NCBI GenBank assembly: GCA_044866195.1
Contig: JBIOTT010000024.1
Coordinates: 4,849-68,848 of the forward strand
Reading direction: 5' to 3'
DNA length: 64,000 nt
Source of the DNA: Gemmatimonadales bacterium
Lineage (GTDB): Bacteria > Gemmatimonadota > Gemmatimonadetes > Gemmatimonadales > GWC2-71-9
Made by a program: the position numbers and the translations under genes
Notes under the pieces: generated by a model
Seen by the model: only the letters and a program-made list of their open reading frames with translations
Databases searched by the model: none
What the model was told of the DNA's origin: nothing
In this document: in pieces, positions 1 through 64,000 of the stretch
How positions within the stretch are numbered: the first letter of the stretch is position 1
Layout: each line of letters starts with the position of its first letter

Positions 1-2241
1 CCGGCCGGGCACCGCCGCGAAGTCGTCCATCTCGTTGTTCAGGAAGAACCCCGCGTCCGGCAGGTACACCCCGGACCCGTAGCTGCTGTTGAGCGTCACC
101 GTCACGGCGACCGCGTTGCCTTGAGCGTCGATCACCGAGTAGCTCGTCGTGTGCGTGCCGCCTGGCGCAGCCACCTCGAACGCCGGCGAGGGCGATGCGC
201 GCCCCGGCTCAATGCCGCCGGCAAGCCGCGCCGCGTATGCCTTGCTGGTGAGCTCGGCGACCGGCACCCGCACGAAGGCCGGATCTCCCAGTCGCGTGTT
301 CCGGTCCACGAACGCCCGCCGGAACGCCTCGGCAAGGAGGTGCTCGTACGCGGCGCTCCCGAAGGGGGCGAGCGTCGGCCGAGTCTCGAGCATGTTCAGG
401 ATCTCGAGCAACGCGATGCCGCCTGACGACGGGAGCGGCATGGTGAGCAGCCGGTAGCCCCGATACGTGCCCGCCAGCGGCTCGCGCCAGAGCGGCCGGT
501 ATGCCGCGAGGTCGGCGCGGGTGATGATCCCACCGCCTCGCCTCATCTCGGCGACGATCTGGTCGGCAATCAGGCCGCGATAGAAGGCCTCCGGACCCCT
601 GGCAGCGATTTGCTGGAGCGTGCGAGCCAGCGCGGGCTGTCGCAGAACGGCTCCCGGCGCGAGCGGCACATCCTGCGGAAAGAATGTCGCCCCGCCGCTG
701 AACCAGGTGATGAGGGGCCGAGCTTCGGAGAGGCTCCGAGCCAGCGCGCTGTCCACGGTGAAGCCCTGGCGGGCGAGCCGGACCGCCGGAGCGATCACGT
801 CACGGAGCGGCAGCTTCCCGTAGCGGCGACGCGCTTCCGCCAGCCCGGCGACGGACCCCGGAACCCCCACCGCGAGATGGCCCACCAGGCTCTTGCCGGT
901 CGTGCGCCCCGCCGTGCCGGCATACATATCGCGGCTGGCTGCGCGGGGCGCGACCTCCCGGAAGTCGAGCGCCGCCGTGCGGCCGCCGGCCAGGTGAAGC
1001 ACCATGAACCCGCCGCCACCCAGGTTGCCGGCAGCGGGGAGTGTCACGGCCAGCGCAAAGCCGACTGCGACTGCCGCATCAACTGCGTTGCCGCCGCGGC
1101 GGAGCATCTCGAGCCCGGCTCGACTCGCCGGCTCGCTGCTGCTCGCGATCATGGCGCGGCCCACAGGCGGCGCGCTGCGCCACATCCGGGTTTGCCCGCC
1201 CTCGCCTACGGCAACAACGGTACCGGAGCCGGGCAGTGCTGCGACTGCGTTGGACGCGACCGAATCGCGCCTGGCCCAGCGGCGGCCGTCGTCCGGGGAC
1301 TCGAACGTGCCCGCCGTTCCCACCGCGACCACGGTGGCGCCGCCTCCCTGGCCGTTCACGTAGGCGACGCTGGACAGATAGCTGGTCGCCCGCGCGCTGT
1401 CGGCGAGCCGCCAGGTCCGGCCGCCATCTGAGGTGATCGCGACGTTGGGACGCCTGGCTCCCGGGTCCGCGTAGTCACCGCCCACCGCGATGCCGTTGAG
1501 CGAGTCCCGAAACGCGAGCGAGAAGATGCCAGTGCTGGGACTGCCAGACGGCAGCGGCGTGGAGCTAGGCTCCCAGGTCCGGCCGTAATCGCTGGATCGG
1601 AACACCCGTGCGGTCGCACCCGCCCCGCCAACGCCTCCTGTGCCGATCCAGGCGCGCCCACCGGCGCCAACAGCCACGGCGGTGCCGCTCGCGGCGAACG
1701 CAGCTTCACCCGGCAGTGCGGTAGGCGACGTGGCGGCAGGCAACTGAGCCCAATGGGCGCCGCCGTCCTCCGTCCGCAGAACCAGGAACCGCCCGTCCAT
1801 CGGGTCGCCTACCGCGATCCCGCGTGACGCATCCCAGAACGCGAGGCCGTCGAGGAACACGCCCTTCCTGGTGTCGTCGTATTGCCGGATCCAGGTTCGC
1901 CCGCCATCGCTGGTCCGGTAGATGCGGGCGGTGTCGGCCCCGGCGACCATTGCGTACGCCAGTCGTTGGCTCACCGCCTCGATGTCTCGAAGATCGAGCG
2001 ACGCCGCGTCGGGGATGGGGCGGAGCTCCCAGGACCGGCCACCGTCGGTCGAGCGGAGCACGGTACCATTGGTGCCGGAAGCCCAAACCGTGCCGTCGGC
2101 GGCTGCGCTAAGGCCACGCAGGGAGGCCGTGACCGATGATGCCGAAGCAGGCGCGACCTGCGCCTCGAGCGACGAGCCAATGGCCGCCTGCAAGAGGATC
2201 AATGCGAGGACGCCGCCACGTGGTTTCAGACCGGCCCTCAC
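1..2241 (-). CDS. ggt: Secreted Asp-box (BNR) beta-propeller fused to gamma-glutamyltranspeptidase; 3' end lies beyond the left window edge
   Basis: Manual translation of the minus frame. It is absent from the ORF track because its stop is outside the window. GTG start at 2241 gives a signal-like MRAGLKPRGGVLALILLQAAIGSSLEAQV. Asp-box motifs LRSTDGGRSW, YRTSDGGRTW and ITSDGGRTW are present. The same frame then reads MIASSSEPASRAGLEMLRRGGNAVDAAVAVGFALAVTLPAAGNLGGGGFMVLH, and FFLNNEMDDF at nt 1-60, which are GGT hallmarks. No in-frame stop was seen. Confidence 0.8.
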   Translation of the reverse strand, partial: MRAGLKPRGGVLALILLQAAIGSSLEAQVAPASASSVTASLRGLSAAADGTVWASGTNGTVLRSTDGGRSWELRPIPDAASLDLRDIEAVSQRLAYAMVAGADTARIYRTSDGGRTWIRQYDDTRKGVFLDGLAFWDASRGIAVGDPMDGRFLVLRTEDGGAHWAQLPAATSPTALPGEAAFAASGTAVAVGAGGRAWIGTGGVGGAGATARVFRSSDYGRTWEPSSTPLPSGSPSTGIFSLAFRDSLNGIAVGGDYADPGARRPNVAITSDGGRTWRLADSARATSYLSSVAYVNGQGGGATVVAVGTAGTFESPDDGRRWARRDSVASNAVAALPGSGTVVAVGEGGQTRMWRSAPPVGRAMIASSSEPASRAGLEMLRRGGNAVDAAVAVGFALAVTLPAAGNLGGGGFMVLHLAGGRTAALDFREVAPRAASRDMYAGTAGRTTGKSLVGHLAVGVPGSVAGLAEARRRYGKLPLRDVIAPAVRLARQGFTVDSALARSLSEARPLITWFSGGATFFPQDVPLAPGAVLRQPALARTLQQIAARGPEAFYRGLIADQIVAEMRRGGGIITRADLAAYRPLWREPLAGTYRGYRLLTMPLPSSGGIALLEILNMLETRPTLAPFGSAAYEHLLAEAFRRAFVDRNTRLGDPAFVRVPVAELTSKAYAARLAGGIEPGRASPSPAFEVAAPGGTHTTSYSVIDAQGNAVAVTVTLNSSYGSGVYLPDAGFFLNNEMDDFAAVPGR

Positions 2242-2410
2242 GCGAGAAGATGGACGAAGCAAAGCTCGGCGGAAGTTAGCCGGTCCAGCCGGTCCCACGG
2301 TGAGCCAGCCGGAAGGTGACGCAGGTCAACGACCGGGCCCAATCCCCCCGTTAGGGGTAGGAAGTATGAGACTTCCCTTCTCCGACCGGCATGACGGCGT
2401 GAGGTAGCCA

Positions 2411-3121
2411 ATGACTTCAAACCCGATAAATGAGAGCCGTTCGGTCCGGATCCAGGCAGCCGGTGTGACCCTCGATGGCGATCTCTCCCTTCCGGCTGGC
2501 GCGACCGGGATCGTCGTCTTCGCCCACGGCAGCGGAAGCAGTCGGCTGAGCCCCAGAAATCGCGGCGTAGCCGGCCAGCTCCAGCGGGCCGGCTTCGGGA
2601 CCCTGCTCTTCGACCTGCTCACGCCGCGAGAGGACGCGATCGACTCGGTCACCGCCCAGCTGCGCTTTGACATCTCCCTGCTGGCGGAGCGCCTCGCGGG
2701 CGCAGCCGACTGGCTCGGATCGCAACCGGCGGTCCGGGGTCTAGCGACGGGCTACTTCGGAGCGAGCACAGGCGCGGCCGCCGCGCTCGTAGCGGCGGCG
2801 TTGCACCCGCAGGCGGTACAAGCCATCGTGTCCCGTGGGGGACGTCCGGACCTCGCGGGCCCGGACCTCCAGCGGGTGAAGGCTCCGACCCTGCTGATCG
2901 TGGGTGGCTACGACACCGCGGTCATCGGGATGAACCAGGCGGCGCTCGTGCAGCTCCAGGTCGACGCCAAGGAGCTCCAGATCGTGCCCCGGGCCACCCA
3001 TCTCTTCGAGGAGCCCGGCGCGCTGGATCAGGTGGCGGAGCTTGCAATCGGCTGGTTCCGGCGACACTTGGGCGCCGAGGCTCACGCAGCCGCGGGCGCG
3101 AGCCGGCACGGGCATCCGTAG
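2411..3121 (+). CDS. Dienelactone-hydrolase-type alpha/beta hydrolase
   Basis: 236 aa. Has VVFAHGSGSSRLSPRNRGVA and a nucleophile-elbow-like GYFGASTGAAAAL. GAGG sits upstream of the ATG. Confidence 0.7.
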   Translation: MTSNPINESRSVRIQAAGVTLDGDLSLPAGATGIVVFAHGSGSSRLSPRNRGVAGQLQRAGFGTLLFDLLTPREDAIDSVTAQLRFDISLLAERLAGAADWLGSQPAVRGLATGYFGASTGAAAALVAAALHPQAVQAIVSRGGRPDLAGPDLQRVKAPTLLIVGGYDTAVIGMNQAALVQLQVDAKELQIVPRATHLFEEPGALDQVAELAIGWFRRHLGAEAHAAAGASRHGHP

Positions 3122-3151
3122 AGGTGCCCGCGGGTTCGACGGGAGGCTCCC

Positions 3152-4579
3152 TTGCTCGCCTTTCCCACGAATCGGGTGAGTCCATTTATCCGGGAGATCC
3201 CGATATCGGCCCGTGACGACATGCGGGTGCCGGTCCGGGTGTACGCGGACGAAGACCTCTGGCGCCAGATCGTAGACGACCGTTCCCTCGAACAAGCGGT
3301 CAATGTCGCCACATTGCCGGGGGTGACGGGATATGTGCACACGATGCCCGACGTCCACGAGGGCTACGGCTTCCCGGTGGGCGGCGTGGCAGCGACGCGC
3401 ACCGCCGACGGCGTGATCTCCCCCGGCGGCGTGGGCTACGATATCAATTGCGGCGTTCGTCTTCTGGCGTCGGGCCTCGACCACGAGACTGCTCGGCCCT
3501 CTCTCGAGGCCGCCGTGCACGACCTCAGCCGCAGCATCCCGTCAGGACCGGGTCGTAATCCCCTCCTCGACCTGAGCGAGCCCGAGCTGAATCGGGTGCT
3601 GGACGAGGGATGCGAGTTCCTGCTGGAGCGCGGGCTGGCCACGCCTGAGGATCTGACCAGCACCGAGGCCAGCGGGCGGCTCCCCGCCGCCGACGCCAGC
3701 TGCGTCTCGGCCAGAGCCAAGCAGCGCGGCCATAATCAGCTTGGCACGATCGGCTCGGGAAATCATTTCGTGGAGGTGCAAGTCGTCGACCAAATTTTCG
3801 ATGACGCGGCAGCCGAGGCGTTCGGATTGCGGCCGGGGCAGCTCACCGTACTGATTCACACCGGCTCCCGCGGCCTCGGGCATCAGGTGTGCACCGACTA
3901 TGTCCGGCAGATGGATCAGGTAATGTCGCGCTATGGCATCCGGCTGCCGGACCGGCAACTGGCTTGCGCGCCGCTCGGCTCGCCCGAGGGACGGGCCTAT
4001 TTCGCTGCGATGTGCGCGGCGGCGAATTTCGCGTGGGCCAATCGGCAGGCGATCACCGCGAGCGCGCGGCGGGTGTTCGAGCGCACATTCGGTGACCGCG
4101 GCCAGCTTCGGGTGGTGTACGACGTCGCGCACAACATTGCCAAGCTCGAGCCGCACGGCGGGGCCGAGGTCTGCGTGCACCGGAAGGGCGCGACCCGCGC
4201 GTTCGGCCCCTCCAGCCCGGAGACGCCGGCTCGCTATCGGTCCGTGGGGCAGCCGGTCTTGATCCCGGGAAGCATGGGGACGGCCTCGTACGTGCTGGCG
4301 GGTACCGACTCTGGGATGGCAATCAGTTTCGGCAGCACCTGCCATGGCGCCGGCCGGGCGATGAGCCGGGGCGAAGCTAAACGGGCTCGCTCAGGCCATG
4401 AGGTGCGGCGGGAGCTCGAAAGCCGCGGCATTATCGTGCGCTGCCCGTCGAGCAGCGAGCTCGCCGAGGAGGCGCCGGGAGCGTACAAGGACGTCGAGCG
4501 GGTCGTCGATGTAGTGCAAGGAGCCGGCCTGGCCCGCAAAGTTGCCCGACTGAAGCCACTTGGCGTGATCAAGGGATAG
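3152..4579 (+). CDS. rtcB: RNA-splicing ligase RtcB (3'-phosphate/5'-hydroxyl RNA ligase)
   Basis: Motifs [43 protein letters not shown] and TCHGAGR. The N-terminus [21 protein letters not shown] resembles archaeal-type RtcB. TTG start is preceded by GGGAGG. Confidence 0.93.
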
Positions 4580-4592
4580 AGAGGAAGCAAGC

Positions 4593-5162
4593 ATGGAACT
4601 GCCGCTTCAGATCAGCACCAGGAACTTCGAGCTTTCGTCAGCGGACGAACGGGTGATCCGCGACGGGGCGGCGAAGCTCGAGACATTCGCGCGCCGGATC
4701 ATGAGCTGCCGAGTTCTGATCGAGCTCGAAACCCGGCGGCGCAGGACGGGAAACCTGTACAACGTTCGCATCGACCTCGCCGTCCCCCGCGGCGAGCTGG
4801 TGGTCAAGCGCCAGCGAGAGACGAGCTTGCTCACCGCCGCGCAACAGGCGTTCAGGGCGGCGGCCCGGCAATTACAGGACCGGACCCGCCGGCGCCGCGG
4901 AGAGGTCAAGCTCACCCAAACCGCACCGCACGCCGTGGTGGCTCGCCTCATGCCCTGGGAAGGATACGGGTTTCTCACGGCAGCAGACGGTCGCGAGATC
5001 TACTTCGACCGCCGCAGCGTGCTGGATGATGCGTTCGATCGGCTCGAGGTGGGCACCCACGTGCGCTTCGCGGCGGAGCCAGGCGAAAACGGTCCGCAAG
5101 CCAGCACCGTGGCCCTGGTCACACGTCGAGAATCACCTCGCCCTCGACGCCGTCGAGTGTAG
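4593..5162 (+). CDS. HPF/RaiA (S30AE) ribosome-associated domain fused to a C-terminal cold-shock-like domain
   Basis: The N-terminal ~75 aa (MELPLQISTRNFELSSADERVIRDGAAKLETFARRIMSCRVLIELE...) fit the HPF/RaiA pattern. The C-terminal part (WEGYGFLTAADGREIYFDRRSVLDD...EVGTHVRFAAEPGENGPQASTV) is CspA-like. A GAGAGGAAG RBS is present, and the start is 13 nt after the rtcB stop. Confidence 0.7.
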   Translation: MELPLQISTRNFELSSADERVIRDGAAKLETFARRIMSCRVLIELETRRRRTGNLYNVRIDLAVPRGELVVKRQRETSLLTAAQQAFRAAARQLQDRTRRRRGEVKLTQTAPHAVVARLMPWEGYGFLTAADGREIYFDRRSVLDDAFDRLEVGTHVRFAAEPGENGPQASTVALVTRRESPRPRRRRV

Positions 5163-5544
5163 CGTCCACCCGGACGCCGTGCAGAGTCGCCGCCTTGACG
5201 AAGGTGGGGACGCGGTCCACGCTCACCCCGCGGGCGCGGACCCGCAGCGTCCGGTCCTCCGCCCGCTCCACCTCGAACTCGGCCCCTATCCAGCCTTCCG
5301 TCTCGGCCAGGAAAATGAGCTCGTTGAGCCAGTCGACCAGCAGCGCCGCCCGGTCGGTCGCCGACACCTCGACGGTACGCCAGGTGCCGCCTGGAGCCGG
5401 TGCGCCGGCCGGGAGCTGGAGCTGTGCCAGCGCTCGGCCCGCCTCCGCAAACAGGTCAGGGAGAGAACCGGCACGCAGGCGAAGCCGGACCTCGGAAGGA
5501 TGGTGCAGGATCTCGTGGGTGGGCGGCTGGAGCGGGGCACTCAT
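5119..5544 (-). CDS. Archease (RtcB activator family)
   Basis: 141 aa. Has HPSEVRLRLRAGSLPDLFAEAGRAL, LLVDWLNELIFL and VKAATLHGVRV, matching archease family hallmarks. Confidence 0.85.
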   Translation of the reverse strand: MSAPLQPPTHEILHHPSEVRLRLRAGSLPDLFAEAGRALAQLQLPAGAPAPGGTWRTVEVSATDRAALLVDWLNELIFLAETEGWIGAEFEVERAEDRTLRVRARGVSVDRVPTFVKAATLHGVRVDATLDGVEGEVILDV

Positions 5545-5550
5545 CGGCCG

Positions 5551-5994
5551 TCAGCCAGAGGCGAGCCGCTCCAGGAGAGTCGCAGCGCTCGCGAGCACCT
5601 CCCGATCTTTGGCGCTCAGGCCGCTCAAGCGCCGGCTCAAGGCAGCCACTCGGCGGCTACGTCCGGCCCGAAGCAGGGCCTGTCCCCTGGGAGTCGCCCG
5701 CAGATAGGTGATCCGGCCGTCGAGCCGATCCCGCGAGCGGCTCACCAGCCCCTCGGCCTCCAGTGCATTGACCAAGCGGGTCATGGTCGGGGGCCTCACC
5801 TGCTCGGCCGCCGCCAGCTGTCCCAGCGTGATCGGCCCGCCCCCGAACACGATGACCGACAGCGCCGAGAGCCGGGGCGCCGAGAGTCCGGTGACGGTGT
5901 CCTCCCGGCGGAGCCGGCGCAGCAGGTGGATGGCGGCCGAGTGCAGCCGGTCGGCCAGCTGCTCGTCACGGTGGCTTGCGCGATCGGTGGTCAT
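5551..5994 (-). CDS. MarR family transcriptional regulator
   Basis: 147 aa with a winged-HTH pattern (LSVIVFGGGPITLGQLAAAEQVRPPTMTRLVNALEAEGLVSRSRDRLDGR). It ends 6 nt upstream of the archease start. Confidence 0.85.
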   Translation of the reverse strand: MTTDRASHRDEQLADRLHSAAIHLLRRLRREDTVTGLSAPRLSALSVIVFGGGPITLGQLAAAEQVRPPTMTRLVNALEAEGLVSRSRDRLDGRITYLRATPRGQALLRAGRSRRVAALSRRLSGLSAKDREVLASAATLLERLASG

Positions 5995-6012
5995 GGCCTA
6001 TCGTAGCAATAG

Positions 6013-6038
6013 TTAGCAGGGCTAATTAGTTGTGCTAA
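6013..6038. promoter_or_regulatory. Candidate MarR operator in the marR/VOC divergent region
   Basis: Inverted repeat TTAGCA-N14-TGCTAA lies in an AT-rich patch with reiterated GCTAA(T) words (tagcaatagttagcagggctaattagttgtgctaatgacatgctagc). Confidence 0.4.
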
Positions 6039-6098
6039 TGACATGCTAGCGCGCCGGCCGGCCCGGCGCAACGATCGCCTCTAACCCCGGAGGCTGCC

Positions 6099-6506
6099 AT
6101 GTCCCCGCCCGCCGAAGCGTCCACCGCCGCCCAGTTTGGATTACGCCGGATTCATCAGATCGCCGTGACGGTCCAGGACATCAGCCGCGCCACCGCGTTC
6201 TACCGCGACACCCTCGGCATGACCCTGCTGTTTCAAGCGCCGCCCGGGCTCTCCTTCTTCGATTGCGGCGGGGTGCGACTGATGCTGAGCCGGCCCGAAG
6301 GGGCTGATACGCCGCGTGGCAACTCCATCATCTACTATGGCGTGGAGGACATCCGGCAGGCTCACGCAACCCTCGCCGAGCGGGGGGTCCGGTTCATGGA
6401 GACTCCCCATCTGCTGGCCCAACTGGCTGATCGGGATGTGTGGCTCGCGGCGTTCCGGGACAGTGAGGAAAACCTGCTTGCGCTCATGAGCGAGGTGCCG
6501 CACTGA
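6099..6506 (+). CDS. VOC (glyoxalase/bleomycin-resistance/dioxygenase) family protein
   Basis: 135 aa. The pattern IHQIAVTVQDISRATAFYRDTLGMTLLF is typical of the VOC fold. GGAGG RBS present. Confidence 0.8.
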   Translation: MSPPAEASTAAQFGLRRIHQIAVTVQDISRATAFYRDTLGMTLLFQAPPGLSFFDCGGVRLMLSRPEGADTPRGNSIIYYGVEDIRQAHATLAERGVRFMETPHLLAQLADRDVWLAAFRDSEENLLALMSEVPH

Positions 6507-6527
6507 AACTGAAAGCCGCGAAAGCGC

Positions 6528-7301
6528 TCACTTGGCGTCGTGGAAAATCACGCCCAGGGTGTAGCGGGTGCCGCTCCGAACCCGGCCGACGCCATGGCGG
6601 ACGTTCACCCGGTAGTATCCTCGTCCACCCTGGACCGGGCGAGTCCGGGTCGTGAAGAACACCAATCCGCCCTGCGCACCCGTCACCACCTCCGCGGCCG
6701 ACTGGGCTCGGGGGCGCTGCTCCACCAGGAGGAACTCACCCCCACGGTAATCCACCCCGGGCCGGCTCAGGAAACAGACCAGCTGCAGCGGAAAGGCCAC
6801 GTCGCCATAGAGGTCCTGGTGCAGGCAGTTGTATCCCCCCACTTCGTAGTGCAGCAGCAGCGGTGTGGGCTTGGTCTGGCCATGCGCCCGGCAACGCGCC
6901 AGAAACGCTTCGAGCGTCGGCGGGTAGCGGTCTGCCACCCCGAGCGCCTCGTTCCAGCGGTTGGCCACCGCTGCGAGTGGCGGGTATGCGTGGACCCGGA
7001 GCGCCTGGACCACCGGCGGCAGCGGTGCGGCCAGATACTTGTAGTCGCCCTCGCCGAACCGATGGCGCGCCATCTCTACCCGATGCCGGAACCGGCTCTC
7101 GTCTGGATAGAGCGCGATCAGCTCCTTGCATTCCTCGCCGCTGAGCACCGGATCCGTTTCCGCGTAGCCACGACCCCACAGATCGCGCTCGATCCGGCTC
7201 CAGTCGAGCGCCGCGATCCGCGCGGCGACCTCGGCCGATTCGGCCGACGTCCGAGCGCCGTCATGCTGGGGTGGCGCGGTCGAGGAGCTTCTACTCATCA
7301 T
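6528..7301 (-). CDS. 2OG-Fe(II) oxygenase of the type found in ada/alkA operons (non-AlkB)
   Basis: LHYEVGGYNCLHQDLYGD (HxD) and RHGVGRVRSGTRYTLGVIFHDA. The start was re-picked at the ATGATG at 7301, which overlaps the alkA stop by 11 nt. The 340-aa track ORF has an implausible Arg/Cys-rich extension. Confidence 0.75.
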   Translation of the reverse strand: MMSRSSSTAPPQHDGARTSAESAEVAARIAALDWSRIERDLWGRGYAETDPVLSGEECKELIALYPDESRFRHRVEMARHRFGEGDYKYLAAPLPPVVQALRVHAYPPLAAVANRWNEALGVADRYPPTLEAFLARCRAHGQTKPTPLLLHYEVGGYNCLHQDLYGDVAFPLQLVCFLSRPGVDYRGGEFLLVEQRPRAQSAAEVVTGAQGGLVFFTTRTRPVQGGRGYYRVNVRHGVGRVRSGTRYTLGVIFHDAK

Positions 7302-8328
7302 GGTCGGAACGGTGCAACGAGTGCCAGAGGTGCAGCGTGGCGTACCCTCGCCAGGGACGCCAGCGCTCGGCGATGGCCGACACCTCGGACCGGCGCACGC
7401 CCCGGGCGGCGAGCGCCCTGACGAGCCCGAGATCGCTCGCAAGCAACGCATCGCGATCGCCCAACGCGCGGAGCCGCAGGTACGCTGCGGTCCACGGCCC
7501 GACACCCGGCAGCGAGAGGAGCTGGCGGTCTGCCTCTTCCGGTGGCACACGGCGCAGGCCGGAGAGATTCAGCTCGCCCTTCGCGACCGCGACCGCCGCC
7601 CCGTGCACCGCAGCGGCCTTTGCGCGGGTGAGGCCGATAGTGCGGAGCTTGGCCGGCCCCAGACCCGCGATGGCGTCCGGCCGCGGGAAGGCGTAGCGCG
7701 GCCGCATGAGCGGGATGATGTCTTCCGGGGGCAGCCGGGGTGCCGGAATCGCGGCGAGTCGGACCAGACGGTCGGTCAGGGTGCGCGCCGCCGCGACGCT
7801 CACCTGCTGCCCGAGGATCGCGCGCATCAGCGCCTCGAACGGATCGAGCAGCTGCAGCAGCCTGAGACCGGGCGGATGGGCCCCGACCACCGGGCCGAGG
7901 ACTGAATCCTGCCGGGCAATTGCGGCGAACTCCCGCAGATCGGCGTCGAGATCGAACATCCGGGTCATGACCCGGCGCAACGTGGCGGCAGGCAGCTCCG
8001 GGGCCGACCGGACGATCAGCTGCGCCGAGCCCCCGCCTCCGCCCACGACCTGCCCTGCGGCGGGGAGGCTGCGATGTTGAACCGCCAGCGTCACCGCCTG
8101 CGCCTGACTGGCACCCCCGCCCCGTGGCGCGAGCTCGAGCCACACGACCCTCTCGAACCCGTCGGCGGCTATCAGCTCGAGCGATGGGACCGCGCGGGCA
8201 GCCAGAAACCGGAGCGCCCAACCGAAATCGAGCTCCGGGCCGACGTCCAAGCGCGCGGAGCCGCGCCCAGGCCGGCGTCCCTGGCCGGCCTTGATCGCAG
8301 AGGCGCGCCTAGTCACGCTGAGTCCCAT
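7291..8328 (-). CDS. alkA: DNA-3-methyladenine glycosylase II (AlkA; AlkA_N + HhH-GPD)
   Basis: HhH-GPD motif LLSLPGVGPWTAAYLRLRALGDRDALLASDLGL. Start re-picked at ATG 8328, which overlaps the ada stop at 8309. Confidence 0.85.
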   Translation of the reverse strand: MGLSVTRRASAIKAGQGRRPGRGSARLDVGPELDFGWALRFLAARAVPSLELIAADGFERVVWLELAPRGGGASQAQAVTLAVQHRSLPAAGQVVGGGGGSAQLIVRSAPELPAATLRRVMTRMFDLDADLREFAAIARQDSVLGPVVGAHPPGLRLLQLLDPFEALMRAILGQQVSVAAARTLTDRLVRLAAIPAPRLPPEDIIPLMRPRYAFPRPDAIAGLGPAKLRTIGLTRAKAAAVHGAAVAVAKGELNLSGLRRVPPEEADRQLLSLPGVGPWTAAYLRLRALGDRDALLASDLGLVRALAARGVRRSEVSAIAERWRPWRGYATLHLWHSLHRSDHDE

Positions 8329-9436
8329 CGCGACGCTGCTCGAGCGCCAGGAGCTGGCGCTTACGCTCCGGGCCCCACCGGTATCCGCCCACACCGCCGC
8401 CCTCCCGCACCACCCGATGGCAGGGAATCACGACCGCGACCCGGTTTCGCGCGCAGGCGCTTGCCACCGCGCGGACCGCCCGCGGCGCGCCGATGGACCG
8501 GGCCACCTCGGTGTAGGACCGGGTCTCGCCATAAGGGATCTCGCGGAGCGCTTGCCAGACCCTGAGCTCGAACGGTGTGCCAGCGACATCGGTCGGCACC
8601 GCTCGCGCTGGCGCCCCGTTCAGGTAACTCACGACCGCATCGAGCCACTCGCGCAGATCTGCCTGGGCCACACCGCGGTCCGGGTCGACCAGCTCGCGCT
8701 TGGCGTTGGGGTACTCGGCCGCAAGGCCGCGTTCCAGGTCGGCGTCGGTCTCGCCCAGCTGGACGGCGCAGACGCCCCGCGCCGTGGCTCCCACCAGCAC
8801 GCGACCCAGTCTGGTGGGCCGGATCGCGAACCGGATGTGCTCGCCCTGGCCGCCACGACGGTAGGCAGCCGGGGTCATGCCGAGATGCGCGCCGGCAGCC
8901 TCGTAGACCCGGCTGCTCGCGCCATAGCCCGCGTCAAACGTTGCCCGGCTCACAGTGGACCCGTCCCGGAGCGCAGCCTTGAGCCGGTCGGCGCGCAGGG
9001 CCGCGGCATAGCGCTTGGGCGAGACCCCAACCCGGCGGCTGAACGCGCGCTGCAGGTGATGGGGGCTCAGCCCGACTTCCCGCGCCAGCGTGGGAAGCGT
9101 GACCGGTTCATCCAGGTGGGCTTCGAGGAACTCGCGGGCCCGGGCCACGGCGAGGTCTATCGGCTTGGCCGCGTCCTGCGGGCGGCAGCGACGGCAGGCG
9201 CGATAGCCAGCCGCCTCCGCTGCAGCCGGCGTCGGAAAGAAGCCGACGTTCTTCCGCAGCGGCCGCCGAGAGGGGCAGCTCGGCCGGCAGTAGACGCCGG
9301 TCGTGGAGACGGCATACACGAAAGCGGCATCCCAGCGGCCGTCACGAGCGATAACGGCCGCCCAGGCCTGAGCCCCGTCGAGCCCATCGGTCAAACCAGC
9401 TGGTTGCACTGACTGCATCAGGAGAGCGGTTGCCAT
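8309..9436 (-). CDS. ada: Bifunctional Ada: methylphosphotriester-DNA methyltransferase / AraC-type activator / O6-methylguanine-DNA methyltransferase
   Basis: N-terminal Cys cluster YCRPSCPSRRP...CRRC, an AraC HTH region (LAREVGLSPHHLQRAFSRRVGVSPKRY), and the C-terminal MGMT active site IPCHRVV. Confidence 0.9.
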   Translation of the reverse strand: MATALLMQSVQPAGLTDGLDGAQAWAAVIARDGRWDAAFVYAVSTTGVYCRPSCPSRRPLRKNVGFFPTPAAAEAAGYRACRRCRPQDAAKPIDLAVARAREFLEAHLDEPVTLPTLAREVGLSPHHLQRAFSRRVGVSPKRYAAALRADRLKAALRDGSTVSRATFDAGYGASSRVYEAAGAHLGMTPAAYRRGGQGEHIRFAIRPTRLGRVLVGATARGVCAVQLGETDADLERGLAAEYPNAKRELVDPDRGVAQADLREWLDAVVSYLNGAPARAVPTDVAGTPFELRVWQALREIPYGETRSYTEVARSIGAPRAVRAVASACARNRVAVVIPCHRVVREGGGVGGYRWGPERKRQLLALEQRRDGTQRD

Positions 9437-9593
9437 ATCATCATCCCCGCAATGTAAGGGCTCGGCGCGCCACTACGCGCGCGGCATCGTCAGGGTGGAT
9501 GTTCGCCGCAGACGCGTTTGGCGGCTACCCGGATCTTGCGGCCGAATTCGAGGCACCCGCCCACGGTGTTGAGCGGGTCCCCTTCCGGGCGGG

Positions 9594-10472
9594 CTAGCGC
9601 TTTCGCCCCGCCACCAGGATCTGGTTGGGCAGGCCTACCACAGGACCGGTGAGATTGAGAAAGGCAGTCCCCGCGCTCAAGATGATCCGGCGGGTAAACG
9701 GCGTCCGGGCGAAGCGTCGAACCAGAATCCGGGTCGAGTTGCGGGAGCCCCGAGCGTCGATGACGTCGACCCCCACCGCATCGAGTGCGTTACGGAGCGC
9801 GGGGATCGTGTACCAGATCACGTGCCCGGCGCCCAGGGTCTCCTGGAGCGGGCGAGCCACCCGGCCGCCGGTGGCCTGATGGAGCAGGCGGCTCACACGG
9901 ATGAACGCCCCTGCCGGGTTCGGGGTCTCGAGGAGAAGGATGCCGCGGGGCTTGAGCACCCGGGCAATCGCGCGCAGCAGCTCGGGCGCAGACACCACGT
10001 GCTCTAGAACGCCCCACAGGGCCACGACCTCGAACGAGTTCGGCAGGAAGGGGCTTTGGAGAAGGTCGCCGGTTACGGTGGGGAATCCGGAGACTCGGCG
10101 AGCGAGGCGGGCACCGTTGCTCGTCACTTCGAGCCCAATTGGATCCCAGCCCAGCCGGCTGGCGGCTTGCAGGAATTCGCCGGAGCCGCAGCCCACGTCG
10201 AGCAACCGGCCCGGCGGAGACGCAGTCGCCCTCAAGTATCGGGCGAAGCGGCGGGCCCGGTGCGCAAAATACCGGCGTCCCTCGACGTCGCTGGAGTAGT
10301 TCTTATACTCGAACGCCGCCTCCTCGCGCAGACCGCGACCCTCCAGCCACTGGGCGCCGCACTGCCTGCAGCGGAGCAGCGACTGCCCATCATTGGACTG
10401 CAGCCTACCCGCAGAGCTGACGTCAGCGCGGCAGGCAGGGCACGTTGGCCTACCGGGAATAATCCAAGGCAC
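9594..10472 (-). CDS. Class I SAM-dependent methyltransferase with N-terminal zinc ribbon
   Basis: CPAC...CRQC ribbon. SAM motif I is LLDVGCGSGEF. GTG start. Confidence 0.8.
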   Translation of the reverse strand: MPWIIPGRPTCPACRADVSSAGRLQSNDGQSLLRCRQCGAQWLEGRGLREEAAFEYKNYSSDVEGRRYFAHRARRFARYLRATASPPGRLLDVGCGSGEFLQAASRLGWDPIGLEVTSNGARLARRVSGFPTVTGDLLQSPFLPNSFEVVALWGVLEHVVSAPELLRAIARVLKPRGILLLETPNPAGAFIRVSRLLHQATGGRVARPLQETLGAGHVIWYTIPALRNALDAVGVDVIDARGSRNSTRILVRRFARTPFTRRIILSAGTAFLNLTGPVVGLPNQILVAGRKR

Positions 10473-10499
10473 CCCCTCTCCCCCCTTACGTCTCGGTTC

Positions 10500-11591
10500 T
10501 CACTTCTTACTTCTCACCTCATCCAGGATTCTCTGGTACAGCGCGACGTGCCGCTCGGCCATCGCGGACTGGGTGAAGTGCTCCGCGACCCGGCGCTGCC
10601 CTGCCTGGCCGAGCCGCCGCCGCAGCTCGGGCTCGTGGGCCAGCGTCGCCAGCGCCTGGGCCAGCGCTGCCACGTCCCGGAGGGGAACCTCGAGCCCTGT
10701 CGTACCGGGCACGTTGACCTCGCGCACCGCGCTTGGCAGCGCCGTCGTGATGACCGGCCGGCCGGCAGCCATGGCCTCGAGCACGACCAGCCCGAACATC
10801 TCCTCCACCGTGACCGAGGGCAGAACCAGGAAGTCGGCGTCGGCCATCCGGCGCGGCAGGTCGTCGTCGGGGTATTCTCCCCACCACCGGACCCGGTCGC
10901 TCACCGCGAGGGCCTGGGCAAGGGTGCGAAGCCGAGGCAGCTCCGGTCCCGTGCCGACCACCTCGAGCCGCAGATCCGGCACCCGCTCCAGTGCTCTGAG
11001 CAGGATGTCCACACCTTTGTATGGGACCAGGCGTCCGATGAAGATGGCGCGGGCCGGCGCATCTGGCGGCGGCGGGGGCACGAAGGTCCAGCGCCGTTCA
11101 TCGATCCCAAAAGGAATCACCTCTACCTTGCCCTCGAACCCGGTCAGCTCGGTGGACAGTGCGACGTGCGCTCGACTCGGAACCACCACCGCCTTGGCGC
11201 GACGGAGGACCATGCGAGCCGACGGGCGATAGATACCCCGCCGCGCATCGGCGTGCTGGGTCACGACCACCGGGGTGCGGCGCGCCCGAAGCAGACACGC
11301 CAGATCCGCCAGGGGGTGGGGGTGATGCACGTGGATCACGTCGGCCCGCTTCCAGGCCGCCGCGATATAGCCGGGCGCGATCTCCTGGGAGCCGAGGGCG
11401 CCAAACGAAAACGCCCGCCGCACCGAGGAGCGCTGGCGCGCGGCGTCCCGCGAGCTGCCGAGCGTCGTCTCGACCGCCACGACCTCGACCTCGTGGCCGA
11501 GCGCGGCCGCCCCCTCGGCCAAGCCCTGGACGACGCGCTCCATCCCACCTGACCGCGGCCAGTAGTACTTCGCGAGATGAAGGATGCGCAT
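10500..11591 (-). CDS. Glycosyltransferase, GT4-like (GT-B fold)
   Basis: Begins MRILHLAKYYWPRSGGMERV and has the C-terminal EEMFGLVVLEAMAAGRPVI motif. Start re-picked at ATG 11591. Confidence 0.85.
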   Translation of the reverse strand: MRILHLAKYYWPRSGGMERVVQGLAEGAAALGHEVEVVAVETTLGSSRDAARQRSSVRRAFSFGALGSQEIAPGYIAAAWKRADVIHVHHPHPLADLACLLRARRTPVVVTQHADARRGIYRPSARMVLRRAKAVVVPSRAHVALSTELTGFEGKVEVIPFGIDERRWTFVPPPPPDAPARAIFIGRLVPYKGVDILLRALERVPDLRLEVVGTGPELPRLRTLAQALAVSDRVRWWGEYPDDDLPRRMADADFLVLPSVTVEEMFGLVVLEAMAAGRPVITTALPSAVREVNVPGTTGLEVPLRDVAALAQALATLAHEPELRRRLGQAGQRRVAEHFTQSAMAERHVALYQRILDEVRSKK

Positions 11592-11862
11592 ACTTATTGA
11601 ACCGCCAAGTTGCCCAGGACTGCTGATGCCTGTCAACCAGTGAGCTGCGTTCCCCCTCAGACCGGAGTGACGCCGCCCCTCGTGGCCGGGTCCTTAGCCT
11701 GGTGATCGGAGGCGCAATACCTTGACGCGGATTCACTTACTACTGATGTTTGGCGCCTACATGCCTGGAATCTCTCCGCACCGCGGCCTGCCGTTCTGCT
11801 GGTGGGCCCCCGTTGCTTTATTGCTCACCGCCGGCCCTCCGTTCGCCGCCCAGACCATCCGG
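11547..11862. repeat. Copy A of a segmental duplication (partner pieces at 17180-17285, 17790-17835 and 18371-18533)
   Basis: Aligned by eye. 11562-11652 matches 17195-17285 with 3 mismatches. 11653-11699 matches 17790-17835. 11700-11766 matches 18371-18437. Weaker similarity continues to about 11862/18533. Confidence 0.85.
11653..11721 (+). pseudogene. Relic of a GT4 glycosyltransferase gene (paralog of 17290..18396), reduced to two short pieces
   Basis: Only a 47-nt internal piece and the last ~22 nt of the intact gene are retained. The equivalents of 17286-17789 and 17836-18370, including the start codon, are missing. Confidence 0.65.
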
Positions 11863-11991
11863 GTCTCGCTGGATCCGAGCGGGGTGTCCACCGACGTGGG
11901 GAATCGCGGCGGGCTCATCACGATCTCGGTCTGGGATCGGGATCCCGGGCTGGCCGCCGGGGCTGCGCCCGGCGAGCCGGCCGCGGGCTGA
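11722..11991 (+). pseudogene. Truncated paralog of the export-protein N-terminus (89-codon ORF; possibly a small secreted protein)
   Basis: MTRIHLLLMFGAYMPG...PPFAAQ parallels LTRIHLPVMFRAQMPP...TPVAAQ of the 18393 gene. It then diverges and stops at 11991. Confidence 0.4.
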
Positions 11992-12008
11992 GCCCGCTGG
12001 TTCGGTTC

Positions 12009-13220
12009 ATGCCGCCCCTCCGACTGCTGGTCTTCTCCAGGGTCACCGAGGCTCACGGTGCAGGCGGGATGCAACTCCACCTCTCGTGGGCCTTGCGCTG
12101 GCTGGCCGACGCCGGCGCCGACATCACGCTGGTGACGACCGTCGGGGGCGCCCTCCCGCCGGAATCCGGTGCTCGCTCGGTCGAGCTGCCGGGAACCCGG
12201 CCCGGCCGATACAGCCGGAGCTGGTGGCGCAGCACCCGTCGCTTCGTTCGTGATCGTCCGCTCTCGGCGTGGGACGCCATCCTGAGCGAGGACAGCGGCG
12301 CTTGGGGAGTCGTCGAAGAATTGCGGCGCGACCCGAACCGGCCGCCCATCGCAATGTTTCGCCACGGCACAACCCTGGCGACGATTCGGAGCTGCATCCC
12401 GCCGCGCAACCCGCGCGCCGTCGGCATGGCCATGGTGGCGTTCCGCGATTATCTCCGTCACCCGCGCCGTCTCGCCCGCTCGGTCGACCTGATGATTGCG
12501 GTCTCGGAGAAAATCGCCGGCAGCGCGCGCGTGGAGGGGGCTGGATCGCAAACCGAGATCCGGGTCGTGCGGCTGGGCGTGGACCTCAGGCGCTTCTCGC
12601 CCAGCGCAGACATGGCCGACGACCGCCGCGCGCTCGGGCTCGACCCGGCGCTCCCAACGTTCACCTGGGTCGCACGGGATTCGCTCACCAAGCGAGTCCA
12701 TCTCGCCCTGCGGGTGGTTGACCGGCTCTCCGCGCGGGGCGTCCCATGCCAGATTGCGCTCGCGGTGGCCAAGCCGCGTCAGGCCACCCTCGCGCTCGCG
12801 GACGCGTTGAACCGTCGCCATGGCCCGCGGGTCCATTTGTTTCCGGATGCAGACCAGAGCCGGGTTCGCCTGATCCACCGCGCGTCGAGCTGTCACCTCT
12901 TTCCATCGTGCTGGGCCGAGGGTCTGCCCATCACGATCATGGAAGGGTTGGCGTGCGGAGCGCCGGTCCTCGCGTGGGACGGTCCCTCCTTTCGCGATCT
13001 GGACGTGTTTCGCGTACATCCGGATTGGCTGGTGCACTCGAGCCGGGCGGACGACTGGGCGGACCGCGCCCTGGCGAGCCTCCGGAGTGAGGGGATGGCT
13101 GACAGGCGAGCCTCGGCGCGAACCATCGCCGAGCGCTACTACGACATCGACACCACGGCCCGGAGCACTGTCGCCGCGATCAAAGAACTCATCGAGCGAT
13201 GGGCACGACGGGATCGCTGA
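12009..13220 (+). CDS. Glycosyltransferase, GT4-like
   Basis: Begins MPPLRLLVFSRV and has the C-terminal CWAEGLPITIMEGLACGAPVLAW motif. Start re-picked at ATG 12009. Confidence 0.8.
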   Translation: MPPLRLLVFSRVTEAHGAGGMQLHLSWALRWLADAGADITLVTTVGGALPPESGARSVELPGTRPGRYSRSWWRSTRRFVRDRPLSAWDAILSEDSGAWGVVEELRRDPNRPPIAMFRHGTTLATIRSCIPPRNPRAVGMAMVAFRDYLRHPRRLARSVDLMIAVSEKIAGSARVEGAGSQTEIRVVRLGVDLRRFSPSADMADDRRALGLDPALPTFTWVARDSLTKRVHLALRVVDRLSARGVPCQIALAVAKPRQATLALADALNRRHGPRVHLFPDADQSRVRLIHRASSCHLFPSCWAEGLPITIMEGLACGAPVLAWDGPSFRDLDVFRVHPDWLVHSSRADDWADRALASLRSEGMADRRASARTIAERYYDIDTTARSTVAAIKELIERWARRDR

Positions 13221-13227
13221 CCGCGTC

Positions 13228-14799
13228 GTGAAAGGCCTTCCCTGGCGCAGCGCCGCCCTCGTCATGCTGGGAGCGTTGGTCGGCCGGGTGCTCGGTATTG
13301 GGCGCGAGGCCGCGTTCGCCCATTACTTCGGAGCGGGATTCCTCACCGACGCCTATTTCGTGGCGGTGCTGATCCCGGTGCTCGTCAACAGCGTCGTGGC
13401 GGGCGGCAGCCTGCAGGCTGCGTTCGTGCCGATGGTCGCCGACGAGGCGGCACACCGGGGACGGGCGGCAGCCAACCAGATGGTGGCCGATCTCGCGTTG
13501 CTCACCACCCTCGGCCTTACGGCGGTAGCGCTAGTCGTGGCCGTACTCGCGGAGCCGATCGTCCGGGTGACGGCAAGCGGCTTCTCGGCCGAGGCAGTGA
13601 CCGCGGCAGCAACGATGCTCCGCTGGTGCGCGGTGCTCGTGGTGCTCAACGGTTTCCTCGCTGTCGCGCTCGGCGCGCTGAACACGTTCGGCGAGTTCGC
13701 GACAACGGCATCGCTCTCGCCCCTGCTCAACGCCGTGCAGATCGTAGCCATCGTGGTGCTCGCACCATGGCTCGGCATTCGCGCGGCGGTGGTCGGCCTG
13801 CTGGCCGGGACGGTGGCGCAGTGCCTGTTCCAGATCATTCCATTGCGCCGGCATGGCGTGAAGCTGTCGCGTCCGCACTTATCGCTCGCGCTCTGGCGCC
13901 GGCTCCTGCCTGGCTTTGTCCCGGCAGCACTCGCCTCACTGGTCGCTCAGGCCAACCCACTTGCCGACAAGGTGATCGGCTCCTATCTCACCGCCGGCAG
14001 CATCAGCTATCTGAACTATTCCGAGCTTTTCGCCGGCGGCGTGGCGATCGTGACCACGAGTGTGGCGCTGGTGATATTTCCCACGATGTCCACTGCGCTG
14101 GCCGAGGGTGACCCGGACCGGGCGCTCGCGGTGCTTCGCCAGGCCGCGCACGTCAATCTCCTCACCGCAGTGCCCGCCGCATTGCTGCTCGGAGCCTTCG
14201 CGCCCGACGTGGTGCGCGTCGTGTACGGCTGGGGGCGCCTCTCGCCCGCCGACTTGAATCAAGTCGCGCGATGCCTGCTCGCCTATTCGGCCGGCATCCC
14301 GGTCACCGGGCTATTCTATCTTCTCGTGCGCGCCTGCTACGCGATCAAGCGGCCCGGCTTTGCCATCCTGCTCACCGGCACGTTCTTCCTCGTGCATGCC
14401 GCTATCGGACTGGCGCTCGCGCCTCGCCTCGGGGCCGCGGGCCTGGCCATCGGCACCGCGAGTGGCGCACTGTTCACCGGGCTGGGTGGGTGGTTTGTCC
14501 TCCGGAGCGACCTGCTGCGCCGCGCCGGCGCCGACACGGTGCGCTGGCTTCTGCGGCTCGGCGCAATCGCCGCGGTCGCCATGGTCGTGCCGGCGGCGTT
14601 GCTTCGTCCCTGGTCATACGTCGGCTCGGCGACCGGCTCGCTCTGGCGGCTCCCGCTCGCCATCACGATCGGCGCACTCGTGCTCGTGCCCCTGGTGCGC
14701 CGCGCCGATCCCGAGTCGCATCGCGTGCTCGAGCGGGCCTGGAAGCGGCTGTTGGCTCCCCTCCGCACGCCACCGGTGGAGTCGAGCCCGCCGAATTGA
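13228..14799 (+). CDS. MurJ/MviN family lipid-linked oligosaccharide flippase
   Basis: The N-terminus LPWRSAALVMLGALVGRVLGIGREAAFAHYFGAGFLTDAYFVA is MurJ-typical, and the protein is polytopic. GTG 13228 was chosen just after the upstream stop. Confidence 0.8.
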   Translation: MKGLPWRSAALVMLGALVGRVLGIGREAAFAHYFGAGFLTDAYFVAVLIPVLVNSVVAGGSLQAAFVPMVADEAAHRGRAAANQMVADLALLTTLGLTAVALVVAVLAEPIVRVTASGFSAEAVTAAATMLRWCAVLVVLNGFLAVALGALNTFGEFATTASLSPLLNAVQIVAIVVLAPWLGIRAAVVGLLAGTVAQCLFQIIPLRRHGVKLSRPHLSLALWRRLLPGFVPAALASLVAQANPLADKVIGSYLTAGSISYLNYSELFAGGVAIVTTSVALVIFPTMSTALAEGDPDRALAVLRQAAHVNLLTAVPAALLLGAFAPDVVRVVYGWGRLSPADLNQVARCLLAYSAGIPVTGLFYLLVRACYAIKRPGFAILLTGTFFLVHAAIGLALAPRLGAAGLAIGTASGALFTGLGGWFVLRSDLLRRAGADTVRWLLRLGAIAAVAMVVPAALLRPWSYVGSATGSLWRLPLAITIGALVLVPLVRRADPESHRVLERAWKRLLAPLRTPPVESSPPN

Positions 14800-14839
14800 C
14801 CTCGGACCGCCCATTCCACGATCGCTAGACCATAGATTA

Positions 14840-14889
14840 GAATTGCTGATTAGCCCCTAGCATGGAATTGCTGATTGGCCCCTAGCATG
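14840..14889 (+). repeat. 25-bp tandem duplication containing a start codon
   Basis: gaattgctgattagcccctagcatg (14840-14864) is followed by gaattgctgattggcccctagcatg (14865-14889), with 1 mismatch. Confidence 0.9.
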
Positions 14890-15681
14890 GAAGGCAAGAT
14901 GGGCACCCACAGTGGGGTACCCCAGACTACATTGCCGGACTCTTGCGAGAGACCCCGCGCCTCTCTCGACGACCAGTTCCTCGCTTGGCGTCGACTGGGC
15001 GCCGTCCAAAAGGCTCAATCCATTATGAGATTGACCGAGCCTGGCCCAACTCTCGAGGCACATGCTTCGTCAGGGATTTCCGAGGTGATTGAAATAGGCG
15101 CCGGGACCGGAGCAATTCTGCAAGAGCTGTCCCCGAAACGACCCCATTGGAACCTGACAGCGGTCGACCTCGCGGAGGAGAACATTGCAGCGATCAGGCG
15201 GCTCCGCCTGCGGAACCTTAGAACGAGTCAGGTTGCTGACGCCGAGCACCTTCCTTTCCCAGACAAACGCTTCGACCTGGCAATACTATCCCATGTCATT
15301 GAGCATCTCCCGGATCCGGCCGCTGGCCTTTGCGAGGCCAGGCGCATCGCGCGTCTGCTGCTAATCGAAGTTCCGGTTGAGGGTACCCCGGTGCTCGACC
15401 TGGTCTGGTTCGTCCGCAAGCACCGTGGACGGAACCGCGTGCCCAATGACCTAGGGCACCTGTGGCACTACTCTGTACGTGAGTGGAACCGGGTCATCGC
15501 GGCAGCCGGGCTCACAATCATCGGACGGCTCCAATACTTGCTCACGCGCGAGGTCCTTCTCTTCGGCAAGTCCGGTCGTGCGCTGCAGCTGGCTCGAATC
15601 CGAGCCACTGGACAGTCGCTGTTCGGCACCAAGATCTGGGGGAATTTGGTGCACAGCCATTACGCTGTGCTAGCCACATGA
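14887..15681 (+). CDS. Class I SAM-dependent methyltransferase
   Basis: SAM motif VIEIGAGTGAIL, plus FDLAILSHVIEHLPDP. The start is taken at the second duplicated ATG and is uncertain. Confidence 0.75.
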   Translation: MEGKMGTHSGVPQTTLPDSCERPRASLDDQFLAWRRLGAVQKAQSIMRLTEPGPTLEAHASSGISEVIEIGAGTGAILQELSPKRPHWNLTAVDLAEENIAAIRRLRLRNLRTSQVADAEHLPFPDKRFDLAILSHVIEHLPDPAAGLCEARRIARLLLIEVPVEGTPVLDLVWFVRKHRGRNRVPNDLGHLWHYSVREWNRVIAAAGLTIIGRLQYLLTREVLLFGKSGRALQLARIRATGQSLFGTKIWGNLVHSHYAVLAT

Positions 15682-15718
15682 CGCTGCCCAAGCAGCGCCG
15701 CTGGTTCACGCGCCCGTA

Positions 15719-16420
15719 GTGCCTTCCGAATCAAAGCTGGTCTCGCGGCTCCAGCGCACCTGGCTCAACCCATTCCACATCGTCAGCGCCGCGCTCGAAC
15801 GGGGCCTGGCGCGCCATAGCGGTCAGCTCCGCGGACGGGTGCTCGACATCGGCTGTGGAACCAAGCCGTATCGACGGCTCTTTCCGGCCGCGACCCAGTA
15901 CGTCGGCACCGAGACCAACCGGACCTTCACCCGCGACACGCGGCACGACGTGACCGCCTTCGGCGAGGCGCTGCCGTTCCGCAACGGCGCGTTCGATGCC
16001 GTAATCTGCACGGAGGTGCTGGAGCACGTGCCCGAGCCAAGCGACTTCCTGCACGAGGTGTTTCGAGTGACTACACCGGGTGGGGTTCTGCTGCTCACCA
16101 CGCCGCAGACTTGGGGACTGCACGAGGAGCCCTACGACTTCTACCGGTACACCAAGTACGGGCTGCAGCACCTCTTCGGCAAGGTAGGCTTCGAGATGGT
16201 GGACATTTCCCCAACGACCGGGACGCTGGGGACTGTAGGACAACGCCTCAGCTCGTTCTTTTACTACCGACTCGGCGGTCGCACCCGCGCTCTCAAACCG
16301 CTGGCGGTCGTCATCTGCGCCGGGATACAGCTCACCTTCGCCGCCGCCGACCGGCTCGCGCGGCGGCAGGGCGACACGATCAACTGGATCGTTCTGGGCC
16401 GCCGCCCACCTAGCGCTTGA
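15719..16420 (+). CDS. Class I SAM-dependent methyltransferase (Methyltransf_11-like)
   Basis: VLDIGCGTKPY, plus FDAVICTEVLEHVPEP. GTG start. Confidence 0.8.
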   Translation: MPSESKLVSRLQRTWLNPFHIVSAALERGLARHSGQLRGRVLDIGCGTKPYRRLFPAATQYVGTETNRTFTRDTRHDVTAFGEALPFRNGAFDAVICTEVLEHVPEPSDFLHEVFRVTTPGGVLLLTTPQTWGLHEEPYDFYRYTKYGLQHLFGKVGFEMVDISPTTGTLGTVGQRLSSFFYYRLGGRTRALKPLAVVICAGIQLTFAAADRLARRQGDTINWIVLGRRPPSA

Positions 16421-17147
16421 CCCCGATCCGTCCGGTGTAGTCGATGCGATTGAGCAGCAGCGGGATCCCGTGAGTCGCGAGGTACTCGTCGGTCGCCCTG
16501 CGCGCACCCTGCCAGTGCCCATAGTCATCGATGATGATCACACCACCGCTGACCAGCCGGGGGTACAGGTGCACGAGCTCGTGGCGGGTCGATTCGTACC
16601 AATCGGTATCAAGCCGGAGCAGGCTGATCTGGTCAGGGGCCTGTGCTGGCAGGGTGTCTTCTACCTTCCCTTTGACAAAACGGACTCGCGACGGATCGAT
16701 CCCTGTGCCCAGCACGGCGCTCTGCACCTGCTCCAGGGGCGCGCGGGCCCAGATCCGCCCCCGGCGGCCAGTGGTCGATTCGGCGAGCTGCGCGGCGGCA
16801 CCCGTTCCTCGGAAATCGAGGTCGGCGTCTGTTGGTTGGGTCATCCCCTCAAAGGTATCGAACAGGTACAGTTGGCGATCCCGATCACCCAGCCGCAACA
16901 GCGTGAGGGCAATCGCCATCACCGTCCCGCCCTTCCACACTCCACACTCGACGACGTCGCCAGGAATCCCGTTCGCTCCCAGGTACTCCACCGCGCGCAC
17001 GCAGCTGTAGATCCGCTCGGGCGACGTGAGCGTATAGGGCTGCACCCGCCGCACTAGTGCAGCATCATCGGCCGAGAAGTCGGGAGGAATGCGCCGGGTA
17101 AGCTGATACCCGACCGTCGCCAATAACCGCTGCGCGAGCTCTCTCAT
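16410..17147 (-). CDS. TylF/MycF-family (macrocin-type) O-methyltransferase
   Basis: GDVVECGVWKGGTVM, LYLFDTFEGM and LRLDTDWYESTRHELVHLYPRLVSGGVIIIDDY. Confidence 0.85.
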   Translation of the reverse strand: MRELAQRLLATVGYQLTRRIPPDFSADDAALVRRVQPYTLTSPERIYSCVRAVEYLGANGIPGDVVECGVWKGGTVMAIALTLLRLGDRDRQLYLFDTFEGMTQPTDADLDFRGTGAAAQLAESTTGRRGRIWARAPLEQVQSAVLGTGIDPSRVRFVKGKVEDTLPAQAPDQISLLRLDTDWYESTRHELVHLYPRLVSGGVIIIDDYGHWQGARRATDEYLATHGIPLLLNRIDYTGRIGVKR

Positions 17148-17224
17148 GCTGCACGTCCCTGCGGCCGCGCGGATAATGCTCCTGACCAGGGCCTGTAGTA
17201 CTTCGCGAGATGAAGGATGTGCAT
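17144..17224 (-). pseudogene. 26-codon relic of the GT4 gene 5' end (paralog of 10500..11591); its stop overlaps the TylF-MT start codon
   Basis: Manual translation gives MHILHLAKYYRPWSGALSARPQGRAA*. The first 10 codons are near-identical to MRILHLAKYY at 11591. Its TGA shares two nucleotides with the ATG at 17147. Confidence 0.6.
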
Positions 17225-17285
17225 ATTTATTGAACCGCCAAGTTGCCCAGGACTGCTGATGGCTGTCAACCAGTGAGCTGCGTTC
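17180..17285. repeat. Copy B (first segment) of the segmental duplication
   Basis: See the 11547-11862 feature. The coordinate offset to copy A is 5633 nt for this segment. Confidence 0.85.
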
Positions 17286-17289
17286 GCCG

Positions 17290-18396
17290 GTGAGGGCGAT
17301 TATCGTCTCCCGCCTCTATGGGGACGGGGCGACTCGGGGAAAGCTGCGCGCGCTCGCCGGCCTTGGCTGCACGATCGGCGCCGTGGTTCCGGCATCGTGG
17401 CAGCCGGCTCCGGGCGACCCCCCTCGAGCAACCACGTTCGGGGATGATGCCGGCGTTCGGATCTTCCCCGCCGCCGTTCGCGGCATCGACCCGGAGCTCA
17501 CCTGGGATGCGGCCGCGCTTCGGCGAGCACTGGCCGAGTTCCGCCCCGACGTGGTGCAGGTCGAGGAGGAGCCGTCGAGCCAGGTCGCCGCCGCCGTTCT
17601 TCGGGCCGCTCGCCGGCTCGACTTTAGGGTGACGGTCTTCTCCTGGGAAGGGCTCCCCGCCCGCCTCCCCTTGCTGGCGCGGTTGCGGCGCGATCGCGTG
17701 CTGCGCCATTCGGCCGGTCTCATTGGAGGAAACCGGCTCGCGCTCGACCTGCTCGGTCGGAACCAGGCTGGGCGGCCGACCACCGTGATCCCCCAGACCG
17801 GAGTGACCCCGCCCCTCGTGGCCGGGTCCTTAGCCAGACCAGGCCTCGCGATCGGATTCGTCGGCCGTCTGGTACCCGAGCGGGGCCTGGATCTGCTGTT
17901 TCGCGCCTGCGTCCAGCTGAGCGACGCCTGGTCGGTCCACGTCGCCGGCACGGGCCCCGCCCAGGAAGAGCTCGAAGGGCTCGCCGAGCGCCTCGGGATC
18001 GCCGCCCGGGTGACTTGGCACGGCGCGCTTTCCCGACCGGCCCTTGCCGCACTCTGGCCGGGGCTCGACTGCGCGGCCTTTCCGTCCCGCACGACCCCTC
18101 GCTGGATCGAAACCCGGGGCCGCACGGTCCTCGACGCGATGGCCAACGGGCTCGCGGTCGTCGTCAGCGCCTCGGGCGCCCTGCCCGAGGTGGTGGGGCC
18201 GGCGGGAAAGGTCGTTCCCGAGGAGGGAGTGGATCAGTTGGCGGAGGTCCTCCGCGCCTTTGCCCGGGACCCGGAGTCTCGGCACGCCCTCGGTGCGGAA
18301 GCCCGGCGCCGAGTGCTCGCGGAATACACCGACGAATCCATCGCCCAACGAACGTTGGCCTTCTGGCGAGCGGTGAGCGGAGGCGCAAACCCTTGA
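17290..18396 (+). CDS. Glycosyltransferase, GT4-like
   Basis: 368 aa with a GTG start. GT-B pattern with AAFPSRTTPRWIETRGRTVLDAMANGLAVV. Confidence 0.85.
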   Translation: MRAIIVSRLYGDGATRGKLRALAGLGCTIGAVVPASWQPAPGDPPRATTFGDDAGVRIFPAAVRGIDPELTWDAAALRRALAEFRPDVVQVEEEPSSQVAAAVLRAARRLDFRVTVFSWEGLPARLPLLARLRRDRVLRHSAGLIGGNRLALDLLGRNQAGRPTTVIPQTGVTPPLVAGSLARPGLAIGFVGRLVPERGLDLLFRACVQLSDAWSVHVAGTGPAQEELEGLAERLGIAARVTWHGALSRPALAALWPGLDCAAFPSRTTPRWIETRGRTVLDAMANGLAVVVSASGALPEVVGPAGKVVPEEGVDQLAEVLRAFARDPESRHALGAEARRRVLAEYTDESIAQRTLAFWRAVSGGANP

Positions 18397-21008
18397 CGCG
18401 GATTCACTTACCGGTGATGTTTCGGGCCCAAATGCCTCCCACGCCCCCTCGCCGCGGCCCGCGTTTTCCCCGCTGGGCCTTTGTTCTCGGCTTGCTCAGC
18501 ATCAGCACTCCAGTCGCCGCGCAGATTCCGGGACTTCCGCCGGGCGCGCACCCGAGCCCTCAGGAAGTCCAGACCCTACTCGAGACGCGGCCCGACCTCG
18601 TCGCACAGCTGCAGCAGCGAATCGCAGAATCCGGTCTCACTGCCGATCAGATTCACGCGCGCCTCAGGGCCGCCGGTTACCCTGAGGACCTGCTCGACGC
18701 CTACATCGGCGGCGCGGACACGACGACAGCCCTTCCCACACCAACGACCGGCCAGCTGGGCGCGCTCGGCGCGCTCGGACTTCTCACGCTCAGCGCCGAC
18801 ACCCTAGGCCAGCCGGATTCGCTCGATATGCTGGCCCCACCCAGCCGGCAGGCGGACTCACTCCGGGCTGATTCGCTGGCGGACTCCACGGCGGCAAGAG
18901 GTCGGCTCAAGCGCTTCGGCATCGATGTCTTTCGGCGCGCCAGCACCCGGTTCCAGGCGCTTCAGTCCGGCCCGGTCGATCGCAACTACCGGCTGGGCGC
19001 CGGCGACCTCCTCGTCCTGATCATGACCGGCGACGTCGAGTCCACCAGAACCTTGGAGGTCAACCGCGAGGGGTTCATCGTCCTCCCTCAGGTAGGCCAG
19101 GTGTACGTTGCCAACCTGACGCTCGGTCAACTCGAGGACGAGCTCTACACCCGACTCCGACGAGTGTACTCCGGCGTACGCCGCGGTCCCAACCCCCGGA
19201 CCCGCTTTTCGATCACGGTGGCTCGCCTCCGCAACATTCAGGTGTACGTCGTGGGAGACGTGGTCCGTCCTGGAGCGTATCAGATCTCGGCGGCCGGCAC
19301 CGTGCTTACTGGACTCTATGCCGCGGGCGGCCCGACCGAGAACGGCGGTTTCCGGCGGATCGAAGTCCGCCGGGGTGGGACTCTGGTCGACTCGGCGGAC
19401 GTGTACGACTATCTCCTGCGCGGCATCAGCCGGACCGATGTTCACTTGGAGCCCGGTGACGTGATCTTTGTGCCGACCCGCGGACCCCTGGTGGCGGTTA
19501 CCGGCCGAGTGGTGCGGCCCGCAATCTACGAGATCAAGCCGGCCGAGACGCTGCGCGACGTGGTGGCCGCGGCGGGTGGCCTCGATGCCAGCGCCGTGGA
19601 AGGCAGAATCCAGATCAACCGGATTCTCGCCCGCCCGGCAGGCGAGTCCGGCGGCCAGCAGCGGGTCGTGATCGACGTCGCCAATGCGGGGGTTCCATCC
19701 GCCGAGATTCCGGCCTTCCCGCTCATGCCTGGGGACTCGATCCAAGTGTTCGAAGTGCCGGCGCATGTGCGTGCTTTTGTCAGCGTGAGAGGTAACGTGT
19801 TGCTCCCCGGAAAGGTCGGGTTCACCGAGGGGATGAAGCTGAGCGACGCCGTGCGTCTCGCCGGGGGGCCCAAACCAGATGTCTACCTGGGCCGGATCCT
19901 GGTGTCCCGTCTTCGCCCCGATTCGAGCCGGGTGCAGCTCCACTCTGCCTTTGCCGACACCGTCGGGCGAGTGACCGAGGATCTGGTGCTCCAGGACGGT
20001 GACGACATCCATGTGTTCTCGCGCTCGACCTTCCGAGCGCAACCGTGGATCACTATCGTCGGGGCGGTGCGGCACTCGGGGCGCGTGCCCTACCGGGAAA
20101 ACCTCACGCTGCGAGACGCCGTTCTGCTGGCCGACGGGCTTACCGAGGATGCCGTGCTCGACTCGGTGGAGATCGCGCGGCTTCCGCTGGACCGGCCCAC
20201 GGGCGCGCTGGCGCAGACCCTCCACGTGTCGCTCGATTCGAGCTACGCTGTAACCCAATCGGGTTCGAACGGGCTGCCGAAGCCGGGGCAGGATGTCGTG
20301 CTCCAGCCCTACGACAATGTCCTGATCCAGCGCCGTCCGGGATGGGATCTCCAGAGACTGGTCTCAATCACGGGGCAGGTCGAGCGACCTGGTCGCTATG
20401 CTCTCACCAGCAAGACCGAGCGCCTGTCCGACCTCCTCGGCCGCGCTGGAGGCCTGACGACTGAAGCCTACGCCGGGGGCATCCAGTTCTATCGGCGATC
20501 CGAGACCGCGCGGCCGGTCGCGCAACCGGCCGACCCCAAGGTTCCGATCCAGCCGCTGCCGCCCGGATTCGCCGCGCGGGTGGGCGTGGACCTCCCTGCC
20601 GTGCTCAAGAATCCTCGGTTCCGCGACAACCTCATCCTCACGGGGGGCGACTCGATCTTCATCCCGGAGTTCAATCCGCTGGTGCAGGTTCAGGGCTCGG
20701 TGAATGCGCCCGGACCGGTCGCATACACGCCGGGAAAGGACCTGGACTGGTACGTTGGGGCGGCGGGCGGCTACGCCCAGAAGAGCGACCGGGGCCGGGC
20801 GTTCCTCACTCAGCCTGACGGCAAGCGGCAGGTGGTGCATCGCCGATTCTTCTTCAGCGACGACGTGCCCGCGCCGCGGGCCGGCGCCGTGATCACAGTC
20901 CCCGAGCGGACCGGAGGCCAGCCAGGAAGCAATACGGCGACGGTCCTGGGCGTGCTGGGCTCGGTACTGGCCAGCCTTACGACGGTGATCGTGGTGCTCA
21001 AGCGGTGA
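18393..21008 (+). CDS. Large polysaccharide export protein (Poly_export domain plus multiple SLBB domains, C-terminal TM helix)
   Basis: YRLGAGDLLVLIMTGD...NREGFIVLPQVGQVYVANLTLGQLEDELYTRL (Wza-type), with repeated (Y/I)xLxPGDxIxVP SLBB-like units. The start is TTG 18393 or ATG 18417, after the upstream GT stop. The track start at 18015 was rejected. Confidence 0.85.
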   Translation: MTRIHLPVMFRAQMPPTPPRRGPRFPRWAFVLGLLSISTPVAAQIPGLPPGAHPSPQEVQTLLETRPDLVAQLQQRIAESGLTADQIHARLRAAGYPEDLLDAYIGGADTTTALPTPTTGQLGALGALGLLTLSADTLGQPDSLDMLAPPSRQADSLRADSLADSTAARGRLKRFGIDVFRRASTRFQALQSGPVDRNYRLGAGDLLVLIMTGDVESTRTLEVNREGFIVLPQVGQVYVANLTLGQLEDELYTRLRRVYSGVRRGPNPRTRFSITVARLRNIQVYVVGDVVRPGAYQISAAGTVLTGLYAAGGPTENGGFRRIEVRRGGTLVDSADVYDYLLRGISRTDVHLEPGDVIFVPTRGPLVAVTGRVVRPAIYEIKPAETLRDVVAAAGGLDASAVEGRIQINRILARPAGESGGQQRVVIDVANAGVPSAEIPAFPLMPGDSIQVFEVPAHVRAFVSVRGNVLLPGKVGFTEGMKLSDAVRLAGGPKPDVYLGRILVSRLRPDSSRVQLHSAFADTVGRVTEDLVLQDGDDIHVFSRSTFRAQPWITIVGAVRHSGRVPYRENLTLRDAVLLADGLTEDAVLDSVEIARLPLDRPTGALAQTLHVSLDSSYAVTQSGSNGLPKPGQDVVLQPYDNVLIQRRPGWDLQRLVSITGQVERPGRYALTSKTERLSDLLGRAGGLTTEAYAGGIQFYRRSETARPVAQPADPKVPIQPLPPGFAARVGVDLPAVLKNPRFRDNLILTGGDSIFIPEFNPLVQVQGSVNAPGPVAYTPGKDLDWYVGAAGGYAQKSDRGRAFLTQPDGKRQVVHRRFFFSDDVPAPRAGAVITVPERTGGQPGSNTATVLGVLGSVLASLTTVIVVLKR

Positions 21009-21033
21009 CCACCGACCCCTGAGCCGCGTTCAG

Positions 21034-21843
21034 GTGTTCTTCGAGTGGGCACGAACGGCCGCAATCGCCGTGCGAAACCTCGTTCTCGGTTCTAATCTCG
21101 CCAGCTCACGGCTCGCCACGCGACCGCGGGCCCTGGTTGCCTACAACTCTGAAGCACTCTTCCTGCTGAACGCGATGGAGAAACATCGCGGGCTGCCGGA
21201 GCGCCACATTCTTGAAGCTCTTCCTCCAAACGGTCCGGTGACCCTCGAGCTCAGCGGTCACATCGACCCGTTGTGGTTCCGAACCGTGGGGTCGTATCTG
21301 TCCGATTTCGTTGGACTCTGCCTTCTCTGCCGACTGCTGCGGCCGCGCGTGGTGTTCGAGATCGGCACGTTCAACGGCTACAGCGCGTTCCACTTTGCCC
21401 TGAACACGCCAGCCGACTCCGAGATCTACACCCTGGACCTTCCGCCGGGCAGGCTCGAGCTCAAGCTCAGCGCCACGGTCACCGACCTGGAACACGCGCG
21501 ACACGGTGTTGCGGCGACGACCTACGCGTTCACGGGGACCGAGGTCGAGCGTAAGATCCGCACGCTCAAAGGCGACTCGGCGACCTTCGACTTCTCTCCC
21601 TGGCACCGTGGGGTGGACCTGTTCTTCATCGATGGCGCCCACAGTTACGACTACGTGCGTTCGGACTCCGAGCGGGCGCTCCAATGCGTCCGACCGGGAG
21701 GAGCGATTGCCTGGCATGACTTCGGGCGCACGGGCGTCAACGGAGTCCGACGCTATCTCCGACAGTTGGCCGGAACCGGGGTCAAGATCAATGTGCTGCC
21801 GGGAGGCTCGCTGGCGTATGCTGTGGGTGTGAACGCGGATTAG
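21034..21843 (+). CDS. Class I SAM-dependent methyltransferase (Methyltransf_24-like)
   Basis: VVFEIGTFNGYSAFHFAL, DLFFIDGAHSYDYV and GGAIAWHDF. Start uncertain. Confidence 0.75.
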   Translation: MFFEWARTAAIAVRNLVLGSNLASSRLATRPRALVAYNSEALFLLNAMEKHRGLPERHILEALPPNGPVTLELSGHIDPLWFRTVGSYLSDFVGLCLLCRLLRPRVVFEIGTFNGYSAFHFALNTPADSEIYTLDLPPGRLELKLSATVTDLEHARHGVAATTYAFTGTEVERKIRTLKGDSATFDFSPWHRGVDLFFIDGAHSYDYVRSDSERALQCVRPGGAIAWHDFGRTGVNGVRRYLRQLAGTGVKINVLPGGSLAYAVGVNAD

Positions 21844-21848
21844 TAGAT

Positions 21849-22970
21849 CTACCCGACCGGCGTCGGCGCCAGCCCGCCAACCGGCAGCCGGTCCGCTCTC
21901 GGCGCTGTCATCGGCCGGGCCTCGTACGCGGCTGCCATCCCCAAGCCGAGGACCAGGCCTGCTACAAAGCCCGGGCCCTTCACCCAGCCGACGTCGAACA
22001 GCCCGTGGAGGTTGAACAGCCAGAAGCACGCGATGCCTGGGATGGTAAGCACTCCGAAGCGCCGCCAAACCCACCCGAACAGGAGCGCCACCACGAGCAG
22101 TCCAAGCAGTCCATAGTCATGCCAGAACTGCAAGATGATGTTGTGCGCCCCTTCCGTGGGCCTGTCCGCGAAGGGCAGCCTCCACGCGAACGTGGCCGGC
22201 CCGTTGCCAAACAAGAGAGTCCGCGGAGAGGCGTCGATTTCCTGCCAGGCCTGGCGCCAGGTGAGCAGGCGAAACGCAGCCGTTCGCAAGGAAGACTCGT
22301 AGTCGAACTTGAGCGCTTCCCAGATCACGCCGGCCAACACGGCCGGCGCCCCCGCCACGAAGAGCCACCGGGCCCACAGCCCGACCGCGAATAAGAGGCT
22401 CAGCGCAATAGCCGTTTTACTTCCGATGATCAGGAGCGCGATCATTGCGGTGAAGAACGCGGCAAGCTGTACGAGGGCATTCCTCCGTGCACTCGCGAAG
22501 GTGTACAAGAAGAGCATCTCGTAGATCGCTCCCACGCCGTTCTTCTGCATCCCGGGAACGAATATCACGTCCCGTTGCAGATCGATCCCGGCGCCAAGGC
22601 CGTACACCAACGTGGAGAGCGAGAAAGCCCAGAACGACCAGATGACGCCCCGTTCCATTTGCCGAAGGGCCCCAGGCTGGTCGACAGCGAGGCTCACGAC
22701 GATCGAGGGAACCGCAACCAGAAACGTGATCGTGCCCAGCAGGTTTGAGACCCGATAGGCCCCTGCCCACGTCAACGATTCTGCCAGTGCGAGCGCGCCG
22801 AACAGCAGGAGAAAGCGCCACAGTCTCGGTACCAAGGCCAGTCCCTGGCCTGATGCCGCACGACTGAGCAGCAGAGCCGTCCAAGGTAGAAGGATTAGAC
22901 CGATCGGGACAAAGCCGAGAGCCTGGCTCAGGAATGAGGCGGCGATAAACCCGACGATGCTGATGGCCAT
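21849..22970 (-). CDS. O-antigen ligase/polymerase-like (Wzy-type) polytopic membrane protein
   Basis: 373 aa with about 10 hydrophobic segments. The call rests on position in the polysaccharide operon and on O-antigen-ligase-like topology, not on a specific motif. Confidence 0.6.
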   Translation of the reverse strand: MAISIVGFIAASFLSQALGFVPIGLILLPWTALLLSRAASGQGLALVPRLWRFLLLFGALALAESLTWAGAYRVSNLLGTITFLVAVPSIVVSLAVDQPGALRQMERGVIWSFWAFSLSTLVYGLGAGIDLQRDVIFVPGMQKNGVGAIYEMLFLYTFASARRNALVQLAAFFTAMIALLIIGSKTAIALSLLFAVGLWARWLFVAGAPAVLAGVIWEALKFDYESSLRTAAFRLLTWRQAWQEIDASPRTLLFGNGPATFAWRLPFADRPTEGAHNIILQFWHDYGLLGLLVVALLFGWVWRRFGVLTIPGIACFWLFNLHGLFDVGWVKGPGFVAGLVLGLGMAAAYEARPMTAPRADRLPVGGLAPTPVG

Positions 22971-22976
22971 GACGAA

Positions 22977-24077
22977 TCAGACGCCTGGGTCAGCCCCAGC
23001 AAACCTCGCACGAGCCCGTGCCGCACGGCTGATGGTCACTCGCGCCCGGCGCCCGGCTTCCCAGGCGGTGACGACCAGGAAGCCCAACAGCAACCCACAG
23101 CCGACCCCAATCAAGACAATCAGCCACGGCCGGGGGTGGCTCCGACGCGCCGGCGGCTCCGCTTGATCGATGACGGTGAGCGTCGGCACGTCCTTCGCCT
23201 CGGCTATACGCGCCTCCTCGTAGGATCGTGAAAGCGTGGTATAGACGGTTTGCTTGGTCTCGACTGCTCGCTGGAGACGCGCCGACTCCACTTGCAGCGC
23301 CGGCGAATTTAGGATCGACCGGTTGCGCTCGGCGAACGCTGCCTGATCCTGCTCGGCCTTCCGGAGCTCGCGCTCTGCATCCTGCATCGCATGCTCCGAG
23401 TAGATCCGCTGCTGCCGGGACTGAAATTGCAGCCGGTTCAGATTGAACGCATTCAGGAGCTCGATCATGCGGCGCGCTACCGCAGCAGCCAGCTCGGGCC
23501 GTGGGAGCGTGACATGGACGTCGATGATACTGCTCTTCAGGGCAACCGAAATCGAGGTCCGACGCTTGAGGTATCTCACGCCCTTGTCAAGCCGCAACGC
23601 TTCGGTCCGGCCGGTAATGTCTAGCTGGTCCAGGAGCCGCTCTGTACGGCTGGAGTCTCCGTTTACTGGAAAGCGGGTCTTCAACAGGTCTTCCCGTAGC
23701 TCCCGGCTCTGGAGCAGATCCGTGTAGAAATCAGGCGGCATTTGCGTGCCGCCACTCAGCGAGCCGCCCAAGTCGGCCATGCCCGCCAACCCGGCGAGGC
23801 CGGCGAGTCCCGAGATCAGTGAAGTACTTGTGGAACCTACGCCCACGAGCCGCGTCTCCGACGTATACCGCGGCGGGAGCACGACAGCCAGTATCAGCCC
23901 AGCAACAAGCCCGAGACCCGTGACCATTCCCAGCACTTTGCGACGCTCGACCACCGCCGCCATCAGGTCCGCAAACCCGACGACCTCCACTGGTTCACCC
24001 AGGGAATCCGCCAGTGGTGGCTGCATGCGTCCTGGTCTGTCAGCGACGCCGGATTCCAGCTGTTCAATCGTTGCCAT
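22977..24077 (-). CDS. Polysaccharide chain-length determinant (Wzz/PCP) protein without a kinase domain
   Basis: N-terminal TM (LGMVTGLGLVAGLILAVVLPPRYTSETRL), a long coiled-coil region and a C-terminal TM (PWLIVLIGVGCGLLLGFLVV). Confidence 0.75.
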   Translation of the reverse strand: MATIEQLESGVADRPGRMQPPLADSLGEPVEVVGFADLMAAVVERRKVLGMVTGLGLVAGLILAVVLPPRYTSETRLVGVGSTSTSLISGLAGLAGLAGMADLGGSLSGGTQMPPDFYTDLLQSRELREDLLKTRFPVNGDSSRTERLLDQLDITGRTEALRLDKGVRYLKRRTSISVALKSSIIDVHVTLPRPELAAAVARRMIELLNAFNLNRLQFQSRQQRIYSEHAMQDAERELRKAEQDQAAFAERNRSILNSPALQVESARLQRAVETKQTVYTTLSRSYEEARIAEAKDVPTLTVIDQAEPPARRSHPRPWLIVLIGVGCGLLLGFLVVTAWEAGRRARVTISRAARARARFAGADPGV

Positions 24078-24088
24078 CTGAATTCACC

Positions 24089-25636
24089 TCACGCCTCGCG
24101 GCATTGGCCGGCGAAGGGCATGTTCCACCGTGAGCCCCCTGGGGTCGGCTGGATATCGCACCGCACGCGGCGCAGGGGCCCGCCGGGCACGGTCCTACGA
24201 CAATCCAGCGATCCGGCGGCTGTAGCGACCGACCGGTAGCGGTCCGCCGCCGGCTTTGCCATGAGGGGAGCAAAGTGTGGGGTAGCCCAGGCGGGCGTAA
24301 ATAACCCGGTTTCGATCCCCGAGTGCGGCACATCGAACAACGTAAACCAGAAAGCCGGCGCCCTGGTCCCGAGCTGAGCGAGACACTGGTATGCCATATC
24401 GAGTCCATCCGCCGCGTACGCCCAGTACCGGGCACGCAGCGAATCGGACCGCTCCGCGACGGAAATACGGGCCACGGGCGAGCCGAACCCGACTTCCGTC
24501 ACCCATATGGGGATCGTACGCCCGGTGCCAAGGTGTTGGTCCGACAACCGCCCGGTCATGTCCTGGAAGGCAGCCACATACCGGCCGAAGTTTTCCCATG
24601 GGTTTCGCCCAGGCTCCGGAGTGTCCTGTTGGACGTAAAGGTGCAGCCCCCAGCCCTCCATGGGAAAGCGGTGGTAGCGTTTGACGATCATCTCCCAGCC
24701 TGCGTGCGAAAACCCGGCATCCACCAGCGCCTGGAGATAGACGCCTGCGGAGTTGTAAAACAACGCGGCATTCCGCGCCGGACTCGAAGGACCGTCATTC
24801 CAACGGTTCATTGCGAGCAGCCCACCGGACACCGTTTTGAGCCGGGGCGCCCCCGCCTTCTCTGCCGCCCGCGCCGCGCGAAATGTCCGCCTCAGGAGCT
24901 GGGCGAAGTTCGAGGGATAGATGAACGACCCGCCTGGGAGCTTGCCGGCGTTGATGTCCTCTGGGGTTAGCACGAATGCATTGCGCTGGGTCCACACGTC
25001 CGGCTCGTTTCCAATCTCCCAGACCCGAATGCGATCGGCAAACCGTCGCAGCAACGCCGGGAAGACCACGCTCCCCAGGTTGGCTATGTACGCGTTATCG
25101 CCGTCTCCACCAGCCACTTCGGCACTATTGGCGAGCTGCTCCGCCTGCGGCGCCACGACGGTCGCGTTCGAGATGAGGCCAAGCACCTGAATATTTCGGG
25201 CACGAAGCGTGTCGAGCGCTCGGTCGTATGCCGCGAGCAACGACTCGTCCCAGCCCAGATCTTCCGCCGAACACTCCAACTGACATGCCGGGGGCAGTCC
25301 CAGAGCTTCGCGGCGCCGATGGGCCCGTTCAACGGCCTTGGGCGGCACCCTAAACTCGAATCGATACCAACGGGCGCGCAAAGCGACAATCGCCGGCAGA
25401 ATGCCCGGGTACTGATCGAACATCACTCGATAACCTGAGTCCGCGCCGGGAGCGTCGTCCAGCACCCACCCGCTTTGGATGCCCTTGATCTGGAGAGGTC
25501 CCGGAGAGAGCTCGGCGGGCCGGCAGGAGATCCCAATCAGGCTCAGCCCGAGCCCGAGGAAAAGCTTGAGGGTGCGAACTGCGGGCGAACCGCTTGGCGC
25601 GGTGCCTGCGGAGAGCCGCCTGCGATTCCCGGACAT
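24089..25636 (-). CDS. Clan GH-A (TIM-barrel) glycoside hydrolase, probable lipoprotein
   Basis: Candidate acid/base motif VWEIGNEPD and nucleophile motif IWVTEVGF. Start re-picked at ATG 25636, giving MSGNRRR...LGLSLIGISC. Confidence 0.6.
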   Translation of the reverse strand: MSGNRRRLSAGTAPSGSPAVRTLKLFLGLGLSLIGISCRPAELSPGPLQIKGIQSGWVLDDAPGADSGYRVMFDQYPGILPAIVALRARWYRFEFRVPPKAVERAHRRREALGLPPACQLECSAEDLGWDESLLAAYDRALDTLRARNIQVLGLISNATVVAPQAEQLANSAEVAGGDGDNAYIANLGSVVFPALLRRFADRIRVWEIGNEPDVWTQRNAFVLTPEDINAGKLPGGSFIYPSNFAQLLRRTFRAARAAEKAGAPRLKTVSGGLLAMNRWNDGPSSPARNAALFYNSAGVYLQALVDAGFSHAGWEMIVKRYHRFPMEGWGLHLYVQQDTPEPGRNPWENFGRYVAAFQDMTGRLSDQHLGTGRTIPIWVTEVGFGSPVARISVAERSDSLRARYWAYAADGLDMAYQCLAQLGTRAPAFWFTLFDVPHSGIETGLFTPAWATPHFAPLMAKPAADRYRSVATAAGSLDCRRTVPGGPLRRVRCDIQPTPGGSRWNMPFAGQCREA

Positions 25637-25720
25637 GGAGATCCCAAGGTGAGAACCGGTGAACAGCTGGCAATCTCGGTGCCACGATGAGTTCGGGCCT
25701 GTGGCGTCCAACGTGTAGCA

Positions 25721-26869
25721 TCAGCCGACCACCGTCTCACGGAGCGCCCGCAGTTGCTCCATTCGCCGGGTCCAGGAGAAGTCTTCCGCGAATGCCCGGC
25801 GGCGCGCCGCCATCTCCCCGCTCCGCACGCTCAGGCACCTCTCAACTGCCGCGACGAATCCATCGGCATCATCGGCCAGCGCCAGCCAGTCCACGTATGC
25901 GCCGAGCGCCGGGACCGGCCGACCAACGACCGGCTTCCCCCGCAGCAGATACTCGAAGAACTTGAGCGGGAAGCTCGCGTCCATCACCTTGTGCCTCGCC
26001 GACGGCAGCAGTCCCACTTCGAATCGGTCAATCACGGCCGGCGCCAGCCGATGGGGCACCTCCCCCAGCCAATGCACGTTGGCTGGCGAGGTCGATGCGC
26101 TGACGGCCGCCTGAACGTCCCCTCGATTGGTCGGCCCCACCAGCGCGAGCGTCCAGTCGGGCCGCAGCCGAGCGATACCCTCGATCAGCGCCATGTCCAC
26201 CTTGTACGCAGCCAGGTTGCCTAGATAGCCCAGCCGCGGGCGGGGAAGCGCGTCCAGCGCGTCGAGAACGGGATGCCGTAGGCCGGCGGCCTCTTGCCCG
26301 AAGAGCTCCGTGTCGGCGACGTTGGGGAGCACTTCCACCCGCCGCGCCACTGTTCGAAGCCGGGCCGCCAGCGGCTCACCGGTCGCGATGGTGAGACCTG
26401 CAAGGCCGGCTAGCGCAGCTTCCATCCGCCGGACTGCCTCGGCATCGACCCCTGGGTTGGCCGCGTAGTCGTCCACGCAGTAGTAGATCAGGCCACGGGG
26501 CCTGACCGCTGTCGCGGTGCCGAGGCCCATCGGGTGGAACATCCAGCACGCATCCACCGGCCATCCCCGGGCCGCGAGCACCGCCCGTACCTGCAGCCCC
26601 ACCCATCGGCTGTTGAGCTCCGCGCCCCGACCGTACGCCGGAAGCGGCAGCGGGGAGTAGATCCAGAGTTGCGGACCCGCTCGGCGCAGCGGCCGGGCCG
26701 ATCGCCAGAGCCGCGGCACGATACGTCGCCACTCGTGCATTCGCGGCGGTCGAGCTCCGACCGATTCGACGTAGAGCACCGGTCGCTCCGCCGCGAGCCG
26801 CTGGGTGAGGTGGTGACAGTTCACCCGCGATTCGGTAAACCAGAGCGCGGATCCGTACACCAGGTCCAC
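25721..26869 (-). CDS. Glycosyltransferase (GT-B, TuaH/GT4-like)
   Basis: 382 aa with a GTG start. Assigned by operon context and general GT-B features. Weaker motif support than the other GTs. Confidence 0.6.
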   Translation of the reverse strand: MDLVYGSALWFTESRVNCHHLTQRLAAERPVLYVESVGARPPRMHEWRRIVPRLWRSARPLRRAGPQLWIYSPLPLPAYGRGAELNSRWVGLQVRAVLAARGWPVDACWMFHPMGLGTATAVRPRGLIYYCVDDYAANPGVDAEAVRRMEAALAGLAGLTIATGEPLAARLRTVARRVEVLPNVADTELFGQEAAGLRHPVLDALDALPRPRLGYLGNLAAYKVDMALIEGIARLRPDWTLALVGPTNRGDVQAAVSASTSPANVHWLGEVPHRLAPAVIDRFEVGLLPSARHKVMDASFPLKFFEYLLRGKPVVGRPVPALGAYVDWLALADDADGFVAAVERCLSVRSGEMAARRRAFAEDFSWTRRMEQLRALRETVVG

Positions 26870-26913
26870 GACTCACCCGATCGCAGTTGGCGCGACGCGA
26901 GGCGGGCACCCCA

Positions 26914-28131
26914 TCAGAGGCGGGCCGCGGTCCGCCGCGCCAGATCGAGGAAACGACCCCGAAAGGCGGGTGTAGAAAATCGGAGAGCGAGATCCCGACA
27001 TCGGTCACGGGGCGGTGGATCGCCCGATTCCAGGAGCCTCATTCCCGCCGCCAGCGCCTCGGCGGTCTGCTCGCCAACCAGAACGCCGCCCGGCTCATCT
27101 CGGGGCGGGCCGCCGAGCAGGACGCCGTGCCGCGCTCCCACCACGTCGAGCATTCCGCCTCGACCGAGGCCCACGACCGGAACGCCCGTGGCGAGCGCCT
27201 CCACGCCGACGATGCCGAAGTCCTCCTCGCCGGGAAACAGGAGCGCCCGGGCACCCGCCAAGACCTCGTGCTTGGTGCGGTCGGACACCCAGCCCAGGAA
27301 CTCGACCGATCGCCCCGCGCCTACCGATCGCGCCACCGCCTCGAGCCGGGACCGCTCCGGGCCCTGCCCGATCACCACCAGCCGCCGCCCCGCCAGGGCG
27401 GCAGCTCGAACGGCTAGGTCGAGTCGCTTGTATCCGACCAGCCGCGACATGGCAACGTAGTAATCTCCTGGTGGCCCGTTCCCCAATGGGATCGCATCGA
27501 CCTCGACTGGCGGGTGCAGTACCGCGGCGGGTCGCCGGTAGGTCCGCCAGATGCGCTGGGCCACCACCCGCGAGATCGCCACGTATCGGTGGACCCGTGC
27601 CGACGTCGCCACATCCCAAACCGCGAGATCGCGAAGAAGCCCGCGGATCCAGGGACGCAGGACCGCCGGAACCCCCGCTAGATAGTCGGGGAGCAGATCG
27701 TGCGCGTACCGCATAGGCGAGTACACGTACGCCAAATGCCGCTGGTAGCTGCGGTGCGAAACGCTCTTCGCCACCGCGTGAGAGCTGGACACGATGAGCG
27801 CCGCATCGCCGACGTCCAGCGTCTGGACCGCGTCAGCGAACCAGGGGAGCAGGACCTTGCGGAGCCGCACCGCATTCGGCACCCGGCCCAGATAGCTCTG
27901 GCGGACCCGCGCGGGGTCGATGCCCAGAGCCGGTAGCACCCGGGTGTCAGTGAACAAGGTGAGGATGGGCGCGCTGGGGAAGAGCGTCGCCAGTTCGCGC
28001 AGCACCTGCTCTGCCCCGTGCACCCCTCCAATCCAATCGTGCACCAGCACGACGGGCGGGCCGTCCCACACCTCCGAGGCGCTTCCCGTCCGAGGCACCA
28101 CGTCAGTCGAGGCGATCACCCCTGAGCTCAC
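26914..28131 (-). CDS. Glycosyltransferase, GT4-like
   Basis: C-terminal motif FPGEEDFGIVGVEALATGVPVV. Start re-picked at GTG 28131 (GTGA overlap with the epimerase stop). The 833-aa track ORF is a frame read-through artefact. Confidence 0.8.
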   Translation of the reverse strand: MSSGVIASTDVVPRTGSASEVWDGPPVVLVHDWIGGVHGAEQVLRELATLFPSAPILTLFTDTRVLPALGIDPARVRQSYLGRVPNAVRLRKVLLPWFADAVQTLDVGDAALIVSSSHAVAKSVSHRSYQRHLAYVYSPMRYAHDLLPDYLAGVPAVLRPWIRGLLRDLAVWDVATSARVHRYVAISRVVAQRIWRTYRRPAAVLHPPVEVDAIPLGNGPPGDYYVAMSRLVGYKRLDLAVRAAALAGRRLVVIGQGPERSRLEAVARSVGAGRSVEFLGWVSDRTKHEVLAGARALLFPGEEDFGIVGVEALATGVPVVGLGRGGMLDVVGARHGVLLGGPPRDEPGGVLVGEQTAEALAAGMRLLESGDPPPRDRCRDLALRFSTPAFRGRFLDLARRTAARL

Positions 28132-29078
28132 TGGACCTCTTTCACCGCGCTGGTGGCGATGACGTGCTCGACAACTCGCCGGACCCCTTCCTCGAGCCCC
28201 ACCACCGGCTCCCATCCCCAGGCCGCGCGCGCGAGGCTCGCGTCGAGGCAAATGCGCGACACCTCGCCAGGCCGCGCCGGCGCGAACGTCGGCGGGCGCT
28301 CGTATCCGGTCGCGGCTGCCACCGCTCGGAAGATCGCGATGTCCGCGACCTCCCTGCCCCAGCCCAGGTTGGCCACCACGCCGCTCGGGCCCCGCACGGC
28401 TCGCAGGTTGGCCTCCACTACGTCGGCAACGTAGACATAATCCCGCGTCTTGCTCCCGTCGCCGAAAATGAACACCTCTTCCCCCCGCAGCATCCGGCCG
28501 GTGAAGATTGCGATCACGCCCGCCTCGCCGTCCGGCCGTTGCCGCGGGCCGTAGACGTTGGGAAAGCGGAGCGCCGCGTACTCGATCTCGCCTCGGCTCG
28601 CATAGACGCTCAGATAGTGCTCCAGCGACAGCTTGCTCGCCCCGTACTCCGAGATGGGATACGCCGGCTCGGTCTCCTTCACCGGCAGTCTTGCGGGATC
28701 GACGTTCCCATAAACCGCGCCGCCGGTCGAGGCATACACCAGCCGCCGCACCCCGGCCCCGATCGCCTCGCGGATCAGTCCCAGGCCGCCGATCACGTTC
28801 ACCCGCGCGTCGAAGTCGGGCTCGCGAGTGGAGCGGCGCACGTCCATCTGGGCGGCGAGGTGGAAGATGATCTCGGGCCGGAACCGGCGGAGGATCCGCC
28901 GGACCGCTCCCGTATCGCACAGATCGGTCTCCCAGAACTCCACCGCGTCGGCGACGTTGGCTCGGAGCCCGGTGGACAGGTCGTCGAGGGTCCCGACCTC
29001 GTGGCCGTCGGCCAGGAGGCGGTCGGCGATGTGCGAGCCGATGAATCCGGCGGCGCCGGTGACGAGTACTCTGCTCAT
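28128..29078 (-). CDS. NAD-dependent nucleotide-sugar epimerase/dehydratase (SDR)
   Basis: MSRVLVTGAAGFIGSH Rossmann motif and YGASK catalytic motif. Confidence 0.85.
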   Translation of the reverse strand: MSRVLVTGAAGFIGSHIADRLLADGHEVGTLDDLSTGLRANVADAVEFWETDLCDTGAVRRILRRFRPEIIFHLAAQMDVRRSTREPDFDARVNVIGGLGLIREAIGAGVRRLVYASTGGAVYGNVDPARLPVKETEPAYPISEYGASKLSLEHYLSVYASRGEIEYAALRFPNVYGPRQRPDGEAGVIAIFTGRMLRGEEVFIFGDGSKTRDYVYVADVVEANLRAVRGPSGVVANLGWGREVADIAIFRAVAAATGYERPPTFAPARPGEVSRICLDASLARAAWGWEPVVGLEEGVRRVVEHVIATSAVKEVQ

Positions 29079-29105
29079 GCCTCTCCCTGTGGGCTTCCGC
29101 CCACC

Positions 29106-29735
29106 TCAATGAGCGCCGCGGCCCCGCAGCACCGCCGCAGGCGTGCGCAGCGCAATGACCAGGTCTCGGCCAAAGCGCCAATGCTCGATGTAGTCGAGAT
29201 CCATACCCACCCGCTCGGCGTAGTCGATCTCTTGCCGCCCCGAAACCTGCCAGAGGCCCGAGAGCCCGGGCCGCACCGCAAGCAGCCGGTCCGCTCCGGA
29301 GCCGTACTTGGCGAGCTCCGCCGGTGTGATCATGCGGGGACCGATCAGGCTCATCTCGCCCCGCAGCACGTTGATCAGCTGCGGTAGCTCGTCGATGGAC
29401 CACTTCCGCAGCCACCGGCCCACCGGGGTGACCCGGGGATCGCGGTGGAGCTTGAAGTTACGCTCGAAGGCGGCGCGGAGGTCCGGATTCTCGGCCAGAA
29501 TGCGGTCGGCGTCGGCCACCATCGTGCGGAGCTTGAGCGCATCGAACGCGCGGCCGCCGAGCCCCACCACCCGGCGCCGGTGGAGTAGCGGTCCCGGCGA
29601 CGTGAGCACGACGAGAAGCGCGGCCACCAGCAACACCGGCGAGACCGCGATGAGCAGCAGCGCCGCGCCCAAGATATCCATCAGCCGTTTGCCGGGATGC
29701 CCGACGCTGGGGTGGCGGTCGGCTGCCCCCGTCAT
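29106..29735 (-). CDS. Small phosphoglycosyl (sugar) transferase, Bac_transf family
   Basis: KRLMDILGAALLLIAVSPVLL, KLRTM, DPRVTPVGRWLRKWSIDELPQLINVLRGEMSLIGPR and RPGLSGLWQVSGR. Start ATG 29735 (ATGA overlap). Confidence 0.85.
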   Translation of the reverse strand: MTGAADRHPSVGHPGKRLMDILGAALLLIAVSPVLLVAALLVVLTSPGPLLHRRRVVGLGGRAFDALKLRTMVADADRILAENPDLRAAFERNFKLHRDPRVTPVGRWLRKWSIDELPQLINVLRGEMSLIGPRMITPAELAKYGSGADRLLAVRPGLSGLWQVSGRQEIDYAERVGMDLDYIEHWRFGRDLVIALRTPAAVLRGRGAH

Positions 29736-30349
29736 CCGCGCTCGGCGCGCGCTGCCTCGCGCACCGCGTAGGTGAGCGCATGGTGCAGCACGACCTGGGC
29801 CGATTCCACCCACCCGTAGTCGTCGCTGGGGATCAGGATCGGGACGTCTACCAGGTCGCGCGCCTTCCCGCCGCTCCGTCCCAGCAGACCCACGGTCCGG
29901 ATGTCGAGGCTGGCCGCGGTCGCTAGCAACGCCAGCAGGTTAGGCGAGCTGCCGCTCACGGACACCACCACCAGCGCATCGCCCCGGCGGCCCAGCACCT
30001 CGAGCTGCTCGGCGAAAACTCTGTCGAACGCGGTGTCGTTGGCCCATGCGGTCAAGAGGCCGGCGTTATCCGCCAGCGACAGCGCCCGAGTGCCGCGTCC
30101 GCCCCGCGAGCGCCCGGCTTTCTGCAGGTCCAGCGCGAGGTGGGACGCCGTCGCCGCGCTCCCGCCATTCCCCGCCACGAAGATCGTACCGTCATGGTTG
30201 CGGGTCTCCACCAGCACGGCCGCCGCCCGCTCGACCGCCTCGGCGTCGATGCCGCGAATGGCCTGCGCCGCCTCGCGCAGCCATCGCGCGGCGGCCAGCC
30301 CCCCCGGCAGCCCCGCCGGCGCTTCCGACGCGGGGATCGGCTCGCTCAT
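29732..30349 (-). CDS. gmhA: SIS-domain sedoheptulose-7-phosphate isomerase (GmhA-like)
   Basis: IFVAGNGGSAATASHLALDL and VVVSVSGSSPN. Start ATG 30349 (ATGA overlap). Confidence 0.8.
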   Translation of the reverse strand: MSEPIPASEAPAGLPGGLAAARWLREAAQAIRGIDAEAVERAAAVLVETRNHDGTIFVAGNGGSAATASHLALDLQKAGRSRGGRGTRALSLADNAGLLTAWANDTAFDRVFAEQLEVLGRRGDALVVVSVSGSSPNLLALLATAASLDIRTVGLLGRSGGKARDLVDVPILIPSDDYGWVESAQVVLHHALTYAVREAARAERG

Positions 30350-31791
30350 CGATCCGGCCCCAGGTAGTGCCAGGCGGCCGGGGCACGAATGCCCACCGGA
30401 GGCGACGGCCGGGAAATGGGAGCGGGCGGCCCGAGCCAGGGCTCGTCCGCCGCGGCGGCCTCGGTGTGCCACCGGGACAGGGCGCCCACGCCGCCGAGCA
30501 TGCGCCCCGCGAGGCCGCGGACCGTCAGGTAGAGAATCTGGGCATCGAGCGCGATGGAATAGTTGCGGACGTAGTACAGATCCAGAGCCGCCCGCTCCTC
30601 GACGGTCAGGCTCGCGCTGTTGAGCCGCCACAGCCCGGTGAGCCCCGGCAGCATGGACGAGAGGCTGCTCCACCAGCGCTCGTGCGAGCGCAGCTCGCGC
30701 GGCTCGATCGGGCGAGGTCCGACCAGGCTCATCTCACGCCGGAGCACGTTGAAGAGTGCTGGGAGCCGAGCCAGGGCTGGCGAGCGCACCAGCCCGGCGT
30801 GCAGGCCCATCAGCTCGAACGCTCCACTCGCGCTCAGCACCCGTTCCCGACTGACCAGGGGCACGCCGCGCGAGCGGGCCTTGAGCCACCAGTAGATCCA
30901 CGCCGGCGTGAGGGCCACTGCCAGCAGCAGCGCCACGCCCGAATCGATCAGGCTTTTTGCGCCCGCTCCCCAGCCCCGCAACCGGGTGGGATAGAGATAG
31001 AGCAGTGGAACGTGTCCGACGTGGGTCATCTCGGTCGAAGTGGTGAGCAGGTCGTAGAAGGTGGGAGACACCCACGCTTCGACCCGCCGGTCAGGCCGGG
31101 TAACCAGCTCGGCCAGGTGCCGCTGGCTTTCCCAGCTCAACGCGCCGCCGATGATGATGATCTGCTCGACCTCGAGCCGATCGGCCGCGGCCGCCGCATG
31201 CAACGGATGGTCCACCACGGCCAGCCCGTCGGCGATCTCGGTGCCGGGGCGCTGGTAGTCATCCAGGAAGCCGACCACCTCAGTACCATGCCGCGGATCG
31301 CGCAGTTGCCGGGCGACCGCGATGCCGTGCTGGTTGCCGCCCGCGATGAGAACCCGGCGCAGCCACTGCCCCCGCCCGAGGTGCCGCTGGATCACCCGCC
31401 GCCACAGCAGCCGGCCCCCCACCAGCCCCACCATGCTGCCCAGCCAGGCCATCACCAGCCAGGAGCGGGAAACGAACGGAGGGCCGCCGAGGAAGTAGCT
31501 CAGCATCACCACGCCCACAACACCGTAGGTCGAGGTCCCGATCAGGCGGGGATAGAGCGGATAGGTCCCGAGCAGCGCCCACCGCCGGTAGAGGCCCTGG
31601 CCCCACGCCAGCATCACCGTCACCAGCGCCACCGAAGCTGCCAGCACCGGGTACACCGGCCAGACGTGGCCGCCGACCTGACGCGCCAGCAGCTGCTGGT
31701 GCGCCACGATGGCCACGCCGTAGCCGGCGAGCACCGCGAGCGCGTCAGTCGCCAGGATGGCTAGACGAACGCCGCGCCAGACCCGACCCAT
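30346..31791 (-). CDS. Large polyprenyl-phosphate glycosylphosphotransferase (WbaP/EPS type, with central nucleotide-binding-like domain)
   Basis: N-terminal TM helices, RVLIAGGNQHG, and C-terminal LPALFNVLRREMSLVGPRP...LPGLTGLW. Start ATG 31791, overlapping the upstream gene by 31 nt. Confidence 0.8.
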   Translation of the reverse strand: MGRVWRGVRLAILATDALAVLAGYGVAIVAHQQLLARQVGGHVWPVYPVLAASVALVTVMLAWGQGLYRRWALLGTYPLYPRLIGTSTYGVVGVVMLSYFLGGPPFVSRSWLVMAWLGSMVGLVGGRLLWRRVIQRHLGRGQWLRRVLIAGGNQHGIAVARQLRDPRHGTEVVGFLDDYQRPGTEIADGLAVVDHPLHAAAAADRLEVEQIIIIGGALSWESQRHLAELVTRPDRRVEAWVSPTFYDLLTTSTEMTHVGHVPLLYLYPTRLRGWGAGAKSLIDSGVALLLAVALTPAWIYWWLKARSRGVPLVSRERVLSASGAFELMGLHAGLVRSPALARLPALFNVLRREMSLVGPRPIEPRELRSHERWWSSLSSMLPGLTGLWRLNSASLTVEERAALDLYYVRNYSIALDAQILYLTVRGLAGRMLGGVGALSRWHTEAAAADEPWLGPPAPISRPSPPVGIRAPAAWHYLGPDR

Positions 31792-32831
31792 CGTCCCTCC
31801 GGATAGTCCAGCCCGGGAATCTCGGGCATGGAGTTCACCAGCACCTGCGCGCCGCCGTCGTCGAAGTGGAACGTCATGCGGGTGAGCCCCTCGGCCTCCA
31901 GAACCTGAGTGACCACCGGCTGGTGCTCGGGCTCGCAGAAGAGCAAAAGGAACCCCCCACCACCGGCCCCGGCGATCTTGCCGCCGCTGGCCCCGTGCTC
32001 CAGCGCGAGTTGGTACAGCCGGTCGATGCGTTCGTTGCTGATCCCGGCGGCGAGCCGCTTCTTCCGCTGCCATGACTCGTGCAGGACCTGCCCGATCTGA
32101 CGCACGTCTCCCGCCCGCAGCGCGTCGCGCGCGATCTCGGCGTCCCGCTTGATGCCGTGCAAGCTCTCGATCACCGTCGCGTCCTGCTCCTGGGAGGAGG
32201 CTCGCTGCTCCCGGAGAATCGTGGCCGCGTTTCTGGAGGCCCCGGTGTAGAACAGGAGCAGGCTGCGCTCGAGCTGGTCGCGGATCGGCAGCGGAAGCTC
32301 CAGCGGCCGGACCACAGTGCGGGCGGCGGTGAACTCGATCGCATTCAGGCCGCCGAAGGACGCGGCGAACTGGTCCTGCAGACCGATGGGCCGTCCCAGC
32401 TTCCCGATCTCGATGTACGAAGCCAGCTCCGCCACTTCCTGCTTGGTGGCGCGCCGCTGGCACAACGTGGCGAGCGCTTTGATGAGCGCCACCGCCACCG
32501 TGCTCGAGCTGCCCAGCCCGGTTCCCGGGGGAATTTCGCTTGCCGTGAACACCGAGAGCCCGCGGGTGACGCCGAATTCGTGGAGGATCGACTTCAGGTA
32601 GCCGAGCTCGCCGTCGAACGAGAGCACCACCCCGGGTGCCTGCCGCTCGAAGACCCGGAAATCCGAGGACGTGATCTGAACCGCGTCGTCGATCGTCCGG
32701 GTGGCGATGACGTAGAAGTAGCGGTTGATGGTGGCGCTGACGACCAGCCCCCCGTAGCGCGCGTAGTAGGCCTCGAGGTCGGTGCCGCCTCCGGCGAACG
32801 AGATGCGCAATGGCGCCCGGGCGATCAACAT
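31761..32831 (-). CDS. hddA: GHMP kinase, D-glycero-alpha-D-manno-heptose-7-phosphate kinase-like (HddA)
   Basis: Begins MLIARAPLRISFAGGGTDLEAYY. GHMP motif is PPGTGLGSSSTVAVALI. Start ATG 32831. Confidence 0.8.
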   Translation of the reverse strand: MLIARAPLRISFAGGGTDLEAYYARYGGLVVSATINRYFYVIATRTIDDAVQITSSDFRVFERQAPGVVLSFDGELGYLKSILHEFGVTRGLSVFTASEIPPGTGLGSSSTVAVALIKALATLCQRRATKQEVAELASYIEIGKLGRPIGLQDQFAASFGGLNAIEFTAARTVVRPLELPLPIRDQLERSLLLFYTGASRNAATILREQRASSQEQDATVIESLHGIKRDAEIARDALRAGDVRQIGQVLHESWQRKKRLAAGISNERIDRLYQLALEHGASGGKIAGAGGGGFLLLFCEPEHQPVVTQVLEAEGLTRMTFHFDDGGAQVLVNSMPEIPGLDYPEGRWVGSGAAFV

Positions 32832-32833
32832 CG

Positions 32834-33568
32834 TTACGCCGCTCGGGGCGGTGCGAGCCGCCCACTTTCGACCAGGGTGGTTGCCGCGGCGAGCCGCTCG
32901 TGCGAGCCGATATCGATGACCAGAGCGTCCGACCGGATCCCCAAGACGCGAGACCCTGCCCGGAGGAGAACCGGGAACAGGTCGAAAGCAAAGTCCTGGA
33001 ATCCCTCCCGGGGGACAAAATCCCAGACCCGCGGACCCAGAACATAGATCCCGGCGTTGGCCCAGGCCTCCGGAGCATTCCACTCGGCGGGTTTCTCGAT
33101 CAGCGAGCGCACCCAGCCCGCGCCGTCCAGGGCTACCATGCCAGCGCGCCGCGGGTCCTCCACCTGGGTCAGGACGATCGTGGCGTCGGCCTTTGCCCGG
33201 CGATGCGCGACCAGCACCGGCTCGAGCCGGAGGTCCGTCAGCACGTCACCGTAGACCACGAGAAACGGATCCTCGCCGGCCAGAAAGCCGCGCAACGGAA
33301 CCAGGGCGCCGGACGACCCGAGCAGCACAGGCTCCCAGGAATACCGGACCGAGAGCCCGAAGGCCGACCCGTCGCCCACGAAGCGCATAAGCGGCTCGGG
33401 CTTGTAGTGCGTGTTGATGGCCACTTCGGACACGCCGTTTGCCCGCAGCCACTCGAGGCCATAGGCCACCATGGGCGCGCCGGCCACGGGCACCATCGGC
33501 TTGGGCCGATCGGCGGTGAGCGGGCGAAGCCGCTGTCCTTCCCCCGCAGCGAGCAGCAGCGCCTTCAC
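32834..33568 (-). CDS. Sugar-1-phosphate nucleotidyltransferase (HddC-like)
   Basis: MKALLLAAGEGQRLRPLTADRPKPMVPV, an NTP_transferase signature. Confidence 0.75.
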   Translation of the reverse strand: MKALLLAAGEGQRLRPLTADRPKPMVPVAGAPMVAYGLEWLRANGVSEVAINTHYKPEPLMRFVGDGSAFGLSVRYSWEPVLLGSSGALVPLRGFLAGEDPFLVVYGDVLTDLRLEPVLVAHRRAKADATIVLTQVEDPRRAGMVALDGAGWVRSLIEKPAEWNAPEAWANAGIYVLGPRVWDFVPREGFQDFAFDLFPVLLRAGSRVLGIRSDALVIDIGSHERLAAATTLVESGRLAPPRAA

Positions 33569-34197
33569 GCAGCCACGGACCCGGCCCGCTCGAGCTCGGC
33601 TCGGAGGGACCCGCCTTGCGGCACCCAGCTGGCTTGCTCGGCAGCGCAGTCCAGGCGGACACAGGAAGCATTGGGGATGGTCAGCCGCTTATAGGCGGCG
33701 AGCGGACACCGCAGGGTGGACAGGACTCCCACCCGGATCGGCGCGACGTGCGTCACGAGGAGCGTGGGCAGGTGGCTGGCACGGGCATCCGCGACGGCCC
33801 CCGCTATCCGCGCCGCTACCTGCGCCAGCGTTTCACGCCCTTCGATCCGGACCTGGTCGGGATGGGTCAACCAGAGGCTGTACTCCTCGGGAAAGTCCCG
33901 AGCAACCTCGGCCTCGGTACGCCCTTCCCAGGCGCCCAGGCGCATTTCGTCCAGCCGCTGGTCGATCGTAAGCGGAAGGCACAGCCGGTCGCGAAGGAGG
34001 GTGGCAGACTCGAGAGCCCGCCACACCGAGCTGGACCAGATCTGCCGGATGCCCAGCACCTTGATCTGCCGGGCCAGGCGGATGACCTCGGAACGGCCAC
34101 GGCGGGTAAGCGGCTCGTTCTGGCGGCCGGCGTAGACGCCGGCGCGGTTGGACTCCGTCTCGCCGTGGCGGGCGAGAAAGACGGGATGTGCGATCAA
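33565..34197 (-). CDS. Histidine phosphatase (phosphoglycerate-mutase) family protein
   Basis: The FLARHGETESN motif (RHG catalytic signature). 210 aa, first gene of the operon, with an ATGA overlap onto the nucleotidyltransferase gene. Confidence 0.8.
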   Translation of the reverse strand: MIAHPVFLARHGETESNRAGVYAGRQNEPLTRRGRSEVIRLARQIKVLGIRQIWSSSVWRALESATLLRDRLCLPLTIDQRLDEMRLGAWEGRTEAEVARDFPEEYSLWLTHPDQVRIEGRETLAQVAARIAGAVADARASHLPTLLVTHVAPIRVGVLSTLRCPLAAYKRLTIPNASCVRLDCAAEQASWVPQGGSLRAELERAGSVAA

Positions 34198-34463
34198 GGC
34201 CGTTCCTTTCGCAAGGCGTTCCTTCTCGCAGCCGCCGGGGACCGACGGGCGGACGGCTTCTCGTTCCTGCTGTGAACTCAGAGTACGCGCACCAGGCGCA
34301 GCAGTTGAAATCGGGTCTGCCGCGTCCGCCGAACGGATACGTCTGTCACCTCAGGAATGCACGAGAATGCAACGTCCGTACATCCCGCTGTCTTGTTTGA
34401 ATACGACCCGCGGCATAAGTAAAACCCGGTAACTTCCTGTCAGGCAAGAGAATGGCATGTGCC

Positions 34464-34482
34464 GGTCAAGCGCGGGTCAAGC
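34464..34482. promoter_or_regulatory. Direct repeat GGTCAAGC-N3-GGTCAAGC (11-bp period)
   Basis: Seen at 34464-34471 and 34475-34482 in the 566-bp intergenic region. The spacing is typical of winged-helix response-regulator sites. Confidence 0.3.
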
Positions 34483-34678
34483 CTTCCTCACCTGGCGAAC
34501 TTAGATGGCCACACCTCGAAACATTTCCCGCCGGGCAAGAGAGATACCATTTGGGTCACAGCGGGGTGAATCACGATCCGCGCGCTAACACTTCACCGAG
34601 CTGCACATTCCCACTACGGCGGCCGTCACGTGACGCTGCGCGTCGGCCACTGGCGCCCCGGCGCTCCATTCGCTATGA

Positions 34679-34694
34679 TGTGAAATAATTCACA
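34679..34694. promoter_or_regulatory. CRP/FNR-family-type palindrome TGTGA-N6-TCACA
   Basis: tgtgaaataattcaca has both half-sites perfect. It lies ~70 nt upstream of the isocitrate-lyase-family ATG, and a TATGAT hexamer (34674-34679) overlaps the left half-site. Confidence 0.45.
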
Positions 34695-34698
34695 ACCT

Positions 34699-34738
34699 CC
34701 GGCGCGTCCCCAGTCGGCGCGCTGGCGGGTCTTTTTTT
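34699..34738 (+). terminator. Terminator/attenuator-like GC hairpin followed by T7 run in the leader of the isocitrate-lyase-family gene
   Basis: ccggcgcg-tccccagtcgg-cgcgctgg, or alternatively ccccag/ctgg(c)ggg, followed by tcttttttt. It ends ~25 nt before the ATG at 34764. Confidence 0.4.
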
Positions 34739-34763
34739 CTGAGCCCCTCGCGGAGAAACCGCC

Positions 34764-35897
34764 ATGGCGACGACAGCCGCTCCGGTGTCCCCCAACGCCA
34801 CCTATCCTGCCGAGGCGATCGCCAAGTTGTTCGCGCCGCCCGAGCGCGAGGTGCCGGCCGTCAAGCTCCGGCGCTTGCTGAACGAGGCCAAGGCCAAGGG
34901 GTCGTATCTTCATACCGCGGGCGCTTATGACGCCTTTTCTGCTGCGATCATGACCCGCCTTGGGTTCAAGTCTTTGTATGGCAGCGGATGGCAGCTCGCC
35001 GCCACCAAGAGCATGTACCCTGACATCGGCATCTATCAGTCGCATCAGATGGTCGAGCTCGTGCTGGAGATCCGAAAGGGCATCGAGGGCGCCCGGAACA
35101 CTCACTGGTATGACACCGAAGGCCGGGAGCTTCTCGACGCACCACCGGCCTTTGTCGACATGGAGGCCGGGTTCGGCGGCCCCACCCAGACCTTCACGCT
35201 GGCGACCGAACTGATCCGCGTCGGAGCGGCCGGCGTGCACCTCGAGAACCAAGACCCGACCAATCGGACCTGCGGTCACATCGTCAACGTAGGCAAGAGC
35301 AAGCGGGATAAGGTCCTGGTCCCCCGGAGCGACTGGCTGGCCAAACTCAAAGCCATCAAGGCGGCCGCTCAGGCCACAGGGGTGGAGGTCGTCGTCATCG
35401 CCCGTACCGACTCGATCGACGGCGCGCTGCCAGGCAGATCGTCCGGAGGGGTCAAGATGGCGATCGAGGACGCTTGGGAGGCCGCCGAGCTTGGGGCGGA
35501 CGTGATCTGGCCGGAGTTCAACAACACCGAGCTGACCCAGCCGCAGGAGTTCTCGGAGGGGGTCCGCAAGCACTACCCGAACCAGATGCTCGGCTTCAAC
35601 CTCTCGCCTTCGCTCTACTTCGGGCGCGCCAAGAAAGCGGGCACGCTGATCACCAACCAGCAGCTCGCGGATCTGGGTTACACGCTTCAGTTCTCGACGC
35701 TATTCAACTTCCGCACGGCGGGAATGGCGATGGAGAAGGGGCTGCGGAAGTTCCTCGCCAGCGGCATCGATGCCCTGGCGGATCTGCAGAACGAGGAGGA
35801 CGAGATGGCCCCCCCGCCGACCACCAAGATGCACCAGAAGTTTGCCGGGATGAACCGGTGGCTGATACTCGAGCAGATCCTGTCTGGGAGCGAGTAG
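34764..35897 (+). CDS. Isocitrate lyase / PEP mutase family protein (short ICL-like)
   Basis: SLYGSGWQLAA, VDMEAGFGG, GVHLENQ, TCGH and IARTDS, all collinear with ICL active-site motifs. The KKCGH motif is replaced by RTCGH. Confidence 0.85.
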   Translation: MATTAAPVSPNATYPAEAIAKLFAPPEREVPAVKLRRLLNEAKAKGSYLHTAGAYDAFSAAIMTRLGFKSLYGSGWQLAATKSMYPDIGIYQSHQMVELVLEIRKGIEGARNTHWYDTEGRELLDAPPAFVDMEAGFGGPTQTFTLATELIRVGAAGVHLENQDPTNRTCGHIVNVGKSKRDKVLVPRSDWLAKLKAIKAAAQATGVEVVVIARTDSIDGALPGRSSGGVKMAIEDAWEAAELGADVIWPEFNNTELTQPQEFSEGVRKHYPNQMLGFNLSPSLYFGRAKKAGTLITNQQLADLGYTLQFSTLFNFRTAGMAMEKGLRKFLASGIDALADLQNEEDEMAPPPTTKMHQKFAGMNRWLILEQILSGSE

Positions 35898-35903
35898 TTC
35901 TTA

Positions 35904-35985
35904 GAAAAAGCGTAAACGGTAAACGGTGAACGGGGGCTCCGATGATTCAAGGAGCCCCCGTTTACCGTTTACGCGGTTTCTTTTC
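35904..35985. terminator. Bidirectional intrinsic terminator between the ICL-family gene and hflX
   Basis: A 22-bp stem (35919-35940 pairs with 35951-35972, one G-U) with a 10-nt loop. It is preceded by agaaaaag and followed by ggtttcttttc. The arms are built from gtaaacg heptamers. Confidence 0.75.
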
Positions 35986-37234
35986 GTGGTGCCCGCTGCA
36001 CCACCCGTCCGCCAGCTTTTAGCTGTTCCGCCCTCCACGGCTCCAGCCTTACCGTCACTTCCTGCTCGACCCCCTCGGCCTTCACACCCAGCACCTCGCC
36101 GTCGCGGTAAAGTGCGGCCAGCTGGGCTCCGTCTGAGACCGGTACCCGCACGACCACCGTCACCCGCCCAGCCCGCTCCAGCTCGCGCAGCCGCGCCTTG
36201 AGCGCGGACAGGCCATCGGTCCGCATGGTCGTGGCCATCACCGCGCCGGGGTGGAGCTCCCGTACTCGCACCGCGAATTGGGTCGGGTCGGGCAGCAGGT
36301 CGATCTTGTTGAAGACGACCACCAGCGGCCGGTCGGAAAGATCGAGCTCGCCCAGGACGCCCTCGACCACCCATATCTGCTCCTCCCAGTCGGGGTGGCT
36401 CGCGTCGACCACGTGCAGCAGTGCGTCGGCCGCACGGGCTTCCTCCAGCGTGGCGCGGAAGCTCGCCACCAGGTGGTGCGGCAGTTTCCGGATGAAGCCA
36501 ACCGTGTCGCTCACCCGGCCCCGGATCCCTTCCCCCAGATCGACTTCGCGGGTGAGCGTGTCCAGGGTGGCGAAGAGCCGATTCTCCACCAGAATGTCAT
36601 GCTCTCCCGAAAGCCCCCGGAGAATGCTGGACTTGCCCGCGTTGGTGTAGCCCACCAGCGCAAGGCTCAGCATCGGGTCGCGCCCGGCGCGCACGTTTTC
36701 TCGGTGGCGCTCGACGTCCTTGAGCTTGAGCTTGAGCGCCTGGATCCGGCGGCGGATGATACGGCGGTCGGTCTCCAACTGGGTCTCGCCCGGGCCCCGG
36801 AGCCCGATACCGCCCCGGATACGGGACAGGTGGGTCCACATCCGGGTCAGCCGAGGAAGGAGATACTCGAGCTGGGCCAGCTCCACCTGCAGCTTGGCCT
36901 CGTGGCTTCGGGCCCGAGTGGCGAAGATGTCGAGGATCACCTCCGCCCGATCCATGACCCGGATCTTGAGCTCACGCTCCAGATTGGCGCCCTGAACCGG
37001 CGTCAGCTCCTCATCGAGAACGAGCAGCGTCGCCCCGACGTCGGCGACGGTTCCTTTGATCTCCTCGACTTTGCCCTCGCCGACCAATGTGGCCGGATTG
37101 GGCGAAACGACTTGCTGCGATACTCTCGCCACGACGTCGGCGCCAGCGGTGTCCACCAACTGGGCCAGCTCGTCGAGGTGCTCGGTCATGACCCGGGCGT
37201 CCGCCGAGCCTTTGCGGGGCGCCGCGACCAGCAC
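35969..37234 (-). CDS. hflX: GTPase HflX
   Basis: G1 motif GYTNAGKSS, plus DTVGF and NKID. The HflX N-terminal domain pattern is ELAQLVDTAGA. Confidence 0.9.
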   Translation of the reverse strand: MLVAAPRKGSADARVMTEHLDELAQLVDTAGADVVARVSQQVVSPNPATLVGEGKVEEIKGTVADVGATLLVLDEELTPVQGANLERELKIRVMDRAEVILDIFATRARSHEAKLQVELAQLEYLLPRLTRMWTHLSRIRGGIGLRGPGETQLETDRRIIRRRIQALKLKLKDVERHRENVRAGRDPMLSLALVGYTNAGKSSILRGLSGEHDILVENRLFATLDTLTREVDLGEGIRGRVSDTVGFIRKLPHHLVASFRATLEEARAADALLHVVDASHPDWEEQIWVVEGVLGELDLSDRPLVVVFNKIDLLPDPTQFAVRVRELHPGAVMATTMRTDGLSALKARLRELERAGRVTVVVRVPVSDGAQLAALYRDGEVLGVKAEGVEQEVTVRLEPWRAEQLKAGGRVVQRAPRKETA

Positions 37235-37304
37235 GGCGCGCTCGATCGGATCCCGGACGTTGATTAGTTCGCGAATGGGAGCTGCATCCTCACAGGAAAA
37301 GGAA

Positions 37305-38645
37305 TCATTCTTGAGCCTGCTTCTGCTGGGCCCACCAGGCCAGCCGTTCGGCCACGCGTTTCTCGTACCCCATGTCGCCGGGGGTGTAGAAGCTGGTTCC
37401 CCGTAGCTCGTCCGGCAGGTATTCCTGCGCCAGGTATCCCGTCGGCGAATCGTGCGCGTAGCGGTATCCGGCGCCGTATCCCAGCTGCTTCATGAGCGGC
37501 GTCGGAGCGTTCCGGATGTGCAGAGGCACCGGAGCGGCGGGGGAGTTGCGGGCTGCCTCGAGCGCCTGGCCCAGCGCCTCTTTGGCGCTGTTCGACTTGG
37601 GTGCGGTTGCGAGATAGATCGTCATCTCCGCCAGCGGCAGGTATCCCTCCGGGGGACCTAGCATGTGGAACGCGTCCCGCGCCGCGACAGCGATCACCAG
37701 CGCGTTGGGGTCGGCGAGCCCGATGTCTTCGGCCGCCATAGCGATGGCTCGGCGGAAGAGCGTCATGGGATCCTCGCCGCCTTCGATCATGCGCGCCATC
37801 CAGTAGAGCGCCCCCTGCGGATCGCTGCCGCGAAGCGACTTGTGGTACGCCGATAGCAGGTTGTAATGCTCCTCACCCGCCTTGTCGTAGCGCGCGAACC
37901 GCTTCTGCATCGCTTCCCGGGCCAGCTCGACCGTGATCCTGCCATCCGTCGCGGCGTGCGCGGCCGAGGCCTCGAGCACGCTCAGCGCCCGGCGCGCGTC
38001 GCCGTCGGCCTCGTCCGCGATAAAGGCGAGCGCCTCCGGATCGGCCTGAAGCTCGAGCTCGCCCAGCCCGCGCTCCCGGTCGGCCAGCGCCCGCTCGATC
38101 AGCGCCAGTAAGTCCGGCGCGGAGAGGGCCTCCAGCACGAAGACTCGGGTCCGGGAGAGCAGCGCGCCGATCACCTCGAAGCTGGGGTTCTCGGTGGTCG
38201 CACCGATCAGGCTGATGGTACCGTCTTCGGCGGGAGGCAGCAGGCTGTCCTGCTGGGCCTTGTTCAGCCGGTGGATCTCGTCGACGAACAGCACCGTCTC
38301 GGGCCCGCCGGCGGCCAGCTGCTGCTTCGCCTGAACCACGATCTCCCGGATGCGGGGCACACCCTCGCTCACGGCGCTGAAAGGGACGAACGTGCGTCCC
38401 GTCGCCCGGGCCAGCAGCTGCCCGAGCGTGGTCTTTCCCGACCCGGGCGGCCCCCAGAAGATCAGCGATCCCGGCGCCCCCTGCTCGATCAGCACCTGAA
38501 GCGGCTTCCCCGGGCCGAGCAAGTGCCGCTGCCCCACGAACTCGTCCAAAGTTCGGGGGCGCATGCGGCTCGCGAGCGGCTCCGCTCGCCGGGCGCCCGG
38601 AAACAGCGAGGGCTCTTCGGCGATGGCGGCGCGTCTGGGACCCAT
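37305..38645 (-). CDS. rarA: Replication-associated recombination protein A (RarA/MgsA AAA+ ATPase)
   Basis: [21 protein letters not shown], Walker [10 protein letters not shown], and [15 protein letters not shown]. Start re-picked at ATG 38645. Confidence 0.9.
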
Positions 38646-38657
38646 GCCAGGGAAGAT

Positions 38658-38689
38658 AGGCGGACGGGCGAACAGGCGGACGGGCGAGG
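38658..38689. repeat. Four tandem GGCGGAC-type octamers (intergenic)
   Basis: aggcggac gggcgaac aggcggac gggcgagg, between the ZIP stop and the rarA start. Confidence 0.8.
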
Positions 38690-38710
38690 TGGTGCCGCTC
38701 CCGCCGGCCG

Positions 38711-39415
38711 TCACCGTATCAGCCACTCGGCGGCGAAGAAAGCGGCCACCCCACCCACGAAAGACACCGCCGATACCCACCGGCGGCGGTTCTGAAACTC
38801 CGGCACCAGGTTGGACGCGGCGACGTACAGTGTCACACCCGCCGACAATGCGAGCCCATGCCGAGCCAGCGGAGCGACAGCTTCCGTGAGAACCGCGCCG
38901 AGCAGCGTGGCCAGCCCCAGCCCGGTGGCGGAAGCCACCGCCCGCCCCTTGCTCTGTCCGCCCGCGAGCATCATGCTGGCGATGGTCACGCCTTCCGGCA
39001 GCTTGTGCACCAGAACGGCCAGGAACAGCAGCAGGCCGAGCCGGCTGGAGGCGAGAAATCCGCTGGCAATCGCCACTCCATCGAAGAAGGTGTGCAGCGA
39101 CAGGCCGACCAGGGCGGTTACTCCGGTGGCGGCGCTGACCCGGTGGGTCTCCTCGCCATAGTGGAAATGCGGATTCATCACATGCTGGGCGAAATGGACC
39201 GCGAGATAGCCGGCGAGAACGAACCAGGCGGCGCCCGCCCCGTCCTGCAACGCGGTGGGGAACACCCCGATTACGGTGACCGCGAGCATGAATCCCGCCC
39301 CGAAAGCGATTCCCGCGTCGATCGCGTGCAGGCTCCGATGCAGATGGCGCACCACGGCCAGGGCGCCCACGACATTGCCAAGGGCGGCGGCGACCGCAAA
39401 CCCGAGCAGAATCAC
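38711..39415 (-). CDS. ZIP family divalent-metal transporter
   Basis: 234 aa and polytopic. Has HTFFDGVAIASGF and VLVHKLPEGVTIASMM, typical of the ZupT family. Confidence 0.85.
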   Translation of the reverse strand: MILLGFAVAAALGNVVGALAVVRHLHRSLHAIDAGIAFGAGFMLAVTVIGVFPTALQDGAGAAWFVLAGYLAVHFAQHVMNPHFHYGEETHRVSAATGVTALVGLSLHTFFDGVAIASGFLASSRLGLLLFLAVLVHKLPEGVTIASMMLAGGQSKGRAVASATGLGLATLLGAVLTEAVAPLARHGLALSAGVTLYVAASNLVPEFQNRRRWVSAVSFVGGVAAFFAAEWLIR

Positions 39416-40635
39416 GTGAGGTTCCGTACCAGGGCGGTGAGCCGATCGGGAGTGTTGAGCGACGGATCGTCGAGGACGCGCTCGAGCAGCTGATCGAGCA
39501 CCTCACCCACCCGGGGACCGCGCGGCACGCCCAGGGCGAGCAGGTCGTTGCCGTCGAGAGCGAGCTCTCCCCGGGTAATCGGCTCTCGCCGGCGCCGGAT
39601 CTCGGCCACCGCGCCGGCCCAGGGCGCGTCGCTGCCGTGACGGAGCCGCCACAGCGCGAGCAGGTCGTCCGCCGCGGGGCCGGCGGTGGCGAGCCACCGT
39701 CGCACCCCGGCCGCGGTTTGATCCCGGGGCTCAGCCGGCGCCTGTGCGATGGCTTCGGCCCGGCCGATCTCTGCATTCGAACCCTTGAGCCGCTGCAGCA
39801 CGGTCCCGGGCTTGGCGCACTGGAGGGCAACCAGCAGCACCGGGTCGCGAGGCTCCCGGTCGACGTCGGTGACCGAGTAGTCGCTGCCAGCGACGGGCCC
39901 GCGCACCAGCTCCGGGAGCCAGATCGCAGCGGCCCCCACCGCCTGCCAGAGCTCCACCAGCCGGGCAACCGAACGAGCGGTGCGGAGTCCCTTGAACAGC
40001 TCGTCGCGCACCCGTTCGGCGGAGAGCTGCGCCAGCCCGGGCGCAGCGGCGCGGGCCGCCTCCCAGGTCGGCGGATCGATGGTGAACCCGAACCGCGCAG
40101 CGAAGCGGAGCGCGCGGAGAATCCGAAGGTAGTCCTCCCGGAATCGCTCCTCCGGCACTCCCACCGCCCGGACGATGCCTTTCTCCAAATCGGCGGCTCC
40201 GCCGAACGGGTCGCGCCACTCGTGGCGGAACGGATGATAGGCAATCGCGTTGATCGTGAAGTCGCGGCGGGCGAGGTCTTCGTCCAGCGACACGCCGTAC
40301 GCCACGACGGCATGGCGCCCATCGGTGCTGACATCGCGGCGAAATGTGGTTACCTCGTGCAGCACTCGCCGCCGGTCCAGCACGCCGATGGTGCCGTGTT
40401 TGGACCCGATGTCCACCGTCCGCTTGCGCGGGAACAGTGCCTGGACCTGCTCCGGCCGCGCCGAGGTGGTGAAGTCGATGTCGGCTGCGGGGAGCGGACG
40501 CCCCTCCCACGCCGTGCCGAGCAGCGCGTCGCGGATGGCTCCCCCGACGCACCAGACCTCGTACCCGGCGTCTTCCAGACCCCGAGCAATGTCGAGCGCT
40601 TCATCTGGGATCTGGAGCTTAGATGGGAACCTCAT
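39412..40635 (-). CDS. cca: tRNA nucleotidyltransferase / poly(A) polymerase family (CCA-adding enzyme-like)
   Basis: VWCVGGAIRDALLG, DIDFTT and RRDFTINA. Start re-picked at ATG 40635. Confidence 0.75.
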   Translation of the reverse strand: MRFPSKLQIPDEALDIARGLEDAGYEVWCVGGAIRDALLGTAWEGRPLPAADIDFTTSARPEQVQALFPRKRTVDIGSKHGTIGVLDRRRVLHEVTTFRRDVSTDGRHAVVAYGVSLDEDLARRDFTINAIAYHPFRHEWRDPFGGAADLEKGIVRAVGVPEERFREDYLRILRALRFAARFGFTIDPPTWEAARAAAPGLAQLSAERVRDELFKGLRTARSVARLVELWQAVGAAAIWLPELVRGPVAGSDYSVTDVDREPRDPVLLVALQCAKPGTVLQRLKGSNAEIGRAEAIAQAPAEPRDQTAAGVRRWLATAGPAADDLLALWRLRHGSDAPWAGAVAEIRRRREPITRGELALDGNDLLALGVPRGPRVGEVLDQLLERVLDDPSLNTPDRLTALVRNLT

Positions 40636-40645
40636 CGCGACCGGC

Positions 40646-41605
40646 TCACCCGCCGTAGGGCACGCCGGCCGAGAGCGAGAGCAGCAGCTCCATGCGGGCC
40701 TGTGAAGGGGTGCGCGGCCCAGCCGGGACGACGCCCATGGACACGAGCCCCGCGCCGCCGCCCTCGAAGGCGTAGACCGGCGTGACCACGCCCGTGGGGC
40801 AGCGACTGGCAAGCACCACCGGCTTGCCCTCATCCAGCCAGCGTTGAATCGCCGGGATGGCGCCGGGGGGCAGGTTGCCGCTTCCGAAGGCCACGATCAC
40901 GACGCCGTCGTAGCGCGGCCGGGCCAGCTCGAGCATTTCTCCCTGGTCGCCGATCACCATGGGAACCAGGGCGACGCGCGGGCCGGAGGCCGCCAGGCGG
41001 GCGGCAGGCAGGCGGGCCGGCGCGCAGGCGGGCAGAGCGTACTCGACGCGGCCGCCTTGAACCGTCCCCAGGGCCACTCCGTGCGGGGCCGCAAAGGCGT
41101 CGAGCCGCATGGTGTCCGTCTTCACCGCCTCGTGTCCCGCGAAGACCTGCCCGGCGAACACCACGATGGCGCCGCGACCAGCGCTCCCTGGGCTCGCGAC
41201 CACTGCGGCCGCGTCCCGGAGATTGCGGGGACCATCCCAATCGGCGTCGCTGGATGTGCGCATCGCACCGGTGATCGCAACCGGGATGGCGGGGTCGAGC
41301 GTCCGCGCCAGCAGGTAGGCCGTTTCTTCTATCGTGTCGGTCCCATGGGTGATCACGATACCGCGCGGCCGATCCGGGTCTGCGGTCTGGATCTCGCGCA
41401 CCCGATTCCGCAGCGCCCAGAGGCGCTCCGGTCCCAGGTGCGCGGCCGGCACCCGGGCCCAGTTCTCGATCCGAAAGGGGGCGATCCGGTCGAGCCCCGG
41501 GATCCGGGCGACAAGTTGCTCGCCGTCGTGCGCGGGCACGTTCCCGCCGGCGGCCGGATCGTGGTGCATGGAGATCGTACCGCCGGTGAAGAGGAGATGA
41601 ATCAC
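40646..41605 (-). CDS. ansA: L-asparaginase (type I-like)
   Basis: FTGGTISM and ITHGTDTIEETAY signatures. GTG start at 41605 (GTGA overlap). Confidence 0.85.
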   Translation of the reverse strand: MIHLLFTGGTISMHHDPAAGGNVPAHDGEQLVARIPGLDRIAPFRIENWARVPAAHLGPERLWALRNRVREIQTADPDRPRGIVITHGTDTIEETAYLLARTLDPAIPVAITGAMRTSSDADWDGPRNLRDAAAVVASPGSAGRGAIVVFAGQVFAGHEAVKTDTMRLDAFAAPHGVALGTVQGGRVEYALPACAPARLPAARLAASGPRVALVPMVIGDQGEMLELARPRYDGVVIVAFGSGNLPPGAIPAIQRWLDEGKPVVLASRCPTGVVTPVYAFEGGGAGLVSMGVVPAGPRTPSQARMELLLSLSAGVPYGG

Positions 41606-42366
41606 TGATCGGCTGGGCTCAGCAGCCGGCGCAGGCGCTCGAGCAGCGAGGGCCGGAGCTCGAGAGGCTCGACCAGCCGCATCGGCTGATCGGACAGGAC
41701 GGCCGCAGGATTGTACCGCGTCAGCAGATCGGCCTGGATGTCCCCGCCATGCTCTTCGATCAGGCGCCGGCCGGCGAGCAGCATCCGGGTGTCGCCGTGG
41801 TTGTCGGCAGCGATGATGTCCGCCAGGCCGGTCGCGATCAGCTGGCGAGCTCGCTCGCCCCGGCCCCTGGGTGTAAGGAGCGTTGTCGCATCCACCTGCA
41901 TGAAGGCCCCCACCCGACGCCACCGCTCCACGGCGGGCACCGAGCAGGAGGTGTAGCGCTCCGGGTGCGCCAGCACCGGCGCCAGGCCAAGCGATACGAT
42001 GTGGGCCAGCGCGTTGCTCACGGTGGCGCCCGCCACCATGCGGGGGAACTCGACCAGGATATACCGGCTGCCGCCGAGTCGCACACCCGGGTTCGCCGCG
42101 GCGGCTTCGCCCAGGGGCCGGTCCAGCATGACTTCGGCGCCGCGATGCAGCAACGGGGCTCGGGGGGCTGCCGCGCGCAGGGTCTCGAACGCCGCGTCGT
42201 GGCGCGCCGGAACCCCCTCCTCGGCCCGGCTGGCGAGCAGGTGCGGCGTGAGGCAGAGCTCGGTGACGCCGTTCCGGGCCATCTCACGGAGTGTGGCGAC
42301 GGCCTGCTCCACCGTGCGAGCCCCGTCGTCGACCGCGGGCAGGAGATGCGAATGGAGGTCGATCAC
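41602..42366 (-). CDS. PHP-family manganese-dependent protein-tyrosine phosphatase (CpsB/YwqE type)
   Basis: MIDLHSHLLPAVDDGA and LCLTPHL, with AHPERY and ADNHG matching CpsB metal-binding motifs. Confidence 0.8.
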   Translation of the reverse strand: MIDLHSHLLPAVDDGARTVEQAVATLREMARNGVTELCLTPHLLASRAEEGVPARHDAAFETLRAAAPRAPLLHRGAEVMLDRPLGEAAAANPGVRLGGSRYILVEFPRMVAGATVSNALAHIVSLGLAPVLAHPERYTSCSVPAVERWRRVGAFMQVDATTLLTPRGRGERARQLIATGLADIIAADNHGDTRMLLAGRRLIEEHGGDIQADLLTRYNPAAVLSDQPMRLVEPLELRPSLLERLRRLLSPADQ

Positions 42367-42686
42367 AAGCCGGGTCGATGGGCCTGAACGAGTTCCTCGG
42401 CAAAGCCGGCGAGGCCGGCTGCGCCCTGCTCCGCCTGCGCGAGCAACGCCAGCGTCACCAGCGCGTCGGCCGCCAGCAGGTCGAGCGCGGCGGCGCGATC
42501 GCCGGGATGCTCGAGGGCGTGGCTCAGCGCGGCTTCACCCGCCCGCGCGAGCGATTGGGCGATGGTCGGCTCCGGCGACACCCGGCGCGCATATTCGACG
42601 ACGCGGCCGCGGAGCGCTTCCGGTGCTCGCGCCGTGTGCCGCTCGAGCCAGGCCCAGAGAGCGGCAGACGGCTCGGGCGGGGTCAC
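42363..42686 (-). CDS. Hypothetical 107-aa Ala/Leu-rich helical protein
   Basis: The only support is 4-nt overlaps with the alaS stop and the cpsB-like start. No motif was recognised. Confidence 0.45.
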   Translation of the reverse strand: MTPPEPSAALWAWLERHTARAPEALRGRVVEYARRVSPEPTIAQSLARAGEAALSHALEHPGDRAAALDLLAADALVTLALLAQAEQGAAGLAGFAEELVQAHRPGL

Positions 42687-45406
42687 CCGCCGTTGCCAAG
42701 CCAGGCTGCTACCACGGCAGGGGTCTGGGCCCGCGCATCCCCCAATCGAGCCGGATCGCCGGCGCCAGCCGATGCGAAGTGGGGCCGGCCGCCGCCCTTG
42801 CCGCCGCTGATGGCCGCGATCCGATTTACCAGATCTCCCGCCTTTCGTCCGGCGCTCACCAGATCCTCGCTCAGGGTGACGTGAATCGCGCCCCGACCCG
42901 CGGTGCCGAAGAGCACCAACACGGCGTTGCGCCGGCCCTCCCGAAACCGGTCGGCGATCTGACCCAGCTCATTCCGATCGTCGGTGGCGGTCTCCGCCAT
43001 GGTCAGCTGCACCTGATCCACCTGCAGAGTCTCGCCCTCGGCCGGGCCGGTCCCGCCGGACCGGCGGGCATCCTGGAGCCGCGCCTCGAGCCGCTGCCGG
43101 TCTTCGAGCAGTTGGTCGATCTTTCGCGCCAGGTGCTCCGGCTGGGCCTTGAGCCGCTCCGCCGCCTTGGCGATGCGGTCGTCGAGCTCCTGCAGCACGG
43201 CGTAGGCGGTTGGGCCGGTCACGGCCTCGATCCGCCGAACGCCGGCCTGAACCCCGCCCTGCCCCTTGAAGCGGAACAGGCCGACCTGACCGGTGCTGCG
43301 GACATGAGTGCCGCCGCACAGCTCGATCGAGTCGCCCATCTGCACCACCCGAACCACGTCGCCATACTTCTCGGTGAAGAATGCCATCGCGCCCAGGTCG
43401 AGCGCATCGCGGTACGGCATCTGCCGCGTGATGGTCTCGTAGTTGGCCCAGATCTGCTCGTTCACATCCCGCTCGATGGCGCGGAGCGTCTCCGGGTCGA
43501 TCGGCTCCTGATGCGTGAAGTCGAAGCGAAGCCGATCGGGCTCGACCAGCGAGCCAGCCTGCCGCACGTGGCCACCGAGATGCCGGCGCAAGGCCAGGTG
43601 GACGAGGTGAGTGGCGCTGTGGTTGCGCTCGATGTTGCGGCGGCGCGGAGTATCGACCATCGCCTCGACCGGGGTGGGATCGAACGACTCGCCGAAGCTG
43701 CCGCCGATCACCGTGCCCTTGGCCGGGTCCTTCCGCACACTGTCGACCTCGAGCGTCCAGCCGCTGCCGGCCACCGAGCCGGTGTCGCTGACCTGGCCGC
43801 CCGATTCCGCGTAGAACGGATTCTCCCGCAGCACGAGCTCGACCCGATCGCCCGCCTGGCGAAATGCCAGCAGGGCGGAGTCGGTCTGGGTCGTATCGTA
43901 CCCCACGAATTTCTGCTTGCCCCGCTTGAGCGTGCGCCAGGCGGTCGGATCCTTCGCGTGCACCGCAGGGCCGCGCGCCGGCTGCCGCCGGAACGCCCCG
44001 TCCTGCTCGACCGCCGCCGCATCCACTCCCACCGTGGCCTCCCGGCGCGCCGCACGGGAACGCTCCCGCTGCTCGGCGAGCGCGCGCTCGAACCCGGGCA
44101 GGTCGACGCGCACGCCCCGCTCGCCGGCGATGATCTCGGTGAGATCGATGGGGAAGCCGTAGGTATCGTAAAGCTTGAACGCCTCCTCCCCGGCGATCGT
44201 TTCGGCGCCGGTGGCGAAGATTTCGTCCAGCCGCTTGAGCCCGCCGTCGATCGTCTCGAGAAACCGTTCCTCTTCTGCCCGGGTGGTGTCGTGGAGATAT
44301 CCGGCCTGGCCCACCAGCTCGGGATAGATGGCGCCCATCTCGCGCACGACCACGTCGGTGAGCGGGGCGAGGGTGGGCTCGCGCCGGCCCAGCAGCCACG
44401 CGTGCCGGACGGCCCGGCGCAGGATCCGCCGCAGGACGTAGCCGCGGCCTTCGTTGCTGGGGTAGATCCCGTCGGCCAGCAGGAAGCTCACCGCCCGCGC
44501 GTGGTCCGCCAGCACCCGATACGAGGTGCTGCGGGCCCGGGCGTCGACGTTGGGATCGTCGTCATGGACGTAGTCGTACGGCCGCCCAACCAGCTCGCCC
44601 ACCCGATCGAGCAGCGGGCGGAACAGGTCGGTGTGAAAGTTGTCGTCTTCCCCCTGCATCACCGCCGCGATCCGCTCGAGACCGGCTCCGGTGTCGACCG
44701 AGGGCCGGGGCAGCGGAGTGAGCACCCCATCCAGAGCGCGATCGAACTGCATGAAGACGAGATTCCAGATCTCGAGAAACCGGCCCTCCTCGGCCAAACG
44801 CTCGAAATCTGCCTGGGCGACGACCTCCTCTGTCCGCCCGTCCGCCTGTCCGCCTGTCCGCCTGTCGAGGTCGACGTAGATCTCCGTACTCGGGCCACAG
44901 GGACCGGTGTCGCCCATCTGCCAGAAGTTGTCTTTGTCGCCCAATCCGTAGATCCGGTGGTCGGGAAGGCCCGCGATCTCACGCCAGAGCGCGCGGGCCT
45001 CCTGATCGCTGTGGTGCACCGTGACCCGCAGGCGGTCGGGGGAGAGGCCGAGCCCATCCTTGCCGGTGACGAGCTCCCAGGCGAACGCGATGGCGTCGCG
45101 CTTGAAGTAGTCGCCGAAGGAAAAGTTCCCCAGCATCTCGAAAAAAGTGTGGTGCCGCTTGGTGTGGCCGACCTGCTCGAGGTCGTTGTGCTTGCCCCCC
45201 GCGCGGACCACCTTCTGGCAGGTGGCCGCCCGGACATACTCGCGCCGCTCCTGTCCGAGAAACACACGCTTGAACTGCACCATGCCGGCGTTGGTGAACA
45301 GCAGCGTCGGGTCGTCCTTGGGTTCCAGGGACGAAGAGGGCACCTTGCGGTGCCCCCGGGCGACGAAGAAGTCGAGGAAAAGCCGGCGGATGTCAGCGGA
45401 ACGCAT
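42683..45406 (-). CDS. alaS: Alanine--tRNA ligase
   Basis: MRSADIRRLFLDFFVARGHRKVPSSSL, FTNAGMVQFK, GDTGPCGP, and the editing-domain HSATHL...CGGTH. Confidence 0.95.
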   Translation of the reverse strand: MRSADIRRLFLDFFVARGHRKVPSSSLEPKDDPTLLFTNAGMVQFKRVFLGQERREYVRAATCQKVVRAGGKHNDLEQVGHTKRHHTFFEMLGNFSFGDYFKRDAIAFAWELVTGKDGLGLSPDRLRVTVHHSDQEARALWREIAGLPDHRIYGLGDKDNFWQMGDTGPCGPSTEIYVDLDRRTGGQADGRTEEVVAQADFERLAEEGRFLEIWNLVFMQFDRALDGVLTPLPRPSVDTGAGLERIAAVMQGEDDNFHTDLFRPLLDRVGELVGRPYDYVHDDDPNVDARARSTSYRVLADHARAVSFLLADGIYPSNEGRGYVLRRILRRAVRHAWLLGRREPTLAPLTDVVVREMGAIYPELVGQAGYLHDTTRAEEERFLETIDGGLKRLDEIFATGAETIAGEEAFKLYDTYGFPIDLTEIIAGERGVRVDLPGFERALAEQRERSRAARREATVGVDAAAVEQDGAFRRQPARGPAVHAKDPTAWRTLKRGKQKFVGYDTTQTDSALLAFRQAGDRVELVLRENPFYAESGGQVSDTGSVAGSGWTLEVDSVRKDPAKGTVIGGSFGESFDPTPVEAMVDTPRRRNIERNHSATHLVHLALRRHLGGHVRQAGSLVEPDRLRFDFTHQEPIDPETLRAIERDVNEQIWANYETITRQMPYRDALDLGAMAFFTEKYGDVVRVVQMGDSIELCGGTHVRSTGQVGLFRFKGQGGVQAGVRRIEAVTGPTAYAVLQELDDRIAKAAERLKAQPEHLARKIDQLLEDRQRLEARLQDARRSGGTGPAEGETLQVDQVQLTMAETATDDRNELGQIADRFREGRRNAVLVLFGTAGRGAIHVTLSEDLVSAGRKAGDLVNRIAAISGGKGGGRPHFASAGAGDPARLGDARAQTPAVVAAWLGNGG
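44831..44866. repeat. Tandem octamers (t/c)gtccgcc x4 inside alaS
   Basis: tgtccgcc cgtccgcc tgtccgcc tgtccgcc tgtc. On the coding strand this reads DRRTGGQADGRT, in a variable catalytic-domain loop. Confidence 0.85.
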
Positions 45407-45432
45407 TGGGGGAAAATATAGGCGGGGAAGCT

Positions 45433-45570
45433 AGCGGGCAGCTAATCCGCTATCCGCTATCCGCTAGCCGCCAAGGCACGAGGATCTCGGCCGCTCGGAG
45501 ATGCCTGCGCGCGAACGGATAGCAGCGGATGGCGGATAGCGGATAGCCGATAGCGGGGTAGCGGCCAGCT
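45433..45570. repeat. Long imperfect inverted repeat built from atccgct/agcggat heptamers (recX-alaS intergenic)
   Basis: Arms 45433-45472 and 45531-45570 give ~34 of 40 positions paired by hand. The 58-nt loop contains a nested hairpin (ggca..atctc/gagatgcc). The recX stop codon lies in the right arm. Confidence 0.8.
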
Positions 45571-46186
45571 ACCCAAGCACCCCTGCCACTGCCTCGAGCG
45601 CCTCCCGGCCGCCGAACCCTCGCCGCGCGAGATAGGCCAGCAGTCGGCGACGCTTCACCGGCCGCGGCAGGCCCTCCAGCTGGGCGGCACGCTTGGCGGC
45701 GAGTGCCGCCGGAAGCGCGCGGCGGTCGGTGTCGGCGGGCCACTGCTCGGCGATGGCCGTATCGATGCAGCCGCGGGCAACCCCCAACATGCTCAGGTCT
45801 CGGGCCAGGCGGGCCGGCCCGCGACCGCGCTCGGCTCGCGTGGCCACGTAGTGGCGGGCGAACGCCAAGTCGTCCAGCAGCCCCGCACGCTCCGCCCGGG
45901 TCAATGCAGCTTCGACCGCCTCGGCAGCCAGGCCCCGCCGCTGCAAGCGCCGGCCCAGATCCACCCGTGCGTGGGGACGGCGCTCCAGCGCGCGGAGCAC
46001 GGTGCGATAGGCGGCTTCGATATCGGCGGCCCGGGCCAGCCGCTCACTGGCCGGCCCATCGAGCGCCTGGCCCGATCCGAGCCCCGCAACCGCATCGCGA
46101 TCGACCGTGGCGAACGGCCGGCCCTCTACCAGCACCCGCACGCTGCCCGGGCGGCGAGGATCGGCCTCGATCGCGGTGACGATCAC
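45569..46186 (-). CDS. recX: Recombination regulator RecX
   Basis: RecX helical repeats ([29 protein letters not shown]...FARHYV). GTG start at 46186 (GTGA overlap with the recA stop). Confidence 0.85.
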
Positions 46187-47226
46187 TCCTCCTCCACCCC
46201 GACTCCCGCAGCGGCCGCCTTCATGCCGAGCACTTCCTTCACCTTGGCTTCGACTTCGGTCTGGAGCGCCGGATTGTCCCGCAGGAAGAGCTTCGCATTC
46301 TCCCGGCCCTGCCCGATACGCTGGTCGCCGTAGGAGTACCACGCCCCCGACTTCTGGATGATGTTCGCCTCCGCGGCGAGATCCACCAGCAGGGCGGTGT
46401 GGCTAATGCCCTCGTCGAACATCACGTCGAACTCGGCCTGACGGAACGGCGGCGCCACCTTATTTTTGACGACCTTCACCCGCACGTGGCTCCCGATCAC
46501 CGCCTCACGCTCCTTCACCGGCCCGATGCGCCGGATGTCGAGCCGCAGCGACGCGTAGAACTTGAGCGCCTTGCCGCCGGTGGTGGTCTCCGGATTGCCG
46601 AACATGACACCGATCTTTTCGCGCAGCTGATTGATGAAGACGACCGCGCAGTTGGAGCGGTTGATCGCACCCGCGAGCTTCCGGAGTGCCTGGCTCATGA
46701 GCCGGGCCTGCAGCCCCACGTGGCTGTCACCCATCTCGCCTTCGATTTCCGCCTTGGGCACGAGGGCGGCGACCGAATCGACGATGACGAGATCCACCGC
46801 CCCGGAGCGCACCAGAATCTCCACGATCTCGAGCGCCTGCTCGCCGGTGTCGGGCTGCGAGACCAGCAGGTTCTCGATATCGACGCCCAGCTTCTTGGCG
46901 TACTCGATGTCGAGTGCGTGCTCGGCGTCGACATAGGCCGCGACACCACCCGCCCGCTGCACGTTGGCGACCAAGTGGAGCGAGAGGGTTGTTTTGCCGG
47001 ACGACTCGGGGCCGTAGATCTCGGTGATGCGGCCCCGGGGCACGCCTCCGATCCCGGTGGCGGCATCGAGGTTGATGGCGCCGGTGGGGATCGCCGCCAC
47101 CCGGACCCGCGGCGACTCGGCGCCCATCCGCATGATGGAGCCCTTGCCGAGCTGCTTTTCGATCTGCGAGATGGCGAGGCCCAGCGCCTTGCGGCGATCG
47201 GCGTCGAGTCGAGTCTCTTCGGCCAT
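46183..47226 (-). CDS. recA: Recombinase RecA
   Basis: [22 protein letters not shown], Walker [10 protein letters not shown], and [38 protein letters not shown]. Start re-picked at ATG 47226 with a GAGG RBS. Confidence 0.97.
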
Positions 47227-47282
47227 TGGGACGACCTCGATATAAACGTGGATGATTTTGCTACACCTGAGTACTGCCAACC

Positions 47283-47311
47283 AAGATATTACCGAATACT
47301 TCCCGAATCAA
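47283..47311 (-). promoter_or_regulatory. Candidate sigma70-type promoter of recA
   Basis: On the minus strand, TTGATT-17 nt-TATCTT, ~55 nt upstream of the recA ATG. This is pattern only. Confidence 0.35.
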
Positions 47312-47353
47312 GAGGTTTCTACTGGCTGATTTTGCACCATAATGGGTTTTTCA

Positions 47354-47461
47354 CCACGGAGGCACGGAGGCACAGAGCACGATCGATGTGGCTTCGCGAG
47401 CCGCGATCTCAAGCCCCAGGCCACCACCCCAAACCACCTCTGTGCCTCCGTGCCTCCGTGG
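47354..47461. repeat. 108-bp element with perfect 24-bp terminal inverted repeats (MITE-like or I-shaped terminator)
   Basis: ccacggaggcacggaggcacagag (47354-47377) is the exact reverse complement of 47438-47461, with a 60-nt spacer. TTTTCA is present immediately on both sides (47348-47353 and 47462-47467). Confidence 0.7.
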
Positions 47462-47503
47462 TTTTCAGTTTCTGCCTTTTCTGCCTTTGCGGCTGACGCT
47501 TTG

Positions 47504-47902
47504 TCATACCCTCCATGCGTCCTGCAGGTGCTCCACCGCCGGCTCGCCCGAAGCACCCTCCCATACGCTCACCACGTCGAACCGGTATCCGTCGTTTGCC
47601 CGGCCGAACCGCGACTGCCAGCAGGCGGCGACCCGCGCCAGGATTGCCTGCTTCCGGGCGCTGACGGCTTCGGCCGGTGCGCCACAGCGGGCGCTCTTTC
47701 GGGTTTTCACTTCGACGAAAGCAATCAGGCGGCCGCGACGGGCCACCAGATCGAGATCGTGCCGGCCGAAGCGGAACCGATGGGCTTCGATCTCCCAGCC
47801 GCAGGAGACCAGATATGCGAGCGCCACCAGCTCGCCCCGCAAGCCACGAATGTGGCGGCGATCGGTCCATTGGGCGGCGGGAACAAACGACGGATCAGGC
47901 AT
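47504..47902 (-). CDS. yraN: YraN family (UPF0102) endonuclease-like protein
   Basis: GELVALAYLVSCGWEIEAHRFRFGRHDLDLVARRGRLIAFVEVKTR. Confidence 0.8.
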   Translation of the reverse strand: MPDPSFVPAAQWTDRRHIRGLRGELVALAYLVSCGWEIEAHRFRFGRHDLDLVARRGRLIAFVEVKTRKSARCGAPAEAVSARKQAILARVAACWQSRFGRANDGYRFDVVSVWEGASGEPAVEHLQDAWRV

Positions 47903-47976
47903 GCAGCGAAACTAGGAAAGCACCGTGGGGGGCGGCCCATCCAATCCGCGCGGGCCAGCGCCGAATCATCGGCGAC

Positions 47977-49080
<1,104 letters not shown>

Positions 49081-49102
49081 GAGTGGGCGCTCGATGATAC
49101 GG

Positions 49103-52100
49103 CTATCGGCCCGCCGGTGTCCGGGCGGCGCTGCTCCGGGTCGCACCTGCCCGGATCGCCCGCTGCAGGCGCCGGCGCCGCCGCTCGGCTCTGGAGGCCC
49201 GTGGGGCCGCCGCTGTGACGCTCACGGGCACTCGCTCCTGGAGCAGCAGCTCCACGGCCTGCACGCTGCGCGAGGCGTGGAACCATCGCTGAAACGGCTC
49301 GTCGGCCAGCGTGTTGGCGAGCGCCACCAGGCTCATACCCTGGTGGTGCGCCATCCAGGTGCGAATGAGCTCCGGCGCGCTCTTGGCGGCCCCGCCGGCC
49401 CCGTAGTCGGCTGCCTCGAAGAACCCGTACTTCCCCACCCAGCCGAGGCGGGCCATGCGGAAGAGGTTCGCGAGGGCAGACTCGCGGGCGACTCCAAGCG
49501 CCAAGCAGACCGCGTACGGCGCCACTACCAGCCGGTTGTCCCCATCGAGCCGCAGCCTGAGACTGGGCACTCCAAACGCGTGGTACTGATAGCTGCCGGC
49601 GGCGTCACGCACGGCATAGGCGGATTCCGAGATGCCCCAGGGCACCCCATGCCGGTCGGCGTAGCGCGCTTGGGCCACGACTGCTGCACGGGCACTGCGT
49701 TGGAGCAGGGTGTGAGGATAGCCGCGCATCCACAGGGTCGGCATGAGATACTCGAACATCGTGCCGCTCCAGGACAGGATCGCACTGGTGCCCGCGATGC
49801 TGACCAGCGGACGCCCGCTGCGGAACCAGCTCTCGACCGGCACGTCGCCCTTGGCGATGGCGATGAATGCGGCCAATCGCGCCTCCGATGCGAGCAGGTC
49901 GTAGCAGGTGGGCAGCCGTTCCCCCCGCTCGGCGTCGAGACCGATGCTGAGCAGCCGGCGCTTGGGGTCGAACAGCGGTCGGAAATCCATCTCGCTCACC
50001 AACCGGTCGGCCGAGTCCGCCAACGCGTCGAAGCTCGCCAGCAGGTCCTGATGCGCGGCCCGCACGTCTCTCAGTCGTCGCTGCACCGCCGGATCGAGCT
50101 CGCCCGCAGCGCCCTCGGCCAGACCTGCGAGCTGACTCACCAGGTTCTGGGGCACGAGCTCATGGGGCTTGGGCAGCGCGAGGCCGCGGAAGGTCTCGCG
50201 CTCCTCAGCTCCGAGCCATGGTGCATACCGCTCGATCAGCTCGCCGACCGCGTGGAGGCGTTCCTGGACGTCCGCCAATCCCGTGGCTTTCGCGGTTCGC
50301 TCGAGGGCTGGGAGATCGGCCAGCCATGCAGCGCCATCCTCCCCATAGACTGCCACCCGTTCGCGGAGCGGGGCAGCGGCGGGCCCTGCCTGGTTGAGCG
50401 TATCCCGGAGGCCCTGCCAAATGGCCGGCGAGAGCAACGGGCGACGGGCCATTTCCCGGGCTGCCGCGGCAAGGGTCCAGCTGCAGACGGCGAGATTGCC
50501 GCTGTCCACGGTCGAGATGAAGCGCGGCGGCAGCGGGGCTCCGGTGCGGGTGTCGTACCAGTTGAGCAGGTGCCCGTGTGATCGTTCCAGCCGCTCGATG
50601 GCTTCCAGCGTCGCCCGGCTCCCCGCCACCGCTTCAGGGACGGTGAGGTAGCCCAGCTCAAGCGCCGCCAACCGGGCGTTCAGCAGGAGCCCGATATTGG
50701 TGGGAGAGGTGCGGTGCGCCACCAGGGCCGGCTCGACCTGTACGTTGTCGGGCACCAGCCAGCCGTGCTCGGCACCTCCATAGTCCCGGAAGAACCACCA
50801 GGTCTCGAGGGCAAGCCCGCGCAGAAAGTGCCAGGCGGCCGGTGACAGCTCCGGTCCGGCAGCGCGGGCGGCCCGGTTGAGCCACTGGGCCAGCGGCTTC
50901 GAGGCGGCCCAAAGGGCCAGGATCGGAGCTGCGATCGGCAGCGAGGAAGGGCTGAACACGGTGATCGTCATCGCCATAAGCACCACCAGGAGCGGCATCG
51001 CGTCCAGGTACGCGTCGATCGCCGTGCGCCGGGTCCGGTCGGTCTCGACCTGCGCCGCCGTTTCCCACTCGAGGAGTTTTCGCTTGGTGATGAGGGTCCG
51101 CACCAGCGAGCGCACCACCGCATCGATCAGGACCAGCGTCTGGTGGGCCAGGAACGCGAGGTGCAGCAGAATGCCCGCATGAGCGCGCACAAGCCCGTCG
51201 AAGGCGGCGCGCACGCTCGGGAGGATGCCGCTCAGGCGCCGAATCCGCAGGAGATCGAGCCCGAACAGCGCGTACGGCGGCAGCGCGATGAGCGCGAGCG
51301 TGACCAGCGTCCACTGAGTCGCGGTGCCCACCAAGATGAGCCAGCCAGCCACGAGCAGCACGAACGTGTGTGGCTCCAGCGCGCTGCGCCGGAGATTGTC
51401 CTGGATCTTCCAGCGGGAGAGGCCACTGATGGGGTTGGGGATCGACCGATTGTAGTAATCCGGCACCCGCGGAAGCAGCCACCACACCGTCTGCCAGTCG
51501 CCCCGGACCCAGCGGTGCTTCCGGCGGTTGTAGGCCGAGTAGTGGGAGGGATAATCGTCGATGATCTCGATGTCGGACGCGAGACCGGCCCGGGCATACG
51601 CGCCCTCCATGAGGTCATGGCTGAGCAGCGCGTTGACCGGGAAGCGGTGCTCGAGCACGGCCCGGAGCACATCGACCTCGTAGATGGCCTTGCCGGTGAA
51701 GGTGCCTTCCCGGAACAGGTCCTGGTACACGTCGGACACCGCCCGGGTGTAGACGTCGATGCCGGTCTGGCCCGAGTAGATGCTCGCGAGGCGCGACCGG
51801 AGCGCCGACGTAACGCTCACGCCGACCCGTGGCTGTATGATGCCGTACCCCTCGACCACGATGTTGCGGCGCGGATCGATGACTGCCTGGTTGAGCGGAT
51901 GGGCGATGGTTCCCGCCAATCGATGGGCCGTCCCGGGGGGGAGCTGGGTGTCGGCATCCAGGGTGATGACGTACGCGATCCGGGGCAGCAGCGACAGCGC
52001 GCCGCGCTTGATCGGAAAGCTGTCCTGGTCGGCCCGGAGCAGCCGGTTGAGGTCCAGCAGCTTCCCGCGCTTCCGCTCCCAACCCATCCACGCCTGTTCG

Positions 52101-53452
52101 CCCGGGTTGTACACCCCATAGCGGTGGAAAAGGAAGAAGCTCCCCCGGCCTTCCGCGGCGTACTTGAGGTTGAGCCCGTCGATCAGCTCCGCTACCAGCT
52201 CCACCAGGGGATTGTCGGGGTGGGGCGGCTCCGGCGAGTCTGGGAGATCGGTGATCAGGGCGAAGTGCAGATTTGGATCGCGGTTGGCGAGGAAGCGCAC
52301 TTCGAGCTCGTTCACCAGAGTTCGCACCTGCTCGGGGTCGAGGAGCAAGGTGGGCACCGCCACCATGGTCGCGCACCCGTCCGGAATCCCGGCCGAGAAA
52401 TCGAGCTTGGGGAGTGGCCGGGGCGGCACCAGAAAAGTCGCCAGCCCATTCATGATCTCCACGGCCGCCTGAACCGCGAGCGGCACCAGCAGGAGGGCGC
52501 CCAGCAGGGAGGCGAAGTAGCGGCCCAGCTGGAGCTGTACCAGTCCGACCAGAACCGCCGACAGCAATACCACGCCGCCCATGTAGAACGCCGCCGGTGC
52601 GGCCAATACCAGCTCGGTCACCCACTGCCGGGGCGGGGGACGGTACCCGATCCGGTGCCGAAGCTCCACCACGCCTCGATCGAGGAGATAGTAGCCGACG
52701 TGCGCGCGGCGGGCCTGCATCCGCGCGTCGGACACCGGCCGATTGGCCGCGTCGCGAGCCAGCACCAGGGCGGCCTCCGCGACGCTCACTTCGGCCATCC
52801 CGGTGCGTGCGGCCAATTGTTCGACCTCACCCTGACAGAGATCGCGACTCTCGGGATCCATCTTCGAGTAGGCACCGGCGGGATCCTGCCGGAGCACACG
52901 CTCCACGACGCTCAGGGTTTCGACTACATCGCGCCAGGGCGTATCGCCGACCGTCCGCAGGCTCGCTAGCAACGGCGGCAGCCGCGTCGGATCGTCCCCG
53001 GCCGCCACCGAGGCGATCCGCTCGAGCAGCTGGAGCTGGAGCATCGGCCGCACGGCCCAGAGCTCGCGCAGCTCCAGCGGTCGCGGGTCCTGGGCCCCAT
53101 CGGCGAACGCAAGGAACTCCTGCACCGCGAAGACGTCGCCGGCGGCCGCGAGATAGGCACCGGCGAGGACGTAGACCCAGGACAAGGCCTCCCGCCCCGC
53201 CGCTACGTGGGGCACTCGGCTCAACCGGGTGGCGGCATGGCGACATTCGGCGAGCGACTCCTGCAGCAGCTGGGTGGCATCTGCGACCAGCTCTGCGGCG
53301 GGCGACGACTCCCGCGCCGCGGAGCGCAGCGCGTCGGCCGCGTCGTGCCACGCCTGGGCCGTGTGGGGGGCCCGGCGCGGCGACCGGTCTACGACGCGCC
53401 AGCGCGCGGCCACGGCGGCTCCGGCCGCCCGGAGTTGCGACTCGGTCTTCAT
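49103..53452 (-). CDS. Cyclic beta-1,2-glucan synthase-like protein (GT84 domain plus glucoamylase-like (alpha/alpha)6 domain, no GH94 domain)
   Basis: ITLDADTQLPPG, RRKHRWVRGDWQ, VAHRTSPTNIGLLL, GHLLNWYDTRTGAPL...STVDSGNL, SWSGTMFEYLMP, PWGISESAY and MAHHQGM. Start ATG 53452 (ATGA overlap). ~1449 aa. Confidence 0.85.
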   Translation of the reverse strand: MKTESQLRAAGAAVAARWRVVDRSPRRAPHTAQAWHDAADALRSAARESSPAAELVADATQLLQESLAECRHAATRLSRVPHVAAGREALSWVYVLAGAYLAAAGDVFAVQEFLAFADGAQDPRPLELRELWAVRPMLQLQLLERIASVAAGDDPTRLPPLLASLRTVGDTPWRDVVETLSVVERVLRQDPAGAYSKMDPESRDLCQGEVEQLAARTGMAEVSVAEAALVLARDAANRPVSDARMQARRAHVGYYLLDRGVVELRHRIGYRPPPRQWVTELVLAAPAAFYMGGVVLLSAVLVGLVQLQLGRYFASLLGALLLVPLAVQAAVEIMNGLATFLVPPRPLPKLDFSAGIPDGCATMVAVPTLLLDPEQVRTLVNELEVRFLANRDPNLHFALITDLPDSPEPPHPDNPLVELVAELIDGLNLKYAAEGRGSFFLFHRYGVYNPGEQAWMGWERKRGKLLDLNRLLRADQDSFPIKRGALSLLPRIAYVITLDADTQLPPGTAHRLAGTIAHPLNQAVIDPRRNIVVEGYGIIQPRVGVSVTSALRSRLASIYSGQTGIDVYTRAVSDVYQDLFREGTFTGKAIYEVDVLRAVLEHRFPVNALLSHDLMEGAYARAGLASDIEIIDDYPSHYSAYNRRKHRWVRGDWQTVWWLLPRVPDYYNRSIPNPISGLSRWKIQDNLRRSALEPHTFVLLVAGWLILVGTATQWTLVTLALIALPPYALFGLDLLRIRRLSGILPSVRAAFDGLVRAHAGILLHLAFLAHQTLVLIDAVVRSLVRTLITKRKLLEWETAAQVETDRTRRTAIDAYLDAMPLLVVLMAMTITVFSPSSLPIAAPILALWAASKPLAQWLNRAARAAGPELSPAAWHFLRGLALETWWFFRDYGGAEHGWLVPDNVQVEPALVAHRTSPTNIGLLLNARLAALELGYLTVPEAVAGSRATLEAIERLERSHGHLLNWYDTRTGAPLPPRFISTVDSGNLAVCSWTLAAAAREMARRPLLSPAIWQGLRDTLNQAGPAAAPLRERVAVYGEDGAAWLADLPALERTAKATGLADVQERLHAVGELIERYAPWLGAEERETFRGLALPKPHELVPQNLVSQLAGLAEGAAGELDPAVQRRLRDVRAAHQDLLASFDALADSADRLVSEMDFRPLFDPKRRLLSIGLDAERGERLPTCYDLLASEARLAAFIAIAKGDVPVESWFRSGRPLVSIAGTSAILSWSGTMFEYLMPTLWMRGYPHTLLQRSARAAVVAQARYADRHGVPWGISESAYAVRDAAGSYQYHAFGVPSLRLRLDGDNRLVVAPYAVCLALGVARESALANLFRMARLGWVGKYGFFEAADYGAGGAAKSAPELIRTWMAHHQGMSLVALANTLADEPFQRWFHASRSVQAVELLLQERVPVSVTAAAPRASRAERRRRRLQRAIRAGATRSSAARTPAGR

Positions 53453-55350
53453 CGGTAGCTCGAGGCCTGCAACTCGAACATTTCGGCGTAGCGCCCGCCC
53501 TGCTGAACCAGGGCATCGTGGCTCCCGTCTTCCACGATGCGCCCGCCGGCGAGGACCAGGATCCGGTCGCACATCCGCACGGTCGAAAACCGGTGGGAGA
53601 TCAGCAACGCCGTTCGCCCGTGGGTCAGCTCGGCAAACCGCTGGAAGACCTCGTACTCGGTGCGCGCGTCGAGCGCGGCCGTGGGCTCGTCCAGGACCAG
53701 CACCTGAGAATCCCGCAGGTAGGCGCGGGCCAGAGCGATCTTCTGCCACTCTCCGCCCGAGAGGTCGAGGCCGCCGTCGAACCGCCGTCCCAAGAGCTGC
53801 TCGTAGCCGCCGGGGAGCCGGCGGATCACCGGCTCCGCCAGGCTCTTTCGAGCCGCGGCCTCGAGCCGGGGCCGGTTGCCGAGGGCGTCGACCTGCCCCA
53901 TGGCAATGTTCTCGGCCGCGGTCATCTCATAGCGCACGAAGTCCTGGAAGATGACCCCGATCTCGCGGTGCAGGTCTGCCAGGTCGTACTCGTGCAGATC
54001 GACACCGTCGAGTGTGATCCGCCCCCTGGTGGGGTCGTAGAGCCGGGTGAGCAGCTTCACGATGGTGGTCTTGCCTTCGCCGTTCTCGCCGACCAGCGCG
54101 ACCCGCTCGCCCGGAGCGATGGCGAACCTGAGACCCTCGAGCACCCAGCGCGCGCCACCGGGGTATCGAAACGACACATCAGCGAACTCGAAGCCGGTCC
54201 GCAGGGGGCGAGGGGCCGGCCGCGCGTTCGGGCCGGACCGCAGCTTGGGCTCGATGGCGAAGAACTCCAGCAGGTCGGAAGCGAATAGGGCTTGGTCGGC
54301 GATCCCCGAGAGGGTGGAGAAGAACGCCTGGAGATTGGCGCTGGCTCCGGCGATCGCGCCGGCCACGAAGGTCAGCGTGCCGACGCTGATCTCCCCCTGG
54401 GCGGCGCGCACGACGACATAGGCATAGGCCCCGTAGTACGCGGCCGTGCTGCCTACGGAGAGCAGCGCGCCCCAGCTAAGCCGCCGACGCGCCAGGGCGA
54501 TGCTCTGCGCATGAATGGCATCCGCCAGCGCGCGGAAGCGCTGGCCCAGAAACTCGGCCAGACCAAACAGCTTGAGCTCCTTGGCCGAGTCCCGGCTGGA
54601 GCCGAGTACGCGGAGATAGTCGAGCTGCCGGCGCACCGGGGTTTGCCGGTAGGCCAGCGCATAGCCCGCGAAGGCGAAATGACTCTCGCCCAGGAACACC
54701 GGCACCACCCCCGCCACCAGCAGCGCCAGGAGCCAGGGCGAGAAGGTCGAGATTCCGATGGCCAGGGTGACCGCGGTCACGGCCTGCTGGAGCATCTGTC
54801 CGACCGAGCGGATCAGACCGACCCGATCGGTGGATTGCACCCGGGCCCGCTCGAGCTTGTCGTGGAACGCCGGATCCTCGTAGGTCGTAAGGTCGAGCCG
54901 GCTGGCGTGTTCCATCACCTTCACACTGACATGACGCACGTACCGATCGGCGAGGACGGCCTCGAAATAGTCGACGGTGCGGGAGATCAAGCTCCCGCCA
55001 AGTGCCAGCGCCAGCTCGAGACCGACCAGCCACCAGAGCGAGGCCGGCATGCCCTCCCCCGCCCCGGCGGCGGCCACGACGCCATCCACGATGCGCTTGG
55101 AGACGGCGAGCATAGCAAGCGGGATCACCGAGGCGACCACGCGTGCTCCCACGACGCCGACGACGGTCCCGGGCCCAGCCTCCCAGACGATGCGGAGCAC
55201 CGGCGGGACGTTGCGCAGCGCGCGCATCCGCTCGCGCCAGGCACTGCGCCCAGTCGAGGTCGTGAGATCGGACGGCGCCGCCGAATTGGAGTCGTTCATC
55301 GGGTCCTGGTCGATGGTTCGAGCGACCGGCTCGCGGTCGGACAGGTTCAT
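53449..55350 (-). CDS. ABC exporter, fused permease/ATPase (MsbA / NdvA-ChvA type)
   Basis: Six-TM N-terminal half. Walker A GENGEGKTT, LSGGEWQKIALARA and LVLDEPTAALD. Start taken at ATG 55350 and is uncertain. Confidence 0.85.
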   Translation of the reverse strand: MNLSDREPVARTIDQDPMNDSNSAAPSDLTTSTGRSAWRERMRALRNVPPVLRIVWEAGPGTVVGVVGARVVASVIPLAMLAVSKRIVDGVVAAAGAGEGMPASLWWLVGLELALALGGSLISRTVDYFEAVLADRYVRHVSVKVMEHASRLDLTTYEDPAFHDKLERARVQSTDRVGLIRSVGQMLQQAVTAVTLAIGISTFSPWLLALLVAGVVPVFLGESHFAFAGYALAYRQTPVRRQLDYLRVLGSSRDSAKELKLFGLAEFLGQRFRALADAIHAQSIALARRRLSWGALLSVGSTAAYYGAYAYVVVRAAQGEISVGTLTFVAGAIAGASANLQAFFSTLSGIADQALFASDLLEFFAIEPKLRSGPNARPAPRPLRTGFEFADVSFRYPGGARWVLEGLRFAIAPGERVALVGENGEGKTTIVKLLTRLYDPTRGRITLDGVDLHEYDLADLHREIGVIFQDFVRYEMTAAENIAMGQVDALGNRPRLEAAARKSLAEPVIRRLPGGYEQLLGRRFDGGLDLSGGEWQKIALARAYLRDSQVLVLDEPTAALDARTEYEVFQRFAELTHGRTALLISHRFSTVRMCDRILVLAGGRIVEDGSHDALVQQGGRYAEMFELQASSYR

Positions 55351-55528
55351 CAATGTAAAGTGGCCGCCGCGTGACGCGGGTGCGGCCCTGCCGTTCGAAT
55401 CTCTTCCCGTTTGCGGGGCGCCCACCTGCGGGCCTACTTCGGCTGGTCTATCGCTCGAGAATTTCGAGTGGAGCCTGGGCGAGGCGAAGCGGTGCGGATG
55501 GCCATCGAAGGGATGCGTTTGGGCCGGT

Positions 55529-57007
55529 TCAGCGAGAGGCGACGGCTCGGTCCATCCAGCCGCCGCTGAACCCCGCTCGGCGGAGCCCGCGAAGGATGTG
55601 GGGATTGCGCTGCATAACACGCCAGACGAGCTCACTGCGATAGTTCTCGAGCATCGCCACGATCGGCCCCTGGTTGATGCCGACGTAATCGGTATCGAAC
55701 CAACCCTCCCCCGGGATCACCCGACCGAGGGGGACCGGCATCGGGACCGCGAACGTGGGATTGAAGGCATCGATGAATCCGTAGTTACCGAATAGCCGAT
55801 CGCCGTAACGCTGCCGCATTGTGACGAGCGCCGGGATGGCGATCTCGGGGGCGAAGGGGACCGAGCCCCCAAGCGCGGTGGGGGCCAGGGTACCGTCGTC
55901 GCGCACCTCAGTGAACGAAGTGCCGCGCGCGGCGTAGCCGAAGAACGCCCGGGGCCGGCCAGCAACGGTGAGGAGCGCATTGCCCGGGCCATCCGACGCG
56001 GTGAGACCCCATAGATCGGCCCCGTAACCCACCCACTCACCGGGGTTCGCAATCGCGTAAGCCCGTTGCGCATAGGTCTGCCGCCGCGAATTCTCGAAAT
56101 AATCGATACCGCGGGCTCGCATGTACTCGTCCTGGATACCCCGGAAGTCGATCCAGACGTGGGAGTATTGATGGCCGAACATCGGCCCGAATCCGACATG
56201 CTCCAGCGTCTTGTCGTCCGAGCCCCATCGGTACGCGCGGGTCCAAGTATCCCAAGCGTCTCGGCCGATCGGGTGCGTGGGCGAGCCGAGCGCGAGCAGA
56301 TACACGAGCATGGCTTCGTTATAGCCCGACCAGTCGAACGTGAGAAAGCCGGTTTCGGGAGTCCAGCCGTGCGAGATCAGGGGGTAGTTGGCCTGGGCCC
56401 AATGCCAGTCTACTCGGGCATAGAGTGCTTCCGCGTAGCTCCTGATCGCGACTTCCCGGCCGTCGTCGCCGTCGAAATACGACTGACAAAACAGGGCGCC
56501 CCCGAGCAGGAGCGCGGTATCGACCGTGGAGAGCTCCACGGTCTGGTACCGTCGTCCGCGCTCCATGTCGAGAAAGTGATAGAAGAATCCGTGGTAACCG
56601 CTGACTTCAGTCGGCGCGGCTCCTTGGGGAGCCTCCCAGAAAAAGCGCAGCGTCCGAAGCACCCGCTCCGCAGCTTCGGCCCGGGTCACGTAGCCGCGTT
56701 CGACACCGATGGGATACGCCGTGAGCGCGAAGCCGACGGCGGCGATGCTGGACGATGAGTGCGAGGGCCACCGATCAGGGGTGAGCCCGGTGAGCGGCTC
56801 GCTCCGCTCCCAGAAGAACGCGAACGTGCGCTGCTCGAGCGTGTCGAGGAAGGCGCGCTGGCCCTGAGTGATGGAGCCCGCTGCAGCCTCGGGGCGCACA
56901 GCAGCGGGTTGCGGGAACGAGGCACAACCCTGGAGGCATGCGATGGTGAGGAGCATCGCTCGAACCGAGCTCCTCCGGGCCTGCCGGTTAGTAATGGCCC
57001 CGTGCAT
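55529..57007 (-). CDS. Glucoamylase-family (alpha/alpha)6 lipoprotein, GH144-like endo-beta-1,2-glucanase candidate
   Basis: Signal/lipobox MLLTIACLQGCAS. Has FFYHFLDM, ELSTVDTALLLGGAL, GYNEAMLVYLLALGSPTHPI and PMFGHQYSHVWIDFRG. Confidence 0.65.
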   Translation of the reverse strand: MHGAITNRQARRSSVRAMLLTIACLQGCASFPQPAAVRPEAAAGSITQGQRAFLDTLEQRTFAFFWERSEPLTGLTPDRWPSHSSSSIAAVGFALTAYPIGVERGYVTRAEAAERVLRTLRFFWEAPQGAAPTEVSGYHGFFYHFLDMERGRRYQTVELSTVDTALLLGGALFCQSYFDGDDGREVAIRSYAEALYARVDWHWAQANYPLISHGWTPETGFLTFDWSGYNEAMLVYLLALGSPTHPIGRDAWDTWTRAYRWGSDDKTLEHVGFGPMFGHQYSHVWIDFRGIQDEYMRARGIDYFENSRRQTYAQRAYAIANPGEWVGYGADLWGLTASDGPGNALLTVAGRPRAFFGYAARGTSFTEVRDDGTLAPTALGGSVPFAPEIAIPALVTMRQRYGDRLFGNYGFIDAFNPTFAVPMPVPLGRVIPGEGWFDTDYVGINQGPIVAMLENYRSELVWRVMQRNPHILRGLRRAGFSGGWMDRAVASR

Positions 57008-57165
57008 TATGCAGGCATCGAAGAGGACCGGGGATCACCAATCGCACTGGGCACCAAGCCGAAATCTATGCGGGTGGCTGAGAAGTTGGGTTGCCGTTCC
57101 CAACGTCGGATTGCACCCGCCATTTCCGCTGACCTCCTGGTCGAACCCGACCCGACCGCGCCTCA

Positions 57166-59481
57166 ATGACGCGGGCTGGCGAATGCATCCGACTCTGGGC
57201 CGCGCTGCGAACCGCGCCCATGGCTGTGGTGACCCTCGCTGTCCTGGGCTGCCCCGGGCCTCTTCCGGGACCGAGCGGCCCCATCCAACCTGCCGGCCAA
57301 GCCGGCGCCTCCCCGATGGACCGATTCGTAGACTCTCTGCTGGCGCGGATGACCCTCGAGGAGAAGCTGGGCCAGCTGACTCAGTCGACCGGACCGGGCA
57401 GCAACACCGGCCCCGCCGCGCGGGCAGGTACCGACGCCGACATCCGGGCCGGCCGGGTCGGTTCCTTCCTCGGCGTTCGCGGTGCGGCGTACACCCGCGA
57501 GCTCCAGCAGATTGCGGTCGAGGAGAGCCGGCTCGGCATTCCGCTCCTCTTCGCCGACGACGTCATCCACGGTTACCGAACGATCTTCCCGGTGCCACTG
57601 GCCGAGGCATCCACGTGGGATCCGGCCGCGGTGGAGCGTTCGGCCCGGATCGCCGCAGTGGAGGCCACCGCCAACGGGGTCCATTGGACCTACGCGCCGA
57701 TGGTCGATATCGCACGCGACCCCCGCTGGGGTCGGGTGGTGGAAGGGACGGGGGAGGACCCCTACCTCTGCTCGGTCATGGCCGCAGCGCGGGTGCGTGG
57801 CTTCCAGAGCCCCGATCTCTCGTCCGACAGCACCCTCCTCGCTACCGCCAAGCATTTCGCGGCTTATGGCGCTGCTGAAGGCGGGCGCGATTACAACACG
57901 GCAGACCTCTCGGACCGGACTCTTCACGAGATCTACCTCCCACCCTTCAAGGCCGCCATCGACGCTGGCGCCCAATCGGTGATGGCGGCGTTCAACGAGA
58001 TCGCCGGCCTGCCGATGCACGCGAACCGGCCCTTGATTCGCGGCGTGCTCCGCGACGCCTGGGGTTTCGACGGAGTGGTGGTCAGCGACTACACCGGGAT
58101 CCTCGAGCTGATCCGCCACGGGATCGCCGCCGACAGCGCCGCGGCGGGCCGGCTGGCGCTCACCGCCGGGGTCGACGTCGACATGGTGAGCCGGATTTAT
58201 CTGAGCCAGCTCCCACACCTCGTGCATGGGGGAGCGGTGGCCGAGTCCCTGGTGAACCAGGCCGTGCGACGAATACTGCGGGCGAAGTATCGGCTCGGGC
58301 TCTTCACCGACCCGTACCGCTACAGCGATCCGGCACGGGAGCGGGCTCGCACGCTCACGTCGGAGCACCTGGCAGCGGCGCGCGAAATGGCCCGGAAATC
58401 CATCGTACTGCTCAAGAATTCGGGGCAGACGCTTCCGCTCTCGAAGGGTCTCGGTACCCTGGCGGTCATCGGCCCCCTGGCTGACGACGCGGCCTCCACG
58501 CTGGGCCCTTGGGCCGGGGCAGGGCGGCCCGAAGACGCCGTGACGGTGCTCGCTGGGATCCGGCGAGCCGTTCCCGCCGGAACCCGCGTGCTCTACGCCA
58601 CGGGCGCCGAGACGCGGGGTGAAGACACGACCGGCTTCGCGGAGGCCGTCCGGGTCGCGTGGCAGGCGGACGCAGTGGTTCTGGTGCTAGGGGAAGACCG
58701 GGACATGAGCGGGGAGGCCAACAATCGCACCTCGCTCGACCTCCCGGGTGTGCAGCAGCAGCTGGCCGAACGGGTGCAGGCGACCGGGAAGCCGGTGGTC
58801 GTGGTGCTGATGAACGGCCGCCCGCTGTCCACTCCGTGGCTCGATGCCCAGGTTCCGGCGATCATCGAGGCATGGTACCTGGGTGTGCAGACTGGCCCAG
58901 CGGTCGCCGACGTGCTGTTCGGCGACTACAACCCTGGCGGCAAGCTCCCGATAACCGTGCCGCGCAGCGTGGGCCAGGTCCCCATCTACTACAACCACAA
59001 GCCGACCGGGCGTCCGCCCGAGGAACGGGAGCGGTACAGCTCCAAGTACCTCGACGAGCCCTGGACCCCGCTCTACCCCTTCGGCTACGGTTTGAGCTAC
59101 ACGGCTTTCGCGTACGACAGCCTCCGCCTGAGCACCGCGCGGCTTCGTCGATCCGATTCGGTCGAGGTGAGCGTCAGGGTGACCAACACCGGCCGGCACG
59201 CGGGCGACGAGGTGGTCCAGCTCTATGTTCGCGATGAGGTCGCGAGCAGCACCCGGCCGGTGCTGGCGCTACGCCGGTTCGAGCGGATCACGCTGGCACC
59301 GGGAGAGGCACGCACGGTGGCGTTCACGCTGCGCGCCGACGACTTCGCGTTTCCCGGTCCCGATTTGGAGCCCCTTGTCGAGCCGGGCTTCTTCACCGTG
59401 GGCGTGGGGACCAGCTCGGCAGACCTGCAGCAAGCGCGTTTCGAGCTGGTGAGTGAGTTATCGCCCCGGGCCGCGCCGTGA
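57166..59481 (+). CDS. bglX: GH3 beta-glucosidase (BglX-like), secreted or lipoprotein
   Basis: MTLEEKLGQL, GIPLLFADDVIHG, DPRWGRVVEGTGEDP, GVVVSDY, and the C-terminal fibronectin-like domain pattern EVVQLYVRD. Confidence 0.9.
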   Translation: MTRAGECIRLWAALRTAPMAVVTLAVLGCPGPLPGPSGPIQPAGQAGASPMDRFVDSLLARMTLEEKLGQLTQSTGPGSNTGPAARAGTDADIRAGRVGSFLGVRGAAYTRELQQIAVEESRLGIPLLFADDVIHGYRTIFPVPLAEASTWDPAAVERSARIAAVEATANGVHWTYAPMVDIARDPRWGRVVEGTGEDPYLCSVMAAARVRGFQSPDLSSDSTLLATAKHFAAYGAAEGGRDYNTADLSDRTLHEIYLPPFKAAIDAGAQSVMAAFNEIAGLPMHANRPLIRGVLRDAWGFDGVVVSDYTGILELIRHGIAADSAAAGRLALTAGVDVDMVSRIYLSQLPHLVHGGAVAESLVNQAVRRILRAKYRLGLFTDPYRYSDPARERARTLTSEHLAAAREMARKSIVLLKNSGQTLPLSKGLGTLAVIGPLADDAASTLGPWAGAGRPEDAVTVLAGIRRAVPAGTRVLYATGAETRGEDTTGFAEAVRVAWQADAVVLVLGEDRDMSGEANNRTSLDLPGVQQQLAERVQATGKPVVVVLMNGRPLSTPWLDAQVPAIIEAWYLGVQTGPAVADVLFGDYNPGGKLPITVPRSVGQVPIYYNHKPTGRPPEERERYSSKYLDEPWTPLYPFGYGLSYTAFAYDSLRLSTARLRRSDSVEVSVRVTNTGRHAGDEVVQLYVRDEVASSTRPVLALRRFERITLAPGEARTVAFTLRADDFAFPGPDLEPLVEPGFFTVGVGTSSADLQQARFELVSELSPRAAP

Positions 59482-59671
59482 GGCGATGCGCCCGAGAGCG
59501 GGGGTCGATGGCTGCCATGATCGGTGCCTGGTGCCCGCGTCGACCGGCGTGAGCCAGTTCTGGGTCGGATTGAACGCGTCACGAAAACCGTAGATCCCAG
59601 AGCAGGTGACCGAGGTCGTGGCACAACTGCCGCACCGCGACGGGACCGCCCGTCCCCATCGCTTGCGGGCT

Positions 59672-61945
59672 CTAGCTGCAGTACTCCTCGACCTGGTCGA
59701 TCCCGATCCGGACGTCGCGCGGCTTGCTCCCGTTCTGGGGACCGAGAATCCCTGCCTCTTCCAGCTGATCCATCAGGCGGGCCGCGCGGCCGTAGCCGAT
59801 GCCGAGCTTGCGTTGGAGGAGCGAGGTGGAGCCGCCCTGGTTCTGCACGCAGGCGATCGCGGCGTCCTTGAAGAGGGGGTCTCGCTCGGACGCGTCGAAG
59901 GGTTCGCCGCCGGCCGCTTCGCCCGCTTCGGTGTCCGGCACCTCGTCCAGGATGTTGGTCTCCACGGCCTCCGTGGCCCCGCGCTCCTTCTGTTCCCGCA
60001 CCCACTCGCGATACCGCTTCATAAGCTTCTCGGTCTCCTCGGTGCCGATGTAGGCCCCCTGAAGGCGCATCGGCTCGCTCTTCCCCGGCTCGAGGAACAG
60101 CATATCGCCTTTGCCAAGCAGGGCCTCGGCCCCGTTCTGGTCGAGAATGGTGCGGCTATCCACCTTCTGCGCGACCCGGAAGGCGATCCGGCTGGGGAAG
60201 TTGGCCTTGATCAGCCCGGTGATGACGTTCACCGAGGGTCGCTGGGTCGCCACGATCAGGTGCAGGCCCACGGCCCGCGCCTTCTGCGCCAGTCGCGCGA
60301 GGTGCAATTCCACCTCGGCTTGCACGGTCATCATGAGATCGGCCAGCTCGTCCACCACCACGACGATCAGGGGCAGCTTGCCCTGGGTATAGACCTCGTC
60401 CTGCGACGGCTGGGGCGGCGTGTCCGGCGATTCCGCCGCGATTTCGATGAGCGTGATCTTCTTGGGCACGGGGTTCCTGAGCGGCTTGCCGTCGGCAACC
60501 TTGCGGTTGAAGTCGGTGACGTTGCGCGCGCCGTTCGCCTCGAGCAGCGCGTACCGCCGCTCCATCTCCCCAACCGCCCACTTGAGAACTACGGCGGCCT
60601 CCTTGTAGTTCGTCACCACCGGGTGGCGCAGGTGCGGCAGGCCGTTGTACATCGAGAGCTCGACCATCTTGGGATCGATCATCAGAAGCCGCAGGTCTTC
60701 CTTGTGCTGGTATTGGTACAGCAGCGATGTGATGATCGCGTTGATCCCGACCGATTTGCCGGTGCCGGTGGCGCCCGCGATGAGGAGGTGCGGCATCTTC
60801 CCCAGGTCGGCGATGACGGGACGGCCCTCGAGATCGAGGCCGAGCGCGACGGGGAGAAGGCGATCTTCGCCCTGCCAGGTCTCGTCCTCCAGCAGCTCGC
60901 GAAGCATGACCACCCGCGATTTGGGGTTGGGCACTTCGACGCCGACCATGTCCCGTCCCGGAATCCGAGCCACCCGGATCGAGCGCGCACTCATCTTGAG
61001 CGCGAGATCGTCGGCCAGGGTGACCAGCCTATTCATCTTGACGCCGGGCCGGAGGCGAACGCCGTACTGCGTGACCACCGGCCCGGTGGTGCGCCCGGCG
61101 ACATCGCCCTCGACTTTGAACTCGGCCAGCGTAGCCTCGAGTCGTTCCTGCAGCGAGTCGAGCTCGCTCTCGCCGGCATCGACCGCCTTCCCGGAGGGAG
61201 GATCGAGGAGCTCGACGTCCCACACGGCGGACAGGCGGACAGGCGGACGGGCGGGCAGGGCGGCCCGGCGGACGGGCGGACGGGCGGACGGAGACTTCGG
61301 TGTACTAAAGCCAGCTTGGACGCCGGGAGCGCCGTCCGCCTGCCCGCCTGCCCGCCTGCCCGCCTGGTCCGCCTGTCCGCCTGTCCGCCCGTCCGCCCTG
61401 TCCGCCTTGTCCGCCTGTCCGCCGGTCCGCTTGCCGGCCCGTCCGCCCGTCCGCCCGTCCGCCTCCAACCGCTGCAGCGGATGCCACGCGAAGGTGAGCA
61501 GGGTGAGCGCCGAGAGTGCGAGAAATCCCAGCAGCACGGCCCCTGCGAGGCCGACCCGGTCCGAGACCACCTCCGCCAGCATGCCGGGGAGCAGTCCCGC
61601 GAGTCGGGCCGGCAGGGCGCGCTGCTCCACGTCCGGGACCAGATCCAGGTAGCTCACCTGGGTCACCACGCCGACGAGATAGGGCAGCAGCAAGCTCAGT
61701 CCGACCATCAGCGCCGCCGCTCGCTTCATGTCGAGCCGGCCGAGCCGCTCGAATCCTGCGAGCGCGAGGCCCAGGCCTAGCAACGGGAGTCCGATCGCGC
61801 CGGCGCCGAGCGCGTGCCAGAGCGCGTGGCCGATCCAGCGCCCGACCGGGCCGGTGAGCGCAAACGGGAGTAGCGTGAGCCCGACGAAGACGCCGAGCAC
61901 CAGCGCCGTAATGGCGCCGAGCCGGCGGCGGGAGTCGGCGGTCAT
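59672..61945 (-). CDS. ftsK: DNA translocase FtsK/SpoIIIE
   Basis: N-terminal TM domain. Walker A AGATGTGKSV, plus VVVVDELADLMM, IVATQRPSVNVITG, and a C-terminal gamma (winged-helix) domain STSLLQRKLGIGYGRAARLMDQLE. Confidence 0.93.
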   Translation of the reverse strand: MTADSRRRLGAITALVLGVFVGLTLLPFALTGPVGRWIGHALWHALGAGAIGLPLLGLGLALAGFERLGRLDMKRAAALMVGLSLLLPYLVGVVTQVSYLDLVPDVEQRALPARLAGLLPGMLAEVVSDRVGLAGAVLLGFLALSALTLLTFAWHPLQRLEADGRTGGRAGKRTGGQADKADRADGRTGGQADQAGRRAGGQADGAPGVQAGFSTPKSPSARPPVRRAALPARPPVRLSAVWDVELLDPPSGKAVDAGESELDSLQERLEATLAEFKVEGDVAGRTTGPVVTQYGVRLRPGVKMNRLVTLADDLALKMSARSIRVARIPGRDMVGVEVPNPKSRVVMLRELLEDETWQGEDRLLPVALGLDLEGRPVIADLGKMPHLLIAGATGTGKSVGINAIITSLLYQYQHKEDLRLLMIDPKMVELSMYNGLPHLRHPVVTNYKEAAVVLKWAVGEMERRYALLEANGARNVTDFNRKVADGKPLRNPVPKKITLIEIAAESPDTPPQPSQDEVYTQGKLPLIVVVVDELADLMMTVQAEVELHLARLAQKARAVGLHLIVATQRPSVNVITGLIKANFPSRIAFRVAQKVDSRTILDQNGAEALLGKGDMLFLEPGKSEPMRLQGAYIGTEETEKLMKRYREWVREQKERGATEAVETNILDEVPDTEAGEAAGGEPFDASERDPLFKDAAIACVQNQGGSTSLLQRKLGIGYGRAARLMDQLEEAGILGPQNGSKPRDVRIGIDQVEEYCS
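61226..61464. repeat. Inverted arrays of GGCGGAC(A/G) octamers inside the ftsK linker
   Basis: About 8 units of ggcggac(a/g) at 61226-61291, a 41-nt spacer, then about 16 units of the reverse complement (c/t)gtccgcc at 61333-61464. Confidence 0.9.
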
Positions 61946-62724
61946 AACAGCTGGGGTTGGGGCTGTGGCGACGCGGGCTGAAGCTGCCGCTCCGGCGCGA
62001 CGGTCACCCGGCGCTCGTGAAAGTAAGGCAGCACGGGATAGGCATCGAGCCGGCCGGCATCGAGCACATCGGCTCGGAACCCGAGCCGGTTGAGCTCACG
62101 CCCGGCCCGGCTGTACGAAAGCGGCCGTTGCCAGTTGTCGCGGTAGCGGCGGACCAGGTCCAGGCTCGCCAGCGCCGCATCGTTGAGCCCCTTGCGGGGC
62201 TTGGGGCCGCCGAGAGCGGCTGCAGCGAGTCGGCCGGCGCAGTAGGCGTCATCCAGGCTGAACGCGGTCTCCCGGCCGGCGCAGAGAATCAGCACCTCGC
62301 GGTTTTGCTCCAGCGCGTCCCGGGCCCGCTCTCCGGCGACGGTGAGGTTCGCGGCCGCCGCGACATACACCGTCGCGGCTCCTTGGGCCGCTAACAGCGC
62401 CTTGGTCCCGTTGGTCGTGGTCACGATGATCGTCTTTCCCTTCACCGCCTGCTCGGTCATCTCGAGCGGGCTGTTGCCCAGCGCGAAACCCGGGATGCGC
62501 ACGCAATTCTTCTCGCCGGCCAGCAGCACGTCGGCGCTGCCGATGGTCTGGGCCAGGCGGAGCGCTTCCTCGGTGGAGGCGACCGGGATGAGCGCGCGCG
62601 CACCGTGATGGAGCGCGGCGCACATCACGGTAGTGGCGCGGAGGATGTCGATCACGAAGATCGTGCGCCCCTGCACATCCGAGGGCCCGAGGCCCACCGG
62701 GGAGAACCAGACGTGGAGCTTCAT
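61942..62724 (-). CDS. comB: 2-phosphosulfolactate phosphatase family protein (ComB-like)
   Basis: VIDILRATT, GEKNCVRIPGFALGNSP and LDDAYCAG. Start ATG 62724 shares 1 nt with the accC stop. Confidence 0.8.
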   Translation of the reverse strand: MKLHVWFSPVGLGPSDVQGRTIFVIDILRATTVMCAALHHGARALIPVASTEEALRLAQTIGSADVLLAGEKNCVRIPGFALGNSPLEMTEQAVKGKTIIVTTTNGTKALLAAQGAATVYVAAAANLTVAGERARDALEQNREVLILCAGRETAFSLDDAYCAGRLAAAALGGPKPRKGLNDAALASLDLVRRYRDNWQRPLSYSRAGRELNRLGFRADVLDAGRLDAYPVLPYFHERRVTVAPERQLQPASPQPQPQLL

Positions 62725-64000
62725 CAGTCCGGCTGCAGCAGGTGCGACTCGCGCTCGAGAAACCGGGTGTCGACCTTGCCCGCGGCGAAGTCGGGGTGCC
62801 GAATGACCCGGGCCAGAAACGGGATGGTCGTCGTGATGCCCTCGAGGATGAAGCTGTCGAGCGCCTGTCCCATTCGGGAGAGCGCTTCCTGCCGGGTGTT
62901 GCCGTGCACGATCACCTTGGCGAGCAGCGAATCGTAGTAGGGCGGCACGGTGTAGCCGGCATACACATGCGTGTCCACCCGCACGCCGGGACCCCCGGGC
63001 GGATGGTACGCCGTGATCAGTCCGGGGGAGGGCTGGAAGTTGCGGTAGGGATCTTCGGCGTTGATCCGGCACTCGATGGCGTGGCCCCGAAGCCGGGTGC
63101 CGTCGCCGCGGTAGCTGATCGGGTCGCCGGCAGCGATCCGGATCTGCTCCTTCACCAGATCGAAGCTCGCCACCATCTCGGTCACCGGGTGCTCCACCTG
63201 GATCCGGGTGTTCATCTCCATGAAGTAGAACTTACCATCGGTGTCGAGCAGGAACTCGACCGTGCCCGCGCCCTGATAGCCGATGTTGGAGGCGAGGGCG
63301 ACGGCTGCCTCGCCCATGCGGCGCCGGAGGCCGTGGTCCAGCGCCGGGCTGGGGCTCTCCTCCACCAGCTTCTGATGGCGGCGCTGGACCGAGCAATCGC
63401 GCTCGCCCAGGTGGACCACCTTCCCGTGGACATCGCCCAACACCTGGATCTCGACGTGACGGGGGCGCTCGAGATACTTCTCGACGTAGACCGCGCCGTT
63501 GCCGAAGGCAGCCAGCGCCTCGTTCTGGGCCAGGCCGAACAACTGGGAGAACTGCTCCAGATCCTGTGCGATGCGCATCCCCTTCCCGCCCCCGCCGGCC
63601 GTCGCCTTGATGATGACGGGAGGCCCGATCTCCTCGGCAAACCGCAGGGCCTCGTCCGGATCTTCGATCGTGCCGGGCGAGCCGGGCACGGTGGGAACCT
63701 CGGCTTCCTGGGCCAGCTTGCGGGCTGTCGCCTTGTCGCCCATGAGCCGAATCTGCTCGCCGGTCGGGCCGACGAACGTGATGTTCGATGCCCGGCAGGT
63801 GTCGGCAAACTCGGCATTCTCGGCCAGAAACCCATAGCCGGGATGGATCGCGTCGGCACCGGTGATCTCCGCCGCGGCGATTAGATTCGGGATCTTGAGG
63901 TAGGAGAGCCGGCCGGGTGGCGGGCCGATGCACACGTCGTCGTCGGCAAAGCGGACGTGCAGCGACTCCCGGTCGGCCTCGCTGTAGACGGCCACCGTCT
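62724..64000 (-). CDS. accC: Acetyl-CoA carboxylase biotin carboxylase subunit; 5' end beyond the right window edge
   Basis: [54 protein letters not shown]. The family N-terminus (about 40 aa) is missing from the window. Confidence 0.93.

Follow-up and report, generated by a model that had tools for sequence, protein, structure and literature searches.

The yraN–recA spacer and its hairpin

The 64-kb stretch of DNA analysed here in full (the window) encodes yraN, recA, recX and alaS, all on the minus strand, and between the first two of these genes lies a long and perfectly paired inverted repeat. The features of the spacer and of the two genes that border it are as follows, with positions given in the numbering of the window.

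47504–47902, minus strand: yraN (UPF0102; PF02021, E 7.7e-22; its homologues are named YraN and come from Gemmatimonadales, which puts the window in that group)
47340–47503, minus strand: block of ~164 nt, present in the clade and missing from the outgroup; it consists of a leader of 42 nt, the hairpin and a trailer of 14 nt
47469–47486, no strand assigned: 9-mer tandem TTTCTGCCT x2, a slippage duplication seen in the window lineage only
47462–47467, no strand assigned: right TTTTCA, which reads TGAAAA on the mRNA strand; conserved in L122, L125 and L147, absent from L148 and from the empty sites
47438–47462, no strand assigned: right arm, CTCTGTGCCTCCGTGCCTCCGTGG+T, three units CCTCYGTG
47378–47437, no strand assigned: loop of 60 nt with internal pairing of its own, in the opposite orientation to the loops of its nearest orthologues
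47353–47377, no strand assigned: left arm, A+CCACGGAGGCACGGAGGCACAGAG, about three tandem 8-nt units CACRGAGG, defined by complementarity and by a period-8 array
47348–47353, no strand assigned: left TTTTCA, whose TTCA is the conserved outer end of the family, TTCACCAC
47227–47339, minus strand: recA upstream region, conserved and left intact by the element
46183–47226, minus strand: recA (from the ORF list; Pfam RecA_N/RecA_C on the orthologous genes)

The two arms are complementary at 25 of 25 positions (100%) and are separated by 60 nt. A preliminary description of this DNA had placed perfect inverted termini of 24 bp here; its coordinates are correct and the arms are one base longer than it had said. 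Because they are 25 nt long, their outer A/T pair is shared with the TTTTCA hexamers, one base with each. The hexamers on both flanks and the two copies of TTTCTGCCT directly after the element are likewise present where they had been reported, and the element does lie between the yraN stop codon (47504–47506, 42 nt ahead of the hairpin) and the recA promoter region (recA start at 47226), both genes being on the minus strand. Tandem Repeats Finder resolves the arms themselves into period-8 arrays, CACGGAGG x3.5 and CCTCCGTG x3.0, and reports TTTCTGCCT x2.2 at 47469–47488. The predicted fold reaches −85.1 kcal/mol on the minus (mRNA) strand (z −5.2 against shuffles) and −76.9 kcal/mol on the plus strand (z −6.7).

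The 24-mer arm has no third site in the 64-kb window, even when three mismatches are allowed, and it had 0 matches in 100 shuffles. Rfam 15 gave no match at the element at E values up to 10. The spacer between the arms had been described as free of ORFs, which holds in substance; a 29-codon GTG..TGA frame does cross the loop and the 3′ arm, but the orthologues do not conserve it and it was dropped as a gene. A search via the identical RecA protein found no additional contigs on record across the hairpin. One public contig (L001) terminates exactly at the yraN–recA hairpin.

History of the site in relatives

Orthologous yraN–recA spacers were collected from relatives and compared. They are listed below in order of the identity of their YraN proteins to that of the window.

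Window, 100%: hairpin present
L122/L123, 86%: hairpin present
L125, 84%: hairpin present
L147, 80%: 5′ arm and start of the loop only; the yraN stop codon lies within TGAAAACCAC
L126–L128, 79%: empty, yet the TGATCA after the stop codon is kept as in L122
L148, 75%: hairpin present
L149 and L150 (outgroup), 71% and 69%: no hairpin; the stop codon is followed by GGTGGA(T/C) and then by CAAAATCAG, the conserved recA upstream sequence

The preliminary description had raised the matter of empty sites in relatives, and the outgroup spacers L149 and L150 provide them. The number of units is two to three in the window, L122, L125, L147 and L148. The arms of the orthologous hairpins differ by G/A changes at the R positions only, and their loops are very different. 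The 9-mer next to the element is present as a single copy in L122 and L125 (gccagaaag on the mRNA strand). The loops had looked unalignable in a first MAFFT alignment because of an inversion: in reverse orientation the window loop scores 26.5 and 24.5 against those of L122 and L125, compared with 6.5 and 5.0 in the same orientation and with 4.5 ± 2 (maximum 12) for shuffled loops. The outer flanks remain colinear throughout the orthologues despite this inversion, and the remnant in L147 has its loop in the orientation of the window. The inversion between the window and its closest relatives indicates that the arms recombine and thereby flip the loop, and such recombination would also explain why the arms are perfect in the window and mismatched in the orthologues.

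In a neighbour-joining tree, which rests on two short or conserved proteins, L126 falls inside the hairpin-carrying clade, and the simplest history would need a single gain, a single loss and a single half-deletion. The element is old, since the loops and unit numbers have diverged in relatives down to 75% YraN identity. Judging from the compared spacers, it has been inherited vertically at this site and appears to change by slippage of units, by recombination from arm to arm and by deletion. The empty outgroup site, the changes in unit number, the inversion of the loop and the absence of a target-site duplication (treated below) are established at the level of sequence.

The region upstream of recA tells a different story from the element, being near-invariant in 7–9 relatives, those with empty sites included. 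It holds a candidate recA promoter (−35 TTGATT at 47311–47306, a spacing of 17 nt and −10 TATCTT at 47288–47283) and two GCAAAATCA boxes (47335–47327 and 47261–47253). Since this region is conserved with or without the hairpin, the element is not part of the control of recA.

A family of octamer hairpins in many phyla

A scan of one genome per species with the 20-mer arm CACGGAGGCACGGAGGCACA matched at least 120 stretches, a lower bound, in over 15 phyla. Hosts among the matches listed include Acidobacteriota, Gemmatimonadota, Planctomycetota, Bacteroidota, Lentisphaerota and Verrucomicrobiota, and further ones are Spirochaetota, Nitrospirota, Myxococcota, Clostridia, a Streptomyces and a Methanothrix MAG. 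A partner arm (complementarity of at least 17/24) accompanies 73 of the matches listed, with loops that range from 4 to more than 400 nt. The likeness continues past the search string: GAG occupies positions +1 to +3 after the 20-mer in 111–117 of the 123 matches listed, among which the outer ends are typically TTCACC...GGTGAA or CTCTCAC...GTGAGAG. The consensus of the family has the outer end (T)TCACCAC and the inner end CACAGAG, and variation of the unit is confined to two purine positions (CAC-RR-AGG). As defined here, the family has arms made of CRCRGAGN units, with ..CAC / GTG.. as the outer end and CACAGAG as the inner end. The window copy fits this definition, and over 24 nt its arm matches the 5′ arms of two gene-bearing cassettes, L100 and L152, without a difference. 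Degenerate arrays are also frequent near these copies, with 248 in 818 kb of family loci compared with 0 in shuffles.

Several copies may share a genome. The Gemmatimonadales chromosome OY969570.1 carries at least three copies with exact arms, at 0.03, 2.42 and 5.66 Mb, together with further degenerate ones, and Phycisphaerales bin70 has six loci. Two copies that lie 536 kb apart in one Vicinamibacterales contig (L010 and L115) are 92.8% identical over 277 bp; this identity covers the loop, and the flanks are unrelated. At L070 and likewise at other loci whole hairpin units stand in tandem, with a period at L070 of ~218 nt. The additional copies whose existence the preliminary description had left to be checked are therefore many in other genomes, a multi-copy Gemmatimonadales chromosome among them, and in the 64-kb window there is just this one.

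Mismatches within the arms are G-U more often than A-C (134 vs 61), an asymmetry that is uninformative on selection at the RNA level because the search had fixed the purine arm at G-rich units. Viral contigs gave 1 match for the real arm, against 6 for a permuted control 20-mer and 10 for ATCCGCT x3, and viral contigs as a vector were rejected as the arm matched there just once. Rfam searches with 16 family loci returned no curated family, just sub-threshold look-alikes of miRNA precursors. Literature searches with the arm strings, with GxxExxY/PDDEXK_3 and with octamer repeats found nothing on this element, and the hairpin family and its link to the GxxExxY gene described below are apparently undescribed in the searchable literature.

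Tandem 7–8-mers of arbitrary sequence are common, so some of the at least 120 matches could be convergent, and their number alone is no proof of common descent. The shared ends and the association with a gene do more to argue for it than the count of matches does. Taken at the level of sequence likeness, the element in the window can be assigned to a dispersed inverted-repeat family built of 8-nt units.

A GxxExxY nuclease gene in the loop of some family members

Some of the long loops hold an ORF of 126 aa that matches TIGR04256 ('GxxExxY protein', E 5e-39) and PF13366 (PDDEXK_3, E 9e-39). The seeded loci (818 kb) contain four homologues of GxxExxY, all of them about 150 nt or nearer to an arm, and gene carriers are just 4 of the ~120 seeded copies; no other cargo gene recurs beside the arms in these loci. 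An independent protein-similarity scan of metagenome contigs yielded 80 loci, of which 61 have a complete gene with both flanks. Units were scored where at least two periodic CRCNRMG units lie at most 70 nt upstream or at most 100 nt downstream of the gene. On this measure periodic units precede 48 of the 61 genes (79%) and follow 44, compared with 10% for control windows of the same loci and 1.5% for the query window.

The placement of the arms is exact to the base in many cases. Among 39 genes, the end of the last 5′ unit coincides with the ATG in 25 and is precisely one unit (8 nt) distant from it in five more, and the 3′ arm starts at most 25 nt after the stop codon in 22 of 35, the commonest distance being 6 nt. 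Given the period of 8 nt, GGAG(G) would always fall at Shine–Dalgarno distance from the ATG, paired with the CCUCC of the other arm. In more distant homologues of GxxExxY (40–45% identity) the units are of the ACGCAGAG type, so arm and protein change together. The arms within one cassette match each other only modestly better than those of different cassettes (10.3 vs 7.2, p 0.011). Such positions point firmly to an association of the family with a single gene. Homologues of this protein have no solved structure that a sequence search could find, and PDDEXK_3 has been listed as of function unknown, with 'multiple transfers, mixed clades' (PMC3424549). YraN and GxxExxY are both small proteins of PD-(D/E)XK type, but homology between them was rejected for want of support (hhalign probability 0.2%).

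Hairpin-only copies also adjoin the GxxExxY genes, at 0.16 per kb compared with 0.016 per kb in the window. The 64-kb window has no GxxExxY homologue and the 60-nt loop at yraN–recA is non-coding. The copy in the window therefore belongs to the hairpin-only class, a class that is present beside the cassettes as well.

Origin and role of the yraN–recA element

We consider it probable that the element is an orphan copy of this cross-phylum palindromic family, gained once at yraN–recA and followed by vertical, in-place evolution. The block of ~164 nt would have entered or arisen once in the spacer, in the ancestor of a Gemmatimonadales sub-clade. Replication slippage would then account for the two to three units and for the duplication of the neighbouring 9-mer, recombination or conversion between the arms for the flipping of the loop among lineages and for arms that are kept identical, and deletion for the half element in one lineage and its complete removal in another. 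The arms amount to repeats of a Shine–Dalgarno-like GGAGG paired with CCUCC. In the gene-bearing form the hairpin loop houses the 126-aa GxxExxY/PDDEXK_3 gene, a member of the PD-(D/E)XK nuclease superfamily, with the 5′ arm usually ending at its ATG and the 3′ arm beginning a few bases past its stop codon. Either the GxxExxY nuclease or hairpin-templated strand switching may spread and homogenise the copies. At yraN–recA the element would do no more than fold into a highly stable stem-loop, within the 3′ UTR of yraN or within read-through RNA, and might there be a barrier to RNase III or exonucleases or a partial insulator of recA; the recA promoter would be independent of it. Weighing against this account are the lack of a GxxExxY gene in the window, the small share of seeded copies that carry one, the modest fit between the arms of one cassette, the frequency of arbitrary tandem 7–8-mers and the unrelated tandem-repeat hairpins elsewhere in the window.

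By analogy with REPIN-RAYT, we offer as a possibility, and tentatively, that the octamer hairpins and GxxExxY together form a hitherto unrecognised cross-phylum selfish system. The PD-(D/E)XK nuclease might recognise or cut the hairpin or cruciform and so copy or homogenise gene-less hairpins, and the arms might act as a Shine–Dalgarno/anti-Shine–Dalgarno clamp on the mRNA of the nuclease.

The strongest competitor to an orphan copy of a dispersed family, although we judge it unlikely, is a home-grown stem-loop without mobile ancestry, a terminator or RNA stabiliser that was built by slippage and hairpin-templated correction and whose likeness to hairpins elsewhere is convergence on GGAGG/CCUCC units. 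The 64-kb window contains five hairpins with short-tandem-repeat arms, compared with 0 in shuffles, and their units are unrelated. Apart from the one at yraN–recA they are the following.

35903–35981: GTAAACG hairpin between convergent genes, with an A-tract before it and a T-tract after it
45432–45571: ATCCGCT hairpin in the recX–alaS spacer
61226–61464: GGCGGACA hairpin inside the ftsK linker
Within the window: AGCTGG hairpin, a weak case

The succession of A-tract, stem and T-tract at 35903–35981 gives this hairpin a normal bidirectional terminator shape. The ATCCGCT hairpin stays at the same recX–alaS site in relatives, with 3 to 12 units, and hairpins with many different 7-mers occur in other phyla. 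The unrelated units in the window thus indicate that slippage in situ can by itself build such structures; arbitrary tandem 8-mers are common, and inverted pairs of heptamers have been described (PMC4692102, PMC2670836). However, the likeness across phyla exceeds the unit, taking in CACAGAG at the inner end and TCACC/CTCAC at the outer end, and the tie to one gene family is tight and position-exact. Near-identical dispersed copies, loops included, within one genome also speak against a local origin, as does the outgroup site, where there is no precursor stem.

A functional terminator or insulator of the 'I-shaped' kind without a U-tract, which would end yraN transcripts before the recA promoter or stop antisense transcription on the plus strand, seems improbable. 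The position of the element would suit such a role, as its very stable stem follows the yraN stop codon by 42 nt and precedes the conserved recA promoter. A U-rich tail, TTTTCAGTTTCTGCCTTTTCTGCCTTT, comes after the stem on the plus strand, and a scan reports a terminator-like site at 47448–47461; the element could therefore stop antisense transcription. Family hairpins in co-directional contexts also tend towards the upstream gene, with a median of ~25–30 nt from its stop codon vs ~140 nt to the downstream start, a distance trend that is all we use of these crude ORF calls because 26 of the 73 hairpins fell 'inside' long spurious ORFs. The same crude calls on the 73 hairpins gave no clear depletion between divergent genes. 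The tendency to adjoin upstream stop codons, subject to these gene calls, makes a role as a stem-loop in the yraN 3′ UTR plausible. Against termination, the mRNA strand continues after the stem with GUGAAAAACCC, showing A-runs on both sides of the stem and no U-run, and the 25-bp stem and 60-nt loop are far beyond terminator norms. Relatives with an empty site retain the gene order and the promoter without any hairpin, the orthologous copies are decaying or half-deleted, and a loop that can be flipped implies no strand-specific constraint. A canonical terminator was rejected: a U-tract is missing from the mRNA strand, the stem and its loop are far too large, and relatives manage without it. 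Of the U-tract-less terminator that the preliminary description had offered as its second reading, a non-canonical version could still operate, whereas the canonical form is unsupported.

Still less credible is a classic MITE, that is, a recent insertion made by a transposase, with terminal inverted repeats of 24 bp and with TTTTCA as a 6-bp target-site duplication. The perfect arms, the identical hexamers on both sides, the empty site of the outgroup and the dispersed copies in other genomes all agree with it, but the target-site duplication does not bear scrutiny. Direct repeats of at least 3 nt are missing from the flanks of 55 of 64 family hairpins, compared with 55.6 in a mismatched-flank control, so that the family shows no excess of such repeats, and the dispersed copies L010 and L115 have no target-site duplication either. 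The TTCA of the left hexamer belongs to the consensus of the element itself, (T)TCACCAC. The more basal orthologue L148 has GAACC...GGTTC in place of the TTTTCA repeats, TGAAAA is absent from the outgroup empty site, and the gained block measures ~164 nt and not 108+6. The copy is moreover old, with loops and unit numbers diverged down to 75% YraN identity, its arms are variable-number tandem repeats and not fixed termini, and no known transposase is associated with it. The reading of TTTTCA as a target-site duplication was accordingly abandoned. What survives of the MITE-like label is the dispersed inverted-repeat family, the empty sites and a gene-bearing form with the same arms; the duplication and the youth of the copy do not. 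We regard the label as right in a loose sense only, in that the element is non-coding, has inverted repeats and belongs to a dispersed family with a gene-bearing relative. We see it as a resident palindromic repeat of a REP/MITE-like kind, evolving where it stands and not recently inserted.

A recA-specific regulatory site or small RNA, whether a palindrome bound by a repressor or an SOS-related sRNA, is suggested by the proximity of recA and by the palindromic, repeated units, but is extremely unlikely, as the element is missing in the outgroup and in one ingroup lineage with an identical recA upstream region, the same arms stand beside unrelated genes in many phyla and no Rfam family matches.

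Comparison with known systems

The bearing of the element on recA biology is probably incidental, and it is the link between GxxExxY and the hairpin, not the recA context, that deserves attention. GxxExxY/PDDEXK_3 is a large, horizontally spread family, for which the position-exact link to a hairpin provides a first functional context and a candidate substrate. A catalogue of the hairpins would account for many spurious small ORFs (...LCASVPPW, HGGTEAQR) and for assembly breaks. The locus occurs in empty, full, flipped, half-deleted and lost states, a series that records how long perfect palindromes are maintained and altered in bacterial genomes.

REP/REPIN-RAYT systems (REPtrons) resemble the octamer family in being dispersed intergenic hairpin repeats, mostly just downstream of genes and without target-site duplication, in having a small nuclease-type gene flanked by inverted repeats, and in their long persistence and vertical inheritance. 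REP/REPIN elements are defined by a GTAG or CGTC head on a palindrome of 20–40 nt (PMC3733652). Neither head is present in the octamer family, whose outer end is (T)TCACCAC or CTCTCAC, and its octamer arms have a variable number of units, unlike the fixed 20–40-nt palindrome of REPs. The gene is also different, a GxxExxY PD-(D/E)XK protein (PF13366) in place of the HUH/Y1 RAYT, and a non-exhaustive look at the family loci saw no RAYT gene. The octamer arm is common to many phyla, whereas REPs are lineage-specific, and the tie between GxxExxY and the octamer repeats is one of position.

MITEs share with the family a length of ~100–300 bp, non-coding sequence, terminal inverted repeats, a multi-copy state in certain genomes and the existence of a longer relative that bears a gene. 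The octamer family differs in having neither a target-site duplication nor a known transposase, the gene of its gene-bearing form being GxxExxY/PDDEXK_3, which is no known transposase. Its termini are arrays that expand and contract, and the copy in the window is ancient and syntenic.

Short tandem repeats provide the other close parallel. The STRR heptamers of cyanobacteria form hairpins between genes (PMC2670836), and the GGGAATC heptamers of Xanthomonas make 70–75 convergent pairs per genome (Rehm et al. 2015, PMC4692102); a function in transcript stability has been suggested for heptamer repeats (PMC4692102, PMC2670836). Like the octamers, these are intergenic tandem short units, often in convergent arrays that pair into a hairpin, and the number of units varies between related genomes while their type and position are kept. 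Unlike them, the octamer family has a unit of 8 nt and not 7, extends across more than 15 phyla and is linked to a gene, and the arrays in the window are short (two to three units) with a long unique loop.

Intrinsic terminators, the 'I-shaped' ones included, also place a GC-rich stem just past a stop codon, but they have a short stem, a 3–8-nt loop and a U-run, whereas the element has a 25-bp stem, a 60-nt loop and no U-run and is dispensable in relatives. The intervening sequences (IVS) of 23S rRNA carry a small ORF in a long hairpin that is cleaved by RNase III, and IVS families, like the octamer hairpins, have many copies and have spread horizontally through similar phyla. In both, a small and functionally uncharacterised gene occupies the loop of a long, perfect stem; the octamer hairpins are intergenic rather than in rRNA, and their gene belongs to a different family. 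Among all of these, the closest known systems are REP/REPIN-RAYT and the STRR-type hairpins, and the element is a member of neither.

Further copies and arrangements of the hairpin family

The octamer-armed hairpin family occurs in several arrangements beyond the single element between yraN and recA. In L125, one of the orthologous loci of the relatives, the ABC transporter-yraN spacer upstream of yraN (L125:2625-2812) has a TTAGCCR heptamer hairpin that contains a second family arm (CCTCTGTGCCTCTGTGG), so that yraN is flanked there by complementary arms; the window has no such family arm upstream of yraN. Among the loci found by arm match, a Pirellulales locus (L070:1953-3758) carries about 9 whole family hairpin units head-to-tail (period about 218 nt), and whole units are likewise arranged head-to-tail in L085:1-700 and L101, the period in the Clostridia MAG being about 150 nt. 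These head-to-tail arrays are satellite-like. The GxxExxY cassettes, which hold a gene in the loop, are also found in tandem, or lie between complete hairpins that share their unit type and lack a gene (L178:888-2465, L174, L182, L188, L213 and L217).

The sole public contig with an identical yraN, L001 (Logan SRR30692709), corresponds to window 47344-48489 and stops 10 bases short of the yraN-recA hairpin, a typical assembler break at a perfect inverted repeat.

Heptamer hairpins in intergenic spacers

Two further hairpins of the window are built from tandem heptamers:
45432-45571, hairpin with ATCCGCT / AGCGGAT arms and a 56-nt loop, in the recX-alaS spacer
35903-35981, hairpin with arms of GTAAACG x3 / CCGTTTA x2

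The recX-alaS hairpin is present in relatives (L122:3095-3275, L126:12166-12320 and L147:4005-4192), and its site is unchanged, including in those relatives without the yraN-recA element. Its heptamer units number from 2 to 12, one arm in L147 having 12 AGCGGAT units and the other 3, and the outgroup has only GCTGATA x2 at this site. The other hairpin lies between two convergent genes, one isocitrate-lyase-like (stop 35897), the other hflX (stop 35969); it is preceded by AGAAAAAG and followed by TTTCTTTT, and looks like a normal bidirectional terminator.

Three viral or proviral contigs (L133, L135 and L138) contain adjoining long runs of several different GCTNNCN-type heptamers (GCTATCC, GCTGTCC, GCTGACA, GCTATCG and GCTAACG); arrays built from short units of related sequence are thus common in environmental phage or prophage DNA as well.

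Repeat arrays within genes and elsewhere in the window

Other short-unit arrays were as follows:
61226-61291 and 61330-61464, an inverted pair of arrays with 8 and about 16 copies of the octamer GGCGGACA, inside ftsK (59672-61945, minus strand)
44830-44866, the same octamer as CTGTCCGC x4.6, inside alaS
40975-41035, mixed CAGG / CGCGCAGG / 16-19-nt repeat array, intergenic

The ftsK arrays fall within the coding sequence of the FtsK linker, where translation gives GRTGGQAD-type repeats; the linkers in L126 and in the outgroup (L149 and L150) are of similar length and low complexity, and are unrelated to the octamer repeats of the window. The alaS array encodes DRRTGGQADGRTEEV, a segment on the AlaRS surface that is variable; in relatives this segment has equal length and unrelated residues.

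Conserved boxes around the candidate recA promoter

Two boxes lie either side of the candidate recA promoter TTGATT-17-TATCTT:
47335-47327, minus strand, GCAAAATCA
47261-47253, minus strand, GCAAAATCA

Conservation of both extends to each of the nine relatives compared. The pair may be a regulator site, perhaps a LexA-like one.

Follow-up and report, generated by a model that had tools for sequence, protein, structure and literature searches.

We suggest, as the somewhat favoured reading, that the repeat element in the ftsK gene of this Gemmatimonadales bacterium is a slippage-driven, self-matching convergent pair of 8-nt repeat arrays, tolerated as a disordered linker. Its likeliest role in ftsK is that of tolerated spacer sequence, not of a switch. 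The pair represents a class of convergent long simple-sequence repeats (SSRs) that is abundant in Gemmatimonadota. Two features appear to be new: the translation of an array pair in frame as a protein linker, and the occupation of the same ftsK slot by different units in divergent lineages, always with matching arms. The window below means the whole 64-kb stretch of DNA that was analysed, which is the part of the source genome that the analysis covered.

Results

Two opposed octamer arrays make up the FtsK linker

The ftsK coding sequence (59672..61945, minus strand, 757 aa) was assigned from the ORF list, Pfam domains (FtsK_alpha, aa 244-340; FtsK_SpoIIIE, aa 348-572; FtsK_gamma, aa 687-747) and a 100% match of its product to an NCBI protein; the homologs carry the name Gemmatimonadales FtsK. 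The N-terminal membrane domain (aa 1-160; 61466..61945, minus strand) has four hydrophobic segments, the last of which ends at aa 155, and closes with FAWHPLQRLE, and this end (HPLQRLE) is kept in all relatives compared. The repeat, a coding-sequence SSR with an 8-nt unit that is not a multiple of 3, begins at codon 161. The linker, aa 161-240 (80 aa, nt 61226-61465), is the repeat element and nothing else. In coding order it comprises about 16 GGCGGACR-type units, then a 41-nt spacer, then about 8 units in reverse complement.

The G-arm (61333..61464, minus strand; about 16 GGCGGACR-type units on the coding strand by TRF, unit parse and translation) contains GGCGGGCA variants and irregular 7- and 9-nt units and encodes ADGRTGGRAGKRTGGQADKADRADGRTGGQADQAGRRAGGQADG. 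The unique 41-nt spacer (61292..61332, minus strand) encodes approximately APGVQAGFSTPKS; its sequence differs among relatives, with no conservation, and the metagenome scan gave no exact match to it. The C-arm (61226..61291, minus strand; about 8 YGTCCGCC units on the coding strand by TRF and arm pairing) encodes PSARPPVRRAALPARPPVRLSA and stops directly ahead of the conserved VWDV..LLDPP. TRF, with period 8 for both arrays, counted 8.1 copies of GGCGGACG in 61226-61291 and, in 61330-61464, 16.6 copies of its reverse complement; exact GGCGGACR units number 6 in the 61226-61291 array and 10 in the 61333-61464 array. The original prediction, made from the letters alone, had placed about 24 octamers in opposed sets of about 8 and about 16, 41 nt apart, in the linker of ftsK, and TRF, the unit parse and the Pfam domains agree with it on layout, gene and location. 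The peptides (...ADGRTGGRAGKRTGGQADK... and ...SARPPVRRAALPARPPVRLSA) also have the predicted 8-aa period and read as had been given.

As 8 and 3 have no common factor, an array reads as the same cyclic, stop-free peptide in each of its three frames, and therefore the total length modulo 3 alone matters. Six-frame stop-freedom as a special property of this unit was ruled out, being common to 73% of random octamers of the same composition.

Folding potential of the ftsK element

The best-pairing arms, 61222-61291 and 61332-61401, are 70 nt each, 83% complementary and 40 nt apart. The RNA folding energy of the repeat region is -198.4 kcal/mol versus -161.3 +/- 5.8 kcal/mol for shuffles (z = -6.4; 0 of 200 shuffles as stable), and DNA folding gave z = -5.3 against shuffles, which bears out the potential for a long fold, proposed earlier as a cruciform. 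No intrinsic terminator (GC-rich stem-loop with U tract) was detected in 59400-62200 by a terminator scan that takes loops of 3-8 nt only and cannot score long-loop array hairpins. The Rfam 15 families gave no match at the gathering score in the whole window. The GGCGGACR unit holds GG tracts only.

The ftsK linker in relatives

In most of 120 FtsK homologs the linker is equally long but of the ordinary K/E/P/A kind, without arrays, and linker length is steady at about 66-83 aa with or without them. An array-free gene (L119) and a decayed one (L120) nest among the array-bearing relatives. The ftsK genes of L002 and L121 differ by a single 24-nt gap, equal to three units, as expected from the earlier proposal that only gains or losses of three units preserve the frame. 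L001 and L147 have a scrambled G-array and L127 and L133 a replaced linker, in each case between flanks that are 99-100% identical; the linkers of L076 and L127, from two sources, are identical. The 24-nt gap and the scrambled G-arrays back the slippage that had been suggested. Hairpin-mediated deletion, suggested along with it, was not observed, and the proposed frameshift switching finds no support in the approximately 15 array-bearing ftsK alleles from independent assemblies, all of which are in frame.

Across ftsK lineages that diverged deeply, the array pair occupies the same slot, 0-4 codons past HPLQRLE. Its units fall into at least four classes, and the arms are complementary within each class, as judged by a k-mer complementarity test. 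The encoded peptides are wholly different between classes (GGRADGRT, GKEGRREG, AGQRGSGA), the units of L133 and L142 contain a Shine-Dalgarno-like AAGGAGG, and the arms of L120, L147 and L142 are imperfect or decaying. C-arms have 3.8-4.1 units in 8 of 12 ftsK lineages and G-arms 3-16 units, counts that are biased by the detection thresholds. Colonisation of ftsK by one unit per lineage was ruled out, as the same contigs hold other, locus-specific units. The shared slot and matching arms speak against a hairpin that is only a by-product, and selection for the hairpin would give the same pattern.

The comparison shows that copy number and unit sequence shift fast from one relative to the next and that the persisting changes are in-frame ones; the arms stay complementary in each lineage though the unit differs between lineages.

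Tandem arrays are dispersed, mostly outside genes

We scanned species-representative genomes for three tandem GGCGGACR units and detected at least 115 loci, at least 68 in Gemmatimonadota, at least 11 in Bacteroidota and at least 36 in others. Among the matches listed, Gemmatimonadota genomes have several arrays each, ftsK is only one of the at least 115 loci, and the arrays are mostly intergenic, with about 10% in well-supported coding sequence (coding calls near arrays used flank-only criteria and Pfam). Also among the matches listed, many arrays lie at MAG contig ends; others lie inside Mb-scale contigs (for instance, L014, L049, L065 and L101). In-frame arrays were detected in an ALDH-ALDH interdomain linker (3 species), a Kgd-like N-terminal linker, a Ser/Thr kinase loop and juxtamembrane linker, a GH94 loop and AlaRS.

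The pairs have a fixed polarity: about 27 or more G-then-C pairs of the GGCGGACR unit and none in the reverse order were found among the matches listed. About 22 or more non-ftsK loci have a G-array, 18-127 nt (mostly 38-72 nt) and a C-array, with spacers that are mutually unrelated and often contain a native terminator-like hairpin. About one third of the dispersed arrays among the matches listed are paired and most are one-sided, while array-bearing ftsK has both arms in every case, a difference that likewise counts against a pure by-product. Of the arrays within 60 nt past a stop codon, 28 of 33 have their G-rich strand as the sense strand; 23 of these 28 start at -2 to +5 nt from the stop, among the matches listed.

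The octamer word itself behaves differently from the tandem array. The window has 40 GGCGGACR matches, half of them (20) within the arrays of ftsK and alaS and the other 20 outside, where 18.7 are expected, so that the genome-wide repeat of the original prediction holds for the dispersed tandem array, whereas the word outside arrays is at chance level. A KOPS/Chi-like word that guides FtsK was ruled out by this chance level and by the strand distribution outside the arrays (9 plus, 11 minus in the window). The literature search found the GGCGGACR repeat string in no paper.

Other repeat elements in the window

Besides ftsK, the window has a one-sided array within alaS and three paired-array hairpins with other units. 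The alaS array (44830..44866, minus strand; TRF) has about 4.6 copies of the ftsK-type octamer in frame, contributing RRTGGQADGRT to a variable catalytic-domain loop (Pfam tRNA-synt_2c); the L119 ortholog has an equally long loop with a different Gly/Arg/Ala-rich sequence. The intergenic hairpin that separates the recX stop from the alaS start (45432..45571) consists of (CTATCCG)n, a spacer and (CGGATAG)n, and the L119 ortholog has the same heptamer arms around an unrelated spacer. Retention of the arms across species, but not of the spacer, resembles constraint on the arms and counts against a pure by-product.

The intergenic hairpin upstream of recA (47353..47462) is composed of (CACGGAGG)3, 60 nt and (CCTCCGTG)3; its 25-nt arms are 100% complementary and are followed by a T-rich tail (hairpin at 47448 in the terminator scan), and it is absent from the orthologous site in L119. 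The third, located between a convergent isocitrate-lyase-family gene and hflX (35903..35981; array and arm layout), has the order (GTAAACG)3, GGGGCTCC, loop, GGAGCCCC, (CGTTTAC)2, with A- and T-runs flanking both sides and a T tail after the hairpin at 35964 (terminator scan).

Discussion

A proposed tolerated, self-matching repeat pair

That a tolerated linker has been colonised by a genome-wide repeat was one of the readings offered in the original prediction, and it is the best supported, since the arrays are dispersed and occur in loops and linkers of unrelated proteins. We propose that the arrays lengthen and shorten through replication slippage, and that the second arm may derive from the first and stay matched via strand or template switching, as in quasipalindrome correction. 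Quasipalindrome template-switch mutation is an established E. coli mechanism, which copies one inverted-repeat arm onto the other and yields complementarity without selection; it was demonstrated for short quasipalindromes in E. coli reporters, and we infer it for the Gemmatimonadota array arms (PMC7202029). The linker would need only length and flexibility, so that repeat turnover would be tolerated, the G-rich arm presumably supplying a Gly/Arg/Ala/Asp/Thr-rich and the C-rich arm a Pro/Ser/Ala/Arg-rich peptide. The hairpin potential of ftsK would then be a by-product with a modulatory effect at most.

Comparison with known heptamer repeats

The closest precedent, by analogy, appears to be the G-rich heptamer SSRs of Xanthomonas (GGGAATC) and Nostoc (GGGGAYT), described by Rehm et al. 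in 2015, whose function is not known (PMC4692102). These lie on the sense strand within 50 nt past stop codons, commonly with about four units, and Xanthomonas has 70-75 convergent heptamer-array pairs per genome with stem-loop potential (PMC4692102). Because such pairs are documented, the opposed layout is less unusual than had been claimed (PMC4692102). The Gemmatimonadota arrays share with this class the tandem G-rich unit of 6-9 nt, dispersal biased to non-coding DNA, the G-rich sense strand after stop codons (the ftsK copy itself being intragenic), convergent pairs, and copy number that varies between relatives at conserved sites (PMC4692102). They differ in the 8-nt unit with GG tracts only, predicted to have weaker G-quadruplex potential, and in the coexistence of many locus-specific units. 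In addition, the ftsK pair is read in frame as a linker, whereas the heptamer class is under-represented in coding sequence, and the arm co-variation between lineages seen in ftsK is undescribed for that class (PMC4692102).

The cyanobacterial STRR heptamers and the TAACTGA repeats of Beggiatoaceae, Cyanobacteria and Bacteroidetes are similar in their short tandem units, intergenic location, patchy spread including Bacteroidetes, occasional in-ORF copies and lack of an established mechanism (PMC4679880). They are 7-nt, AT-rich and direct rather than inverted (one indirect case is reported), and lie mostly just upstream of start codons, unlike the Gemmatimonadota arrays, which are GC-rich, after stop codons and often paired (PMC4679880).

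A possible selected structure

The main alternative, which we consider unlikely though deserving of attention, is that a nucleic-acid structure is selected at the coding boundary between the ftsK membrane domain and linker: an mRNA hairpin, a G-rich structure or a sense-strand R-loop. Its effect would come once the membrane domain is made: transcription or translation would be slowed or attenuated, for instance to give time for membrane insertion or to set the ratio of short to full-length product. The intergenic copies would be terminators, insulators or 3'-end stabilisers. The constant ftsK slot with both arms always present and co-varying over at least four unit classes is consistent with such a structure, as are the start of the G-arm just past the last hydrophobic segment, the conserved recX-alaS arms around a changed spacer, and the Shine-Dalgarno-like motif in the units of some lineages (L133, L142). 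Intergenic sense-strand G-arrays, which begin at stop codons and often enclose T-tailed terminator-like hairpins, point the same way. Against it, most relatives, including nested ones, are without arrays, and arms are often unequal (16 versus 8 units here), imperfect or decaying. The ftsK copy is without a terminator tail and belongs to no Rfam family, and the same architecture recurs in loops of unrelated proteins with no common logic.

A broader version is similarly tentative. The self-renewing tandem-repeat hairpin could be a conserved, selected feature of Gemmatimonadota ftsK at the membrane-domain/linker junction, its sequence turning over while the arms remain complementary, and could tune full-length FtsK versus the division-only N-terminal part via pausing, attenuation, cleavage or reversible frameshifting. 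Paired arrays in general could then give rise, in a lineage-specific manner, to evolvable terminators and attenuators as well as to new linkers and to fusions such as ALDH-ALDH.

Possible selection on the peptide or on a switch

Selection on the repeat peptides as such, for example as charged Gly/Arg-rich and Pro-rich segments binding division partners, with the DNA symmetry incidental, is improbable. In other bacteria, FtsK has a Pro/Gln-rich linker to which division proteins bind, and the conserved linker length (about 66-83 aa) would fit such a role. The peptides of the unit classes have nothing in common, however, most relatives have non-repetitive linkers, identical arrays are mostly non-coding, and arm complementarity is a property of the DNA.

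A phase-variable switch, in which a slip of one or two units would leave the membrane (division) domain without the DNA-pump domain and a slip back would restore it, is in our estimate very improbable. The essential part of E. coli FtsK is the N-terminal membrane domain, which alone supports division. Simulated slips of one or two units in either direction gave products of 210-306 aa that keep aa 1-160; because they spare the part that is essential in E. coli, the essentiality of the gene is compatible with a switch. As in contingency loci, the unit is not a multiple of three, the array is long and demonstrably unstable, lies near the 5' third of the gene and varies in length between strains (PMC3315296). 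Contingency-locus units are 1-5 nt versus 8 nt in ftsK (PMC3315296). Housekeeping genes such as ftsK are atypical as contingency loci (PMC3315296, PMC4692102), and the repeat codes for a linker that functions. The difference between close relatives is exactly three units, and no out-of-frame (off) allele is present among the assembled ftsK alleles. In-frame arrays also occur in AlaRS and other enzymes, where an off state would harm.

A possible mobile element or artefact

Insertion into ftsK of a MITE, REPIN or foldback-type mobile element with octamer terminal inverted repeats is highly improbable and largely refuted. The family is dispersed, with inverted ends that are always convergent, and eukaryotic foldback transposons have inverted ends made of tandem repeats. 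The arrays also resemble proteobacterial REP/BIME/REPIN elements in being dispersed, extragenic, located at gene 3' ends and often organised as hairpin-forming inverted doublets. REPs, however, are 20-40 nt imperfect palindromes of conserved sequence mobilised by RAYT transposases, whereas the arms here are 7-8 nt tandem arrays and the spacers are local sequence, and we know of no transposase link for Gemmatimonadota array pairs. Spacers are unrelated between loci and often are the terminator of the locus, target-site duplications and a conserved core are absent, linkers and loops are as long with arrays as without, so that there is no net insertion, most arrays are one-sided, and many loci have other, locus-specific units.

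An assembly artefact, by which short-read assemblers mis-join or mis-count repeats, is the least credible explanation: the many arrays at MAG contig ends do indicate trouble for assemblers, and exact unit counts and the scrambled L147 and L133 alleles could contain errors, but the ORF is uninterrupted and has a normal length, unit imperfections are non-random, analogous arrays occupy the same site in independent assemblies of different samples, two sources gave the identical L076/L127 linker, and other arrays lie within Mb-scale contigs.

Implications

In Gemmatimonadota MAGs, arrays of this kind can lead to miscalled gene lengths or frameshifts, and they break short-read assemblies. Taken together, the results extend to Gemmatimonadota, and apparently to Bacteroidota, a class of long 7-8 nt repeats that is known from Xanthomonas and cyanobacteria and is little understood. 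As FtsK, AlaRS, the Kgd-like protein and the ALDH fusion show, core genes can domesticate such repeats as protein linkers, and the co-variation of the arms across lineages offers a natural experiment on whether structure selection or templated copying lies behind arm complementarity.

The FtsK linker and the element encoding it

The ORF 59672-61945 (minus strand) encodes FtsK with the alpha, motor and gamma domains. The source is a Gemmatimonadales bacterium represented by metagenome assemblies. TRF detected 8.1 copies of GGCGGACG at 61226-61291 (C-arm) and the reverse complement in 16.6 copies at 61330-61464 (G-arm), with 6 and 10 exact GGCGGACR units, respectively, and a unique 41-nt spacer between the two arrays, confirming the opposed octamer arrays of the original prediction. 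The last hydrophobic segment of FtsK ends at residue 155, the repeat starts at codon 161, and the element stops directly before the conserved VWDV..LLDPP; therefore, the 80-residue linker is the element alone, and the predicted location inside the linker was borne out in full. The best pairing of the arms extends over 70 nt with 83% complementarity. The expected folding potential was detected as well, the element being much more stable than its shuffles, both as RNA (z = -6.4) and as DNA (z = -5.3). The G-arm includes irregular 7- and 9-nt units, which are consistent with past frame-restoring changes.

The ORF 61942-63072 (minus strand), located 5' of ftsK, belongs to the 2-phosphosulpholactate phosphatase family and is listed at 376 aa; its true start is probably internal, because the homologs have ~260 aa and the Pfam domain covers aa 133-353. 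Its stop codon overlaps the ftsK start (ATGA), suggesting translational coupling, and the accC-comB-ftsK order is kept in relatives.

Variation of the linker among relatives

Ordinary linkers rich in Lys, Glu, Pro and Ala are present in most of the 120 FtsK homologs (743-768 residues). The closest relatives carry smaller GGCGGACR-type arrays at the same ftsK site, differing in spacers, unit variants and copy number (unit counts in short-read assemblies of repeats are possibly inexact). The linkers of two of the compared contigs, L002 and L121, are 91% identical with a single clean 24-nt gap, exactly three units, in agreement with the proposed rule that only three-unit changes preserve the frame. 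In the strains represented by L001 and L147, the flanks are near-identical, but substitutions and indels of 1, 2 and 9 nt have scrambled ~70 nt of the G-array. The L127 and L133 flanks are 99-100% identical on both sides, while the whole ~215-nt linker is unalignable: both arms are built from another unit, and the non-repeat tail has diverged and is similar to those of L125 and L142. Recombinational replacement of the allele, very rapid turnover or chimerism of the assembly could explain this pattern.

Further linkers came from a search of metagenomes with the conserved ftsK coding flank; in these, inverted pairs of differing units fill the same slot, 0-4 codons past HPLQRLE. The G-arm and C-arm units were GGCGGACR with YGTCCGCC, GGCGGGCA with TGCCCGCC, GGCGGAAC with GTTCCGCC, GGGAAGGA / GGGAACGC with TCCTTCCC / CGTTCCC, and GCGGGGCM with KGCCCCGC. 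In the four classes distinguished by a 7-mer complementarity matrix, G-arms matched the C-arms of their own class far above those of other classes, and array-free linkers had background complementarity only. In a rough membrane-domain tree (120 residues), linkers that lack arrays or have decayed ones branch within array-bearing groups, and one clade contains more than one unit class. The G-arms of L133 and L142 consist of GGGAAGGA units directly 3' of the membrane-domain coding region, resulting in a repeated Shine-Dalgarno-like AAGGAGG inside the ftsK coding sequence.

Other arrays in the window

Paired arrays are no ftsK peculiarity. Three further array/spacer/reverse-complement-array structures of other 7-8 nt units were detected in the window, all intergenic (35903-35981; 45432-45571, between recX and alaS; 47353-47462), and a one-sided GGCGGACR array lies in frame in alaS (44830-44866). 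The four paired structures compare with 0-4 (mean ~0.5) in 30 first-order shuffles, so the pair count by itself is only modestly unusual; the real arrays are far longer than the minimal chance arrays of the shuffles. The source genome was surveyed over this 64-kb window, where the GGCGGACR word outside arrays is not enriched (20 matches, 18.7 expected). The suggestion of a genome-wide octamer thus holds for tandem arrays, dispersed in Gemmatimonadota, but not, within the window, for the single word.

The recX-alaS hairpin, (CTATCCG)n / (CGGATAG)n, begins directly at the recX stop codon. Compared with 15090-15221 of L119, a relative with an array-free ftsK and ~85% protein identity, the heptamer arms are common and the central spacer is completely different, a pattern resembling the behaviour of the ftsK arms. 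In L002 (693-855), a 4.7/10.4-copy pair of the same heptamer flanks a classical terminator in the tatA-surA interval. The alaS array encodes RRTGGQADGRT within the catalytic domain of AlaRS. At this position, L119 AlaRS has a different but equally long Gly/Arg/Ala-rich loop (TGAGRERAGAGG), possibly the remnant of an array. We also detected a degenerate GGCGGGCA-type G-rich array at 40975-41035 (TRF period 8, 7.9 copies, 71% matches), overlapped by long ORFs on both strands, and a 25-nt direct repeat at 14840-14892 (GAATTGCTGATTAGCCCCTAGCATG x2.1, 96% identical). The direct repeat lies where the sequence is relatively rich in AT and may represent an operator or a promoter element.

Dispersed arrays in other genomes

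A scan for three consecutive GGCGGACR units, with each bacterial species represented by one genome, detected at least 115 loci, at least 68 in Gemmatimonadota, at least 11 in Bacteroidota and at least 36 in other groups, mainly Streptomyces and Kitasatospora among the matches listed; these phylum proportions are indicative only. Among the matches listed, ftsK is only one locus, and the dispersed arrays are mostly one-sided and intergenic or at gene ends. At least ~22 loci other than ftsK combine a G-rich array, a spacer of 18-127 nt (mostly 38-72) and a C-rich array; the listed pairs always have this G-then-C order, which reads the same on either strand. Their spacers are unrelated from locus to locus and often hold a compact GC hairpin and a T run. 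Among the listed arrays located within 60 nt 3' of a stop codon, the sense strand carries the G-rich version in 28 of 33, of which 23 start at -2 to +5 nt from the stop.

Arrays in coding sequence (~10% of the listed matches by strict criteria) always occupy variable segments. These are the interdomain linker of a two-domain aldehyde-dehydrogenase protein (three species), an N-terminal linker in a Kgd-like protein, two sites in a Ser/Thr kinase (a loop and the juxtamembrane linker), a GH94 domain loop and the window AlaRS loop. The aldehyde-dehydrogenase proteins (L101 2783-5203, minus strand; L065; L024) are ~810-aa orthologs with a G-array/spacer/C-array linker and may be gene fusions via read-through of a stop-free intergenic repeat element. 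In the kinase (L109 5126-7876, minus strand), the G-type array lies in the beta4-beta5 loop; the C-type array is in the juxtamembrane linker, ~650 nt downstream, so that one gene holds a long-range inverted pair.

The Bacteroidota MAGs (L031, L048, L058, L061, L077, L097, L108, L110, L118; 46-51% GC) have long, one-sided arrays of GGCGGACR and its family members AGCGGACA, GGTGGACG and AGTGGACA directly 3' of stop codons; these GC-rich arrays adjoin arrays of other 7-8-mers in host genomes of much lower GC. The 8-kb Gemmatimonadaceae contig L089 has very high repeat density, with at least six octamer arrays (up to 13.5 copies), some paired 275-456 nt apart with small ORFs between. In viral contigs, adjoining (GCCCT)13, (GGCGGACA)10 and CTATCGGA-type arrays follow a terminator-like hairpin (L123 1800-2100), and ~340 nt consist of mixed CGTCCGCC / CGTCCACC units (L122 1225-1568).

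Proposed origin and alternatives

We propose that the arrays are long simple-sequence repeats, which would grow and shrink by replication slippage. The second arm would be made from the first and kept matched through template switches inside the inverted repeat, as we infer here; template switching at quasipalindromes is established in E. coli (PMC7202029). The FtsK linker would tolerate such arrays by needing length and flexibility only. The array units are stop-free in all frames, which tolerance requires; this is nothing special, being true of 73% of random octamers with the same base composition. An 8-nt unit gives one cyclic 8-residue peptide whichever frame is read, leaving only the total length modulo three constrained.

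Alternatively, the hairpin or a putative G-rich sense-strand structure could be selected, as a pause or attenuator after the ftsK membrane domain and as a terminator or insulator in intergenic regions. The conserved slot, the invariable pairing of the ftsK arrays and the co-variation of the arms between lineages fit such selection, but the sporadic distribution, array decay in some lineages, unequal arms, lack of a terminator tail at the ftsK element and lack of a match to known RNA families argue against a strong requirement, and we consider this reading unlikely. Phase-variable switching of ftsK, the frameshift role raised originally, is very improbable: one- or two-unit slips would yield a 210-306 residue product with an intact membrane domain, so that essentiality is no bar, but no out-of-frame allele was seen among the array-bearing ftsK alleles compared.

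Relationship to known repeats

Among described repeats, the GGCGGACR arrays most closely resemble the G-rich heptamers of Xanthomonas and Nostoc, which are dispersed, mostly non-coding, located on the sense strand near stop codons and variable between relatives, with 70-75 convergent pairs per Xanthomonas genome (PMC4692102). TAACTGA and STRR repeats (PMC4679880) and REP elements are more distant analogues, and the GGCGGACR repeat string was found in no paper in our literature search. There is precedent for this class of repeat and for its pairing in convergent orientation. Two features appear to be new: an array pair read in frame that makes up the whole linker of a core division protein, and arms of ftsK that co-vary from lineage to lineage.
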